Below are positions 1 to 9,669 of a stretch of DNA of 9,669 nucleotides, in pieces. A program made the position numbers and the translations under genes. How positions within the stretch are numbered: position 1 is the first letter of the stretch; each line of letters opens with the position of its first letter. Location of the stretch: the IMG/VR virus record IMGVR_UViG_2671180254_000012; one strand, written 5' to 3'. The notes beneath the pieces were generated by a model. That model did no database searches. It was given only the letters and a program-made list of their open reading frames with translations, and was not told where the DNA came from. This DNA comes from a virus (taxonomy: Duplodnaviria > Heunggongvirae > Uroviricota > Caudoviricetes).

Positions 1-90
1 GAACAGGAGGGACAGCTGATAGAAACAGAAGCCACTGGAGCACCTCAAAAACACCATCATACACTAAATCAGTAAGTTGGCAGCATCACC
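1..90. other. Sequence matching, from memory, the p15A (ColE1-type) plasmid replicon flank as carried in pACYC184, ending exactly where pACYC184 joins p15A to the Tn9 cat fragment
   Basis: Reverse complement of 1-90 reads GGTGATGCTGCCAACTTACTGATTTAGTGTATGATGGTGTTTTTGAGGTGCTCCAGTGGCTTCTGTTTCTATCAGCTGTCCCTCCTGTTC, which I recall as the p15A segment adjacent to the origin in pACYC-type vectors. Recall only, no search run. Confidence 0.4.
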
Positions 91-242
91 CCGCCACAGA
101 ACAATTATTGCTTTTGCCGTTGATGACAATAAAGTTTTTATCGCAGGCGTATACCACGGTGGGCAAATCTATGAAACCGATTTTTTATCCAGTGCACCGT
201 AAAACCCCCATCCTTCAGGGCGTGGCGGATATCAAACTTTGG

Positions 243-1325
243 TCATTTTCTCTGGCTGATCTTTACCGGATAACCATCCCGAAGATCAATTAAGTGCTCC
301 GGTTCAGAAGCAAACCATGCATAAGATCCCCACGCCAATTCTGGTATTGCCTTTTTAAAAGGCAGAGCACTTCTGTCCATAAATGCCGTAAGGAATGCAA
401 GATTTTTCTCGCTGAACCCAGCGTCAATAGCCAAATGAGTGAGAGTAACTTTTCGTTCCCTGTTTATAGGCCCATCTGTCGCAACTACTTCAGTGAAAAC
501 TACAAGCATGTCCGAACCCGTTCGGTCCTCTCCCAAATCAATCAAAATAATATCTGGAAGTGCTTTTGAGGCATCAATATTCAGCCCCAATGCTTTTGCC
601 AATACATCATCCTGAGCAACAACTTTATTCCCGGATTCAGACAACCAGAGCACAGTTGGATTCTTAAGAAAATTAGGAGCAAAAACTTCGATGACGGCCT
701 TAGCTATTGTACTTGACGGGCCCGGAGCTAAAGTTCTCTTCTCTCCATTTGGGAAAGTGACGACTACGGCATCAGCAGCAATCACTGCCCCTGATTTCAA
801 TAAACGCAACCTAGCAAGAGCGGCTTTGTTCAAATGATTTTCTTGCCAGGAACTTATTGCACTCAGCAGCGAATCTCCTTCAAGCCCGGCATCAAAGAGT
901 GCTGCAAAAGAGCGATTCAAACTGTAACGAGGACGAGAGGATGTGGTGGGTATACCTTTACGCTCAACAATTGCATTGCAAGGTATTAGGCCATTTTTTA
1001 TAGTTTCATCACGTATTGGCTCACGCGTATTTTCCGCATACCATGCATCAGCAGGCCTTATCTTTTGTTTAGAGAAAGTCATCTTTACCCAGCTTTCTCT
1101 GGACGCATCATCAGTAAGAGCAGCCTGCGAATCTCCCATACTTACAACCTGGCTGGGCCTTATCCATCGCCCCAGCCCCTCAACCGCACCAGCATAAAAC
1201 ATGACAAAAATTGTTTTTGCAGCTATTTCCCGAATTAAATATCCACGATTCTCAGTCCCTTCAGGGAAAATTAATTGTAATCTTTCCCGGATAACATTCA
1301 ATGGGGGAACAACAGGCAGATTCAT
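243..1325 (-). CDS. Type II restriction endonuclease, BsuBI/PstI family
   Basis: 360-aa ORF immediately downstream of and ATGA-overlapping (1322-1325) an N6-adenine methyltransferase gene; the protein resembles the BsuBI/PstI endonuclease family by overall recognition. Not verified by search. Confidence 0.65.
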   Translation of the reverse strand: MNLPVVPPLNVIRERLQLIFPEGTENRGYLIREIAAKTIFVMFYAGAVEGLGRWIRPSQVVSMGDSQAALTDDASRESWVKMTFSKQKIRPADAWYAENTREPIRDETIKNGLIPCNAIVERKGIPTTSSRPRYSLNRSFAALFDAGLEGDSLLSAISSWQENHLNKAALARLRLLKSGAVIAADAVVVTFPNGEKRTLAPGPSSTIAKAVIEVFAPNFLKNPTVLWLSESGNKVVAQDDVLAKALGLNIDASKALPDIILIDLGEDRTGSDMLVVFTEVVATDGPINRERKVTLTHLAIDAGFSEKNLAFLTAFMDRSALPFKKAIPELAWGSYAWFASEPEHLIDLRDGYPVKISQRK

Positions 1326-2796
1326 GCAATCATCACTCCATAGAAACCAGCGATAGTTCTCTCAATAATCCGTCTGTGGACGCCAGCATCAATTAACGAT
1401 TGAATCTCCATCACCTGCTCCAGAGAAGGCAACGGGATTGAATTCAATTCATAGGCCGAAACAGCAACACTTCCGCTTATACACCTGAACGCCCGATCGA
1501 CAACATGCGAATTAAGTAGCATATCAATAACATCAGGGCGAACCGCAGAGAACAATCCGTTTGAATATACAATATTAATATGGTTTTCAACTACTACGCC
1601 ACCAGTTTCATCTATAAATCCCTGAGGTAAAATTGCCGCTAAAATCCTTCTGTCCTGTTCCTTCGATGTTGTCCGCTGAACAAGCACACATTCAGATTTT
1701 GTCACAAGGAAACCCTGTTGTGGGGTTATATCGATATAGGGAACATGATTTTTTCTGTCTGCACTAAAACGAAAACCAGCTGAAGTTATTGATTCCGCCC
1801 AGACTAATGGGTAGCTATTTTTTCCTTTCGTCGTACGCAACTGCGACTTAAATCGATTCCAGACTAACTGACCTGTAGAGACTGAGTATCCCAGATCAGC
1901 TAAACGCGTAGACATCTGTTTTAATACATTAAGAAAACAGGCATCATCTTTAACGCGTGGCAAAAGCCACGTTGCTCCACCTTTTTCTATATCAACATTA
2001 CCTATTTTCTCAATTTTTGCTTTGTTCAACCCCTTAGGGACAAGTGAGGATACCTGGGCCCGAACTTTATGTTCTCCCGCCTTGAATGCTGTCAACATTG
2101 TTTCCTGGAGAACATCGTCAAAGACCCCATCCCTGTCAGTGACGAAATCAAGGGCATACGGAGTAGTTTTTTCGGTCAAAAGGGTTCGCAGCGCGGTGAA
2201 ATACTGCCCACCAAGAAAAGAAGTTGGCGTAAGAAATGCAATAACTCCTGTTTTCTCTTTAACCATGCGAACAGCTAAGTCGGTGAACAATCCATATAGA
2301 TTTGCATGACCAAATAACGAACGAGAATATTTTTCTCTCGTTTTAATATCGAGAGTGACACGTCCGTAAGGCGGATTCCCTACCACAAGATCATAACCAG
2401 AAAATTTATCTTGCTGAAGCGCATCAGCAACAATAATTGTATCTTCAGGCAATCTACGTTTTACCTTTACACATAGTGGCATTAGTACAGATTCGAGCAA
2501 TACCAAACTCATCCAAGCCGCAAATGGATCGATCTCTATCCCCTTTAAACGACGACTGATTCTCCTCAACATCCATTCAGGGGAAGACCCCTTGTCTTTT
2601 TTTAACATTCGAATGGCTACTGGTGCCAAAAATGCACCGCCACCACACGCAGGATCAATAACCGATGCATGAGAAAAATCAACACCAGACTTTTCAGCCA
2701 GGTCCAAGAGACGCGCTACCAAAGGTGGGGGGGTATAGTAAGCCCCCAATTCCGAACGGTAAGCGGATGGCAGCATTACCGTATAAATTGACCCAA
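1322..2796 (-). CDS. N6-adenine DNA methyltransferase, gamma-class (PstI/BsuBI-type M subunit); 5' end lies in the N-run
   Basis: Translation contains GAYYTPPP (motif X), DPACGGGAFL (SAM-binding motif I) and VVGNPPYGR (catalytic motif IV, NPPY) in the gamma-class order. Stop TGA at 1322-1324 overlaps the endonuclease ATG. The N-terminus is hidden by the gap at 2797-3058. Confidence 0.8.
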
Positions 2797-3058
2797 NNNN
2801 NNNNNNNNNNNNNNNNNNNNNNNNNNNNNNNNNNNNNNNNNNNNNNNNNNNNNNNNNNNNNNNNNNNNNNNNNNNNNNNNNNNNNNNNNNNNNNNNNNNN
2901 NNNNNNNNNNNNNNNNNNNNNNNNNNNNNNNNNNNNNNNNNNNNNNNNNNNNNNNNNNNNNNNNNNNNNNNNNNNNNNNNNNNNNNNNNNNNNNNNNNNN
3001 NNNNNNNNNNNNNNNNNNNNNNNNNNNNNNNNNNNNNNNNNNNNNNNNNNNNNNNNNN
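2797..3058. other. Run of N (262 nt), assembly gap or masked segment
   Basis: Directly visible in the sequence. Confidence 0.95.
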
Positions 3059-3140
3059 TGGCCATGGCTTTACAAGTTTGATATCTTTCCAGATTAGAAA
3101 ACTCATTATCTGTAAAAAAATCAAAATGTTGCACATTCAT
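3059..3140 (-). CDS. 5' part of a small ORF of unknown function upstream of the methyltransferase (3' end in gap); could instead be the methyltransferase N-terminus
   Basis: ATG at 3140 (minus) giving MNVQHFDFFTDNEFSNLERYQTCKAMA before the N-run; weak AGGA upstream. Alternative starts at 3176 and 3136. Frame continuity across the gap cannot be established. Confidence 0.3.
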
Positions 3141-3390
3141 AATGTAAAATCCTAATGTATCAAACATGCGGGCCATAACATCTCATGGTGGCGCATAGCA
3201 AACTGGCCCGAAGAATATCACGCACCAAGTCGATCTCATAACCCGTTATGACAATAAATCTTTGTAGCTGAACTCACTTGGTGATTTGTCAATCATTCCT
3301 GGCCTCCAGTTCGTCCTGAATCTCTTTATCGAGTTCACCGTATTTGTTAGTCCTCATCACTCACGACTTGACTTCCAGAAATAACCTTGA

Positions 3391-3747
3391 TTATTCGGGG
3401 CTATATTTTGTCACCCTGCGTATCCGCGCTTTCGCATTACGCTCAATCTGGATTAGCTTTTCTATATTTTTTCGCCTTTCCCGCTCCTCCTGGCGCAAGA
3501 GCCTTACATCATCTGCCAGTCTGGTTTCTCTTTTCGCCACAGAGAGCATCCAGTCAAATGGCTCCACAACTGCACCGCAAATTTTACAGCGGACCTGACG
3601 CTCTTTTTCGTCAACCCGGACAGAAGCGTGATGGCAATATGGTCTTTCCGATGGCTCATAAAGAAAATTAACCTGATTACGAGGGTTATCCTCTTTTACC
3701 GGAAATAAAACAATATTGCTTAACTCATCTTCTGGTTTTATTTCCAT
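3391..3747 (-). CDS. Hypothetical phage protein with putative zinc ribbon (C-H-H...C-x-x-C) and a charged coiled-coil tail
   Basis: ATG at 3747 preceded by strong RBS (AAAGGAGAGGAGC) on the minus strand; the longest ORF extends to a GTG at 3804. Translation MEIKPEDELSNIVLFPV...CHHASVRVDEKERQVRCKICG...RRKNIEKLIQIERNAKARIRR. Confidence 0.5.
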   Translation of the reverse strand: MEIKPEDELSNIVLFPVKEDNPRNQVNFLYEPSERPYCHHASVRVDEKERQVRCKICGAVVEPFDWMLSVAKRETRLADDVRLLRQEERERRKNIEKLIQIERNAKARIRRVTKYSPE

Positions 3748-3804
3748 GCTCCTCTCCTTTGATGCGAATGCCAGCGGTAATTGAAGCCTGATAGCTAATT
3801 TCAC

Positions 3805-4227
3805 TCACAGTACCGCCTCCTGAAAATCACCCTGATAGAAAGCCGGTACACGCTGCATAACTTCACTCTTCCGGCACTCGCGACAGATTATGTTCTGATG
3901 TCTGTCGTAGCGGCGTATTTCTCCGTCCGGTAATGACCAGATAAGGTCCGGATCAACCACAGATGGTTTCTTCAGCTTTGCCCTCGAGAGTTTTTTGCGG
4001 GCGTTTTGCCAGTCCTTACGAGCCTGTTCAGACGGGAATAACCCGTAGCCAGAGTTGTATACATCCCCACTGGCAACCAGCTCTCTGGCGAGAACGCTTA
4101 TTAAATATCTTGTCGCCCCGGTTTTAGCTTCCAGTTGTCGTAACGTCTCGCGCCCACTCTGGCGTACGAGTTCAACAACCTGCCCCTTAATTTTTTCCCG
4201 CTCTTCCTGTGTAAATACTTTTGCCAT
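3805..4227 (-). CDS. Hypothetical phage protein with a predicted HTH segment
   Basis: ATG at 4227 with G-rich RBS; the longest ORF begins at a TTG at 4242. HTH-like stretch GRETLRQLEAKTGATRYLISVLARELVASG. Co-oriented with and tightly packed behind the replication genes. Confidence 0.5.
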   Translation of the reverse strand: MAKVFTQEEREKIKGQVVELVRQSGRETLRQLEAKTGATRYLISVLARELVASGDVYNSGYGLFPSEQARKDWQNARKKLSRAKLKKPSVVDPDLIWSLPDGEIRRYDRHQNIICRECRKSEVMQRVPAFYQGDFQEAVL

Positions 4228-4242
4228 AAGCGCCCCCGGCAA

Positions 4243-4968
4243 TCACTTTTCCGACACAATACGACCGGAGGAATCGACAATCTGTCGAACAATATCCCGG
4301 TGCTTGTTCAGCTCCCGCAACGCGGCGCAGACACGCTCCCACTTCTGGACATGACTTTTCGCCCGACGCAGTTCGCGGTTTGCCATATGCAGCGATGGTA
4401 AAACCAGGTCATCCGCTTGCGTTTCGGTGAACGATGGCAACGACTGCACAATGTCCGCCACAGTTTCTGTTTTAATTTCTTCCTGTGTTGCAGCTTCCTG
4501 TACCGGTAACGCAACACCTGCTGGCTGAGGAAAGACTTTACCATCCGTTTCCGCTATGGATGCGGCTTTCGGCTCTGCCGGTAAATCAGCGCCCGGTATG
4601 CAGTACCGAAATTTACCGCCCTGATTCACGCGAATCAGACGCCCTTTGCTGATTGCCATGGCCAGCGATGAATTCGCCCGGCGGGAGGTAATCCCGAACA
4701 TCAGTGCCAGCTCATCCGCCGTTTGTGGGCCATGTTGTTCAATCGCCTCAGTCAGCATTTGCGCTGTCACTTTCGGTACCGGTGACACTGGTTCACTTTC
4801 ACCAGCCTGAATCAGCCACCACATCGAACCCTTGTTATCCGCTTCACCACGGCGCTTCAGTTTCCACAGTTCGTTGACCGCATCTTCACGGCTGATTCCA
4901 AGGCGGGACGCCACCACATGTGAAGAGGCTCTTTTCAGTGCTTTCAGTGCGTCAAATACAGTTTCCAT
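4243..4968 (-). CDS. Hypothetical phage protein with two tandem winged-helix-like domains and a C-terminal helical region
   Basis: ATG at 4968 with GGAGGA RBS 9 nt upstream (minus strand); the track start at 4986 is a TTG. Two HTH-like segments ([24 protein letters not shown] and [31 protein letters not shown]). Starts 22 nt after the DnaC-like stop. Confidence 0.55.
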
Positions 4969-4989
4969 TAAAACATCCTCCAACAAAAA

Positions 4990-5476
4990 TTACTTCACAA
5001 CTCCCGGAAAGCTGACATTTGAACGCCAGCTATCCCAGTTAAACGTCACCCACCGACAACCGTTCATGGTCATGCGGTCCATAATCCTCTCACCAAGAAG
5101 CGTGCTCATTGCGGCATGATTCAGGTTTGTTAACATCCCGACACTGCACAGTGATGCTGTCCGGCGATCAATTATCTGGTGCAATACCACCTGCTCGTTT
5201 TTCGTCTCCCGCTGAATGCCTATTTCATCCAGGACCAGCAAATCAACCCCGCAAAGCTCCTGTAAAAATTTTTCACCGGATTTGCCGTTGTCGTAGCTGT
5301 CATGCAACACGCTCATGACATCAGACTCGGTGACGATAATCACGCTGCGCCCCTTCGCCATCAGCCGGTTACCCATCGCCGCTGCAAGGTGATTTTTCCC
5401 GGTGCCGGTTTTACCGCTGAACACAAAATTCGTGCACCCGGTCATCAGTTCGTCAGCTATGGATTTGGCCTGGCTC
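4990..5476 (-). CDS. DnaC-like AAA+ helicase loader (phage replication protein), N-terminus in gap
   Basis: Walker A FSGKTGTGKNHLAAAMG and Walker B-like LLVLDEIG; the frame stays open upstream of the ATG at 5445 to the N-run edge (SQAKSIADEL...), so the true start is hidden. Confidence 0.75.
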
Positions 5477-5726
5477 NNNNNNNNNNNNNNNNNNNNNNNN
5501 NNNNNNNNNNNNNNNNNNNNNNNNNNNNNNNNNNNNNNNNNNNNNNNNNNNNNNNNNNNNNNNNNNNNNNNNNNNNNNNNNNNNNNNNNNNNNNNNNNNN
5601 NNNNNNNNNNNNNNNNNNNNNNNNNNNNNNNNNNNNNNNNNNNNNNNNNNNNNNNNNNNNNNNNNNNNNNNNNNNNNNNNNNNNNNNNNNNNNNNNNNNN
5701 NNNNNNNNNNNNNNNNNNNNNNNNNN
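5477..5726. other. Run of N (250 nt), assembly gap or masked segment
   Basis: Directly visible in the sequence. Confidence 0.95.
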
Positions 5727-6640
5727 TTCACACAACGCTGGTTGTTCGTGCCGCTTACCGGGAGCAACCAGGGGTTTTCAAAATTCCGGTCCGGCCCAAA
5801 AAACGTCGTCGCTCGCTGAACAAATTCCGTTCCCGCTTTCCCGGTCGCCGCCAGGTATCTCGCGTAACGCCTCACACCATCCAGCATGGTCTCTGGTGGC
5901 ACCCCCTCGCGCAATCTGGCCTTCCAGGCACTGAATGCGGATTTCTTCGGGTTTGCCCCGGCACGCAACGGGTATTCCCGCCAGACCTGTTCGAACACAT
6001 CCGGATAATCCACTCGTCCCACAGGCTGCCCGGTGTTTTCCGGGGCTACCCGATCGGCTTCCCGCTGAATGGCGGAATCGGCTTCAGGCTGCTGCAGTTG
6101 GAGTGATTGCTCCGGCCTTGCGGTCATCACCTGCTGCACAGCGCCCGAATCGGCTTTCAGCGCATACGCTGAATCGGCTTCCGGTGTCGAGCCTGCTGGC
6201 TGACCAGGATTGACGGTCTGAACATCCCCTGCCTGGTTCGTGGCGTTTTTTACGCCATGGACCATAGTGTTTTGATCTTCTTTATCTGTATCTTTATCTG
6301 TATCTGTCGTGACTCGTCGTGACATGTGCGTGACATTTCGTGACGCGCCGTGACAATCGCCATTTTGTTCCCGCTTTCTTTCCCTCTCTCGCTGCGCCCT
6401 CTTGCGCTCTGCAGGAGATTTTGCGGTTTGCGAAATATTGCCGTTGTCCTCTTTAAGCACCTGGCGTTTTTCCCATCCAGTGATTAAATCACCATCAAGT
6501 ACCCGCCCCTGCATCGTCTGCAAAATTGAATCAATTACCTCTTCTGTCACGTCGAGCGCACTTGCCAAATCTTCTGTCGTGACATCAATGTGACCTCGCG
6601 TGACATTTCGTGACGCGCTCACCAGGAGGTGGATATACAC
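5727..6640 (-). CDS. Phage replication initiator (O-like / YdaU-like replisome organiser), both ends in gaps
   Basis: Open frame between two N-runs; N-terminal DNA-binding-like region, low-complexity acidic linker (TDTDKDTDKED, PEADSA repeats) and conserved C-terminal region (DYPDVFEQVWREYPLRAGANPKK...TTFFGPDRNFENPW). Sits between YdaT-like and DnaC-like genes as in Rac-type replication modules. Contains iteron-like DNA repeats. Confidence 0.6.
6053..6181. repeat. Four copies of (GA)ATCGGCTT(C/T) in the initiator linker-coding region
   Basis: Copies beginning at 6053, 6077, 6149 and 6173 (spacings 24, 72, 24 bp); they encode the EADS/KADS peptide repeats of the initiator. Confidence 0.45.
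6281..6354. repeat. Iteron-like array: two tandem 12-mers (TTTATCTGTATC) followed by five helically phased CGTGAC repeats; candidate replication origin
   Basis: 12-mers at 6281-6292 and 6293-6304; CGTGAC at 6308, 6318, 6329, 6339 and 6349 (spacings 10, 11, 10, 10 bp); AT-rich tract immediately adjacent (about 6265-6305). Confidence 0.45.
6579..6618. repeat. Second phased GTGAC array; includes an exact 21-bp copy of a segment of the first array
   Basis: GTGAC at 6579, 6590, 6600 and 6610 (spacings 11, 10, 10 bp); GCGTGACATTTCGTGACGCGC at 6598-6618 is identical to 6328-6348. Confidence 0.45.
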
Positions 6641-6895
6641 NNNNNNNNNNNNNNNNNNNNNNNNNNNNNNNNNNNNNNNNNNNNNNNNNNNNNNNNNNNN
6701 NNNNNNNNNNNNNNNNNNNNNNNNNNNNNNNNNNNNNNNNNNNNNNNNNNNNNNNNNNNNNNNNNNNNNNNNNNNNNNNNNNNNNNNNNNNNNNNNNNNN
6801 NNNNNNNNNNNNNNNNNNNNNNNNNNNNNNNNNNNNNNNNNNNNNNNNNNNNNNNNNNNNNNNNNNNNNNNNNNNNNNNNNNNNNNNNNNNNNNN
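6641..6895. other. Run of N (255 nt), assembly gap or masked segment
   Basis: Directly visible in the sequence. Confidence 0.95.
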
Positions 6896-7249
6896 GACAA
6901 AATCATCAGCGTCTCTCACCAGTCGTTCATGCGTCTCCACCAGTTCCCGAAAATAAGCTGAACTGTGGCTGCGCATTCGAGCCACCAGCGGAGGTGGCAT
7001 TGCCCTTTCGATCGCAGGTAACAACGCCTGAATTTTTTCAACAGCGTCAGGGGTGTCTTTATCCAGCCAACGGAAAATCTTTTGGGTGTTGAGATAAAGC
7101 GTGTTGTGCTTGCTGTCGTTATGCAGAACCGGAAACGTCATTCCCAGTTCGAAATAAACCCTGGTTATTTCAGCTGCCGGAACTTTTTCACCGTCCGGAT
7201 GCGCCCAGGCTTTCATCGCCATGCGGATGTGTTCATGCTTGATTTTCAT
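6896..7249 (-). CDS. ydaT: YdaT-like protein (Rac-prophage-type, proposed CII-like regulator/toxin), C-terminus in gap
   Basis: N-terminus MKIKHEHIRMAMKAWAHPDGEKVPAAEITR... recalled as the YdaT family; ATG at 7249 overlaps the stop of the upstream HTH gene in an ATGA arrangement. Confidence 0.6.
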
Positions 7250-7509
7250 GAATCAACCCCCGCCGATGGTTGTGTGTTAGCCTGAAACTCAGCAGGCAAG
7301 CCGTCAGTTGGGTTGGGGTAGGTTTTACTGTCAATCTCATGTGGGGTCACCACCCATCCCGTTGCTTCACACCAACGTAATATTTTTTCTCCTGTAAGTT
7401 TTGCACGCCCCGTTATAACGTGGCTGACCATCCCTTGGGATGCGCCAACAATCTCAGCAAATGAACTCTGGGTTATATGAAAATGATGCAAATATTCTCC
7501 AAGATTCAT
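7246..7509 (-). CDS. Cro/YdaS-like HTH DNA-binding protein (first gene of the rightward early operon)
   Basis: ATG at 7509 with AGGGCGGA RBS; HTH segment SSFAEIVGASQGMVSHVITG; divergent from the repressor gene; stop overlaps the YdaT-like start. The longest ORF starts at a TTG at 7536. Confidence 0.6.
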   Translation of the reverse strand: MNLGEYLHHFHITQSSFAEIVGASQGMVSHVITGRAKLTGEKILRWCEATGWVVTPHEIDSKTYPNPTDGLPAEFQANTQPSAGVDS

Positions 7510-7545
7510 AATCCGCCCTATGTGATGTGTTACCAATGCATAATT

Positions 7546-7585
7546 AATAGCACTGTTATTTTTAAAAGTAAATAGTGATACTATT
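7546..7585. promoter_or_regulatory. OR-like operator region: two 15-bp inverted-repeat sites (AATAG-N5-YTATT) between the divergent repressor and cro-like genes
   Basis: AATAGTGATACTATT at 7571-7585 (6-bp arms AATAGT/ACTATT, 3-bp spacer) and the imperfect AATAGCACTGTTATT at 7546-7560, 25 bp centre to centre; on the minus strand a TTGAAA -35-like hexamer flanks the palindrome. Confidence 0.45.
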
Positions 7586-7620
7586 TCAAAGTGATTAGCA
7601 ATCTTATTAGAATTGGATGT

Positions 7621-8121
7621 ATGAAAAGAAAATCATTGTCAGACACCGACCTCAACGCCGCCAGAAGACTGAAAGAAATCTGGATGGCAAAGAAATCTCA
7701 GTTGGGATTGACTCAGGAACGTGCGGCGGAAATTATGGGGTTTTCAACACAAGGGGCGGTAAGTCACTACCTAAATGGTCAAACCCCACTAAACCTTGAG
7801 GCTGTTCTAAAGTTTGCTGGCTTACTGAAAGTTCCCCCTGAGTCAATCAGGCCAGACATGGTAGATTTGCTGCAAATTGCAAGGATGTATTGTCGAGAAC
7901 CACAGCAAGATAACATAGTCGCATTACCAGCAGACACAGAACAAACAGAGGATGAACTACCGTTTGCCGTAGAGCCGATGGAACGAGATTTAATCCATAC
8001 GTTCAGAGCTTTTCCGAAAGAAGATCAAGAACACATGCTTCAGGAGATGAAAGATAAAAAAGAATCAATGGATCGTACGGTTGCGCGGTGGTTAGCTGCA
8101 CAAAAAGGCCGTCGCGCCTAA
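7621..8121 (+). CDS. cI-like prophage repressor (RacR/PaaR2-like), HTH XRE-type N-terminal domain, no recognisable LexA-type peptidase domain
   Basis: ATG at 7621 (the track start at 7591 is a GTG); HTH LGLTQERAAEIMGFSTQGAVSHYLNG; divergent to the cro-like gene; no obvious SD, so possibly a leaderless or short-leader transcript as for lambda cI from pRM. Confidence 0.65.
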   Translation: MKRKSLSDTDLNAARRLKEIWMAKKSQLGLTQERAAEIMGFSTQGAVSHYLNGQTPLNLEAVLKFAGLLKVPPESIRPDMVDLLQIARMYCREPQQDNIVALPADTEQTEDELPFAVEPMERDLIHTFRAFPKEDQEHMLQEMKDKKESMDRTVARWLAAQKGRRA

Positions 8122-8140
8122 ATCAGAGGAGATATGTAAA

Positions 8141-8335
8141 ATGAGTACAGTCCTTTCCCCAATGGTTTCAGAATTTGAGACAGTTGAGCAAGAAAATAGT
8201 TACAACGAATGGCTGCGGGCCAAAGTAGCAGCAAGCCTCGCGGATCCCCGCCCGGCGATTCCGCATGATGAGGTAATGGCGGAAATGGAACAAATTATTG
8301 CCCAAATTGCTGCTGCAACTCACAGAGGTGAATAA
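8141..8335 (+). CDS. paaA2: PaaA2-like antitoxin (ParE-associated antitoxin)
   Basis: 64-aa ORF with AGAGGAGA RBS; sequence ...SPMVSEFETVEQENSYNEWLRAKVAASLADPRPAIPHDEV... recalled as close to E. coli O157 PaaA2; stop TAA overlaps the toxin ATG by 1 nt. Confidence 0.65.
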   Translation: MSTVLSPMVSEFETVEQENSYNEWLRAKVAASLADPRPAIPHDEVMAEMEQIIAQIAAATHRGE

Positions 8336-8625
8336 TGTTACCCGTTTTATGGCTACCATCTGCTCGTGATGATTTGCGCCAGATCGTAGCCTACATAGCT
8401 AAAGAAAATCCCGCGGCAGCACGCAGAATGAAAATTCGAATTGAAACATCCGTTTTGCCGCTCACAGAGCATCCTTACCTGTATCCTCCAAGCGAGCGAG
8501 TTCTTGGTCTTCGTGAAATTGTAACTCATCCTAACTACATCATCCTTTACCGAGTAACAGCATCAAGCATAGAAGTAGTAAATATTGTGCATTCTCGAAG
8601 ACAGTATCCAGGCAAAAACAGTTAA
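8335..8625 (+). CDS. parE2: ParE/RelE-family toxin (ParE2-like)
   Basis: 96-aa ORF MLPVLWLPSARDDL...EHPYLYPPSERVLGLREIVTHPNYIILYRV...; GAGGTG RBS; translationally coupled to the upstream antitoxin. Confidence 0.7.
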   Translation: MLPVLWLPSARDDLRQIVAYIAKENPAAARRMKIRIETSVLPLTEHPYLYPPSERVLGLREIVTHPNYIILYRVTASSIEVVNIVHSRRQYPGKNS

Positions 8626-8641
8626 TTATTCCCGCCGACAG

Positions 8642-8663
8642 AACCACCTTAGGGTGGTTTTTT
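8642..8663 (+). terminator. Rho-independent terminator candidate after the toxin gene
   Basis: AACCACC-TTAG-GGTGGTT stem-loop followed by TTTTTT, 17 nt after the parE2-like stop. Confidence 0.5.
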
Positions 8664-8681
8664 CTTGCCCCAACAAAAAAC

Positions 8682-8723
8682 AATAGCGATGCTATTTACA
8701 TCAAAAAAAATAATGATGCTATT
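8682..8723. promoter_or_regulatory. OL-like operator region: perfect 15-bp inverted repeat AATAGCGATGCTATT plus a second imperfect site
   Basis: AATAGCGATGCTATT at 8682-8696 (6-bp arms, 3-bp spacer GAT) and AATAATGATGCTATT at 8709-8723, 27 bp centre to centre; same motif family as 7546-7585; upstream of the ydaF-like gene. Confidence 0.45.
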
Positions 8724-8904
8724 GTTTCAGGCGTCAACCCACCCCGCCCCACAGAATGCAGGGCAATACTTCGAGTTACCAGACAGTGGTCAGGGGTTAA
8801 GTAGCCAGCCCGAGGCGTAAGAACATGACGGCAGGGTTCAATCTTTAACTATGCAGCAGGTTTTTTGTTCCGCCACCCCGGCGTTAAGGGGAAATGAGGT
8901 CAGC

Positions 8905-9057
8905 ATGGATACTATCGATCTTGGCAACAACGAATCTCTGGTGTGCGGCGTGTTCCCTAACCAGGATGGAACGTTTACCGCCATGACGTATACCAAAAGC
9001 AAAACGTTTAAAACCGAATCTGGCGCGCGTTGCTGGTTAGCCAGAAACACTGACTGA
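8905..9057 (+). CDS. Small YdaF-like protein (DUF1391-type, Rac prophage family)
   Basis: ATG at 8905 with GAGG RBS; MDTIDLGNNESLVCGVFPNQDGTFTAMTYTKSKTFKTESGARCWLARNTD recalled as similar to Rac YdaF; the track ORF begins earlier at 8851 without an SD. Confidence 0.5.
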   Translation: MDTIDLGNNESLVCGVFPNQDGTFTAMTYTKSKTFKTESGARCWLARNTD

Positions 9058-9068
9058 TGAGGCTGACG

Positions 9069-9434
9069 ATGGAATTTAAAGATTTACCGTCTGATGTACA
9101 GAAAACAGCAGCTCATACATTGCATTCTGTGCTGCGAGAAATCGGGAAAGATATTGCAAGCGAGCCAGCAAAAGATCTGGCCCGGAAAATCAAGACCGCT
9201 TTCGTTGAGCTTTATAATGTTGGCACTGACTCTGAAACTGTCGAGACCAAGACCGTAAGTTCACCAATATTCTCACTTGAGCCAAGCGTATTATCAGGTG
9301 AAATATGCACCGAGATTTCCAGCGAACTGCTTCCGGTAATACGAGAAGCAATTCGCCGTCGCGGTTTGGATGGAAGTTATGATCATGACGTTCTGCAAGT
9401 TCTCAGGACAATGGTGACTTCACTGGGGATTTGA
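9069..9434 (+). CDS. Hypothetical protein in the early-left operon position (121 aa)
   Basis: ATG at 9069 with GAGG 6 nt upstream; an alternative ATG at 9057 overlaps the upstream stop. No recognisable motif; not arginine-rich, so not an N-type antiterminator. Confidence 0.45.
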   Translation: MEFKDLPSDVQKTAAHTLHSVLREIGKDIASEPAKDLARKIKTAFVELYNVGTDSETVETKTVSSPIFSLEPSVLSGEICTEISSELLPVIREAIRRRGLDGSYDHDVLQVLRTMVTSLGI

Positions 9435-9669
9435 TCCCTGCGTCCTCTAAGCTTTTGATATAGCGGTCCTCCAAGAAGCGGTAAATTTTGTCGAAATCAT
9501 CTTTTCCCTCTGGTTTATTCAGAGGATTACAGGACCCGTAAGTAGCGGCATACATTTCAACCGTTTGGTAATGACTCCAACTTATTGATAGTGTTTTATG
9601 TTCAGATAATGCCCGATGACTTTGTCATGCAGCTCCACCGATTTTGAGAACGACAGCGACTTCCGTCCC

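Follow-up and report, generated by a model that had tools for sequence, protein, structure and literature searches.

Two questions are raised by a restriction-modification (R-M) gene pair at the end of a prophage replication operon: whether the pair is an intact system, and whether it serves a phage or the bacterium that carries it. The window, by which we mean the whole stretch of 9,669 nucleotides analysed here, had been described in an initial annotation as carrying a PstI/BsuBI-family Type II R-M module that would protect the lysogen and the phage's own DNA. We consider it highly probable that the module is an intact Type IIP R-M cassette, spread as cargo by phages, that is now a resident chromosomal system in Shigella sonnei. 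The features on which this reading is based are collected in Table 1.

Table 1. Features of the window (position 1 is its first nucleotide).
Feature	Coordinates	Strand	Evidence or remark
IS1 copy, last 90 nt, with inverted repeat GGTGATGCTGCCAACTTACTG...	1..90	-	contig end
ParE toxin gene, 3' remnant, 36 codons	92..202	+	convergent with R, cut off by IS1
Variable cargo slot of lambdoid prophage	189..3386		filled by R-M cassette
R gene, predicted Type IIP restriction endonuclease, BsuBI/PstI family, 360 aa	243..1325	-	Pfam, PADLOC, SdaI match
ATGA overlap of M stop codon and R start codon, 4 nt (GC-ATGA-AT)	1322..1325	-	read from sequence
M gene, predicted gamma-class N6-adenine DNA methyltransferase, 598 aa from the likelier start, ATG 3140	1322..3140	-	Pfam, PADLOC, motifs
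Conserved non-coding leader, block TTGGTGCGTGATATTCTT and palindrome CATAACGGGTTATG	3141..3259	-	cross-copy conservation
phrog_1621 PHROG-family gene, 118 aa, function unknown	3391-3747	-	phrog_1621 at 1e-54
DUF977/Ren-like exclusion protein gene	3805-4242	-	Pfam DUF977 2.6e-30; phrog_142 'Ren-like exclusion protein' 2e-46
Remaining early-right operon: DUF1627, DnaC/IstB-like loader, replisome organizer, YdaT-family, cro-like HTH	4243..7509	-	Pfam; gene calls
Second IS1 end (GGTAATGACTCCAACTTATTGATAG...)	9567..9669		opposite contig end

The carrier is an IS1-bounded prophage remnant of S. sonnei

Chromosomes of S. sonnei matched the window at 100% identity, and both window ends proved to be IS1. 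Beyond the left end these chromosomes continue with a full IS1 and then with chromosomal genes whose Pfam families match ydfI, ydfZ, ydfH, ydfG and dcp. The prophage in the window is a remnant of about 9.5 kb that retains immunity genes, replication genes, an intact PaaA2-ParE toxin-antitoxin pair and the R-M cassette, and the gene set of a functional lambdoid prophage (Q, lysis, packaging, structural genes and integrase) was not found in the S. sonnei element. Since the carrier is bounded by IS1 and lacks late genes, the R-M system would act as a chromosomal one, and the proposal that it protects the phage's own DNA is inapplicable to this defective remnant. Full prophage versions with the cassette were found in other strains only (loci L001 and L089); both contain an intact ParD-ParE pair, and the truncated ParE reading frame beside R translates into a sequence identical to the C-terminus of the L001 ParE protein.

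R is a predicted SdaI/PstI-like nuclease

The endonuclease gene, whose product had been put at roughly 360 aa, is an ORF encoding exactly 360 aa with both BsuBI/PstI Pfam domains. R matched PF06616 (BsuBI_PstI_RE) at 152.2 bits (cutoff 27, E=9e-45, profile positions 2-152 of 154) and PF17728 (BsuBI_PstI_RE_N, winged-helix/HTH) at 106.6 bits (cutoff 27, E=1e-30); its N-terminal domain is of the winged-helix DNA-binding type and its C-terminal one is a PD-(D/E)XK nuclease. The PADLOC REase_II model PDLC03589 was hit at 2.8e-128, and the RefSeq entry (WP_001053102.1) is labelled 'BsuBI/PstI family type II restriction endonuclease'. SdaI (PDB 2IXS), which recognises the 8-bp target CCTGCAGG, was the sole significant PDB match both by sequence (1.8e-16) and by structure, the AlphaFold model of R (pLDDT 91) aligning to 2ixs_A in Foldseek with E=2.1e-17 and probability 1.00. 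The two enzymes have the two-domain layout in common; however, they share only 21% identity in the structural alignment, and the relative orientation of the domains differs between the SdaI crystal and the R model (global TM 0.40-0.45).

Residues P257-D258 and E279 of R align to P232-D233 and E248 of SdaI, and among 55-62 homologs E279 was invariant and D258 at least 90% conserved. The position of SdaI K251 is occupied by Ala282 in R; Ala is the clade consensus here, and Thr is found in the R of EcoGIII type (L083). In the N-terminal domain, the motif YA.NTRE..R (R101, E102, R105) was invariant or near-invariant in the clade and in the CTGCAG enzyme. R is thus a clear member of the family with Asp and Glu kept, rather than an unrelated protein or a nuclease deprived of its catalytic residues, and is predicted to be an SdaI/PstI-like enzyme.

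M is a predicted gamma-class methyltransferase with a probable start at ATG 3140

M matched the Pfam families Eco57I (1e-13) and N6_Mtase (3e-9), both beyond their cutoffs, and the PADLOC MTase_II model PDLC03338 at 6.7e-300, so that the Pfam searches place both proteins of the proposed PstI/BsuBI-family module far beyond chance. The full motif set of a gamma-class N6-adenine enzyme, reported earlier, was recovered in order (610-aa numbering), with YYTPP at aa 139, DPACGGGAFL at aa 167 and NPPY at aa 260. In an alignment with M.TaqI these correspond to its motifs X, I and IV, and a C-terminal target-recognition region comes after them. M is accordingly predicted to be a gamma-class N6-adenine methyltransferase.

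The 5' part of M is interrupted in the window by a run of 262 Ns (2797-3058) that stands for 240 real nt, and we restored it from the sequence of E. coli FDAARGOS_943 (99.9% identical). ORFs of 604 and 160 aa in this region were discarded as artefacts of reading through N runs, because such runs do not preserve true length. The restored ORF from ATG 3176 encodes 610 aa, the start given by RefSeq and by the initial annotation (1322-3176). Its stop at 1322 was confirmed, while ATG 3140 is more likely to be the functional start: distant M homologs start at the residue that corresponds to M13, one nucleotide between the two ATGs is deleted in the Kluyvera copy, and a Shine-Dalgarno sequence, TAGGA, precedes ATG 3140.

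The gene pair is conserved, selected and preceded by its own leader

The ATGA coupling of the two genes was confirmed in the sequence. Since the end of M overlaps the start of R by 4 nt, we infer that the genes are translationally coupled and that R is translated only behind M. In 78 of 80 loci, drawn from bacteria of many phyla, M and R are direct neighbours with M on the upstream side. Both genes are under strong purifying selection, with a dN/dS of 0.056 for M and for R against the Kluyvera copy, and eight S. sonnei chromosomes differed by 0-1 SNP in the cassette. A single S. sonnei assembly (L087) has an intact R and a frameshifted M, one base being lost in a C7 tract; this may be real or equally a homopolymer sequencing error, and if real it would mean that R is tolerated without M in that strain.

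A controller (C) protein was sought between 3141 and 3390, where no ORF exceeds 32 aa on either strand. The 118-aa upstream gene was rejected as a controller; it is a phage gene, present also where the cassette is absent.

The leader of about 120 nt is about 95% identical between S. sonnei and Kluyvera, at a synonymous divergence of M and R of about 1.2 substitutions per site, and its pattern TTGG..CG.GA.ATTCTT was invariant in all six aligned cassettes, including that of the Serratia P2-like prophage. Judged from this conservation, the leader is presumably the cassette's own promoter and/or operator. A search around the cassette gave neither a consensus sigma-70 site nor a terminator, comparison of the leader with Rfam gave no match, and its predicted RNA fold was not significant (z = -0.9). 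A sigma-54 site at TTGGCACGCGACATTCTT in the Serratia copy was rejected, as the -12 GC element is missing, and small leader ORFs were rejected as coding (3 of 4 substitutions non-synonymous, length variable). By eye, a weak extended -10 (TGaTATTCT) with a poor -35 can be seen in the leader.

The cassette occupies a swappable cargo slot and recurs in unrelated phages

The co-orientation of the module with the early-right genes noted earlier was borne out: the cassette lies downstream of the genes for cro-like, YdaT, replisome organizer, DnaC-like, DUF1627, DUF977/Ren-like and phrog_1621 proteins, the gene calls being taken from the identical S. sonnei loci L085-L092. This operon is partly masked by N runs (5477-5726, 6641-6895), and a '598-aa' ORF at 5453-7249 that reads through them is an artefact. 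Homology to the related prophage of E. coli TUM9803 (L084) ends at window position 188 and restarts at 3387; the slot contains three small unrelated genes there, one of them a DUF7167 gene, which marks the module as swappable cargo. The phrog_1621 and Ren-like genes occur also in prophages without the cassette. In intact relatives the cassette lies upstream of ParDE, DUF968, RusA and Q, which is the nin-type cargo position that had been suggested. The impression that the module is more AT-rich than the replication genes was also correct (43.2% GC at 243-3176 against 51.8% at 3391-7249); the immunity side (7250-9669) has only 45% GC as well, so the cassette is not uniquely AT-rich.

The exact R sequence was indexed in 4192 blocks of the searched collection. 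In S. sonnei the cassette was close to universal; of 5426 complete E. coli genomes, 2 had it. A survey of 994 S. sonnei genomes counted 982 Type II systems and called them 'highly uniform' (PMC13293514), and this near-universal single Type II system is very probably the cassette of the window. The cassette and its leader were also found in four other temperate-phage backbones, from Kluyvera, Citrobacter sedlakii, a Logan contig and a Serratia P2-like prophage, where it sits in the gpA-portal cargo slot; this makes four lambdoid backbones and one P2-like, all with the cassette at known cargo positions. Apparently complete prophages with the cassette exist in E. coli (L089) and other genera. Among 50,697 records of deposited phages there was no relative of R with at least 60% identity, all matches falling below 60%, and no PHROG family covers the R clade.

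From these observations we propose the following course. The cassette of about 3.0 kb would be self-contained, reading from leader to M to R. M, being SAM-dependent, would mark a short palindromic target throughout the host DNA, and R, with winged-helix recognition and PD-(D/E)XK nuclease domains, would cut unmarked copies in incoming DNA. No controller protein is encoded, and the leader, which travels with the genes, most likely bears their promoter and control site. As a moron of temperate phages the cassette would have settled in lambdoid nin-type or P2-like gpA-portal slots. IS1 probably then trimmed the carrier prophage to the present remnant, so that the system would now work as the resident chromosomal Type II barrier of the species, probably doubling as an addiction module that aids persistence of the fragment.

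The target may contain a CTGCAG core

CTGCAG occurs in the window at 6092-6097 and 6409-6414 and nowhere else, exactly as first noted. To our knowledge, all characterised members of the PstI/BsuBI family, PstI and BsuBI included, recognise CTGCAG-containing sites; XorKII is a PstI isoschizomer. Literature on S. sonnei, on PstI isoschizomers and on the methylomes of Klebsiella, Serratia, Burkholderia and Pantoea yielded no recognition sequence for the clade, and no methylome of S. sonnei or of E. coli FDAARGOS_943 turned up in the literature that could be searched. We give slightly better than even chances to a target that contains a CTGCAG core.

The same kind of R-M system could have a target other than CTGCAG, different or extended like that of SdaI, and we rate this somewhat below even. 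The pair is only 26% (R) and 25% (M, over 363 aa) identical to the CTGCAG-specific pair of EcoGIII type, with about 40 extra residues in R and about 100 in M. Both proteins are best matched by the clade-specific PADLOC models named above, ahead of the shorter PDLC03420 (2e-28) and PDLC03227 (2e-50), which, from their profile lengths, we take to be PstI-type models. The family also has at least one non-CTGCAG specificity, that of SdaI. Site avoidance was assessed as observed/expected counts under a maximal-order Markov model for the 64 palindromic hexamers in 1.3 Mb around homologs (0.2 Mb near homologs of at least 60% identity and 1.1 Mb near homologs of about 50%). CTGCAG was not depleted there (0.82 and 0.90, ranks 24 and 54 of 64), although the test is weak for recently acquired, mobile systems, and in the same low-powered test ATGCAT was only mildly low (0.86 and 0.62). 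Against another target stand the shared CTGCAG of the characterised members, among them the EcoGIII type and SdaI, the YA.NTRE..R motif common to the clade and the CTGCAG enzyme, and the C-terminal recognition region of M, which is homologous along its full length to that of the EcoGIII-type CTGCAG methylase. If the target were not CTGCAG, the two sites in the window, which according to the initial annotation the element must methylate if its specificity is PstI-like, would be irrelevant.

Defence, addiction and phage benefit

The picture first drawn of the locus, in which an active phage carries the R-M system, expresses it together with its early-right genes and so shields the lysogen and the progeny DNA, draws on its co-orientation with the replication genes, with no terminator detected between, and on the apparently complete prophages with the cassette elsewhere. 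We regard it as improbable for the present element, which is without Q, lysis and structural genes and has IS1 on both sides; in the annotation of E. coli FDAARGOS_943, Q, cro and the loader gene carry frameshifts. A lysogen must moreover methylate continuously while PR is repressed, and this, taken with the conserved leader private to the cassette, favours expression that does not depend on the early operon. Still further from our expectation is an R that is inactive in S. sonnei, leaving a solitary (orphan) methyltransferase whose effects would be purely epigenetic. S. sonnei accumulates pseudogenes, the frameshifted M beside an intact R in L087 would be tolerable only if R were inactive or silent, and R lacks the Lys of the SdaI K251 position. 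However, R has its full length and does not differ from the E. coli copy, its dN/dS is low and its catalytic D and E are conserved; the clade consensus lacks this Lys too, as does the active EcoGIII R, and the loss of one base in a C7 run is a typical long-read sequencing error. These points make an orphan methyltransferase very unlikely.

Addiction raises a different question, namely whether the main selected role of the cassette in S. sonnei is post-segregational killing that stabilises the remnant, rather than defence. The remnant keeps the R-M genes and the intact PaaA2-ParE pair with all late genes lost, and the fragment is almost invariant and near-universal despite the IS-driven genome reduction of the species. 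That Type II R-M systems act as addiction modules is well established, reportedly through the work of Kobayashi. Addiction is nevertheless compatible with defence, cross-species purifying selection and residence in phage defence hotspots fit defence equally, and nothing here tells the two apart; we think it unlikely, if worth keeping in mind, that addiction is the main role. Background on R-M addiction is cited in PMC2853133. A resident Type IIP barrier of phage origin remains our preferred reading. A wider proposal, that a subclade with a non-CTGCAG target and a controller-less leader is a distinct phage-disseminated R-M type, fixed as the single Type II barrier of S. sonnei and holding the fragment by addiction together with PaaA2-ParE, seems doubtful to us; if true, such a barrier would shape plasmid and phage entry into clonal S. 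sonnei.

Relation to known systems

The cassette is already correctly annotated by RefSeq and PADLOC, which makes it ordinary in that respect, and phage-borne PstI-family R-M is known from EcoGIII, so it is not conceptually new. EcoGIII (CTGCAG) is carried by Stx2a prophages of E. coli O104:H4, O145:H28 and O103; its R is reported to be biochemically active, and the system alters the host methylome (PMC3893438). The two systems share an R with both BsuBI/PstI Pfam domains, a gamma-class m6A methyltransferase with a homologous C-terminal recognition region, the order M then R with a 4-nt overlap (2824-2827 in L083) and carriage by lambdoid prophages of Enterobacteriaceae. They differ in size, R having 317 aa in EcoGIII and 360 here and M 489 aa and about 600, and in position, since EcoGIII belongs to the immunity region, with cI as its immediate upstream neighbour, whereas the present cassette follows the replication and Ren-like genes.

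As a pathogen S. sonnei is clonal, spreads around the globe and acquires drug resistance via plasmids. Knowledge of the target would explain and predict barriers to plasmid and phage entry, guide how transformable constructs and therapeutic phages are designed, and supply a first-hand specificity for a branch of the PstI family that is large and widespread. R-M systems carried by prophages have been described before (references 21-28 in PMC2853133). Like the contents of other temperate-phage hotspots, such as the lambdoid nin morons, the P2 gpA-portal 'old/tin' site and EcoT38I on P2 prophages, the cassette occupies a swappable slot, but its S. sonnei carrier is no longer a phage. It offers a clean example of a defence module that hops among the cargo hotspots of unrelated phages and outlives its carrier.

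Gene structure of the restriction-modification module

Three N runs interrupt the window (2797-3058, 5477-5726 and 6641-6895), and a locus of E. coli FDAARGOS_943 that is 99.9% identical to the window was used to size the hidden stretches. The 262 N of the first run stand for 240 real bases, and the second and third runs stand for 315 and 245 bases, respectively. As the runs keep neither length nor reading frame, ORFs read through them are artefacts. An apparent ORF of 598 aa at 5453-7249 is one of these, being a YdaT-family gene and a replisome organizer falsely fused across N runs. With the hidden stretch restored, the methyltransferase gene (M) encodes 610 aa counted from ATG 3176, the RefSeq start call. 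Its stop shares an ATGA with the start of the gene for the 360-aa endonuclease (R), and the overlap of the two genes is as the initial annotation had read it. The motif set listed there for M was located at residues 139 (YYTPP), 167 (DPACGGGAFL) and 260 (NPPY), which correspond in an alignment to motifs X, I and IV of M.TaqI, a gamma-class enzyme. CTGCAG was found at 6092 and 6409 and nowhere else in the window, and the module is indeed more AT-rich than the replication genes (GC 43% versus 52% for 3391-7249), but a similarly low GC (about 45%) is seen on the element's immunity side. The observation of a restriction-modification (R-M) module is thereby confirmed.

Features of the window and carriers of related cassettes
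Feature	Position	Strand	Description
IS1 ends	1-90 and 9567-9669		Terminal repeats at both window ends
ParE remnant	92-202	+	Last 36 codons of a ParE toxin gene cut by IS1
R	243-1325	-	Endonuclease, 360 aa
M	ends at 1322	-	Methyltransferase
Leader of cassette	3141-3259	-	About 120 nt upstream of ATG 3140; counterpart at L093 8089-8207
DUF977 gene	3805-4242	-	Just upstream of the cargo slot
cI-like repressor	7621-8121	+	HTH_3 domain
PaaA2 and ParE	8141-8625	+	Overlapping antitoxin (64 aa) and toxin (96 aa) genes
Cassette, Serratia marcescens AP028506	L100 5208-8083		P2-like prophage; between gpA replication gene and portal gene; R 75% identical
Cassette, Kluyvera huaxiensis			Lambdoid prophage, lambda-P type replication; DinI, RusA and DUF968 downstream
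Cassette, Citrobacter sedlakii			Lambdoid prophage; between Ead/Ea22 gene and RecA-like gene
Cassette, Logan contig			Lambdoid prophage

ATG 3140, which would give a protein of 598 aa, is a likelier start of M than ATG 3176, on three counts: the N-termini of M homologs of 55-67% identity coincide with Met13, the Kluyvera copy lacks one nucleotide between the candidate ATGs, so that the upstream one is no longer in frame, and the Shine-Dalgarno sequence TAGGA lies ahead of ATG 3140. Separately, in one S. sonnei assembly (GCA_040189005.1; position 8593 of locus L087), M is split by loss of one C from a C7 run (window about 2726-2732, minus strand) that encodes YYTPPP, with R intact; this frameshift reflects either an error in sequencing the homopolymer or a true slip, which would leave R without M.

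Both genes are intact members of the BsuBI/PstI family

Pfam searches, which the initial annotation had proposed as a check, passed the thresholds of both Eco57I and N6_Mtase for M and matched both BsuBI/PstI domains in R (9e-45 and 1e-30). PADLOC model PDLC03338 matched M at 6.7e-300, and a clade-specific model matched R at 2.8e-128. SdaI was the sole relative of R among solved structures (1.8e-16 by sequence), and a Foldseek search with an AlphaFold model of R (62 homologs, pLDDT 91) again returned SdaI alone (E=2e-17). In the alignment, P257-D258 and E279 of R correspond to P232-D233 and E248 of SdaI; among 55-62 R homologs, the most distant of them 30% identical, E279 never varies and P257 and D258 are at least 90% conserved. 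The initial annotation had considered that R might resemble no endonuclease family or might have lost its catalytic residues, as a decayed partner of a solitary methyltransferase. Neither was found, given the Pfam matches and the retention of D258 and E279. Ala282 occupies the position of SdaI K251, and this substitution is not a sign of decay, because Ala is the consensus of the R clade and because the EcoGIII-type enzyme of Stx2 phages, which has Thr there, has been reported to be biochemically active (PMC3893438). Comparing the Kluyvera copy with that of S. sonnei gave a dN/dS of 0.056 for R and for M (dS about 1.2-1.3), pointing to strong purifying selection on both genes.

It is thus established that both genes are intact and conserved, belong to the right families, keep the conserved order and carry catalytic and SAM-binding motifs. 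Every defining feature open to computation was found, and the system is assigned to the BsuBI/PstI family with a predicted biochemical function, within an uncharacterised subclade of larger proteins. M would methylate the adenine of a short palindrome, and R would cut unmethylated sites, probably as a dimer, its translation being presumably coupled to that of M through the ATGA overlap.

A CTGCAG-containing target is favoured

The nearest characterised system reached was the EcoGIII type of Stx2a prophages, with identities of 26% (R) and 25% (M), and the alignment of the two methyltransferases extends through the recognition region. SdaI, with the target CCTGCAGG, is more distant. To our knowledge, a CTGCAG core is common to all characterised members of the family. 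Since the N-domain motif YA.NTRE..R of R is also invariant or nearly so across clades, a target containing CTGCAG is favoured. The EcoGIII-type M methylates CTGCAG (PMC3893438), and we give the same target here an even or slightly better chance. The CTGCAG sites at 6092 and 6409, linked to self-methylation in the initial annotation, would be relevant if CTGCAG is indeed recognised. Weighing against CTGCAG, palindrome avoidance gave no signal in 1.3 Mb around homologs, a test of low power for recently acquired mobile systems, and methylome data for S. sonnei or FDAARGOS_943 were not found in the searchable literature.

EcoGIII is itself a phage-borne PstI-family system, sited beside cI. Such systems are therefore already known, and RefSeq and PADLOC annotate M and R correctly, so that the finding is sound but ordinary. 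Its modest interest lies in the specificity question, in the fixation of the system throughout S. sonnei, where it sits in a prophage remnant trimmed by IS1, in the hopping of the cassette between phage cargo hotspots and in an unusually conserved leader.

A conserved leader precedes M

The leader is private to the cassette, and its S. sonnei and Kluyvera versions share about 95% identity, while synonymous sites are near saturation. Within it are the block TTGGTGCGTGATATTCTT, the 14-bp palindrome CATAACGGGTTATG and two recurring words, ATGAGAT and GTTATG. Comparison upstream of M in three further loci (L096, L098 and the Serratia locus L100) was included, and TTGG..CG.GA.ATTCTT was invariant in six cassettes, among them the 75%-identical Serratia copy. 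Within the leader, no consensus sigma-70 site, Rfam match, significant RNA fold, conserved ORF or controller gene was found. The conservation suggests that a promoter and control site belonging to the cassette itself lie in the leader, and expression from there may be constitutive and independent of the repressed early promoter.

The cassette moves between phage cargo slots

E. coli TUM9803 has three small unrelated genes in place of the cassette, between the same flanking genes, and homology to the window breaks at 188 and 3387. Cassettes with R 75-89% identical sit in different phage backbones, and homology to the Kluyvera prophage is confined to window about 249 to 3259. The gpA-portal interval occupied in Serratia is the classic P2 cargo locus, a hotspot for anti-phage cargo. 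The placement in phage cargo slots is thus established. In 78 of 80 loci, R directly follows M. The R clade also occurs on plasmids, e.g. in Burkholderia glumae and B. pyrrocinia, and on the chromosomes of many Proteobacteria. No R relative of at least 60% identity was found among deposited phage genomes (50,697 records), and PHROGs has no family for the R clade.

An IS1-trimmed prophage remnant carries the cassette in S. sonnei

Several Shigella sonnei chromosomes, e.g. CP104423 and LR213449, match the window at 100% identity. The window spans the interval between two IS1 copies, a layout typical of draft contigs. Further complete genomes carrying the cassette are S. sonnei CP032523 and CP151301 and E. 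coli FDAARGOS_943 (CP065615). The chromosomal order is IS1, DUF1391 (YdfA-like), ParE and PaaA2, cI-like repressor, cro-like gene, YdaT-family gene, replisome organizer, DnaC-like loader, DUF1627, DUF977/Ren-like gene, a phrog_1621-family phage gene, M, R, the ParE remnant and IS1, followed by chromosomal genes whose Pfam families match ydfI, ydfZ, ydfH, ydfG and dcp. We take this neighbourhood to be that of the Qin prophage in E. coli K-12.

Q, lysis and structural genes are all gone from the S. sonnei element. The ParD partner of the truncated ParE and the late phage genes, absent there, are present in two fuller E. coli prophages, that of FDAARGOS_943 (L001), integrated beside potC with Q, cro and loader annotated as frameshifted, and L089. 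The initial annotation had described prophage cargo at the nin position after the replication operon. The position is right, because the cassette follows the replication genes and, in both fuller prophages, precedes a convergent ParD-ParE pair and then DUF968, RusA and Q, but the carrier here is a dead fragment.

The cassette was rare in complete E. coli genomes (2 of 5426). In the assembly collection, 4192 blocks are indexed for the exact R protein, S. sonnei records dominate the cluster of this protein, and the cassette differs by 0-1 SNP among eight S. sonnei chromosomes. An independent PADLOC survey counted 982 Type II systems in 994 genomes of this species, described as 'highly uniform' (PMC13293514); we infer that these are this cassette, which would then be missing from roughly 1% of S. 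sonnei genomes and may act as a resident barrier in the species.

Directly downstream of the cI-like repressor lies an intact PaaA2 antitoxin (Pfam 3e-23) and ParE toxin (1.8e-17), a second addiction-type module in the 9.5 kb remnant. Together with the R-M system, this pair could form an addiction module holding the fragment in S. sonnei. No Peptidase_S24 self-cleavage domain was detected in the repressor, whereas in both fuller prophages a LexA/S24-type protein is encoded at the corresponding site; the immunity region of the remnant is therefore of a different type, possibly non-SOS-cleavable. The DUF977 protein matched PHROG 142, 'Ren-like exclusion protein' (2e-46), making it another candidate exclusion gene adjoining the R-M cassette.

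Follow-up and report, generated by a model that had tools for sequence, protein, structure and literature searches.

Genes A, B and C are three small genes lying between the helicase loader and the R-M module of a 9,669-nucleotide stretch of DNA (the window). They probably belong to the early-right (pR-type) operon of a Rac/lambdoid prophage as separate accessory genes, independently shuffled and with no tie to the R-M module. All three belong to catalogued families with annotated members in thousands of E. coli and Shigella prophages, and one of them, gene B, is by profile and sequence comparison remotely homologous to lambda Ren over its full length. The trio is of limited weight for this window, since its families are catalogued and the link to R-M that had been proposed for it fails.

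Layout and coding signal of the three genes

The whole window is nearly identical to a Shigella/E. coli prophage contig. All three genes are on the minus strand. Their common orientation, their RBSs, the short spacers and the lengths of 241, 140 and 118 aa had been described in the earlier note and are confirmed. The locus reads as follows.

4990 to 5445, minus strand: C-terminal part of a DnaC/IstB-like helicase loader (PF01695, E 5e-18; phrog_50, E 2.4e-55), its N-terminus masked by Ns
4968 (ATG) to 4243 (TGA), minus strand: gene A, 241 aa, DUF1627 / YdaW family protein
4227 (ATG) to 3805 (TGA), minus strand: gene B, 140 aa, DUF977 / LygF, remote full-length lambda Ren homologue by sequence comparison
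3747 (ATG) to 3391 (TAA), minus strand: gene C, 118 aa, PHROG 1621 protein with no Pfam family above cut-off
243 to 3390, minus strand: 254-bp spacer, HsdM-like methyltransferase and BsuBI/PstI-type endonuclease (PF06616, PF17728), a moron cassette outside the trio

Gene A starts 21 nt past the stop codon of the DnaC-like gene, with GGAGGA 8 nt upstream of it, and spacers of 15 nt (A-B) and 57 nt (B-C) follow, the RBS of gene C being AAGGAGAGGAG. The lengths of the three genes are matched exactly by RefSeq calls in one homologous prophage. When homologous alleles were compared, mismatches at codon positions 1/2/3 numbered 124/112/302 for gene A, 330/330/1617 for gene B and 101/98/465 for gene C, and each gene belongs to a protein family conserved across Enterobacterales. 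This third-position bias of substitutions and the breadth of the families indicate that A, B and C are more than chance open reading frames.

Rac (YdaU-YdaV-YdaW-LygF) and E. coli 13E0780 share the order helicase loader, A, B, C. Intact Rac-like phages read YdaV(DnaC)-YdaW(DUF1627)-LygF(DUF977), in the same order as the window, and those sampled carry no gene C after LygF, unlike the window. Scanning positions 3000-5500 revealed no terminator-like site on the minus strand within A-B-C, all such matches being on the plus strand, and no sigma-70-like promoter at the stringency used. At this stringency there is therefore no sign of an internal promoter or terminator, nor of an R-M-specific promoter in the 254-bp spacer. 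No operator-like repeats were found in the A-B-C region and no RNA family was detected by Rfam in the whole window at E values up to 0.1.

Families and folds of the three products

Gene B matches the Pfam family DUF977 (PF06163) with 105.9 bits (cut-off 22.1) over profile positions 1-134 of 134, and phrog_142, "Ren-like exclusion protein", with an E value of 2e-46; lambda Ren itself matches phrog_142 at E 1.6e-41. Aligning the B family with lambda Ren by hhalign gave a probability of 97.4% (E 9.8e-12) over residues 14-132 of B and 4-93 of Ren, and tblastn of Ren against some B alleles ran near full length, with 28-29% over 90 aa. The most conserved block of the hhalign alignment is a C-terminal motif.

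3832 to 3903, minus strand: C-terminal Ren motif NIICRECRKSEVMQRVPAFYQ, B residues 109-132 (BLASTP and hhalign)

By BLASTP this motif is 50% identical (E 1e-5) to lambda Ren residues 73-92 (NLVFKECRQSAAMKRVLAVY). Like B, lambda Ren combines an N-terminal winged helix with a C-terminal N-[IL]-[IV]-x-x-E-C-R-x-S-x-x-M-x-R-V motif, of which N-I-I-C-x-E-C-R is conserved in B, and is the product of an early-right operon gene that closely follows the replication genes. The winged helix of B is that of DUF977 and agrees with the HTH segment noticed earlier. The two proteins differ in length (96 aa for Ren, 140 aa for B), B having an insertion of about 40 residues between winged helix and motif. Lambda ren directly follows P, whereas gene A separates the helicase loader from B here, although B stands directly after the DnaC gene in many related loci. 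Pairwise identity is low and lambda Ren was not matched by the Pfam DUF977 profile at E<0.1, so that the function of B may have diverged from that of Ren. Profile comparison thus ties DUF977 to a long-known anti-exclusion gene that lacks a mechanistic explanation. The homology contradicts the statement of the earlier note that none of the three genes carries motifs of known nin-region functions; for the NinB, NinG/Rap, RusA and Q families, no Pfam or PHROG match was obtained with A, B or C.

Ren allows lambda to escape Rex exclusion, and ren mutants were reportedly found to be Rex-sensitive by Toothman and Herskowitz in 1980. By analogy, B probably acts like Ren in escape from Rex-type exclusion; we know of no Rex-like system in the Shigella and E. 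coli hosts of this prophage that would be the relevant target. The name LygF, to which no function is attached in the literature, is a positional one, from the Sdf region of Salmonella Enteritidis. In lambda, the pR transcript runs cro-cII-O-P-ren with ren directly after P (PMC3640518), and two-hybrid interactions have been published for RexB-Ren and Rex-O/Ren (PMC3224144; bioRxiv 10.1101/2021.04.19.439022). Fusions of DUF977 to Fic domains are also known, in which it is presumed to be an autoregulatory HTH (PMC2686095). Otherwise, DUF1627 and DUF977 receive only passing mentions in the literature.

Gene A matches Pfam PF07789 with 309.2 bits (cut-off 28.1) over profile positions 1-155 of 155 and phrog_630 at E 1.7e-121. 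It is 99% identical to a Shigella sonnei DUF1627 protein and 57% identical over 151 aa, spanning both winged helices, to YdaW (b1361) of the K-12 Rac prophage, which differs from gene A in being truncated by the Rac deletion and in lacking the conserved C-terminal DUF1627 helices. An alignment of 33 sequences with identities down to 19%, together with the AF2 model, shows that gene A and the family members are built alike, with a pair of winged helices at the N-terminus, a linker that varies and a conserved helix at the C-terminus.

4810 to 4968, minus strand: first winged helix, A residues 1-53 (AF2 pLDDT 93-97, H-E-H-H-E-E)
4597 to 4767, minus strand: second winged helix, A residues 68-124 (AF2 pLDDT about 95)
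4393 to 4596, minus strand: acidic, variable, disordered linker, A residues 125-192 (pLDDT 50-58; pI 4.05)
4252 to 4392, minus strand: basic C-terminal helical hairpin, the DUF1627 core, A residues 193-239 (helices 193-222 and 224-239, pLDDT >90)

The tandem winged-helix-like domains assigned to this protein beforehand are thus present in the model as two winged helices, both confident with pLDDT >90. In the first one (pI 9.8), L34 and W50 do not vary across the family alignment; the linker varies across the family in length as well as in sequence, and the hairpin (pI 10.8) carries the family motif IPSFT...EIRRTK..L..LE..R with an invariant R201. The family profile matches PDB winged-helix chains (ADAR1, AspA, MarR), and Foldseek retrieved the tandem winged-helix proteins DIP2311, ScpB, SelB and AlkX. 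Two consecutive winged helices, as in A, are found in ScpB, the C-terminal domains of SelB, ESCRT-II and AlkX/YcaQ (Foldseek E 2e-5 to 1e-3). This is a match at the level of the fold only, with 13-22% identity and no shared sequence family, and the C-terminal helical hairpin is unique to A; the TM score of about 0.2 is attributed to the flexible linker of A.

We also considered whether A is a Z-alpha protein, as its profile matched chains of ADAR1 and ZBP1. Z-alpha domains were recognised by an Asn and a Tyr in the recognition helix and a Trp in the wing (ADAR1 N173, Y177 and W195); in the A family only the wing Trp (W50 of the first winged helix) is invariant, the Asn and Tyr positions being unconserved by eye, and A is thus a generic winged-helix protein rather than a Z-alpha one. 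Paralogy of the A winged helices with B and Ren was likewise considered. The second winged helix has a weak match to PHROG 142 (Ren-like; E 1.9e-4), and hhalign of the A family gave an E value of 0.014 against B and of 0.0013, with a probability of 18%, against lambda Ren; these scores are too weak and we make no such claim.

Gene C matches phrog_1621 over residues 1-115 at E 1.1e-54 and has 150 homologues across Enterobacterales with identities down to 39%. Its two recognisable parts confirm the zinc ribbon and coiled-coil of the initial description.

3565 to 3642, minus strand: CxH...CxxC zinc ribbon, C residues 36-61 (C38, H40, C54 and C57 invariant in 48 sequences)
3403 to 3561, minus strand: long basic helix, probable coiled coil, C residues 63-115 (a single helix in the AF2 model)

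The AF2 model places a beta hairpin at residues 43-54 of the ribbon. PHROG 1621 proteins encoded in the nin region of Enterobacterales prophages have the same zinc ligands and conserved helix. Likeness to a TFIIB-type zinc ribbon stayed sub-threshold both in Pfam (PF08271, 21.6 bits under a cut-off of 29) and in Foldseek (E 0.39). The gene C profile had no match in the PDB, fold searches with gene C were uninformative and neither Pfam nor the predicted structure contained an HTH. Across the trio, NCBIfam gave no meaningful match, single sequences of A, B and C retrieved nothing from the PDB below E 0.3, and among PADLOC defence components the sole match was one of 12.5 bits with gene A, at chance level, with none for B or C.

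Independent assortment in prophages

Among 5426 complete E. coli genomes, matches covering at least 80% of the gene were found in 809 for A, 3891 for B and 1671 for C, and any match in 2396, 4051 and 1679, respectively; DUF977 is thereby present in about 72% of them. The contiguous A-B-C trio occurs in 233 of the 5426. In 159 viral loci all of the combinations A-B-C, A-B, B-C, A-C, B alone and C alone were encountered, and each gene is dispensable in many related prophages that share the same replication module. We conclude that recombination shuffles A, B and C independently, as mosaic modules, and that they are not an operonic machine. The proposal of a functional unit largely fails, as linkage is not conserved; homology to Ren and the lack of conservation as a linked set, the two observations that the earlier note had itself set against its proposal, were both found.

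In other genera, gene C occupies another position. In five loci whose neighbours were checked against PHROGs (two from Erwinia and one each from Symbiopectobacterium, Photorhabdus and Pantoea) it is flanked by NinG/HNH on one side and Q on the other, with stop and start codons that often overlap, and similar neighbours were seen by eye in further loci; in the window, unlike in those genera, it stands after the Ren-like gene and before the R-M insertion. Fourteen loci from other genera have gene C without adjoining A or B. In one of these 14, a true Ren is found some 7 kb upstream of it.

Possible functions and the R-M module

If the three genes are indeed separate accessory genes of the early-right operon, they would be transcribed in line with the replication genes, with no internal terminator, and expressed together with the replication proteins after induction or infection. 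B would then most likely contact exclusion or replication proteins and so enable the phage to escape the Rex-type abortive exclusion that resident prophages exert. A would probably act at the same early stage as a dimeric adaptor binding nucleic acid or protein, possibly against host defences of the toxin type, and C would probably oligomerise through its helix and bind nucleic acid or a host factor.

A more specific version, which we consider unlikely, is that each gene is an independent early counter-defence factor, B acting against Rex-like systems, A against toxins such as retron RcaT and C against another immunity system. K-12 ydaW was identified as a blocker of the retron-Sen2 toxin RcaT in an over-expression screen (bioRxiv 10.1101/2020.06.22.160242). 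That result is a single hit of the screen, obtained with the K-12 protein in its truncated form, and had no follow-up. The homology of B to Ren and the blocking of the retron toxin by K-12 YdaW lend some support to the general idea of this position as a counter-defence or accessory slot. Were all three genes such factors, the post-replication slot of Rac-type prophages would be a modular anti-defence island. DUF1627/YdaW and PHROG 1621, very common early prophage genes, are in any case reasonable, if non-urgent, candidates for a counter-defence screen.

Also unlikely is that A, B and C are replication accessory factors that bind the origin, the initiator or the loader and tune initiation of prophage replication instead of countering defence. 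Their position directly after the initiator and loader genes, whether the loader is of the DnaC or the P type, fits this, as do the basic winged helices (domain pI about 10), the ScpB-like tandem winged-helix fold of A and the description of Ren as "likely involved in DNA replication" with two-hybrid contacts to O-related partners (bioRxiv 10.1101/2021.04.19.439022). However, prophages with the same replication module often dispense with each of the genes, Ren is unneeded for lambda replicative killing or P-lethality (PMC3640518), and gene C is found far from replication genes, beside Q, in other genera.

We regard as improbable that A and B are conventional winged-helix transcription factors regulating promoters of the phage or the host, with C as a zinc-ribbon protein that co-regulates late transcription. 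Winged-helix folds matching MarR/ArsR-type regulators, the inclusion of YdaW among predicted E. coli transcription factors (PMC9308461), the DUF977-Fic fusions with their presumed autoregulatory HTH (PMC2686095) and, for C, the sub-threshold TFIIB-type ribbon and a place immediately upstream of Q in other genera would agree with such a role. Against it, the region lacks operator-like repeats and promoter-like sites, the best fold matches of A are adaptors (ScpB, ESCRT-II, SelB) and not dimeric repressors, no regulon is known for them and Ren is not known to be a transcription factor.

That A-B-C form one functional unit regulating or cooperating with R-M, for instance in restriction timing or protection of phage DNA, is very improbable and largely refuted by distribution: the trio does adjoin the module in the same orientation in the window, and wherever the 99-100% identical R-M lineage was examined, in six viral contigs and one E. 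coli genome, gene C is directly upstream of it and the junction is unchanged, but the module of the window occurs in 2 of the 5426 complete E. coli genomes, against about 3900 with B, about 1670 with C and 809 to 2396 with A. Twenty viral contigs carry diverged R-M homologues (RE 61-91% identical) and lack all of A, B and C within 6 kb. Among R-M-bearing loci, A was detected in just two viral contigs; where upstream sequence was long enough to judge, it is absent from E. coli FDAARGOS_943, one of the two R-M-bearing E. coli genomes, and from three or more of the other contigs, and B varies from 74 to 100% identity. Because the junction between C and R-M is constant, gene C was considered as the R-M controller and then ruled out by distribution; none of A, B and C resembles a controller (C-) protein, a small Xre-type HTH protein found with R-M, and C and the methyltransferase are set apart by a 254-bp spacer. 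In the great majority of cases A, B and C are found without any R-M, and the R-M cassette is an infrequent insertion, placed downstream of a single C allele and probably with no functional tie to the trio.

Layout and coding evidence

The three co-oriented ORFs that the earlier note had placed between the DnaC/IstB-like helicase-loader gene and the restriction-modification (R-M) module are present at exactly the positions it gave, on the minus strand:

4968-4243, minus strand: gene A, ORF of 241 aa (ATG 4968 to TGA 4243)
4227-3805, minus strand: gene B, ORF of 140 aa (ATG 4227 to TGA 3805)
3747-3391, minus strand: gene C, ORF of 118 aa (ATG 3747 to TAA 3391)

Their Shine-Dalgarno sequences are GGAGGA (A), GGGGG (B) and AAGGAGAGGAG (C), the spacers before the genes measure 21, 15 and 57 nt (the first counted from the DnaC/IstB-like stop at 4990), and the same three gene lengths appear in the RefSeq annotation of a homologous E. 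coli prophage. Substitutions between alleles at codon positions 1/2/3 of the called frames (A 124/112/302, B 330/330/1617, C 101/98/465) are in excess at third positions, indicating that all three encode proteins and evolve under purifying selection. Inside the trio the coding strand carries no terminator-like site, consistent with co-transcription with the upstream replication genes. A GTG at 3804, abutting the stop of B, would lengthen the ORF of C to 137 aa (window 3748-3804), and a 132-aa form is annotated in large database clusters (P0017, a protein similar to C, 3282 members). The cross-genus alignment starts at ATG 3747, and the 118-aa form is therefore the conserved protein. Runs of N (masked sequence) fall at ~2790-3060 in the N-terminal part of the methyltransferase, at ~5480-5730 where the DnaC-like gene starts, and at ~6640-6900 midway through the large replication-initiator ORF (5453-7249). 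ORF lengths at these runs are unreliable, and what reads as a 598-aa initiator "ORF" may comprise two or more genes.

Family identities and predicted roles

A, B and C belong to catalogued families abundant in E. coli and Shigella prophages, and the finding is in this respect ordinary. The window alleles are 99-100% identical to database entries, near-identical ones being Shigella sonnei proteins and IMG/VR contig 2698536302_000009.

In Pfam, A falls in DUF1627 as a full-length member (309 bits, cut-off 28.1); it also matches phrog_630 (E 1.7e-121). Its first 151 residues share 57% identity with YdaW of K-12 Rac, which is truncated by the Rac deletion; the intact A-type gene is annotated ydaW in Rac-like phages. 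The family is small (159 representatives at 50% identity among 1.84 billion proteins) and restricted to enterobacterial prophages. An AF2 model from a 33-sequence alignment (mean pLDDT 81) has four segments:

Residues 1-53: winged helix, confident (AF2)
Residues 68-124: winged helix, confident (AF2)
Residues 125-192: disordered, acidic, length-variable linker (AF2 and family alignment)
Residues 193-239: conserved, basic helical hairpin (AF2 and family alignment)

Foldseek retrieved tandem winged-helix proteins (DIP2311, ScpB, SelB, ESCRT-II and AlkX/YcaQ; E 2e-5 to 1e-3) and a PDB profile search the winged helices of ADAR1 and ZBP1 Z-alpha, AspA and MarR. Z-alpha identity was rejected because the A family does not conserve the signature Asn and Tyr, and the fold is thus read as a winged helix of generic type. 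In an over-expression screen, K-12 ydaW came up as a blocker of the retron-Sen2 toxin RcaT (bioRxiv 10.1101/2020.06.22.160242).

Homology to Ren, which the earlier note had named as speaking against its proposal, was found for B. This protein belongs to Pfam DUF977 (105.9 bits, cut-off 22.1), its gene type being annotated LygF in Rac-like phages, and matches phrog_142, "Ren-like exclusion protein" (E 2e-46), as does lambda Ren (E 1.6e-41). The C-terminal motifs of B and lambda Ren align by BLASTP (NIICRECRKSEVMQRVPAFY and NLVFKECRQSAAMKRVLAVY), Ren and some B alleles share 28-29% identity over 90 residues by tblastn, and a 64-sequence alignment of the B family, compared by hhalign with lambda Ren and one Leclercia Ren, gave a probability of 97.4% (E 9.8e-12, B 14-132 / Ren 4-93). 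Together these matches argue that B is a genuine, enlarged Ren homologue, and a remote one, since lambda Ren does not match Pfam DUF977 at E<0.1. Both proteins share a winged helix and the Ren C-terminal motif, but B is enlarged by an insertion of about 40 residues. This explicit profile-level evidence for DUF977/LygF homology to lambda Ren is one useful by-product.

In classical work of Toothman and Herskowitz (1980), ren mutants were reportedly sensitive to Rex exclusion. Most likely, B would act like Ren via protein contacts of its winged helix and C-terminal motif, allowing an induced or infecting phage to escape Rex-type abortive exclusion. In lambda, ren closes the pR transcript cro-cII-O-P-ren (PMC3640518); set against the ren coordinates, the nin5 deletion, with its start at base 40,503 (PMC3349717), removes the C-terminal codons of ren. 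Two-hybrid tests found a RexB-Ren interaction and Rex interacting with O and Ren, the latter being described as "likely involved in DNA replication" (PMC3224144; bioRxiv 10.1101/2021.04.19.439022). A role of A, B and C as replication accessory factors would fit that description and has less support than the Ren-like action of B; the same holds for the view, compatible with the winged helices, that they are ordinary transcription factors. A, a basic protein with two winged helices in tandem and a hairpin that probably dimerises, may bind nucleic acid or a host/defence protein at the same stage.

C matches phrog_1621 (E 1.1e-54); no Pfam family passes the threshold. Across 48 homologues, the most distant about 44% identical, C38, H40, C54 and C57 are invariant and the C-terminal segment LRxEExQRRxNIEKLIQIERNAKARIRR nearly so. 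C probably oligomerises via its basic helix and binds nucleic acid or a host factor. Neither A nor B adjoins C in 14 loci of other genera (among them Kluyvera, Erwinia, Symbiopectobacterium, Photorhabdus, Pantoea, Yersinia, Phytobacter, Entomohabitans, Enterobacter and Leclercia), and in the Leclercia locus L024 a true Ren homologue lies ~7 kb upstream. In those other-genus loci that were checked, C is flanked by a NinG/Rap or HNH gene and a Q antiterminator gene, and stop and start codons often overlap; by this position C is itself a gene of the nin region. In loci L011, L012, L016, L023 and L024, the C start overlaps the upstream NinG/Rap stop (coordinates 8001, 8004), which suggests translational coupling within the nin operon of distant genera. 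Some database proteins (P0006, P0013, P0036, P0039 and P0041), as C fusions mostly in single-member clusters, join most of C to Ea22-like, DUF1133/Q-like, DUF1627 or DUF977 sequences and are probably recombination or frameshift chimeras at mosaic boundaries, not real domain fusions.

Assortment of the genes and the R-M module

Megablast matches among 5426 complete E. coli genomes (genomes with any match; genomes with a match covering >=80%)
A: 2396; 809
B: 4051; 3891
C: 1679; 1671
Contiguous trio: 4278 (any part); 233
R-M module of the window: 2; 2

The earlier note had taken the trio for a candidate functional unit. A set of 159 IMG/VR loci, with B or C as the anchor, shows every combination (A-B-C, B-C, A-B, A-C, B alone and C alone), always in the order A to B to C and downstream of a helicase loader of DnaC or other type. 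With the contiguous trio in 233 of the 5426 genomes, and linkage absent from the 14 other-genus loci, the genomic distribution shows modular assortment and not a unit. It is unlikely that the slot is a modular counter-defence island. One contig, L186 (IMGVR_UViG_2693429779_000014), has in succession A, part of B, another DnaC-like gene, another B, C and R-M; here the loader/Ren-like segment has been duplicated in tandem or bears the scar of a recombination, an example of how readily this region recombines.

The R-M module comprises two genes overlapping by 4 nt (window 243-3136):

1322-3136, minus strand: HsdM-like N6-adenine methyltransferase, N-terminal part masked by Ns
243-1325, minus strand: BsuBI/PstI-family endonuclease

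Two of the complete E. coli genomes carry the exact module, as do 6 IMG/VR contigs, in every case directly downstream of one C allele; throughout this lineage (99-100% identity) that allele and the junction are constant. One of the two genomes, FDAARGOS_943, carries loader-B-C-M-R without A, its B being only 75% identical, and 20 other viral contigs carry endonuclease homologues (61-91% identity) with none of A, B or C. Judged by these distributions, A, B and C are independent of R-M, and the suggestion that the trio cooperates with it is effectively refuted. R-M resembles a moron inserted into the nin region, the simplest reading being a single insertion downstream of one C allele, later spread by flanking recombination. 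In FDAARGOS_943, R-M is followed by a ParD/ParE pair and DUF968-RusA-Q.

Immunity region of the window

7246-7536, minus strand: HTH protein, 96 aa, heading the replication operon
7591-8121, plus strand: HTH_3 repressor-like protein, 176 aa
8141-8625, plus strand (both genes within): PaaA2-type antitoxin (64 aa, PF21217, E 3e-23) and ParE toxin (96 aa, PF05016, E 1.8e-17)

The two HTH genes form a divergent immunity pair (7246-8121), closer to the RacR/YdaS or DicA/DicC arrangement than to lambda CI/Cro, and no LexA/S24 cleavage domain was detectable in the 176-aa protein. Immediately downstream of the repressor-like gene, the antitoxin and toxin genes overlap by one base; they form a toxin-antitoxin pair of type II within the immunity region.

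Follow-up and report, generated by a model that had tools for sequence, protein, structure and literature searches.

A probable replication origin with phased GTCACG repeats inside the initiator gene of a lambdoid prophage

A replication origin embedded in the gene for its own initiator is already known from bacteriophages SPP1 and lambda. In SPP1 a 356-bp oriL fragment within gene 38, containing "AB boxes" bound by G38P plus an A+T-rich unwinding element, suffices for replication in vitro (PMC5737612), and oriL is established experimentally as sufficient for replication (PMC5737612; PMC6316719). The phage brings its own DnaB-type helicase together with the G39P loader (PMC6316719). Inspection of gene 38, which encodes the replisome organiser G38P, placed short direct repeats approximately 11 bp apart (AGAAACGACAG, AGAAACGACAC and two copies of GAAAAAGACAC) just after the region coding for the N-terminal DNA-binding domain. 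These repeats, which presumably are the published AB boxes, are followed directly by an A-rich tandem tract, (AACAATGAT)n, that encodes the low-complexity linker NNNDNNENNDNK, and a loader gene lies directly downstream of gene 38.

In lambda the origin lies within gene O and reads, in the direction of transcription, as four repeats, an A+T- and purine-rich stretch of approximately 40 bp (ACAAAAGACACTATTACAAAAGAAAAAAGAAAAGATTATTCG) and then a palindrome. The lambda sites are 18-bp palindromic repeats positioned 20-24 bp apart (start to start) and form a single array. For the Rac prophage, oriJ is thought to lie in the ydaS-ydaT-ydaU-ydaV-ydaW module; no nucleotide-level map of oriJ was found in the literature, so the architectural comparison made here is with the ydaU gene rather than with a mapped origin. 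The ydaU gene has repeats of its own, GATGTTCAAAC-like, just upstream of a tandem tract (AATAAAGATACAGATAAAGATCTAAAA).

The window analysed here is a 9,669-nucleotide stretch of viral DNA that encodes, in order, a CI-like repressor, a Cro-like protein, a cII/YdaT-like protein, an initiator, a DnaC-like helicase loader, and DUF1627 and DUF977 proteins (Table 1). Runs of N mask positions 2797-3058, 5477-5726 and 6641-6895. The last two cover the ends of the initiator gene, whose limits are therefore approximate; they were placed by alignment with phage Tritos and E. coli O145:H28 RM12761, which are 97-98.5% identical to the window over the unmasked part.

Table 1. Features of the window relevant to the candidate origin (motif copies are read on the strand given).
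Feature	Position	Strand	Remarks
Replication initiator gene, ~355 aa	~5678..6742	-	ends from relatives; N-terminal winged-helix domain, low-complexity linker, C-terminal domain
Gene for a DnaC-like helicase loader, immediately 3' of the initiator gene	4990..~5670	-	5' part masked
CI-like repressor	7591-8121	+	
Cro-like protein	7246-7536	-	
Array A, four direct copies of GTCAC(G) at 10-11 bp spacing	6575..6616	-	motif positions
Single oppositely oriented repeat, ~30 bp downstream of array A in gene direction	6546..6551	+	
Array B, five direct copies of (T/C)GTCACG at 10-11 bp spacing	6306..6356	-	motif positions, Tandem Repeats Finder
A+T-rich tandem tract, purine-rich on the gene sense strand	6262..6307	-	candidate unwinding element
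Imperfect inverted repeat TGGTTCGTGGCGT-TTTTT-ACGCCATGGACCA, just past the tract	6236..6266	.	terminator-type scan

Seven E. coli phages share the unmasked segment of the initiator gene, 5727-6640, at 97% identity. One of them is Tritos, in which it lies in a 356-aa coding sequence annotated as a replication protein. The full-length initiator, taken from the relatives, matches phrog_3729 ("replication initiation protein") with E = 1e-257, and its N-terminal domain is confidently modelled as a winged helix. The product of the adjacent gene matches IstB_IS21 (E = 5e-18), NCBIfam PRK12377 (E = 4e-89), DnaC PRK07952 (E = 4e-59) and phrog_50 ("DnaC-like helicase loader"). The phrog_3729 match, the winged-helix model and the neighbouring loader gene together bear out the first-pass annotation, which had placed a set of repeats inside an initiator gene. 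The last 25 residues of the initiator, masked in the window and read from relatives, match the extreme C-terminus of DnaT (SEPDxxIPPGFRG) and also YdaU; a tail common to DnaT and YdaU hints at a shared docking peptide.

The initiator stays below the curated cut-offs of the SPP1 G38P replisome organiser family. Its alignment to Phage_rep_org_N (PF09681) covers model positions 1-118 of 121 and reaches 12.7 bits, short of the 23.3-bit cut-off (E = 0.13); that to TIGR01714 spans positions 1-119 of 119 and reaches 15.4 bits, with a cut-off of 49.8 (E = 0.016). For the lambda O family, Pfam returned no Phage_rep_O match even at E <= 10, and the lambda repeats, of the ATCCCTCAAAACGAGGGA type, are unrelated to those of the window in sequence, length and spacing.

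The repeats in the initiator gene form two arrays. In array B the plus-strand motif CGTGAC begins at 6308, 6318, 6329, 6339 and 6349 (spacings of 10, 11, 10 and 10 bp), and Tandem Repeats Finder reports the same segment as a 10-nt array of 4.9 units at 6306-6355. The arrangement GTGACN5GTGAC occurs five times in the window compared to 0.01 expected, and none of 200 dinucleotide-preserving shuffles reached five. Directly abutting the 10-nt array, a 12-nt unit, TCTTTATCTGTA, is repeated 2.2 times at 6279-6305, and the 40-mer beginning at 6264 is 75% A+T and has the lowest stability of any 40-mer within the initiator gene; the intergenic immunity region near 7540 is even less stable. Translation of the minus strand yields SRRVTTDTDKDTDKEDQNT / CHGASRNVTHMSRRVTTDTDKDTDKEDQNT in this region. 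The first-pass annotation had described five CGTGAC copies at 10-11 bp spacing directly beside tandem 12-mers and an A+T-rich stretch, together encoding a low-complexity linker, and each part of this description was recovered.

The extent assigned to the element, 6281-6354, leaves out array A, in which GTGAC begins at 6579, 6590, 6600 and 6610, and the inverted copy at 6546. Array A lies approximately 260-270 bp from array B (depending on the register chosen) in the part of the same gene that codes for the DNA-binding domain, and the blocks GCGCGTCACGAAATGTCACGC and TGTCACGACAGA are common to both arrays. Ten motif copies are thereby found inside 310 bp, compared to six occurrences of GTGAC in the remainder of the 9.7-kb window. 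The origin is probably larger than 6281-6354 and comprises two arrays.

At the protein level, array B encodes linker residues ~131-147 (CHGASRNVTHMSRRVTT), which come after the winged-helix domain of the model and a basic helix (110-132). The residues encoded by array A, 43-56 (ASRNVTRGHIDVT), form a loop between helices 29-45 and 56-63 that has lower model confidence. The inverted copy encodes the V-T of DVTE, directly before helix 67-77.

The element had been said to mirror lambda ori, and this holds for its position within the gene and for the order of repeats followed by tract. The strand asymmetry is also the same, and the prophage context is similar, with CI-like repressor, Cro-like and cII-like proteins encoded upstream. 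In contrast to lambda, the window has a 6-bp core repeated every 10-11 bp in two arrays, and the partner of the initiator is DnaC-like rather than lambda P. The closest anatomy is instead that of SPP1 oriL, because the window repeats are short, direct and approximately 10-11 bp apart and are not 18-bp palindromic sites. As in gene 38, they are embedded in the initiator gene, with array B just after the region coding for the N-terminal DNA-binding domain, a tandem tract encoding a low-complexity linker directly after the repeats, and a loader gene directly downstream. The two systems differ in that the SPP1 repeat sequence is unrelated to that of the window, the window protein falls under the Pfam and TIGRFAM family cut-offs, the window element has a DnaC-like loader where SPP1 has its own helicase and G39P, and gene 38 is without a second array of the same motif in the domain-coding part.

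A comparison with Rac oriJ had also been proposed. The Rac module resembles the window in gene order (cro-like, YdaT-like, initiator, DnaC-like YdaV-type loader, DUF977), in having nearly the same tract within ydaU, and in the C-terminal tail PDxxIPPGFRG. The N-terminal domain of YdaU, however, is a DUF1376 domain that cannot be aligned with the window protein, and its repeats are different. The BLASTP alignment was confined to the DK/DT linker and the 19 C-terminal residues, and homology of the initiator to YdaU was rejected. Because the N-terminal domain and the repeats differ, Rac is not a homologue.

Relatives of the initiator were collected by comparing its N-terminal 128 residues with one genome per species, which gave 26 loci (A+T content 31-66%) from Gamma- and Betaproteobacteria plus a small number of other bins. 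Detailed motif analysis was performed on the 16 closest genes, all of the GTCAC class; hosts of this class include Rahnella, Serratia, Bordetella, Pseudomonas, Acidovorax and Chromobacterium. In the 16 genes GTCAC is found at gene positions +128, +138, +148 and +159 and again, as three to five copies, at approximately +386 to +420, the place of array B, which holds three to five copies in Tritos as well. GTGAC is present at +192 in most of them. Consecutive repeats are separated by 10 bp in 68 of 93 cases and by 11 bp in 22.

Taken together, we interpret the region as the replication origin of a lambdoid (Rac/Qin-like) prophage located inside the gene of its own initiator, with a probability of approximately 0.8, and the repeats as very probably the binding sites of this in-gene origin. 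This agrees with the candidate origin proposed in the first-pass annotation, and the comparative evidence in its favour comprises the nature of the gene, selection at the level of DNA, the joint change of motif and N-terminal domain, and the order of elements seen in lambda and SPP1. Sequence features of this class of origin are found here: a position within the gene after the DNA-binding domain, at least three to four regular direct repeats, an adjacent A+T-rich region of low stability, and a motif that changes with the DNA-binding domain. The layout itself is not new, and this initiator family is a new instance of it.

The alternative that survives best is that the repeats are regulatory sites of the initiator, serving roadblock auto-repression, copy-number control or site pairing, and that replication starts elsewhere. 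One array and the inverted copy do lie early in the initiator's own coding sequence, and conservation together with co-variation with the N-terminal domain would look alike for any site bound by the initiator. Against this, array B invariably has an adjoining A+T-rich tract whose DNA is conserved, lambda ori and the linker region of SPP1 gene 38 (a gene holding the validated oriL) pair repeats with a tract in the same manner, and the window contains no second arrangement of repeats plus tract that could serve as an alternative origin. We consider a purely regulatory role unlikely.

The A+T-rich tract consists of (AGATAC/AGATAA)n followed by GAAGATCAAAACAC and encodes TDTDKDTDKEDQN, the DT/DK linker. 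Immediately after the last repeat, all 16 genes of the GTCAC class, and likewise phage Tritos, have AGATAAAGATA-type sequence. Across these 17 genes, drawn from loci of 31-66% A+T, the tract is 60-85% A+T and 53-88% purine on the sense strand. It ranks within the top 0.1-3% of 40-mers of its locus by A+T content in 15 of the 17, and at approximately 8% in Tritos and L008. All G+C-rich loci keep it among their most A+T-rich 40-mers, in hosts of 58-69% G+C where Asp-Lys is normally written GAC-AAG. The tract is translated as DKDKD in some relatives; in several others a different frame is used, giving QIREE or RLDKRR. Since the same DNA is read in different frames, it is the DNA of the tract rather than its peptide that is conserved.

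The tract might instead be mainly a recombination joint, or a slippage-prone linker for domain shuffling, and not an unwinding element. Homology to mosaic relatives stops at window position 6273, the edge of the tract, and Rac ydaU has nearly the same tract behind an otherwise unrelated N-terminal half. Tract length is also polymorphic in 6-bp steps, with Tritos carrying 6 bp and O145 RM12761 carrying 42 bp more than the window. Such a role leaves unexplained both the A+T-richness of the tract in hosts of 58-69% G+C and its constant position directly after a phased repeat array, and we regard it as improbable in this exclusive form. A joint for recombination and an element for unwinding are compatible roles.

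The imperfect inverted repeat just past the tract was flagged on the plus strand in the Tritos copy by the terminator-type scan, and its position recalls the palindrome of lambda ori. It has perfect arms of only 6 bp and a DNA fold z-score of -1.5, and its significance is doubtful. Evidence across the family for a conserved palindrome beyond the tract, as in lambda, was unconvincing (median background fraction 0.27, with 6 of 27 loci at or below 0.1). No perfect DnaA box or IHF consensus was found in 5727-7300. Promoter and terminator counts were at the level of shuffled sequence, the one plus-strand terminator-like hairpin being this same inverted repeat, and Rfam gave no match anywhere in the window.

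Codon usage was used to separate constraint on the DNA from constraint on the protein. The test covered conserved residues with degenerate codons in 16 ungapped genes, namely 15 GTCAC-class loci (L006 was left out because of an insertion) and phage Tritos, and the variable codons of the same genes provided an internal control for relatedness. The fraction taken by the commonest codon was 0.98 at the 10 codons under repeat cores, compared to 0.55 at 56 other codons (Mann-Whitney p = 3.8e-7). Under the cores, all 16 genes use Ser TCA, Val GTC, Thr ACG, Gly GGT and His CAC, and the codon at the inverted copy is GTG in 14 of the 14 relatives that have Val there. Moreover, the motif core of 5-6 nt is encoded in three reading frames by different residues (xxG-TCA-C, GTC-AC and xGT-CAC), which excludes a repeat that exists purely at the protein level. 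These comparisons indicate that selection is acting on the DNA motif and not on the peptide.

They bear directly on the suggestion that the repeats are a by-product of a required repeated peptide (SRNVT, RVTT, DKDTDK) in DNA that itself has no function. The repeats do lie in frame with the gene, and both arrays encode similar short peptides. The suggestion is nevertheless largely refuted by the invariance of synonymous positions under the cores while other codons vary. It also sits poorly with the use of different amino acids in three frames to produce one core, with the differing frame of the tract between relatives, and with the array A loop, which has lower model confidence and tolerates insertions. 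Such insertions are found in L006, L020, L023, L024, L027 and L030, and those of at least L006 and L027 contain additional copies of the motif. We therefore assign a peptide-level origin of the repeats only a very slight probability.

In more distant members of the family the motif is switched in both arrays together: to CGTAACG in L020 and L024, to GTAACGC in L026 and L030, and to CGAACGC in L025, L028 and L031. Among the 27 genes compared, the leading 5-mer of array A likewise ranked first in array B, alone or jointly, in 21; most of the remaining six had a motif common to the top three of both arrays, and L029 was without a clear repeat. L024, a gene of the GTAACG class, has GTTAC, the reverse complement of its motif, at the site of the inverted copy.

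Chimeric E. coli genes provide a natural exchange of the N-terminal domain. With the same C-terminal half and a different N-terminal domain, they have different phased repeats at the same site: AAGGGGCTT repeats, including a second upstream cluster, in an O157:H7 prophage, and TTGACCCGTCAA-like repeats in strain SCU-171. The flanking genes, both upstream and downstream, vary widely among loci that keep GTCAC, so the N-terminal domain is the sole constant partner of the repeats. Repeats that change with the N-terminal domain carry the signature expected of sites bound by the initiator. Phased short direct repeats are also found in packaging and regulatory sites, but binding of the arrays by another protein (for instance a repressor, a cII/YdaT-like regulator, a host factor, or the small subunit of a terminase acting at a packaging site) is highly improbable, given that flanking genes differ widely between loci with the same repeats and that the repeats change when the N-terminal domain of the initiator alone changes.

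By analogy with lambda and SPP1, initiation at an in-gene origin of this kind could proceed as follows. The N-terminal winged-helix domain would bind the GTCACG copies, probably one domain to each helical turn along a single face of the DNA, producing a nucleoprotein complex. Strain imposed by this complex, together with transcription through the gene, may then melt the AGATAA tract beside the array. Recruitment of the host DnaB helicase, via the phage DnaC-like loader, would fall to the C-terminal domain with its DnaT/YdaU-like tail. The probable role of array A and the inverted copy is either to make the complex larger or more stable or to let the initiator restrain its own expression, and the evidence is compatible with each of these.

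We then asked how the tract is distributed beyond this family by scanning viral contigs for AGATAAAGATAAAGATAAAGA and checking the upstream 90 nt for at least three copies of some 5-mer at a spacing of 9-12 bp. The tract pattern alone is nonspecific, with many matches in A+T-rich giant-virus bins, and for this reason only its association with phased upstream repeats was used. Phased short repeats were found directly 5' of the tract in 26 of 115 occurrences, compared to 1 of 115 for a downstream control segment. The upstream motifs included GTCAC, GTAAC, GATACCC, CGTTCAAC, AAGCAA, TGTCC, GTCGCC and CGTCTGA. A few of the repeats upstream of viral tracts are low-complexity or coding repeats. The proteins spanning the tract sites, among those checked, included true Phage_rep_org_N members and one DUF1376 (YdaU-type) protein. 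On this evidence the tract appears to be the invariant part of an in-gene origin layout that is widespread, and the repeats the part that varies and sets specificity.

A broader model, which we put forward tentatively and at less than even odds, is that of a two-part origin in which the initiator's binding sites dictate part of the sequence of its gene. One array would occupy an insertion-tolerant surface loop of the winged helix, whose sequence and length would be set by selection on the DNA, and the second would occupy the linker. Beside the latter would lie a portable AGATAA-type unwinding cassette common to at least three kinds of N-terminal domain without detectable similarity (the window family, DUF1376/YdaU and Phage_rep_org_N), in phages of Proteobacteria and other hosts, and doubling as the joint at which specificity modules are exchanged. 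If the observation of a shared AGATAA tract is true, it would provide a simple sequence rule for in-gene origins across many families of phage initiators.

No mapped origin for this initiator family was found in the literature searched, and publications on oriJ and Rac, replisome organizer iterons, Stx-phage replication regions and GTCAC iterons made no mention of these repeats. A defined origin and motif would assist the annotation of replication-competent prophages and the design of replication-blocking or reporter constructs, and the motif classes (GTCACG, GTAACG and CGAACGC) could be used to predict which co-resident prophages share initiator specificity. The same classes amount to a ready-made specificity-swap experiment. 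The family is also a clean natural case of overlapping constraint on protein and DNA, in which binding sites hold synonymous codons constant and determine a loop of the protein. The sequence is common among E. coli: as a 914-bp query, 5727-6640 matches 2123 of 5426 complete genomes, 1647 of them across 80% or more of the query, and the matched genomes include O157:H7 and O145:H28 strains.

At least three helically phased copies of a short motif lie upstream of the AGATAAAGATAAAGATAAAGA tract at 26 of its 115 occurrences in viral contigs (L042-L140), compared with 1 of 115 control segments. The phased motifs are of many kinds, and the genes checked at these sites include Phage_rep_org_N and DUF1376 initiators. 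Based on this sequence pattern, phased repeats followed by the AGATAAAGATAAAGATAAAGA tract may generally mark phage origins that lie within genes.

The ydaU gene of the E. coli K-12 Rac prophage (locus L002) has an architecture identical in kind to that of the window, with GATGTTCAAAC-like repeats located immediately 5′ of AATAAAGATACAGATAAAGATCTAAAA; a C7...C7GGGGG element is also present. Because of this match, the ydaU repeat region is, at the sequence level, a candidate position for oriJ.

The 6/12-nt tract of the window (6279-6307) is polymorphic in length among near-identical prophages, being 6 bp longer in phage Tritos (L001) and 42 bp longer in E. coli O145:H28 RM12761 (L033). Immediately past the A+T-rich tract, a terminator-like hairpin is encoded antisense to the initiator gene. 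When this hairpin was compared in relatives, the structure was not consistently kept.

Features of the window and of comparison loci
Feature	Position	Strand	Details
BsuBI/PstI-type restriction endonuclease	window 243-1325	-	
Eco57I/N6-type DNA methyltransferase	window 1322-3136	-	partly masked
Masked N runs	window 2797-3058, 5477-5726, 6641-6895		three, 250-262 bases each
Second-linker repeat, ATCGGCTT	window 6053, 6077, 6149, 6173		
Terminator-like hairpin	window 6236-6266	+	13 pairs including 2 G-T, then TAGTGTTTTG
PaaA2-type antitoxin	within window 8141-8625	+	PF21217, E = 3e-23
ParE toxin	within window 8141-8625	+	PF05016, E = 2e-17
Initiator C-terminal tail	L001 5952-6030		phage Tritos; window counterpart 5678-5726 masked
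ydaU repeat region	L002 4500-4660		E. coli K-12 Rac

A further repeat family was observed in the second linker of the initiator (6053-6184), where four minus-strand copies of AAGCCGAT, arranged as two pairs with 24 bp spacing, encode PEADS/KADS peptide repeats. Part of this repeat region appears to be missing from L003, the O157:H7 relative.

The initiator ends in ~25 residues (SEPDTEIPPGFRG) matching the very C-terminal end of both Rac YdaU and DnaT, the E. coli replication-restart protein. Many members of the initiator family carry a full DnaT-like ssDNA-binding domain (PF17948) in place of the short tail. The resemblance among these C-termini suggests that the shared tail may be a peptide that docks a helicase or loader.

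The masked runs conceal the initiator gene at its two ends and the loader gene where it begins. An apparent ORF of 598 aa (5453-7249) is spurious, an artefact of this masking that runs a cII/YdaT-like gene and the initiator together with part of the loader.

The PaaA2-type antitoxin and ParE toxin genes adjoin a CI-like repressor gene. At the corresponding place, the related loci L003 and L005 encode a RelB-type antitoxin; in L005 a gene for a RelE/ParE toxin comes after it. The restriction endonuclease and methyltransferase pair (243-3136, minus strand) flanks the replication module, and phage Tritos carries different genes at this location.

Follow-up and report, generated by a model that had tools for sequence, protein, structure and literature searches.

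Two phased arrays of a common iteron within a phage replisome organizer gene as a likely bipartite origin of replication

The analysed DNA, a stretch of 9,669 nucleotides from a Caudoviricetes virus (IMG/VR record IMGVR_UViG_2671180254_000012, referred to as the window), carries a replication initiator gene flanked by a DnaC/IstB-like helicase loader gene and a YdaT-like gene. Three runs of N are masked in the window (2797–3058, 5477–5726 and 6641–6895, 250–262 nt each). Both ends of the initiator gene lie under such runs, and its coordinates were transferred from the ~97% identical genes of the phages Tritos and Evi; the iteron positions agree exactly with the numbering of the Tritos gene. 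The beginning of the DnaC-like gene and a portion of a methylase gene are masked as well. An apparent open reading frame of 598 aa (5453–7249) is an artefact, since the N runs fuse the YdaT-like gene with the initiator. The visible 914 bp show ~97% identity to seven E. coli phages, and one database protein (P0007) is identical to the visible part of the initiator. In Tritos and Evi the equivalent region contains a cro-like gene together with genes for a YdaT-like protein of 141 aa and a replication protein of 356 aa. The positions of the features are given in Table 1.

Table 1. Genes and DNA elements at the initiator locus of the window
Feature	Position	Strand	Description
DnaC/IstB-like helicase loader	4990..5476	-	directly downstream of the initiator, 5′ end masked; Pfam IstB_IS21, E = 5e-18
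Replication initiator (phage replisome organizer, phrog_3729), ~354 aa	~5678..6742	-	coordinates inferred from Tritos and Evi
AT-rich tract, putative DNA unwinding element	6275..6307	.	directly abuts array B; TCTTTATCTGTA tandem repeat
Array B	6308..6354	-	5 iterons, gene nt 389–434, codons 130–146; putative core origin iterons
21-bp repeat copy in array B	6328..6348	-	two iterons and spacer; 10 + 11 = 21 bp = 7 codons
Single inverted iteron	6546..6551	+	CGTGAC in gene sense, codons 64–66 (DVT)
Array A	6578..6618	-	4 iterons, gene-sense core GTCAC(G), gene nt 129, 139, 149, 160
YdaT-like gene	6824..7249		upstream of the initiator; Pfam YdaT_toxin, E = 5e-9

The genes around this locus differ between close relatives. 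After the loader the window contains a DUF977 gene (Ren-like by PHROGs) and a DUF1627 gene (3805–4986, minus strand), whereas in Tritos the DUF977 gene directly follows the initiator without a loader gene in between, so the replication module is mosaic even among initiators that are 97% identical. Beside its replication module Tritos carries the DicF sRNA (L001 7441–7493), dicB, ydfD and hokD, and it is thus related to the Qin prophage of E. coli K-12, which is defective whereas Tritos is intact. The early region of the prophage in the window also bears a restriction-modification pair on the minus strand (243–1325 and 1322–3136), a BsuBI/PstI-type endonuclease (Pfam E = 9e-45) with an Eco57I/N6-methylase-type protein, which is probably defence cargo. 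On the plus strand a ParE-family toxin gene (8335–8625, Pfam E = 2e-17) is preceded by a small open reading frame (8141–8335) that could encode its antitoxin; this pair (8141–8625) adjoins a CI-like repressor gene at 7591–8121.

The initiator belongs to PHROG 3729, annotated ‘replication initiation protein’, and is named by PHROGs only: Pfam and NCBIfam at default thresholds assigned no family. Residues 1–160 and 200–356 match different PHROG families, which marks the protein as a mosaic of two modules. A Foldseek search against the PDB gave no significant match for the initiator, and a sequence profile compared with the PDB matched only DnaT, via the C-termini of some members of the alignment. 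The lambda O-type Pfam family was absent from the matches even at E ≤ 1. Below the curated threshold, residues 5–123 align with positions 1–119 of the 121 positions of the Pfam profile Phage_rep_org_N (PF09681; 16.2 bits compared with a gathering cut-off of 23.3, E = 0.01), and this alignment suggests that the initiator is at best a distant relative of that family.

Within the initiator gene the pentamer GTGAC (plus strand; GTCAC in gene sense) recurs in two phased arrays. In array A it starts at 6579, 6590, 6600 and 6610, corresponding to spacings of 11, 10 and 10 bp, and in array B at 6309, 6319, 6330, 6340 and 6350 (10, 11, 10 and 10 bp). The sequence-only reading had described a phased run at 6579–6618, a second run with 10–11 bp spacing and an exact 21-bp duplicate shared by the two, and all three observations were confirmed. 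The pattern GTGAC-N5–6-GTGAC-N5–6-GTGAC matches five times in the window, always in array A or B, and 0.00 matches were expected from 200 shuffles, so that the arrays lie far beyond chance. The hexamer CGTGAC occurs nine times in the 9.7-kb window (3.06 expected), and all nine copies are located in the two arrays or in the single inverted copy. Likewise, phased GTCAC triples in the 46-kb genome of Tritos are confined to the initiator gene. Tandem Repeats Finder reported a period-10 array at 6306–6355 that adjoins a 12-bp tandem repeat at 6279–6305. The 21-mer GCGTGACATTTCGTGACGCGC has exactly two copies, the one in array B and one at 6598–6618 in array A, offset by 270 bp or 90 codons. Translation of the minus strand bore out the claim that both copies are read in frame and yield the repeated peptide ASRNVT...VTT: array A spans gene nt 129–164 (codons 43–56) and encodes ASRNVTRGHIDVTT, and the in-frame peptide of array B is ASRNVTHMSRRVTT. 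The inverted iteron follows array A at a distance of 32 bp, counted downstream from its last direct iteron; a copy at gene nt 192 was found in roughly half of the clade with GTCACG iterons, and its codon 65 (GTG) does not vary among the sequences that have Val there.

The tract next to array B is rich in AT. In gene sense its repeat reads GATAAAGATACA and encodes the peptide DTDKDTDK. Positions 6275–6304 are the least stable 30 bp of the visible gene, with 27% GC and a dG of -31.7 compared with a mean of -43.2 ± 3.3 for the visible gene. Array A, unlike array B, has no such easily melted flanking tract. In most homologues AT- or purine-rich repeats of the GATAAA or GAAGAA type come after array B. 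Between the window (DTDKDTDKED) and Tritos and Evi (DKDTDKDTDQED) the tandem repeat at 6279–6307 differs by 6 nt; the putative unwinding element is thus length-polymorphic within E. coli.

Both arrays are conserved as DNA beyond what the protein requires. The initiators of Aeromonas phage pAEv1818 and Pseudomonas phage phi1 share ~70% protein identity with the initiator of the window in the N-domain, and their genes carry GTCAC at the same nt 129, 139, 149 and 160 as well as a second array near nt 389–418. A codon comparison showed unchanged motifs next to variable spacer residues (R/Q, N/G, I/A/V, D/T, T/H) and flanking codons that vary synonymously. The iteron motifs fall in all three reading frames, with a unit of 10–11 bp. 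The three phages differ in array B, which has 3, 4 or 5 units, and its frame is shifted in phi1 while the motif is kept; close relatives have 2–5 units and one family member (L044) has up to 7. Homologues that keep GTCACG at matching positions, with ~70% identity of the protein, come from Aeromonas, Pseudomonas, Bordetella and other hosts. For a comparison of synonymous sites we used 23 non-redundant genes from the GTCACG clade, with a mean nucleotide identity of 69%: pair-identity at third codon positions was 0.956 in the array A motifs (8 positions) and 0.409 at 65 other codons for conserved residues (Mann–Whitney p = 4e-6). The synonymous divergence that would be expected under constraint by the protein sequence only was not seen.

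The two arrays occupy different parts of the predicted protein structure. An AlphaFold2 model of the N-domain, built on an alignment of 74 sequences, gave pLDDT values of 93–98 in blocks of residues 11–90 with the exception of residues 41–50 (81). Helices are predicted at 2–14, 16–25, 29–45, 56–63 and 67–77, followed by a hairpin (78–88) and a basic helix (110–130), and the remainder is predicted to be disordered. According to this model array A encodes the end of helix 29–45 and the loop 46–55 of a folded winged-helix N-domain, and array B encodes a disordered linker of low pLDDT that follows the basic helix at the junction of the N- and C-terminal modules. The predicted helix 67–77, which takes the usual position of a recognition helix, is acidic, a point against the proposed origin model as regards the surface that would contact DNA.

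The N-domain has ~800 relatives in the protein collection, under the NCBI name ‘phage replisome organizer’; their C-termini are of several unrelated kinds, including DnaT-like ones. A scan of genomes yielded 64 loci, which come from many Proteobacteria and a few further phyla. Both arrays (nt ~129–165 and ~345–450) are built from one phased 6-mer in 51 of 65 family genes; such a pair of arrays was scored in 2 of 588 control segments and in none of 1300 codon-shuffled genes. The remaining 14 genes were not scored with the same phased 6-mer in both zones. The motif differs by clade (GTCACG, GTAACG, CGAACGC, AACGCA or GTGACG, and GCAACG in Ralstonia phage Hennie), with NNN-ACG(C) as the general form. 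The motif class of array B followed the relatedness of the N-domain: 36 of 56 nearest neighbours were concordant, compared with 20.3 for shuffled labels, and the concordance held when iteron-encoded residues were left out. A single iteron motif is paired with at least four unrelated C-terminal domains, which assigns the specificity to the first ~130 aa of the protein. The arrays are under DNA-level selection, with one motif per genome that varies by clade and fixed places relative to the protein domains.

Array B is present in nearly all family members. Inspected examples from the 14 genes just mentioned, such as L044 with its 7 units, L064 and L067, keep array B and have no array A, which is therefore not indispensable to the family. 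In a Noviherbaspirillum metagenome-assembled genome (L045) the N-domain is 82% identical to that of a CGAACGC-class member, yet array B is of the GTCACG type (ATGTCACGCC three times, gene nt 360–395) and array A is absent. This locus may be a recombinant origin. Alternatively, it may be a natural switch of specificity, or a sign that the clade of the N-domain does not by itself determine specificity. In two further loci (L053, a Serratia metagenome-assembled genome, and L066 from Pantoea) the N-domain is joined to another downstream part with a YYVY..GIS.NPWAR motif; array A is absent there, and palindromic repeats of the ACTACGTAGT type replace array B at gene nt 320–480.

Array A also varies in length. 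A 21-bp insertion of 7 codons in E. albertii (L008, gene nt 129–186) and E. coli O157 (P0018) raises its number of iterons from four to six, and in members from Pantoea, Erwinia and Enterobacter the loop is extended in a similar way. Growth is by two iterons at a time, in steps of 10 + 11 bp that preserve the reading frame, and this step also accounts for the length of 21 bp of the exact repeat in the window. The 21-mer corresponds to iteron–spacer–iteron (GTCACG-mAAT-GTCACG), a consensus that was seen in both arrays of other genera. We also examined the helical register between the arrays that would be expected from looping, which gave p ~4e-5 for all genes at a repeat of 10.0 bp and p = 0.006, 0.06 and 0.14 for unique distances at 10.0, 10.33 and 10.5 bp, respectively. 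As the signal is weak after removal of redundancy and confounded by gain and loss of iterons and by shared ancestry, it was not used as evidence for looping.

Three explanations that do not involve iterons of the phage initiator were considered and rejected, on the grounds of reading frames and synonymous sites, of the 7 in 70 loci described below and of a motif that follows the clade, respectively. An internal duplication of the gene, constrained by the protein and without a role of the DNA, would account for an exact 21-bp copy that lies in frame 90 codons away and repeats a peptide. However, the 10–11-bp units occupy every reading frame, synonymous positions are frozen inside the motifs and variable beside them, and spacer residues change where motifs do not. 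The similarity between the arrays is moreover confined to the iterons (72% over 39 nt), and the linker encoded by array B is predicted to be disordered, with weak protein constraint. The duplication offered by the sequence-only reading thus has next to no probability: the shared 21 bp are an iteron pair with its preferred spacer that recurs in other genera, and the peptide repeat is a by-product of the same DNA motif running through two coding stretches. The same reading had proposed operator sites for another regulator such as the YdaT-like protein. Operators for an early-operon regulator (YdaT-like, Cro-like or CI-like) would fit the YdaT-like gene and the helix-turn-helix regulators that lie immediately upstream in the window. 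But tblastn detected a YdaT homologue in no more than 7 of 70 loci, a count limited by tblastn sensitivity, as the gene annotated ‘putative bacterial toxin’ in pAEv1818 was missed; two of the seven (L052 and L053) differ in their motif, and among the GTCACG loci, which include those from Pseudomonas, Bordetella and other hosts, most have no detectable homologue. The motif tracks the N-domain of the initiator rather than YdaT, and array B adjoins the AT-rich tract in the position of a lambda-like origin, which makes operators very improbable. We regard sites for a host factor as equally improbable. Phage origins commonly use host architectural proteins, and the candidate binder proposed here is deduced from sequence. 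Yet prophages of Escherichia, Aeromonas, Pseudomonas, Bordetella, Aquitalea and Stenotrophomonas have GTCACG in common, whereas variants (GTAACG or CGTCAC) occur in the related enterobacterial hosts Pantoea, Enterobacter and Erwinia, so the motif follows the clade of the initiator and not the host.

A different question is what array A does if the initiator binds it. Array A could be a negative-control element, either an autoregulatory roadblock or a site for handcuffing or titration like incA of P1, and would then limit the synthesis of the initiator or the firing of the origin. This would agree with two separated arrays of the same iteron of which only array B abuts an AT-rich tract, and with the dispensability of array A in some family members, as is the case for control iterons in plasmids; in addition, a protein bound to array A inside a transcribed gene must meet RNA polymerase. 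On the other hand, there is no obvious need to limit copy number at the origin of a phage in its lytic phase, and array A is fixed in position and kept together with array B across distant hosts, which fits a structural role. We consider negative control unlikely and favour a cooperative, origin-activating contribution of array A, as judged from its placement and conservation.

The location of an origin within the gene of its initiator is textbook knowledge, and the layout of the lambda ori is not known to include a second, upstream iteron cluster. In lambda and Stx phages the origin lies in the middle of gene O and consists of iterons and an AT-rich tract; Stx-phage ori variants have 6 iterons, and the number of iterons can vary (PMC7466680). 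The region described here resembles the lambda ori in lying inside the coding sequence of the initiator, with repeats beside an AT-rich tract at ~350–430 nt of the gene, where a part at the N-terminus that would bind the origin gives way to a C-terminal part that would recruit other proteins, and also in that extra iterons add residues to the protein and their number is variable. Phased direct repeats inside the initiator reading frame were found in both arrays (4 + 5 units of 10–11 bp). The flanking AT-rich tract and the location in the linker between N- and C-terminal parts apply to array B but not to array A, which lies inside the folded N-domain. In contrast to lambda, the initiator shows no detectable sequence relation to lambda O (no Pfam match), its units measure 10–11 bp with a 6-bp core instead of 19 bp, and a second iteron cluster is located ~230 bp upstream in the region coding for the folded N-domain.

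According to the Pfam description of PF09681, the domain is followed by low-complexity sequence that mirrors direct repeats in the DNA, and these are able to act as an origin. In the window array B and the DKDTDK tract are found directly after the N-domain. In phage SPP1, oriL lies inside gene 38 and combines direct repeats with an unwinding element; the replisome organizer gp38 binds these repeats and also a second, separate repeat locus, oriR (PMC6316719). The initiator of the window is similar to these Gram-positive replisome organizers in that its N-domain aligns end to end with PF09681, below the curated cut-off; as in SPP1, direct repeats and a putative AT-rich unwinding element lie inside the gene. 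The fold that came closest to the N-domain is that of the DnaD N-terminal domain, a possible likeness. In contrast, the second site of SPP1 is intergenic and ~13 kb away, compared with 230 bp in the same gene here, and the family described here belongs to proteobacterial prophages. A third likeness is to iteron plasmids with two arrays. In P1 (incC/incA), F and R6K two iteron arrays flank or overlap the initiator gene, with control iterons in P1 and F. Separated arrays of the same iteron with a phasing of about one helical turn are common to these plasmids and the phage locus, and only one array (here array B) stands beside the unwinding element. However, the phage initiator is not a RepA-type protein with two winged helices, and both of its arrays are inside the coding sequence.

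Taken together, arrays A and B are likely to be iterons for the phage's own initiator that jointly form a bipartite origin. Of the three options raised by the sequence-only reading, this one gained from the DNA-level constraint, the shared motif and its joint change in both arrays, and the other two, duplication and YdaT operators, did not hold. The binder is most likely the N-terminal winged-helix domain of the initiator; we infer this from the presence of the same motif in both arrays of each genome, from a motif that follows the N-domain clade and not the host, and from the combination of one motif with several different C-terminal domains. The core origin would consist of array B and the AT-rich GATAAA tract, by analogy with lambda. 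On the iterons the initiator may oligomerise, the AT-rich tract would melt, and the variable C-terminal domain of the initiator would bring in the DnaC-like loader and the host DnaB. Array A, ~230 bp upstream in the sequence coding for the folded N-domain, would represent an auxiliary cluster occupied by the same initiator, which most likely acts together with array B, the intervening DNA being looped or wrapped, to build a larger initiation complex. As a side effect, occupancy of array A may dampen read-through transcription of the initiator gene.

A further, rather improbable reading is a coupling in which the segment of array A also encodes the part of the initiator that determines iteron specificity, so that site and reader would be the same DNA. 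The residues in which the GTCACG and CGAACGC classes differ cluster in two iteron-encoded segments, the loop 45–56 and the start of helix 3 (65–67). Outside the iteron-encoded segments only positions 28–33 stood out between these two classes, and helix 67–77, the hairpin and the rest of the winged helix are common to both. Alternatively, the loop could passively tolerate whatever the iterons encode, which also fits the class differences, and the loci L044 and L045 count against a strict version of this coupling. If the loop does contact DNA, any change of the iteron would automatically alter the protein that must read it. Such self-referential coupling could drive fast diversification of origin specificity and, as a result, replication incompatibility or immunity among co-resident prophages.

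In the open-access literature we found neither a second array in the coding sequence of a folded N-domain that changes together with the core array, of which an older account in a subscription journal may exist, nor binding or replication experiments for this initiator family. Likewise, the open-access literature on the ‘Eru’ replication types of Stx phages and on replisome-organizer iterons contained no description of the arrays, and all hit records listed for this module are without an origin annotation. The replication module occurs in 2106 of the 5426 complete genomes of E. coli, including the inducible prophages Tritos and Evi and O157-type variants, and this prevalence gives an origin annotation real value. 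Complete E. coli genomes contain up to 4 copies of the region, and many database copies (proteins P0002–P0038) are ‘partial’ and end at contig edges; co-resident prophages that share N-domain and origin probably break short-read assemblies at this site.

The two arrays thus provide a concrete, if putative, origin map for a very common type of prophage and offer a handle on replication compatibility between co-resident prophages. They also represent a natural example of dual coding, in which a predicted protein-binding DNA array runs over a structured domain and shapes its sequence, with the loop length set in steps of 21 bp (7 codons). The co-variation of the motif throughout the family supplies ready-made specificity swaps for the study of co-evolution between initiators and their iterons.

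Follow-up and report, generated by a model that had tools for sequence, protein, structure and literature searches.

Predicted operators of a lambda-type switch in a probable Shigella sonnei prophage whose repressor has a PaaR2-type C-terminal domain

Results

Gene content of the immunity region

We analyzed a stretch of 9,669 nucleotides of Caudoviricetes DNA (IMG/VR record IMGVR_UViG_2671180254_000012), hereafter referred to as the window. Its genes follow the order of lambda in reverse: P, O, a cII-like gene, a cro-like gene, OR, a cI-like gene, accessory genes, OL/PL and the early-left genes (Table 1). On the minus strand, a gene for a Cro-like YdaS-family protein is followed by ydaT, beyond which lie O-like and DnaC/P-like replication genes. 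Three masked runs of N (2797-3058, 5477-5726 and 6641-6895) fuse some open reading frames artificially, and the remainder of ydaT falls in the last of them. On the plus strand, the repressor gene precedes a toxin-antitoxin pair of the PaaA2 and ParE2 families, and the OL pair is placed after the terminator-like hairpin of this operon and ahead of the early-left ydfA operon. The divergent region, bounded by the ydaS-like ATG at 7509 on the minus strand and the repressor ATG at 7621, measures 111 bp, as the initial annotation had stated. The host of the prophage is probably Shigella sonnei, the species for which an identical repressor is recorded, and near-identical copies occur in E. coli. In the closest E. 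coli copy of the prophage the integrase is frameshifted; the switch may therefore now govern only a remnant, and the prophage may be cryptic.

Table 1. Positions of genes, predicted operators and other control elements in the window
Feature	Position	Strand	Description
ydaT, visible N-terminal part	6896-7249	-	CII functional analogue; PF06254, E=5e-9
YdaT operator	7239-7256	.	TTGATTTTCATGAATCAA; perfect TTGATT-N6-AATCAA on the ydaS stop / ydaT start overlap
ydaS	7246-7509	-	Cro-like YdaS-family HTH protein, 87 aa; ATG at 7509
Candidate PR	7544-7572	-	TTTACT (7572-7567), 17-nt spacer, TGcTATTAA (7552-7544); read by eye
OR1	7546-7560	.	AATAGCACTGTTATT; overlaps candidate PR -10
OR2	7571-7585	.	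AATAGTGATACTATT; perfect palindrome; overlaps PR -35, abuts PRM -35
Candidate PRM	7585-7613	+	TTCAAA (7585-7590), 17-nt spacer, TAGAAT (7608-7613); called by scanner
OR3	7594-7608	.	ATTAGCAATCTTATT; weakest site; between PRM -35 and -10
Repressor	7621-8121	+	166 aa; HTH N-terminal domain, linker, C-terminal helical domain
PaaA2-family antitoxin	8141-8335	+	PF21217, 3e-23; PDB 3zbe, 1.4e-23
ParE2-family toxin	8335-8625	+	PF05016, 1.8e-17; PDB 5cw7, 6.7e-37
Terminator-like hairpin and T-tract	8640-8668	+	-15.1 kcal/mol, z=-3.5
OL2	8682-8696	.	AATAGCGATGCTATT; perfect site; overlaps PL -35
Candidate PL	8695-8725	+	TTTACA (8695-8700), 19-nt spacer, TGcTATTGT (8717-8725); read by eye
OL1	8709-8723	.	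AATAATGATGCTATT; overlaps PL -10
C-rich leader of ydfA operon	8735-8894	+	Conserved; common to prophages of other immunity types
ydfA (DUF1391)	8905-9057	+	First gene of the operon under PL

The repressor comprises a lambda-cI-like five-helix HTH domain, extending from residue 1 to about 91, and a PaaR2-type C-terminal domain at about residues 119-166. Its only Pfam matches are HTH_3 and HTH_31, and the S24 peptidase domain is absent by the same search. Residues 2-81 align with the lambda repressor DNA-binding domain (PDB 1lmb, E=2.9e-9), an alignment in which its basic N-terminal arm (MKRKSL) stands against lambda STKKKPL, and on this sequence evidence the two domains are homologous. The acidic residues E33 and E37 probably align with lambda E34 and D38. 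An AlphaFold model has five helices in the N-terminal domain, followed by a disordered linker (92-112) and, at the C-terminus, a helical hairpin with a long helix (133-165). The last 44 residues are 52% identical to PaaR2 by BLASTP (E=5e-15), which found nothing alike outside the C-terminal domain. The initial annotation had taken this protein as the repressor, but it missed the PaaR2-type C-terminal domain without a RecA-cleavable domain, and also the precedent of prophage CP-933P (PMC8630535). Two further points had escaped it, namely the probable leaderless start of the repressor gene discussed below and the YdaT operator at 7239-7256. The latter is identical in phage Evi, in locus L028 and in the O157:H7 locus L029, and carries 1-2 mismatches in other loci. 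The YdaT site is the footprinted high-affinity OM of CP-933P (PMC9986795), and we presume the copy in the window to be a PRE-type control site.

Symmetric sites in two intergenic regions

A repeat with 6-bp arms and a 3-bp spacer had been reported from the divergent region, along with a second imperfect copy 25 bp away and a recurrence of the motif at 8682-8723. We located the repeat with this architecture at 7571-7585 (OR2), where it is perfect, the imperfect copy at 7546-7560, the two starts being 25 bp apart, and the recurrence as two sites, 8682-8696 and 8709-8723. To these four sites we add a fifth, OR3, which lies over PRM at 7594-7608 and had been overlooked, so that the window holds three OR sites and two OL sites. 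The OR sites are spaced 25 and 23 bp from centre to centre, with a distance of 43 bp from the middle of OR2 to the repressor ATG downstream of it. The consensus of the 15-bp sites reads AATA(G/A)(C/T)-N3-(G/A)(C/T)TATT.

A search of the window for AATAG-N5-CTATT (query AATAGNNNNNCTATT) with at most 1 mismatch gave 4 matches where 0.15 were expected, all of them within two intergenic regions, and none of 200 dinucleotide shuffles reached that number. With at most 2 mismatches the count in the window was 7 against 3.8 expected, which by itself is non-significant; this search adds OR3 (2 mismatches), whose support therefore comes from comparative evidence. The significance of the motif was accordingly taken from the one-mismatch test and conservation, not from the two-mismatch count.

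Candidate promoters and transcript ends

The overlap of the sites with a -35/-10 arrangement for the cro-like operon, part of the original description, was recovered as the candidate PR read on the minus strand, with TTTACT, a spacer of 17 nt and TGcTATTAA. This promoter would transcribe ydaS-ydaT and the replication genes, and the candidate PL would transcribe ydfA and the early-left operon. In both promoters, position 14 of the distal site is the first base of the -35, and position 12 of the proximal site is the first base of the -10. For PRM it is position 15 in each case, in OR2 for the -35 and in OR3 for the -10. It is from this register of sites against hexamers that we named the sites OR1, OR2, OR3, OL2 and OL1. 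A simple promoter scanner called only PRM among the three and left PR and PL uncalled, which we attribute to their weak -10 hexamers (TATTAA and TATTGT, that of PR being without the final T). The 19-nt spacer of PL is poor for sigma-70 and, through an extra AA, 2 nt longer than the 17-nt spacer of the nearest relative, L001. We discarded a minus-strand promoter called by the scanner at 8737-8710, as it points in the wrong direction and is not conserved.

The PRM -10 ends 7 nt ahead of the repressor ATG, a distance that makes a leaderless repressor mRNA probable, and we saw no usable Shine-Dalgarno sequence before this ATG. Leaderless mRNA has been demonstrated experimentally for paaR2 and lambda cI (PMC8630535). 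At the other end, the hairpin at 8640-8668 probably terminates the repressor-paaA-parE operon, and it was not listed by a simple terminator scan of the window. The leader that follows PL is present in thousands of E. coli records and is 93.8% identical to that of phage Evi; it forms the right-hand edge of the immunity-specific DNA. An Rfam search found no family in the window, this leader included.

Conservation of the sites across lineages

Homologues of the repressor span 99% to 45% identity, and we compared the window with the loci of several of them. Besides L001, a 98.9%-identical E. coli relative, these came from E. coli (L002-L004, 78%), Salmonella diarizonae (L005-L006, 47%), metagenomic sequences with a tandem HTH (L009-L010), Citrobacter braakii (L011), Yersinia frederiksenii (L012) and Rouxiella aceris (L013). 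A scan of genome contigs contributed three useful new lineages as well as 11 generic HTH proteins (Firmicutes and others), which served as negative controls. A position weight matrix trained solely on the five sites of the window, with a cut-off of 9 bits, located three sites ahead of the repressor ATG, near -75, -50 and -27, together with a downstream pair in the E. coli, tandem-HTH metagenomic, Citrobacter, Yersinia and Rouxiella loci. The site at -75 occurs in L001, L002, L009, L011, L012 and L013. For Salmonella, the most diverged lineage with 47% identity, only two sites reached 9 bits, those at -50 and -26; the remaining ones were read by eye. The OR3-equivalent at -27/-26 is conserved in position across related loci and degenerate in those of Yersinia and Rouxiella. 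No match of 12 bits or more occurred in 71 kb of control loci, including L007 and L008, which have the same flanks and another DNA-binding domain. Overall, the AATAG-type motif is present in 7/7 lineages with this N-terminal domain and absent from L007, L008, L029 and L030, which share the flanks.

Among 30 sites from the six lineages other than that of the window, hardly any variation occurs at positions 1, 3 and 4 or at the positions mirroring them; positions 5-6 read (G/A)(C/T) and the centre is loosely A/T-rich. The sequence between sites drifts from lineage to lineage, as do the site centres. The register of hexamers against sites is constant in seven lineages, with the OR2 centre 42-43 bp from the ATG in all. 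PR reads TTTACN or TTGACN followed by TATTAA, TATTGA, TAATAT or TAGTAT in these seven; PL has TTTACA or TTGACN as its -35 and, as its -10, TATTGT in six and TATTTT in L011. The geometry of PRM is likewise kept in related loci. Finally, OR2 in L001 is AATAGCGATGCTATT, a two-base change (T...A to C...G) that is symmetric.

Such conservation might be expected if the repeats were AT-rich promoter sequence, alike through descent or chance, or sites for host nucleoid proteins with no dedicated regulator. The sites are indeed AT-rich and partly coincide with promoter hexamers, from which their conservation could come in part, and several of the compared loci are related prophages. However, conservation of the dyad-symmetric outer bases extends to both arms, the non-hexamer arm included, while the sequence between sites diverges, and the OR2 change between near-identical copies kept the symmetry. 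Moreover, the motif is absent where the flanks are homologous and the promoters occupy the same positions but the DNA-binding domain is another. Chance or promoter-only conservation is unlikely in view of the statistics, of both arms being conserved and of the symmetric OR2 change, and we regard this explanation as very improbable.

The location of the repeats upstream of an operon with a toxin-antitoxin pair raises another question, namely whether a PaaA-ParE complex binds them as the conventional autoregulatory operators of a type II toxin-antitoxin system. This can hardly be credited, since PaaA2 has no DNA-binding domain (PMC8630535) and the operator layout is the same where HigB/HigA (L005) or HipA_2 and DUF3037 genes (L009) occupy the toxin-antitoxin slot. 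Conversely, PaaA2-ParE loci with another repressor DNA-binding domain lack the motif.

We therefore turn to the two HTH proteins encoded on either side of OR. The presumed recognition helix of the repressor, TQGAVSHYLN, whose position was inferred from the lambda cI alignment and the structure model, shows no variation in any homologue of the N-terminal domain. That of YdaS, QGMVSHV, is kept in all loci with AATAG-type operators and reads QQVVSRW in L007, and the presumed helices of the two proteins are similar (QGMVSHV versus QGAVSHY). The sites could be bound mainly or only by the Cro-like YdaS, with the 166-aa protein recognizing another sequence. YdaS, too, has an HTH, its presumed recognition helix varies with operator type in parallel with that of the repressor, and sequence analysis is unable to separate the two as binders. 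We nevertheless judge exclusive or predominant binding by YdaS improbable. The repressor has an N-terminal domain homologous to its counterpart in lambda cI, its presumed recognition helix is fully conserved wherever the motif occurs, and the OL pair adjoins a promoter that needs to be silent in the lysogen, which fits repressor control. In lambda and CP-933P, both proteins bind overlapping sites (PMC8630535), and by analogy both YdaS and the repressor probably bind the operators described here.

Taken as a whole, the 15-bp sites very probably serve as operators in a bistable prophage switch of the lambda type, as predicted from their sequence and setting. A lambdoid layout had been proposed from the outset, and the cI-like domain, the Cro/YdaS partner, the overlap with promoters in both directions and the OL/PL cluster all agree with it; the proposal was nonetheless incomplete.

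Several immunity types on one scaffold

In BLAST comparisons with PaaR2-type loci, homology extends through ydaT and the 3' part of ydaS to about 7320-7360. It is found again within the repressor gene from about 7982-7996 onward and takes in the toxin-antitoxin genes. The OL sites sit in a local non-homologous patch, with strong identity again from 8735. These breaks define a specificity unit made of the ydaS HTH region, OR and the repressor N-terminal domain, plus OL. The type-specific DNA accordingly covers about 7321-7996 of the window plus the OL patch, and the flanks are common to other immunity types. At least four specificity units share the scaffold: PaaR2 with GTTTAGT repeats, L029 (the O157:H7 locus) with AAAAACTGT/ACAGTTTTT repeats, L007 and L028 with ACACTTTTAAAGTTA-type repeats, and the type found in the window. 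The YdaT arm, unlike the presumed Cro-like helix, does not change with operator type.

Assigning PaaR2 itself required some care. Two 132-aa proteins (P0042 and P0043) were rejected because their loci, L007 and L028, carry other repeats and PaaR2 begins MQKKE; likewise, the protein of L029 starts MMSALEV... and represents, with its own repeats, a third type. Genuine PaaR2 was recovered via PaaA2 in phage Evi, as a protein of 123 aa with the MQKKE start, preceded by a 97-bp intergenic region with GTTTAGTG repeats.

We tentatively raise the possibility, itself rather doubtful, that the PaaR family acquires new immunity by swapping a cassette composed of the Cro HTH region, OR, the repressor DNA-binding domain and the matching OL patch. 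The joints may then lie inside both genes, and the C-terminal oligomerization domain, the YdaT/PRE arm, the toxin-antitoxin slot and the PL leader may stay constant. Relatives of 244 aa carry two different HTH domains in tandem and could be recombination intermediates or dual-specificity repressors; in the latter case, they would give immunity against two otherwise heteroimmune phage groups. No L007-type operator words were found in the tandem-HTH loci.

Distribution of the specificity unit

Of 5,426 complete E. coli genomes, 72 (about 1.3%) carry the specificity unit, with 2 copies about 99% identical and 70 at 77-79%. The copies include O104:H4 and O145:H28 strains, and their repressor is always annotated merely as 'helix-turn-helix domain-containing protein'. 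At the DNA level, none of 50,697 phage records contained the unit (megablast and sensitive blastn). Besides E. coli, the immunity type occurs in prophages of Shigella, Citrobacter, Yersinia, Rouxiella and Salmonella.

Discussion

Proposed mechanism

We infer the following scheme, including binding, the order in which sites are filled, activation, looping and the leaderless start. Repressor dimers would bind OR1 and OR2 through the lambda-cI-like HTH and block PR, whose -10 begins within OR1 and whose -35 begins within OR2, leaving ydaS, ydaT and the replication genes silent. The dimer on OR2, centred about 42-43 bp upstream of the PRM start, could stimulate PRM, from which the repressor gene, with a leaderless mRNA, and paaA-parE would be transcribed together. 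The weak OR3 would fill once repressor levels are high, and PRM would be turned off. OL1 and OL2, lying past the probable terminator, would cover PL and switch off the ydfA early-left operon. The PaaR2-type C-terminal domain probably provides higher-order oligomerization, which would allow cooperative binding and possibly looping between OR and OL. YdaS probably binds the same sites with the opposite preference, and YdaT would act at its operator to direct repressor synthesis from a PRE-like promoter.

Significance

The kind of system is already known and has been dissected experimentally in the sister prophage CP-933P, and the layout is ordinary and would not surprise phage biologists. What appears to be new, judging from sequence, is a lambda-cI-like DNA-binding domain on a PaaR2-type C-terminal domain, paired with 15-bp AATAGC-N3-GCTATT operators; we found no description of this pairing in the literature searched, and a search for 'paaR1' returned type VI secretion papers only. 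A predicted operator motif, probable promoters and a specificity segment are now defined for an immunity type that carries only generic annotation. In addition, the scaffold offers a natural domain-swap series, with a constant C-terminal domain and flanks and at least four DNA-binding domains and operator sets, which could be used to study how a lambdoid switch changes specificity with cooperativity kept. Finally, the genes under the switch would include a ParE toxin module and probably an operon for a dicB-type cell-division inhibitor, so that the switch would bear on host physiology.

Comparison with known systems

The window resembles lambda in having three predicted OR sites, with PR overlapped by OR1 and OR2 and PRM by OR3, a distant OL that would control PL, and a predicted leaderless repressor message. 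The centre spacings of the lambda OR sites are 24 and 23 bp, and lambda OR2 is centred near -42 of PRM. Accessory genes follow the repressor gene in both, rexAB in lambda and a toxin-antitoxin pair in the window. In contrast, the lambda operators are 17 bp long and of the TATCACCGC type, as opposed to 15 bp and another sequence in the window, and lambda has three recognizable OL sites where the window has two. OR and OL are 1.1 kb apart in the window and 2.4 kb apart in lambda. The window repressor carries a short helical PaaR2-type domain in place of the RecA-cleavable S24 C-terminal domain of lambda; this RecA-stimulated domain is found in lambda, 434 and P22, though it is not universal among lambdoid phages. 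Also unlike lambda, the Cro and CII analogues are proteins of the YdaS and YdaT families.

Among phage proteins, the closest are the cI of the Stx2 phage Lyz12581Vzw group and the 'DicA' of Rac-SA53, with 52% and 57% identity to the window repressor in the N-terminal domain, respectively. Their presumed recognition helices (TQGAVSQLLN and SQGTVSQYLN) are similar to that of the window repressor, and their loci contain related but distinct dyads at matching positions (AATAGTCTAGCTATT and ATTAGCCTCACTAAT). These sites score low with the window matrix (9-12 bits), which suggests that the phages are probably heteroimmune. The C-terminal parts of both proteins are unlike that of the window repressor; the Stx2-phage cI has about 239 aa and is annotated in RefSeq as a LexA family regulator. 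We found no published operator mapping for either protein in the literature searched.

The closest studied system is the CP-933P / Sp12 immunity region with its PaaR2/YdaS/YdaT switch. In CP-933P, a cryptic prophage of E. coli O157:H7, paaR2-paaA2-parE2 and ydaS-ydaT form a cI/Cro/CII-like bistable switch with OR, OL/PL and PRE, as established by EMSA, footprinting, 5' RACE and reporter fusions (Jurenas et al. 2021, PMC8630535); the YdaT site was studied separately (Prolic-Kalinsek et al. 2023, PMC9986795). The window and CP-933P are alike in gene order (P-like, O-like, ydaT, ydaS, OR, repressor, paaA, parE, OL/PL, ydfA). They also have in common the PaaA2/ParE2 pair, an identical YdaT operator, a homologous repressor C-terminal domain, a repressor without S24, a -10 placed for leaderless mRNA and the leader after PL. 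On the other hand, the DNA-binding domains are unrelated, that of PaaR2 matching PDB 7nkv and that of the window matching lambda cI, and the ydaS HTH region differs as well. The operators of CP-933P are 18-bp repeats built on GTTTAGTAA; its OR has four inverted repeats and its OL three sites. Those predicted in the window have the 15-bp form AATAGC-N3-GCTATT and number three in OR and two in OL, and the intergenic region measures 97 bp in CP-933P against 111 bp in the window. Repeats of the GTTTAGTAA type are present in OR and OL of phage Evi, and none occur in the OR and OL regions of the window. According to the literature, PaaR2 forms octamers in solution and shows no response to mitomycin C, the latter being explained by the missing cleavage domain. 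By analogy, the repressor of the window is probably likewise octameric and unresponsive to mitomycin C.

Variation in the candidate operators and the left promoter

Across about 120 bp of the OR region, the window differs from its 98.9%-identical E. coli relative (L001) only by a pair of substitutions in the candidate operator OR2 and by one further substitution. The paired OR2 changes are symmetric and keep the palindrome, which reads AATAGTGATACTATT in the window versus AATAGCGATGCTATT in L001. On the left side, the A-run separating OL2 from OL1 (8697-8708) is two A's longer than that of L001 (9495-9504). As a result, the OL centre-to-centre distance is 27 bp in the window versus 25 bp in L001 and 24-26 bp across six other lineages, and the spacer of PL, the candidate ydfA promoter, measures 19 nt versus 17 in L001. 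The added A's could weaken PL or alter cooperative binding at OL; alternatively, they could reflect a homopolymer sequencing error.

A perfect match to the published operator of the CII analogue YdaT (TTGATT-N6-AATCAA) is found at 7239-7256, on the 4-bp overlap of the ydaS stop and ydaT start. This match implies, by analogy with the O157:H7 prophage CP-933P, that repressor would also be synthesized via a PRE-like route.

Features of the window and of related loci
Feature	Locus	Position	Strand	Remarks
OR2 substitutions	Window	7576 and 7580
OR2 substitutions	L001	8374 and 8378
Restriction endonuclease, BsuBI/PstI family	Window, left end	243-1325	minus
DNA methyltransferase, Eco57I/N6 type	Window, left end	1322-3136	minus	partly masked
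C-rich leader of ydfA	Window	8735-8894		begins with CAACCCACCCCGCCCCACAGAA tract
Tandem-HTH repressor gene, 244 aa	L009	2501-3235		proteins P0013-P0023 (with L010)
Tandem-HTH repressor gene, 244 aa	L010	1512-2246		proteins P0013-P0023 (with L009)
Operator-like repeats	L029 (O157:H7 copy)	2000-2070 and 3030-3075		AAAAACTGT...ACAGTTTTT
Operator-like repeats	L007	2410-2480 and 3450-3500		ACACTTTTAAAGTTA-type, also in L028

Repressor types sharing the scaffold

In the 244-aa repressor relatives encoded by two metagenomic loci (L009 and L010), the lambda-cI-like HTH of the window is followed by an HTH like that of L007/P0043 and then by the PaaR-type C-terminal domain of the window. All operator sites in these two loci are of the AATAG type, as in the window, in a 3+2 arrangement, and no L007-type operator words were found there.

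Two more immunity types, represented by L029 and by L007/L028, occupy the same scaffold, each with operator-like repeats of its own. At the OL/PL position of L029, the repeats adjoin TTGACA and TATTGT-like hexamers. We found no characterisation of either type.

Surrounding genes and comparison with known phages

Masked runs of N, about 250-260 bp each (2797-3058, 5477-5726 and 6641-6895), produce artificial long ORFs in the window, and the ORF at 5453-7249 is an artificial fusion of YdaT with an O-like replication protein. The element may be cryptic, since the integrase of its closest E. coli copy (L001 14850-15900), which adjoins tRNA-Ser and mtfA, is annotated as frameshifted.

The leader downstream of PL is 94% identical to that of phage Evi and matches no Rfam family; thousands of genome records from E. 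coli contain it, whatever the immunity type. It stands 5' of ydfA, as it does in the dicBF operon of Qin. In Stx2 phage Lyz12581Vzw, cI is neighboured by a methyltransferase gene and, after it, a restriction endonuclease gene annotated as BsuBI. Finally, the module 3' of the repressor gene varies by lineage: PaaA2/ParE in the window (8141-8625) and in the E. coli locus L002, whose repressor is 78% identical, and HigB with an HTH antitoxin in a Salmonella locus (L005 3112-3839). The tandem-HTH loci carry HipA_2 and DUF3037 genes there (L009 3287-4860). In lambda, this same slot is occupied by rexAB.

What the first reader, a model, noticed from the sequence alone, without database searches (positions are those of the whole stretch)
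7621..8625. Three-gene repressor/antitoxin/toxin unit (PaaR2-PaaA2-ParE2-like) occupying the rex position of the immunity region
A ParE-family toxin and a PaaA2-like antitoxin are translationally coupled and lie 19 nt downstream of the cI-like repressor, ending at a terminator before the OL-like operators. In lambda this slot holds rexAB, an abortive-infection system expressed in lysogens. A TA pair transcribed with the repressor could stabilise the prophage or act in exclusion. Whether the repressor gene doubles as the TA regulator and as the prophage immunity repressor is the point of interest.
Basis: partly seen in the sequence, partly recalled or inferred. Interest (0 to 1): 0.5.

Follow-up and report, generated by a model that had tools for sequence, protein, structure and literature searches.

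The report
Prophage repressor–antitoxin–toxin operon (PaaR–PaaA–ParE type)
This is an intact copy of a known three-gene unit, a lambda-like prophage repressor followed by a PaaA antitoxin and a ParE toxin, sitting where phage lambda carries rexAB; it differs from the studied E. coli O157 version mainly in having a different DNA-binding domain on the repressor, so it is an ordinary new member of a described system.

Summary
Three same-strand genes lie at 7621-8121 (166-aa HTH repressor), 8141-8335 (64-aa PaaA2-family antitoxin) and 8335-8625 (96-aa ParE toxin). They are separated by a 19-nt gap and a 1-nt TAATG overlap, and are followed by a hairpin and T-run terminator and then operator repeats.

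The surroundings are a lambdoid immunity region:
- a divergent YdaS (Cro-like) gene and a YdaT (CII-like) gene;
- three operators in the divergent intergenic region and two after the terminator;
- a PRM-like promoter that puts the transcript start on the repressor ATG (leaderless);
- a perfect YdaT site at the ydaS/ydaT junction.

This architecture has been worked out experimentally for paaR2-paaA2-parE2 of O157 prophage CP-933P (mBio 2021, PMC8630535). A 2023 paper (PMC9986795) states that the TA pair "replaces rexA and rexB".

What is particular here:
- The toxin and antitoxin are closer to the other O157 paralogue (ParE 83%, PaaA 77%) than to ParE2/PaaA2 (67%, 66%).
- The repressor has a true lambda-cI-like N-terminal domain joined to the roughly 48-aa C-terminal tail shared by PaaR-type proteins, with its own operator sequence.

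Relatives of the repressor carry other cargo, or none, in the same slot. Verdict: low novelty, new member of a known kind.

The parts
6896..7249 (-). N-terminal part of the ydaT-like gene (CII analogue). The rest is hidden by the masked run 6641-6895.
   Evidence: Pfam YdaT_toxin E 5e-9. PHROG 163 'CII-like transcriptional activator' E 2e-38. 86% DNA identity to the phage Evi/CP-933P-type ydaT.
7239..7256 (.). YdaT operator (OM-type inverted repeat TTGATTTTCATGAATCAA) at the ydaS/ydaT junction. It marks the PRE-like establishment promoter region.
   Evidence: It is the only zero-mismatch match to TTGATTN6AATCAA in the window. It is invariant in four heteroimmune relatives, including the CP-933P type in which it was footprinted (PMC9986795).
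7246..7509 (-). ydaS-like HTH gene (Cro analogue), divergent from the repressor.
   Evidence: ORF. HTH_3 E 4e-4, below the Pfam cutoff. PHROG 35 transcriptional repressor E 8e-17. 79% identical to the O104:H4 homologue and 29% to the O157 YdaS.
7546..7608 (.). OR-like operator cluster: three 15-bp sites, AATAGCACTGTTATT (7546), AATAGTGATACTATT (7571) and ATTAGCAATCTTATT (7594), spaced 25 and 23 bp start to start.
   Evidence: Pattern search: 9 matches against 2.4 expected, 0 of 200 shuffles. Repeat family D1/D6. Conserved in the RMDEC465 and O104:H4 relatives.
7585..7613 (+). PRM-like promoter TTCAAA-17-TAGAAT. The predicted transcript start at 7620-7621 coincides with the repressor ATG, so the mRNA would be leaderless.
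   Evidence: Consensus scan, 9 of 12. Both hexamers are invariant in relatives. Same geometry as the 5'-RACE-mapped leaderless paaR2 and lambda cI (PMC8630535). The start site here is inferred, not mapped.
7621..8121 (+). Immunity repressor, 166 aa: a lambda-cI-like N-terminal HTH domain (residues ~8-91), a disordered linker (92-118) and a PaaR-type C-terminal two-helix tail (119-165). It has no S24 peptidase domain.
   Evidence: Pfam HTH_3 only. PDB 1lmb E 2.9e-9. AF2 model, pLDDT 76, with Foldseek hits to lambda cI NTD: target-normalised TM 0.82-0.94, 36-40% identity. Tail alignment with PaaR-type proteins.
8122..8140 (+). 19-nt spacer with a GAGGAG ribosome-binding site. It holds no promoter-like element.
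   Evidence: Sequence. Promoter scan.
8141..8335 (+). PaaA-family antitoxin, 64 aa, with no DNA-binding domain.
   Evidence: Pfam PF21217 PaaA2 E 3e-23. PDB 3zbe E 1.4e-23. 77% identical to the second O157 paralogue and 66% to PaaA2.
8335..8625 (+). ParE-family toxin, 96 aa. Its start overlaps the antitoxin stop (TAATG).
   Evidence: Pfam ParE_toxin E 1.8e-17. PDB 5cw7 ParE2 E 6.7e-37, full length. 83% identical to the second O157 paralogue and 67% to ParE2.
8640..8668 (+). Intrinsic terminator of the repressor-TA operon: a 9-bp hairpin followed by a T-run.
   Evidence: RNA fold -15.1 kcal/mol, z = -2.96. The hairpin is conserved in RMDEC465 and O104:H4.
8682..8723 (.). OL-like operators AATAGCGATGCTATT (8682) and AATAATGATGCTATT (8709), 27 bp apart.
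   Evidence: Zero and one mismatch to the operator pattern. Repeat family D1 shared with OR.
8695..8725 (+). Candidate PL-like promoter, TTTACA-19-TGcTATTGT (extended -10), built on the operator half-sites. Tentative.
   Evidence: Own hexamer scan, 9 of 12 with TG. The 19-nt spacer is long. Position by analogy to the PL933P tested in PMC8630535. Inference only.

Best explanation
The unit is the lysogenic (leftward) operon of a lambdoid, probably defective, prophage.

The repressor:
- It is the prophage's cI analogue and the first gene of the operon.
- It is probably translated from a leaderless mRNA that starts at a PRM-like promoter.
- Its lambda-cI-like N-terminal domain would bind 15-17-bp AATAGnGATnCTATT operators at OR (three sites overlapping the divergent promoters) and at OL (two sites after the operon terminator).
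- This would shut off the ydaS/ydaT-replication operon and the leftward early operon, and tune the repressor's own transcription.
- Its short helical C-terminal tail replaces the RecA-cleavable domain of cI and probably mediates oligomerisation, so the switch would not be directly SOS-cleavable.

The toxin-antitoxin pair:
- paaA and parE have no promoter or DNA-binding domain of their own. They ride on the repressor's transcript (19-nt gap, overlapping stop and start).
- They would also be expressed from a YdaT-activated PRE-type promoter reading through from the ydaS/ydaT junction.
- PaaA neutralises ParE by direct binding.
- If the region is lost or swapped, labile PaaA decays and ParE, a nucleoid- or topoisomerase-directed poison, kills the cell. 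This stabilises the prophage and its immunity region.

Shown here: gene content, homology, spacing, operators, terminator, the YdaT site and the domain architecture. Inferred by homology to CP-933P: co-transcription, leaderless start, repression logic, toxicity and addiction.
For: - Gene order, overlaps and families.
- Operators at OR and OL, with a statistical control. They are conserved in relatives.
- PRM-like hexamers 7 nt upstream of the ATG, invariant in relatives.
- Terminator fold.
- A perfect, invariant YdaT site.
- Repressor model: cI-like NTD, linker, helical tail. Lambda cI's acidic residues E34 and D38 align with E and E in this repressor; their role as lambda's activation patch is from my own knowledge.
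- The synteny HTHx2 + ParE + antitoxin + YdaT recurs in every listed E. coli locus. A match to the TA pair occurs in 842 of 5426 genomes, and 606 have at least 80% coverage.
- Experimental basis in the type system: operon, leaderless paaR2, OR and OL footprints, PR/PRM/PL regulation, YdaT-activated PRE, bistability, plasmid stabilisation, ClpAP/ClpXP-labile PaaA2 (PMC8630535; PMC9986795).
Against: - Nothing was measured for this allele.
- The repressor's DNA-binding domain and operators are unrelated to those of PaaR2 (24% overall identity), so the regulatory details are extrapolated.
- A 9-of-12 promoter-like site lies inside the repressor gene (7708-7736). It could give TA transcription independent of PRM, although the scan found no more sites than shuffled sequence gives.
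- PR and PL could only be assigned tentatively.
- In CP-933P no ParE2 activity was detected in either switch state, so the biological role remains hypothetical even for the type system.
- The prophage is interrupted by IS1, so the switch may no longer control a viable phage.
Confidence: 0.8

Rival explanations
1. The TA pair is a lysogen-expressed anti-phage (abortive-infection or exclusion) module, a functional as well as positional replacement for rexAB. Infection by another phage would deplete PaaA or release ParE and abort the infection.
For: - It occupies the slot that holds rexAB in lambda (PMC9986795).
- In relatives with the same repressor family, the slot holds pairs that match PADLOC defence or candidate-defence models. 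HipA_2 + DUF3037 matches PDC-M66A/B (E 2e-13 and 5e-19). HigB + HTH matches PD-Lambda-2_A/B (E 1e-14).
- The TA pair is transcribed in both switch states in CP-933P.
Against: - The three proteins match no PADLOC model.
- No anti-phage phenotype for PaaA-ParE turned up in the papers found.
- The published phenotype is post-segregational killing and stabilisation.
Confidence: 0.2
2. The TA pair is an autonomous insertion that merely sits next to the repressor. It has its own promoter and is regulated independently of prophage immunity.
For: - A promoter-like site (TTGACT-17-AATTAT) lies inside the repressor gene at 7708-7736.
- The authors of PMC8630535 propose that the TA pair was inserted into the immunity region.
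Against: - The gap is only 19 nt and holds just a ribosome-binding site.
- PaaA has no DNA-binding domain.
- There is no terminator between the repressor and paaA.
- The promoter scan gives no more sites than shuffles do (3 found, 3.7 expected).
- The TA DNA has diverged together with the immunity cassette (77-81%), while the flanks stay about 94% identical.
- The operon has been demonstrated in O157.
Confidence: 0.07
3. The unit is a decaying remnant in a dead prophage and has no current function.
For: - The prophage carries an IS1 insertion at about 9567.
- The closest E. coli relative has a frameshifted integrase.
- CP-933P-type prophages are cryptic.
Against: - All three ORFs are full length.
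- They are 99-100% identical at protein level to those of an independent E. coli strain.
- The operators, PRM hexamers, terminator and YdaT site are all intact and conserved.
Confidence: 0.08

Closest known systems
paaR2-paaA2-parE2 of E. coli O157:H7 prophage CP-933P/Sp12 (Hallez 2010, cited from memory; Jurenas 2021, PMC8630535). An identical ParE2 and an MQKKE-PaaR2 are also found in phage Evi, LR597642.
   Same: - Three-gene order, with a ParE toxin and a PaaA2-family antitoxin that lacks a DNA-binding domain.
- Location directly after the cI-analogue repressor, with divergent ydaS-ydaT.
- Operators at both OR and OL, and a leaderless-type PRM geometry.
- An identical YdaT operator.
- No S24 domain, and a conserved C-terminal repressor tail (48% identity).
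   Different: - ParE is only 67% and PaaA 66% identical, with the antitoxin C-terminus diverged.
- The repressor N-terminal domain is unrelated in sequence (overall 24%).
- Operator sequence is AATAGnGATnCTATT rather than GTTTAGTAA repeats.
- YdaS is 26% identical.
The second O157:H7 paralogue (paaR1-paaA1-parE1). I take it to be the CP-933M copy. Locus L002 from strain ATCC 43894.
   Same: This is the closest characterised-family relative of the TA pair: ParE 83%, PaaA 77%, repressor tail 69%. It has the same flanks (ydaT, ydfA, dicB).
   Different: The segment 7321-7993 (ydaS N-terminus, OR, repressor N-terminal domain) has no DNA homology, which is a classic immunity-specificity swap. Assigning L002 to CP-933M rests on its being the non-ParE2 copy in an O157 genome and was not checked against the EDL933 annotation.
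Lambda cI-rexA-rexB immunity operon
   Same: - The repressor N-terminal domain is truly homologous: E 3e-9, 36-40% identity, target-normalised TM 0.82-0.94.
- It shares the basic N-terminal arm and the acidic residues that align with lambda E34 and D38.
- Three OR sites spaced 23-25 bp, and a leaderless PRM.
- Accessory genes are co-transcribed with the repressor and end before OL.
   Different: - No S24 autocleavage or dimerisation domain.
- The cargo is a ParE TA pair with no similarity to RexA or RexB.
- Two, not three, recognisable OL sites.
DicA/RacR-type repressors of the Qin and Rac cryptic prophages
   Same: The repressor sits at the same position, upstream of ydfA...dicB, with divergent Cro-like and YdaT-like genes.
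   Different: According to the literature read here, those loci have no TA pair between the repressor and ydfA. This was not examined further.

Membership tests
PaaR-PaaA-ParE three-component type II TA system | Toxin of the ParE/RelE fold related to O157 ParE2 | tested here: met
   Pfam PF05016 E 1.8e-17. PDB 5cw7 E 6.7e-37 over residues 1-93, 67% identity.
PaaR-PaaA-ParE three-component type II TA system | PaaA-family antitoxin, short and without a DNA-binding domain, encoded immediately upstream of parE | tested here: met
   Pfam PF21217 E 3e-23. PDB 3zbe E 1.4e-23. The stop and start overlap.
PaaR-PaaA-ParE three-component type II TA system | Third, upstream, same-strand gene for an HTH regulator homologous to PaaR | tested here: inconclusive
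   The position and the HTH are met. Only the C-terminal ~48 aa are homologous to PaaR2 (48%) and to the other O157 paralogue's regulator (69%). The DNA-binding domain is of a different, lambda-cI-like lineage.
PaaR-PaaA-ParE three-component type II TA system | The three genes form one operon repressed by the regulator | not testable with these tools
   Consistent with the 19-nt gap, no internal terminator, one terminator after parE, and operators flanking the unit. Needs transcript mapping.
PaaR-PaaA-ParE three-component type II TA system | ParE is toxic, PaaA neutralises it, and PaaA is protease-labile (addiction) | not testable with these tools
   Known only for the O157 system (PMC8630535).
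Lambdoid immunity region of CP-933P type (PaaR/YdaS/YdaT switch) | Divergent Cro-like ydaS followed by CII-like ydaT, with the TTGATTN6AATCAA site at their junction | tested here: met
Lambdoid immunity region of CP-933P type (PaaR/YdaS/YdaT switch) | The same operator repeated at OR and at an OL site beyond the repressor operon | tested here: met
   Five sites, 9 matches against 2.4 expected, 0 of 200 shuffles. Binding was not tested.
Lambda cI repressor family (HTH + S24 LexA-like peptidase) | cI-type N-terminal DNA-binding domain | tested here: met
Lambda cI repressor family (HTH + S24 LexA-like peptidase) | C-terminal S24 autocleavage and oligomerisation domain | tested here: not met
   166 aa with no Peptidase_S24 hit. 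The model shows only two C-terminal helices.
RexAB abortive-infection system | Homology to RexA or RexB | tested here: not met
   The Pfam, PHROG and PADLOC scans give only PaaA2 and ParE assignments. The analogy is positional only.

The most novel reading that the evidence does not exclude
The slot directly downstream of PaaR-tail and cI-like repressors may be a hotspot for interchangeable cargo in this prophage lineage. On that reading PaaA-ParE, like the PDC-M66-like and HigB/PD-Lambda-2-like pairs found there in relatives, is a lysogen-expressed anti-phage module wired to the immunity switch. It would be a true functional successor of RexAB rather than only an addiction module.
Probability: 0.2. 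Interest if true: 0.5.

Novelty: new member of a known kind. Interest (0 to 1): 0.2.

Why it matters
On its own it matters little. It confirms that the PaaR-PaaA-ParE arrangement described in O157 is a widespread, modular feature of Rac/Qin-like lambdoid prophages: a match to the TA pair occurs in 842 of 5426 complete E. coli genomes.

The allele has two modest uses:
1. Its repressor links PaaR-type regulators to lambda cI by direct sequence and fold homology of the N-terminal domain. The CP-933P work described PaaR2 as a cI analogue despite lacking sequence similarity.
2. Comparing heteroimmune relatives separates three modules that can be tested independently. These are a swappable specificity cassette (ydaS N-terminus, OR, repressor NTD, OL), a conserved repressor tail that occurs with or without the TA pair, and a variable cargo slot. 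This bears on whether prophage TA pairs serve addiction or defence.

Tried and rejected
- Rfam found no family anywhere in the window at gathering thresholds. Around OL and the leader it gave only a chance-level lncRNA hit at E 0.71.
- The conserved leader at 8726-8850 does not fold better than shuffles, z = +0.16.
- PADLOC gave no match for the repressor, PaaA or ParE.
- The consensus terminator scanner missed the operon terminator, so I confirmed it by folding.
- A confident PR could not be found. The best candidates score 7-8 of 12, or lack the final T of the -10.
- The phage collection holds no close copy of this immunity cassette. Only about 13% of the query, the flanks, matched.
- I considered that the conserved repressor tail is a docking site for PaaA-ParE. 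I rejected this as its exclusive role, because the same tail occurs in repressors followed by HipA_2/DUF3037, by an unrelated pair, or by no called gene immediately downstream.
I rebuilt the alignment.
- The text held for Table S1 of PMC8630535 contains only its title, with no promoter sequences.

Full report
**1. Observation**

The window has three consecutive + strand ORFs:
- 7621-8121, 166 aa counted from the ATG that RefSeq also uses in a 98.8%-identical E. coli locus;
- 8141-8335, 64 aa;
- 8335-8625, 96 aa.

The first gap is 19 nt and contains GAGGAG. The second junction is a TAATG overlap. There are no masked bases in 7200-9669; the N runs lie at 2797-3058, 5477-5726 and 6641-6895.

**2. 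Identity of the proteins**

| Protein | Evidence |
|---|---|
| 96 aa | Pfam ParE_toxin, E 1.8e-17; aligns end to end with crystallised O157 ParE2 (5cw7, E 6.7e-37; 62 of 93 identical) |
| 64 aa | Pfam PaaA2, E 3e-23; matches PaaA2 structure 3zbe, E 1.4e-23 |
| 166 aa | Pfam HTH_3 only; residues 2-81 align to the lambda cI N-terminal domain, E 2.9e-9 |

The 64-aa protein is near-identical to PaaA2 over residues 4-45 and diverges at the C-terminus. In the repressor, the basic N-terminal arm is kept, and lambda E34 and D38 align with E and E.

An AF2 model of the repressor (pLDDT 76) shows helices 8-91, a disordered linker 92-118, and two C-terminal helices (119-129 and 133-165). Foldseek places the N-terminal domain on lambda cI NTD structures, with target-normalised TM 0.82-0.94 and 36-40% identity. 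There is no S24 peptidase domain.

**3. Surroundings**

- Divergent from the repressor is an 87-aa HTH gene, 7246-7509 on the - strand (PHROG 35 repressor, E 8e-17).
- It overlaps the start of a YdaT-family gene (Pfam YdaT_toxin; PHROG 'CII-like activator', E 2e-38). Replication genes follow, including an IstB/DnaC-like ATPase.
- Downstream on the + strand is ydfA (DUF1391).
- The close E. coli relative continues with ydfB, ydfC, dicB, an exonuclease and an integrase next to a tRNA.

This is therefore the immunity region of a Rac/Qin/CP-933-like lambdoid prophage. The repressor is 99-100% identical to Shigella sonnei entries.

**4. Regulatory DNA**

*Operators.* A 15-mer, AATAGnGATnCTATT, occurs three times in the 111-bp divergent intergenic region, at 7546, 7571 and 7594. 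It occurs twice just after the operon, at 8682 and 8709. With up to 3 mismatches the window has 9 matches against 2.4 expected, and 0 of 200 shuffles reach 9. Only one match lies outside these two clusters.

*PRM.* A PRM-like promoter, TTCAAA-17-TAGAAT, ends at 7613, so the expected start falls on the ATG at 7621. This is the leaderless geometry known for lambda cI and mapped for paaR2 (PMC8630535). Both hexamers and the operators are conserved in a 78%-identical O104:H4 homologue. The middle operator abuts the -35 element, as lambda OR2 does, and the third lies between -35 and -10.

*Terminator.* After parE, a 9-bp hairpin (8640-8661) followed by a T-run folds at -15.1 kcal/mol, z = -2.96.

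*YdaT site.* The single perfect match to the YdaT operator TTGATTN6AATCAA lies at 7239-7256, on the ydaS/ydaT junction. It is invariant in four heteroimmune relatives, including the type in which it was footprinted (PMC9986795).

*PR and PL.* These could only be proposed tentatively, as extended -10 elements built on operator half-sites.

**5. What is already known**

Jurenas et al. 2021 (PMC8630535) showed the following for CP-933P:
- paaR2-paaA2-parE2 is the leftward immunity operon.
- PaaR2 is the cI analogue. It is leaderless, binds OR and OL, represses PR and PL, and activates and then represses PRM.
- YdaS and YdaT are the Cro and CII analogues.
- The locus is bistable.
- The TA pair is addictive but shows no detectable activity in either switch state.

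**6. How this copy differs**

I recovered three comparison loci: the genuine PaaR2 locus from phage Evi (100% ParE2, repressor starting MQKKE), the second O157 paralogue (L002), and an O104:H4 locus (L003).

| Compared with | ParE identity | PaaA identity | Repressor identity |
|---|---|---|---|
| Second O157 paralogue | 83% | 77% | 34% |
| System 2 (PaaR2 locus) | 67% | 66% | 24% |
| O104:H4 | 88% | 83% | 78% |

All PaaR-type proteins share only the last ~48 residues. For this window that tail is 48-79% identical to theirs.

DNA comparison shows a classic immunity swap. Homology to the second O157 paralogue stops at 7320 and resumes at 7994, so the ydaS N-terminus, OR and the repressor N-terminal domain are replaced. 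The flanks from 8735 onward are about 94% identical even to the CP-933P type.

**7. Comparative test of the tail and the slot**

Repressors with the same N-terminal domain or tail were traced to their contigs.

| Repressor | Cargo in the downstream slot |
|---|---|
| 244-aa forms carrying both the cI-like HTH and the HTH domain of the 132-133-aa PaaR-type repressors, plus the tail | HipA_2 + DUF3037 (PADLOC PDC-M66A/B) |
| Salmonella 154-aa form | HigB + HTH (PD-Lambda-2_A/B-like) |
| One 243-aa form (L013) | An unannotated overlapping pair |
| The 255-aa and Serratia 132-aa forms | No called gene immediately downstream |

The tail is therefore a property of the repressor family, most likely an oligomerisation element, and not a PaaA-ParE-specific adaptor. 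The slot holds variable cargo.

**8. Mechanism and confidence**

I rate at 0.8 that this is a repressor-driven PaaA-ParE operon working as in CP-933P, but with a different operator specificity. Addiction or stabilisation is the best-supported role. A Rex-like anti-phage role is not excluded (about 0.2): the slot in relatives holds defence-like cargo, but PADLOC has no match for these proteins and I found no phenotype in the literature.

**9. Verdict**

Novelty is low: this is a new member of a known kind, a heteroimmune allele with a cI-like DNA-binding domain. Interest 0.2.

Noticed in passing
window 8734-8860 (+): A ~125-nt non-coding stretch between the OL-like operators and ydfA is almost invariant across four heteroimmune prophage types, while the cassettes to its left differ widely. 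It is probably the start of the PL transcript or a mosaic junction. It has no Rfam family and no fold better than shuffles.
   Followed up: partly
window ~9567-9669: The window ends in an IS1 terminus. Prophage homology stops at about 9566, and the remainder matches IS1A/IS1B copies in more than 5000 plasmid records, so the early-left region of the prophage is interrupted.
   Followed up: yes
window 243-3136 (-): A restriction-modification pair sits inside the prophage, downstream of the replication genes: a BsuBI/PstI-type endonuclease (243-1325; E 9e-45 and 1e-30) and an Eco57I/N6_Mtase-type methyltransferase with an NPPY motif (1322-3136, partly masked).
   Followed up: partly
proteins P0013, P0018, P0020, P0022; loci L005-L007, L010-L013: Repressors of 243-255 aa carry two HTH domains in tandem, the cI-like one of this window and the one found in the 132-133-aa PaaR-type repressors, before the shared C-terminal tail. 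This suggests domain shuffling by recombination within the repressor gene.
   Followed up: partly
L005:3787-5360, L008:3612-4339, L013:3325-4073: The slot after the repressor holds other two-gene cargo in relatives: HipA_2 + DUF3037 (PADLOC PDC-M66A/B), HigB + HTH (PD-Lambda-2_A/B-like), and an unannotated overlapping 150-aa and 98-aa pair.
   Followed up: partly
L004 (phage Evi LR597642.1) 3501-3776: Phage Evi encodes a ParE2 100% identical to the crystallised O157 protein, next to an MQKKE-PaaR2 and PaaA2, but the parE2 gene is not annotated in the record. The CP-933P-type immunity module therefore also occurs in a deposited phage genome.
   Followed up: partly
window 7706-7717 and 7837-7848: A perfect 12-nt inverted repeat (GATTGACTCAGG / CCTGAGTCAATC), 119 nt apart, lies inside the repressor's N-terminal coding region. 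My rough estimate is about 0.05 such pairs by chance in this 1.36-kb stretch. Its significance is unknown.
   Followed up: no
window 7708-7736 (+): A promoter-like site, TTGACT-17-AATTAT (9 of 12), lies within the repressor gene. If active it would transcribe paaA-parE without a full-length repressor, loosely like lambda's promoter inside rexA (my recollection). The scan as a whole found no more sites than chance.
   Followed up: no

Follow-up and report, generated by a model that had tools for sequence, protein, structure and literature searches.

The two inverted repeats at positions 8682-8696 and 8709-8723 are very probably the left operators, OL2 and OL1, of a lambdoid prophage immunity region, together with its early-left promoter, PL. 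The window, i.e., the whole 9,669-nt stretch of viral DNA that was analyzed, is an early regulatory region of a lambdoid prophage. In the original prediction, the repeats were taken as operators of a pL-like promoter, related in motif to those of the OR region between the repressor and cro-like genes; every expectation of this reading that can be formulated on the sequence, namely in motif, geometry, gene order, conservation, and the organization of other immunity types, was indeed found to hold, and by analogy it can lean on the experimentally studied homologue in prophage CP-933P. This yields a predicted operator sequence, and a complete predicted map of OR and OL, for an immunity type that had not been characterised. 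The arrangement reveals no new principle.

Gene layout of the window

The genes around the repeats were assigned by ORF map and Pfam. The cro-like YdaS gene (HTH) lies on the minus strand at 7246-7509. On the plus strand lies a series of genes, consisting of the gene of a 166-amino acid repressor (7621-8121; HTH_3), a PaaA-type antitoxin gene (8141-8335; PaaA2, E = 3e-23), a ParE-type toxin gene (8335-8625; ParE_toxin, E = 2e-17), and a gene of the ydfA/ydaF family (8905-9057; DUF1391, E = 1e-28). The last of these is the first gene of the leftward operon; it is annotated as ydfA in close relatives such as L001, and its family includes YdaF of the Rac prophage. Thus, the ORF map, the Pfam matches and the terminator described below agree with the proposal that the repressor, antitoxin and toxin genes are situated between OR and OL, and the palindromes indeed follow the parE terminator and precede the ydaF-family gene.

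The closest complete E. coli genomes match the window at 98% across 7203-9048, and in these genomes the plus-strand operon goes on after ydfA; the genes that follow are ydfB, ydfC, one of the Rha family, dicB and one for an exonuclease. The likeness to them stops near 9048; a 125-amino acid ORF that has no Pfam match (9057-9434) stands at the position of their ydfB/ydfC. The minus strand additionally carries a YdaT-family gene, replication genes (DnaC/IstB-like ATPase), and DUF1627 and DUF977 genes. Further along on this strand, the early-right region ends distally in restriction-modification cargo (243-3136), a pair of genes of which one is for a restriction endonuclease of BsuBI/PstI type and the other is of Eco57I/N6-methylase type. 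It is to be noted that three N-masked runs of 250-262 bp each (2797-3058, 5477-5726 and 6641-6895) break the methylase gene, the replication genes and ydaT; the ORFs that extend across them are artefactual fusions. Lastly, a perfect TTGATTTTCATGAATCAA covers both the stop of ydaS and the start of ydaT (7239-7256). The recognition sequence of YdaT has been published as TTGATT-N6-AATCAA (PMC9986795), and its match to this site suggests a putative PRE-like, CII-type control point.

Operator motif and its statistics

Both palindromic sequences that had been reported for 8682-8723 are present there: OL2 reads AATAGCGATGCTATT (8682-8696), with no mismatch to the motif, and OL1 reads AATAATGATGCTATT (8709-8723). 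The family consensus, drawn from 14 distinct sites of this immunity group, is the 7-1-7 palindrome AATAGCA-N-TGCTATT. The earlier description of OL2 as a perfect palindrome is correct for its 6-bp arms (AATAGC and GCTATT) but not for its 3-bp centre, and the site carries a G at position 7 of the consensus; in the OL1 copy, two of the 12 arm bases deviate. In the intergenic region that separates the cro-like gene from the repressor gene, the putative operator OR1 (AATAGCACTGTTATT, 7546-7560) matches the motif and overlaps the -10 of the PR-like promoter, whereas OR2 (AATAGTGATACTATT, 7571-7585) overlaps the -35 of PR and abuts the -35 of the repressor promoter. A fifth and weaker copy, OR3 (ATTAGCAATCTTATT, 7594-7608), has three mismatches, scores 16.9 bits, and lies inside the repressor-maintenance promoter, bringing the sites in this intergenic region to three.

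When up to two mismatches were allowed, the pattern AATAGCNNNGCTATT was matched four times in the 9669 bp, compared to 0.32 matches expected, and four matches were reached in none of 200 shuffles; all four fall inside the two intergenic regions. In order to avoid circularity, a symmetrised weight matrix was then trained on the three OR sites only. This matrix picked 8682 and 8709 with 19.8 and 18.0 bits, respectively, scores that interleave with those of the training sites and uphold the claim of a motif shared with OR. Beyond the training sites it picked nothing else in the window, where the best unrelated position reached 6.7 bits and a value of 9.7 bits belonged to an overlapping register of OR1. 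In 20,000 shuffles of the segment 8626-8904, one equally good site arose once and two such sites never arose. Overall, by the OR-only matrix and by the excess of pattern matches, OL holds two sites with the OR consensus. A third OL site was not found with the same matrix between the terminator and the leader, where the maximum besides OL1 and OL2 was 6.3 bits.

As a separate observation, OR2 of the window (AATAGTGATACTATT) differs from OR2 of the closest relatives, which is AATAGCGATGCTATT, by two transitions, which affect the mirror-image positions 6 and 10 and so leave the dyad symmetry intact. The same two positions vary at other sites of the family as well.

Conservation in relatives of the same immunity type

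Eight relative loci of the same immunity group, derived from E. coli genomes and IMG/VR contigs with ~80-98% DNA identity, were compared with the window. Each of them contains two OL sites and two or three OR sites, and their OL1 is either AATAGCAGTGCTATT or AATAGTAGTGGTATT. The half-sites AATAG[C/T] and [G/A]CTATT are kept in all eight, the outer AATA...TATT being invariant and positions 6 and 10 degenerate, while the operator centres are free and the flanks drift; the hexamers TTTACA and TATTGT are also retained. The repressors of these loci are 78-99% identical overall, and their HTH segment is invariant, even in the relatives with 78-79% overall identity. Among 5426 complete E. coli genomes, ~72 carry the OL segment, and O104:H4 strains belong to these. 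The immunity region was found in none of 50,697 records of isolated phages; the partial matches in this collection were to the leader and, in phage Evi, to the TA region.

These results bear on the idea that the palindromes could be sites of the antitoxin-toxin complex, as in TA autoregulation, or simply AT-rich repeats that happen to lie by a terminator. The sites do adjoin the TA genes and their surroundings are AT-rich; however, the single Pfam match of PaaA is to the short neutralising family PaaA2, which lacks a DNA-binding domain, and chance is excluded by the pattern and matrix statistics and by the conservation in diverged relatives. Either version must therefore be considered exceedingly improbable, and the repeats are treated below as repressor operators.

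Terminator and promoters

An intrinsic terminator at 8640-8667 (plus strand) ends the transcript of the repressor, PaaA and ParE genes. It consists of a 9-bp stem and a T-run, and its good fold (-15.1 kcal/mol, z = -3.5) bears out the terminator that had been postulated after parE. A simple scanner missed this element, which is kept in L001, L002 and L003. OL2 begins 15 bp past its end; the operators are thus located after the terminator, where the repressor operon has ended at its 3' side, and opposite OR.

The promoter elements follow the same plan at the two ends. The PR-like promoter on the minus strand (7544-7572), which would drive the cro-like ydaS, is laid out as AATAGTATCACTA-TTTACT-17 bp-TATTAA, and the putative PL on the plus strand as AATAGCGATGCTA-TTTACA-spacer-TATTGT. 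The PL -35, TTTACA (8695-8700), is identical in all relatives and has TTTACT as its PR counterpart, and the -10, TATTGT (8720-8725), predicts a transcript start near 8732. In both promoters, O2 overlaps the -35 by 2 nt and O1 overlaps the -10 by 4 nt; the hexamers at OL are placed as they are at PR. A consensus scan also revealed a PRM-like promoter, TTCAAA-17-TAGAAT (7585-7613, plus strand), the predicted start of which is at about the repressor ATG, so that the repressor mRNA is predicted to be leaderless. Leaderless mRNAs are reported for both paaR2 and lambda cI in the CP-933P study (PMC8630535).

The window departs from its relatives in one respect. The A-run between OL2 and OL1 (8703-8710) has eight A's, which is unique among the nine loci compared (six in the closest relatives, as in L001 and L130), and results in a 27-bp spacing of the OL sites and a 19-bp promoter spacer. 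In all eight relatives, including the closest two (~98% identity), the corresponding values are 25 and 17 bp. The consensus scanner called no plus-strand promoter at OL in the window, and the alternative -10 at a 17-bp spacing is GCTATT, a poor one. The two extra A's may be either a homopolymer error of sequencing or assembly or a real, attenuating change; if real, the 19-bp spacer predicts a weaker promoter and an altered phasing of the two sites. Such weakening is general knowledge of sigma-70 promoters. A spacer of 19 bp may still leave a promoter partly active.

It could be argued from these features that the repeats are true operators next to a promoter that the two extra A's have crippled in this copy. 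The sites would then serve mainly as a distal anchor from which the repressor loops to OR, or would be a relic, and even derepression would leave the ydfA operon mostly untranscribed. The longer spacings and the silent scanner are consistent with it, as is the report that PaaR2 is octameric like CI (Jurenas 2021, PMC8630535), the C-terminal region of PaaR2 being common to the repressor of the window. Against it stand the residual activity that 19-bp-spacer promoters may have, the possibility that the length of the A-run is an error, and the rest of the operon within the window, which shows no decay. On balance, this explanation is considered unlikely, and a repressor-controlled PL, perhaps of reduced strength, remains the preferred reading.

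It is far less probable still that the repeats control a promoter of the minus strand, TTGACG-16-CATTAT (8737 to 8710), from which an RNA antisense to parE would be made. This sequence does match the consensus at nine of 12 positions and has its -10 inside OL1, but a scan of this region should return three matches of such quality at random, and the conserved transcribed unit is on the other side. Moreover, TTGACG is absent from L002 and L003, in which the operators are kept, and because its -35 is not conserved in these two loci, the match is probably fortuitous.

A conserved leader joined to many immunity types

If the repeats constitute OL and PL, sequence that is specific to the immunity type should give way to shared sequence where the transcript begins, and this is where the boundary is indeed placed. 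The window, CP-933P of O157:H7 and Rac of K-12 are unrelated until ~10 bp past the -10, and are then near-identical for ~170 nt, up to the first gene. This plus-strand leader of the leftward operon, located at 8735-8904 by alignment across immunity types, shows ~95% identity among copies that follow at least 11 immunity modules of unrelated sequence; further copies lie at 2625-2790 of L004, 1505-1675 of L005 and 2501-2659 of L127. Of the 5426 complete E. coli genomes, 3694 contain it, and several isolated phages have it too. The 5' end of the leader is C-rich, and a small CGCC-loop-GGCG hairpin is located just before the ydfA ribosome-binding site.

To extend the comparison, an exact 18-mer of the leader was used to retrieve 120 viral contigs; adding the other loci under comparison and the window itself brought the total to 126 copies. 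The 80 bp upstream of the leader in these copies fell into ~11 unrelated modules, Rac, CP-933P and HK022-like ones among them, and each module contained a -35-like hexamer flanked by inverted repeats specific to the type. In most types, a cluster of these repeats is found again 550-1300 bp upstream, as would be expected of OR, and its density is well above that of control DNA taken downstream; two module types had no such upstream excess. A distance of 550-1300 bp corresponds to a repressor gene, either alone or accompanied by cargo. The mosaic boundary being at about the predicted transcript start, the conserved unit starts there, and the variable unit comprises operator and promoter. Judged by these sequences, the operator module and the repressor appear to travel as one immunity unit.

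The role of the leader itself can be addressed only tentatively. Its position is that of nutL in lambda and of putL in HK022, and in the phages with the leader no N gene heads this operon. It is conceivable, at modest odds, that the leader is an RNA element not described before, with which the early-left operon of Rac-like phages begins and which acts in cis, be it in processivity or antitermination, in the loading of Rho, or in controlling how ydfA is translated; alternatively, the leader could be a conserved recombination linker only. Two specific candidates were rejected. A put homologue was discarded, as the leader has no similarity to the PL-putL of HK022 and no second copy in the window, and a strongly structured RNA was discarded, as its minimum free energy was no better than that of shuffles (z = +1.3). 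A permissive Rfam scan of 7200-9669 returned nothing relevant, the sole match being a sub-threshold antisense family inside the TA genes. The 80 distinct leader copies are too similar to one another to offer a usable covariation signal, and the 75% identical copy of phage vB_Apl-pPE4 revealed no clear compensatory changes by eye.

Repressor and toxin-antitoxin proteins

HTH_3 was the sole Pfam match of the repressor (7621-8121). Its N-terminal 80 residues resemble the DNA-binding domain of lambda CI (PDB 1lmb, E = 3e-9), whereas its C-terminal 44 residues are 52% identical to the C-terminus of PaaR2 (E = 5e-15). The N-terminal DNA-binding part could not be aligned with PaaR2, while the position and orientation of the gene are those of paaR2. 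Judging from these matches, the repressor looks chimeric, with a lambda CI-like N-terminal domain and a PaaR2-like tail. The N-terminal domain also includes a basic arm, MKRKSL. With its CI-like HTH, its length of 166 amino acids, and no S24 autocleavage (peptidase) domain found by Pfam, the protein falls short of full membership of the lambda CI family, and is best described as CI-like at the level of the predicted operators.

PaaA of the window shares 75% identity with PaaA2 of CP-933P, and ParE shares 67% with the ParE2 of that prophage. A PaaA-type antitoxin gene followed by a ParE toxin gene is the order of the three-component PaaR-PaaA-ParE toxin-antitoxin operon (Hallez 2010; Jurenas 2021). 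The identification of the repressor as PaaR1 of O157 was considered and not adopted; EDL933 has the leader only, without an operator module of the 8682-8723 type.

Proposed mechanism and its implications

We infer that dimers of the repressor would bind the AATAGCA-N-TGCTATT sites, and YdaS probably binds them as well. By analogy with CP-933P and lambda, repressor dimers and YdaS would occupy OL1 and OL2 and occlude RNA polymerase, as the two sites would cover the TTTACA and TATTGT of a plus-strand promoter reading into the leader, ydfA and, in the relatives, ydfBC-dicB-exonuclease. Such occupancy is proposed to shut off the ydfA-dicB-exonuclease operon in the lysogen. The operon of the repressor, PaaA and ParE would start at the leaderless PRM-like promoter beside OR and end at the terminator before OL2, in which case the toxin-antitoxin pair would be expressed with the repressor from that promoter; with this span from OR to the terminator, the pair takes the position of rexAB in lambda. 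The PaaR2-like C-terminal region may additionally permit higher-order assembly and looping between OL and OR over ~1.1 kb.

Several implications follow. The design with a TA pair in the immunity region, as described for CP-933P, is modular, in that its PaaA-ParE cargo and its regulator tail are found here alongside another DNA-binding domain, one of lambda CI type, and operators to match. The analysis also points to the candidate promoter that controls the dicB/kil-type host-killing genes in these prophages. Finally, the 17-bp and 19-bp spacers offer a natural pair for the interplay of operator phasing and promoter strength.

Comparison with known systems

The Rac prophage of K-12 (racR/ydaG-ydaF) has the same leader and the same layout. 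Upstream of this leader, TTAGGC-N5-GCCTA repeats flank a TTGACA-17-TATAGT sequence and match the repeats of the racR-ydaS intergenic region. Specifically, in L005 at 1440-1510, between racR and ydaG, two or three such repeats surround the near-consensus promoter, and this segment looks, by its sequence, like the OL/PL of Rac, one that carries no explicit description in the Rac papers examined. The ydaG, ydaF and kilR genes of Rac rise 40-70-fold when the C protein, a competitor of RacR, is expressed (PMC11014345). In contrast to the window, the Rac repressor is unrelated in sequence, its operators are different, and there is no toxin-antitoxin cargo.

In the case of HK022, the PL/OL segment is a validated promoter and has been used as a native one (PMC9378689). 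One of the leader-linked modules is nearly identical to this segment up to the base after the -10, and an HK022-like PL/OL module stands before the same leader in many prophages; as in the window, its -35, TTTACA, overlaps the upstream operator. This joining of module and leader was seen in L063, L022, L028 and similar contigs (~-135 to -55 from the leader 18-mer) and on the reverse strand of L006 (~3640-3700), and is a very sharp mosaic joint at what would be the transcript start. HK022 itself has putL after the promoter, with no similarity to the leader, and the operators and repressor are different from those of the window.

With lambda, the window shares repeated dimer sites over the -35 and -10, an OL motif that equals the OR motif, a repressor N-terminal domain homologous to that of CI, and a repressor mRNA that is predicted to be leaderless. 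In lambda, the order between OR and OL is cI-rexA-rexB-t(imm); similarly, the cargo genes of the window would be co-transcribed with the repressor gene, and the terminator just before OL (8640-8667) is the analogue of t-imm. The differences are that the repressor of the window has no S24 self-cleavage domain, its sites are 15 bp long and of another sequence, OL has two sites rather than three, and OR and OL are ~1.1 kb apart, compared to 2.4 kb in lambda. Furthermore, the first PL genes in the window are of ydfA type, with neither an N gene nor nutL.

A close parallel in overall design is CP-933P of E. coli O157:H7, in which PaaR2 and YdaS bind the intergenic operators (Jurenas 2021, PMC8630535). 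Its promoter PL933P, beside and downstream of paaR2-paaA2-parE2, has three OL sites and is repressed ~100-fold by either PaaR2 or YdaS (PMC8630535). The order of ydaT, ydaS, OR, regulator, PaaA, ParE and OL/PL is the same as in the window, as is the conserved leader. The operators, however, are of TTTAGT type in CP-933P and unrelated to the AATAGCA-N-TGCTATT of the window, where two OL sites are found rather than the three reported; the DNA-binding domain is another one, and the regulator has 123 rather than 166 amino acids. The locus in the window is not that of CP-933P: the two sets of operators show no relation, and the alignment of the repressor with PaaR2 is confined to the last 44 residues. 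Considering that the arrangement has already been shown experimentally in this sister prophage, the window would represent a new specificity of an established design.
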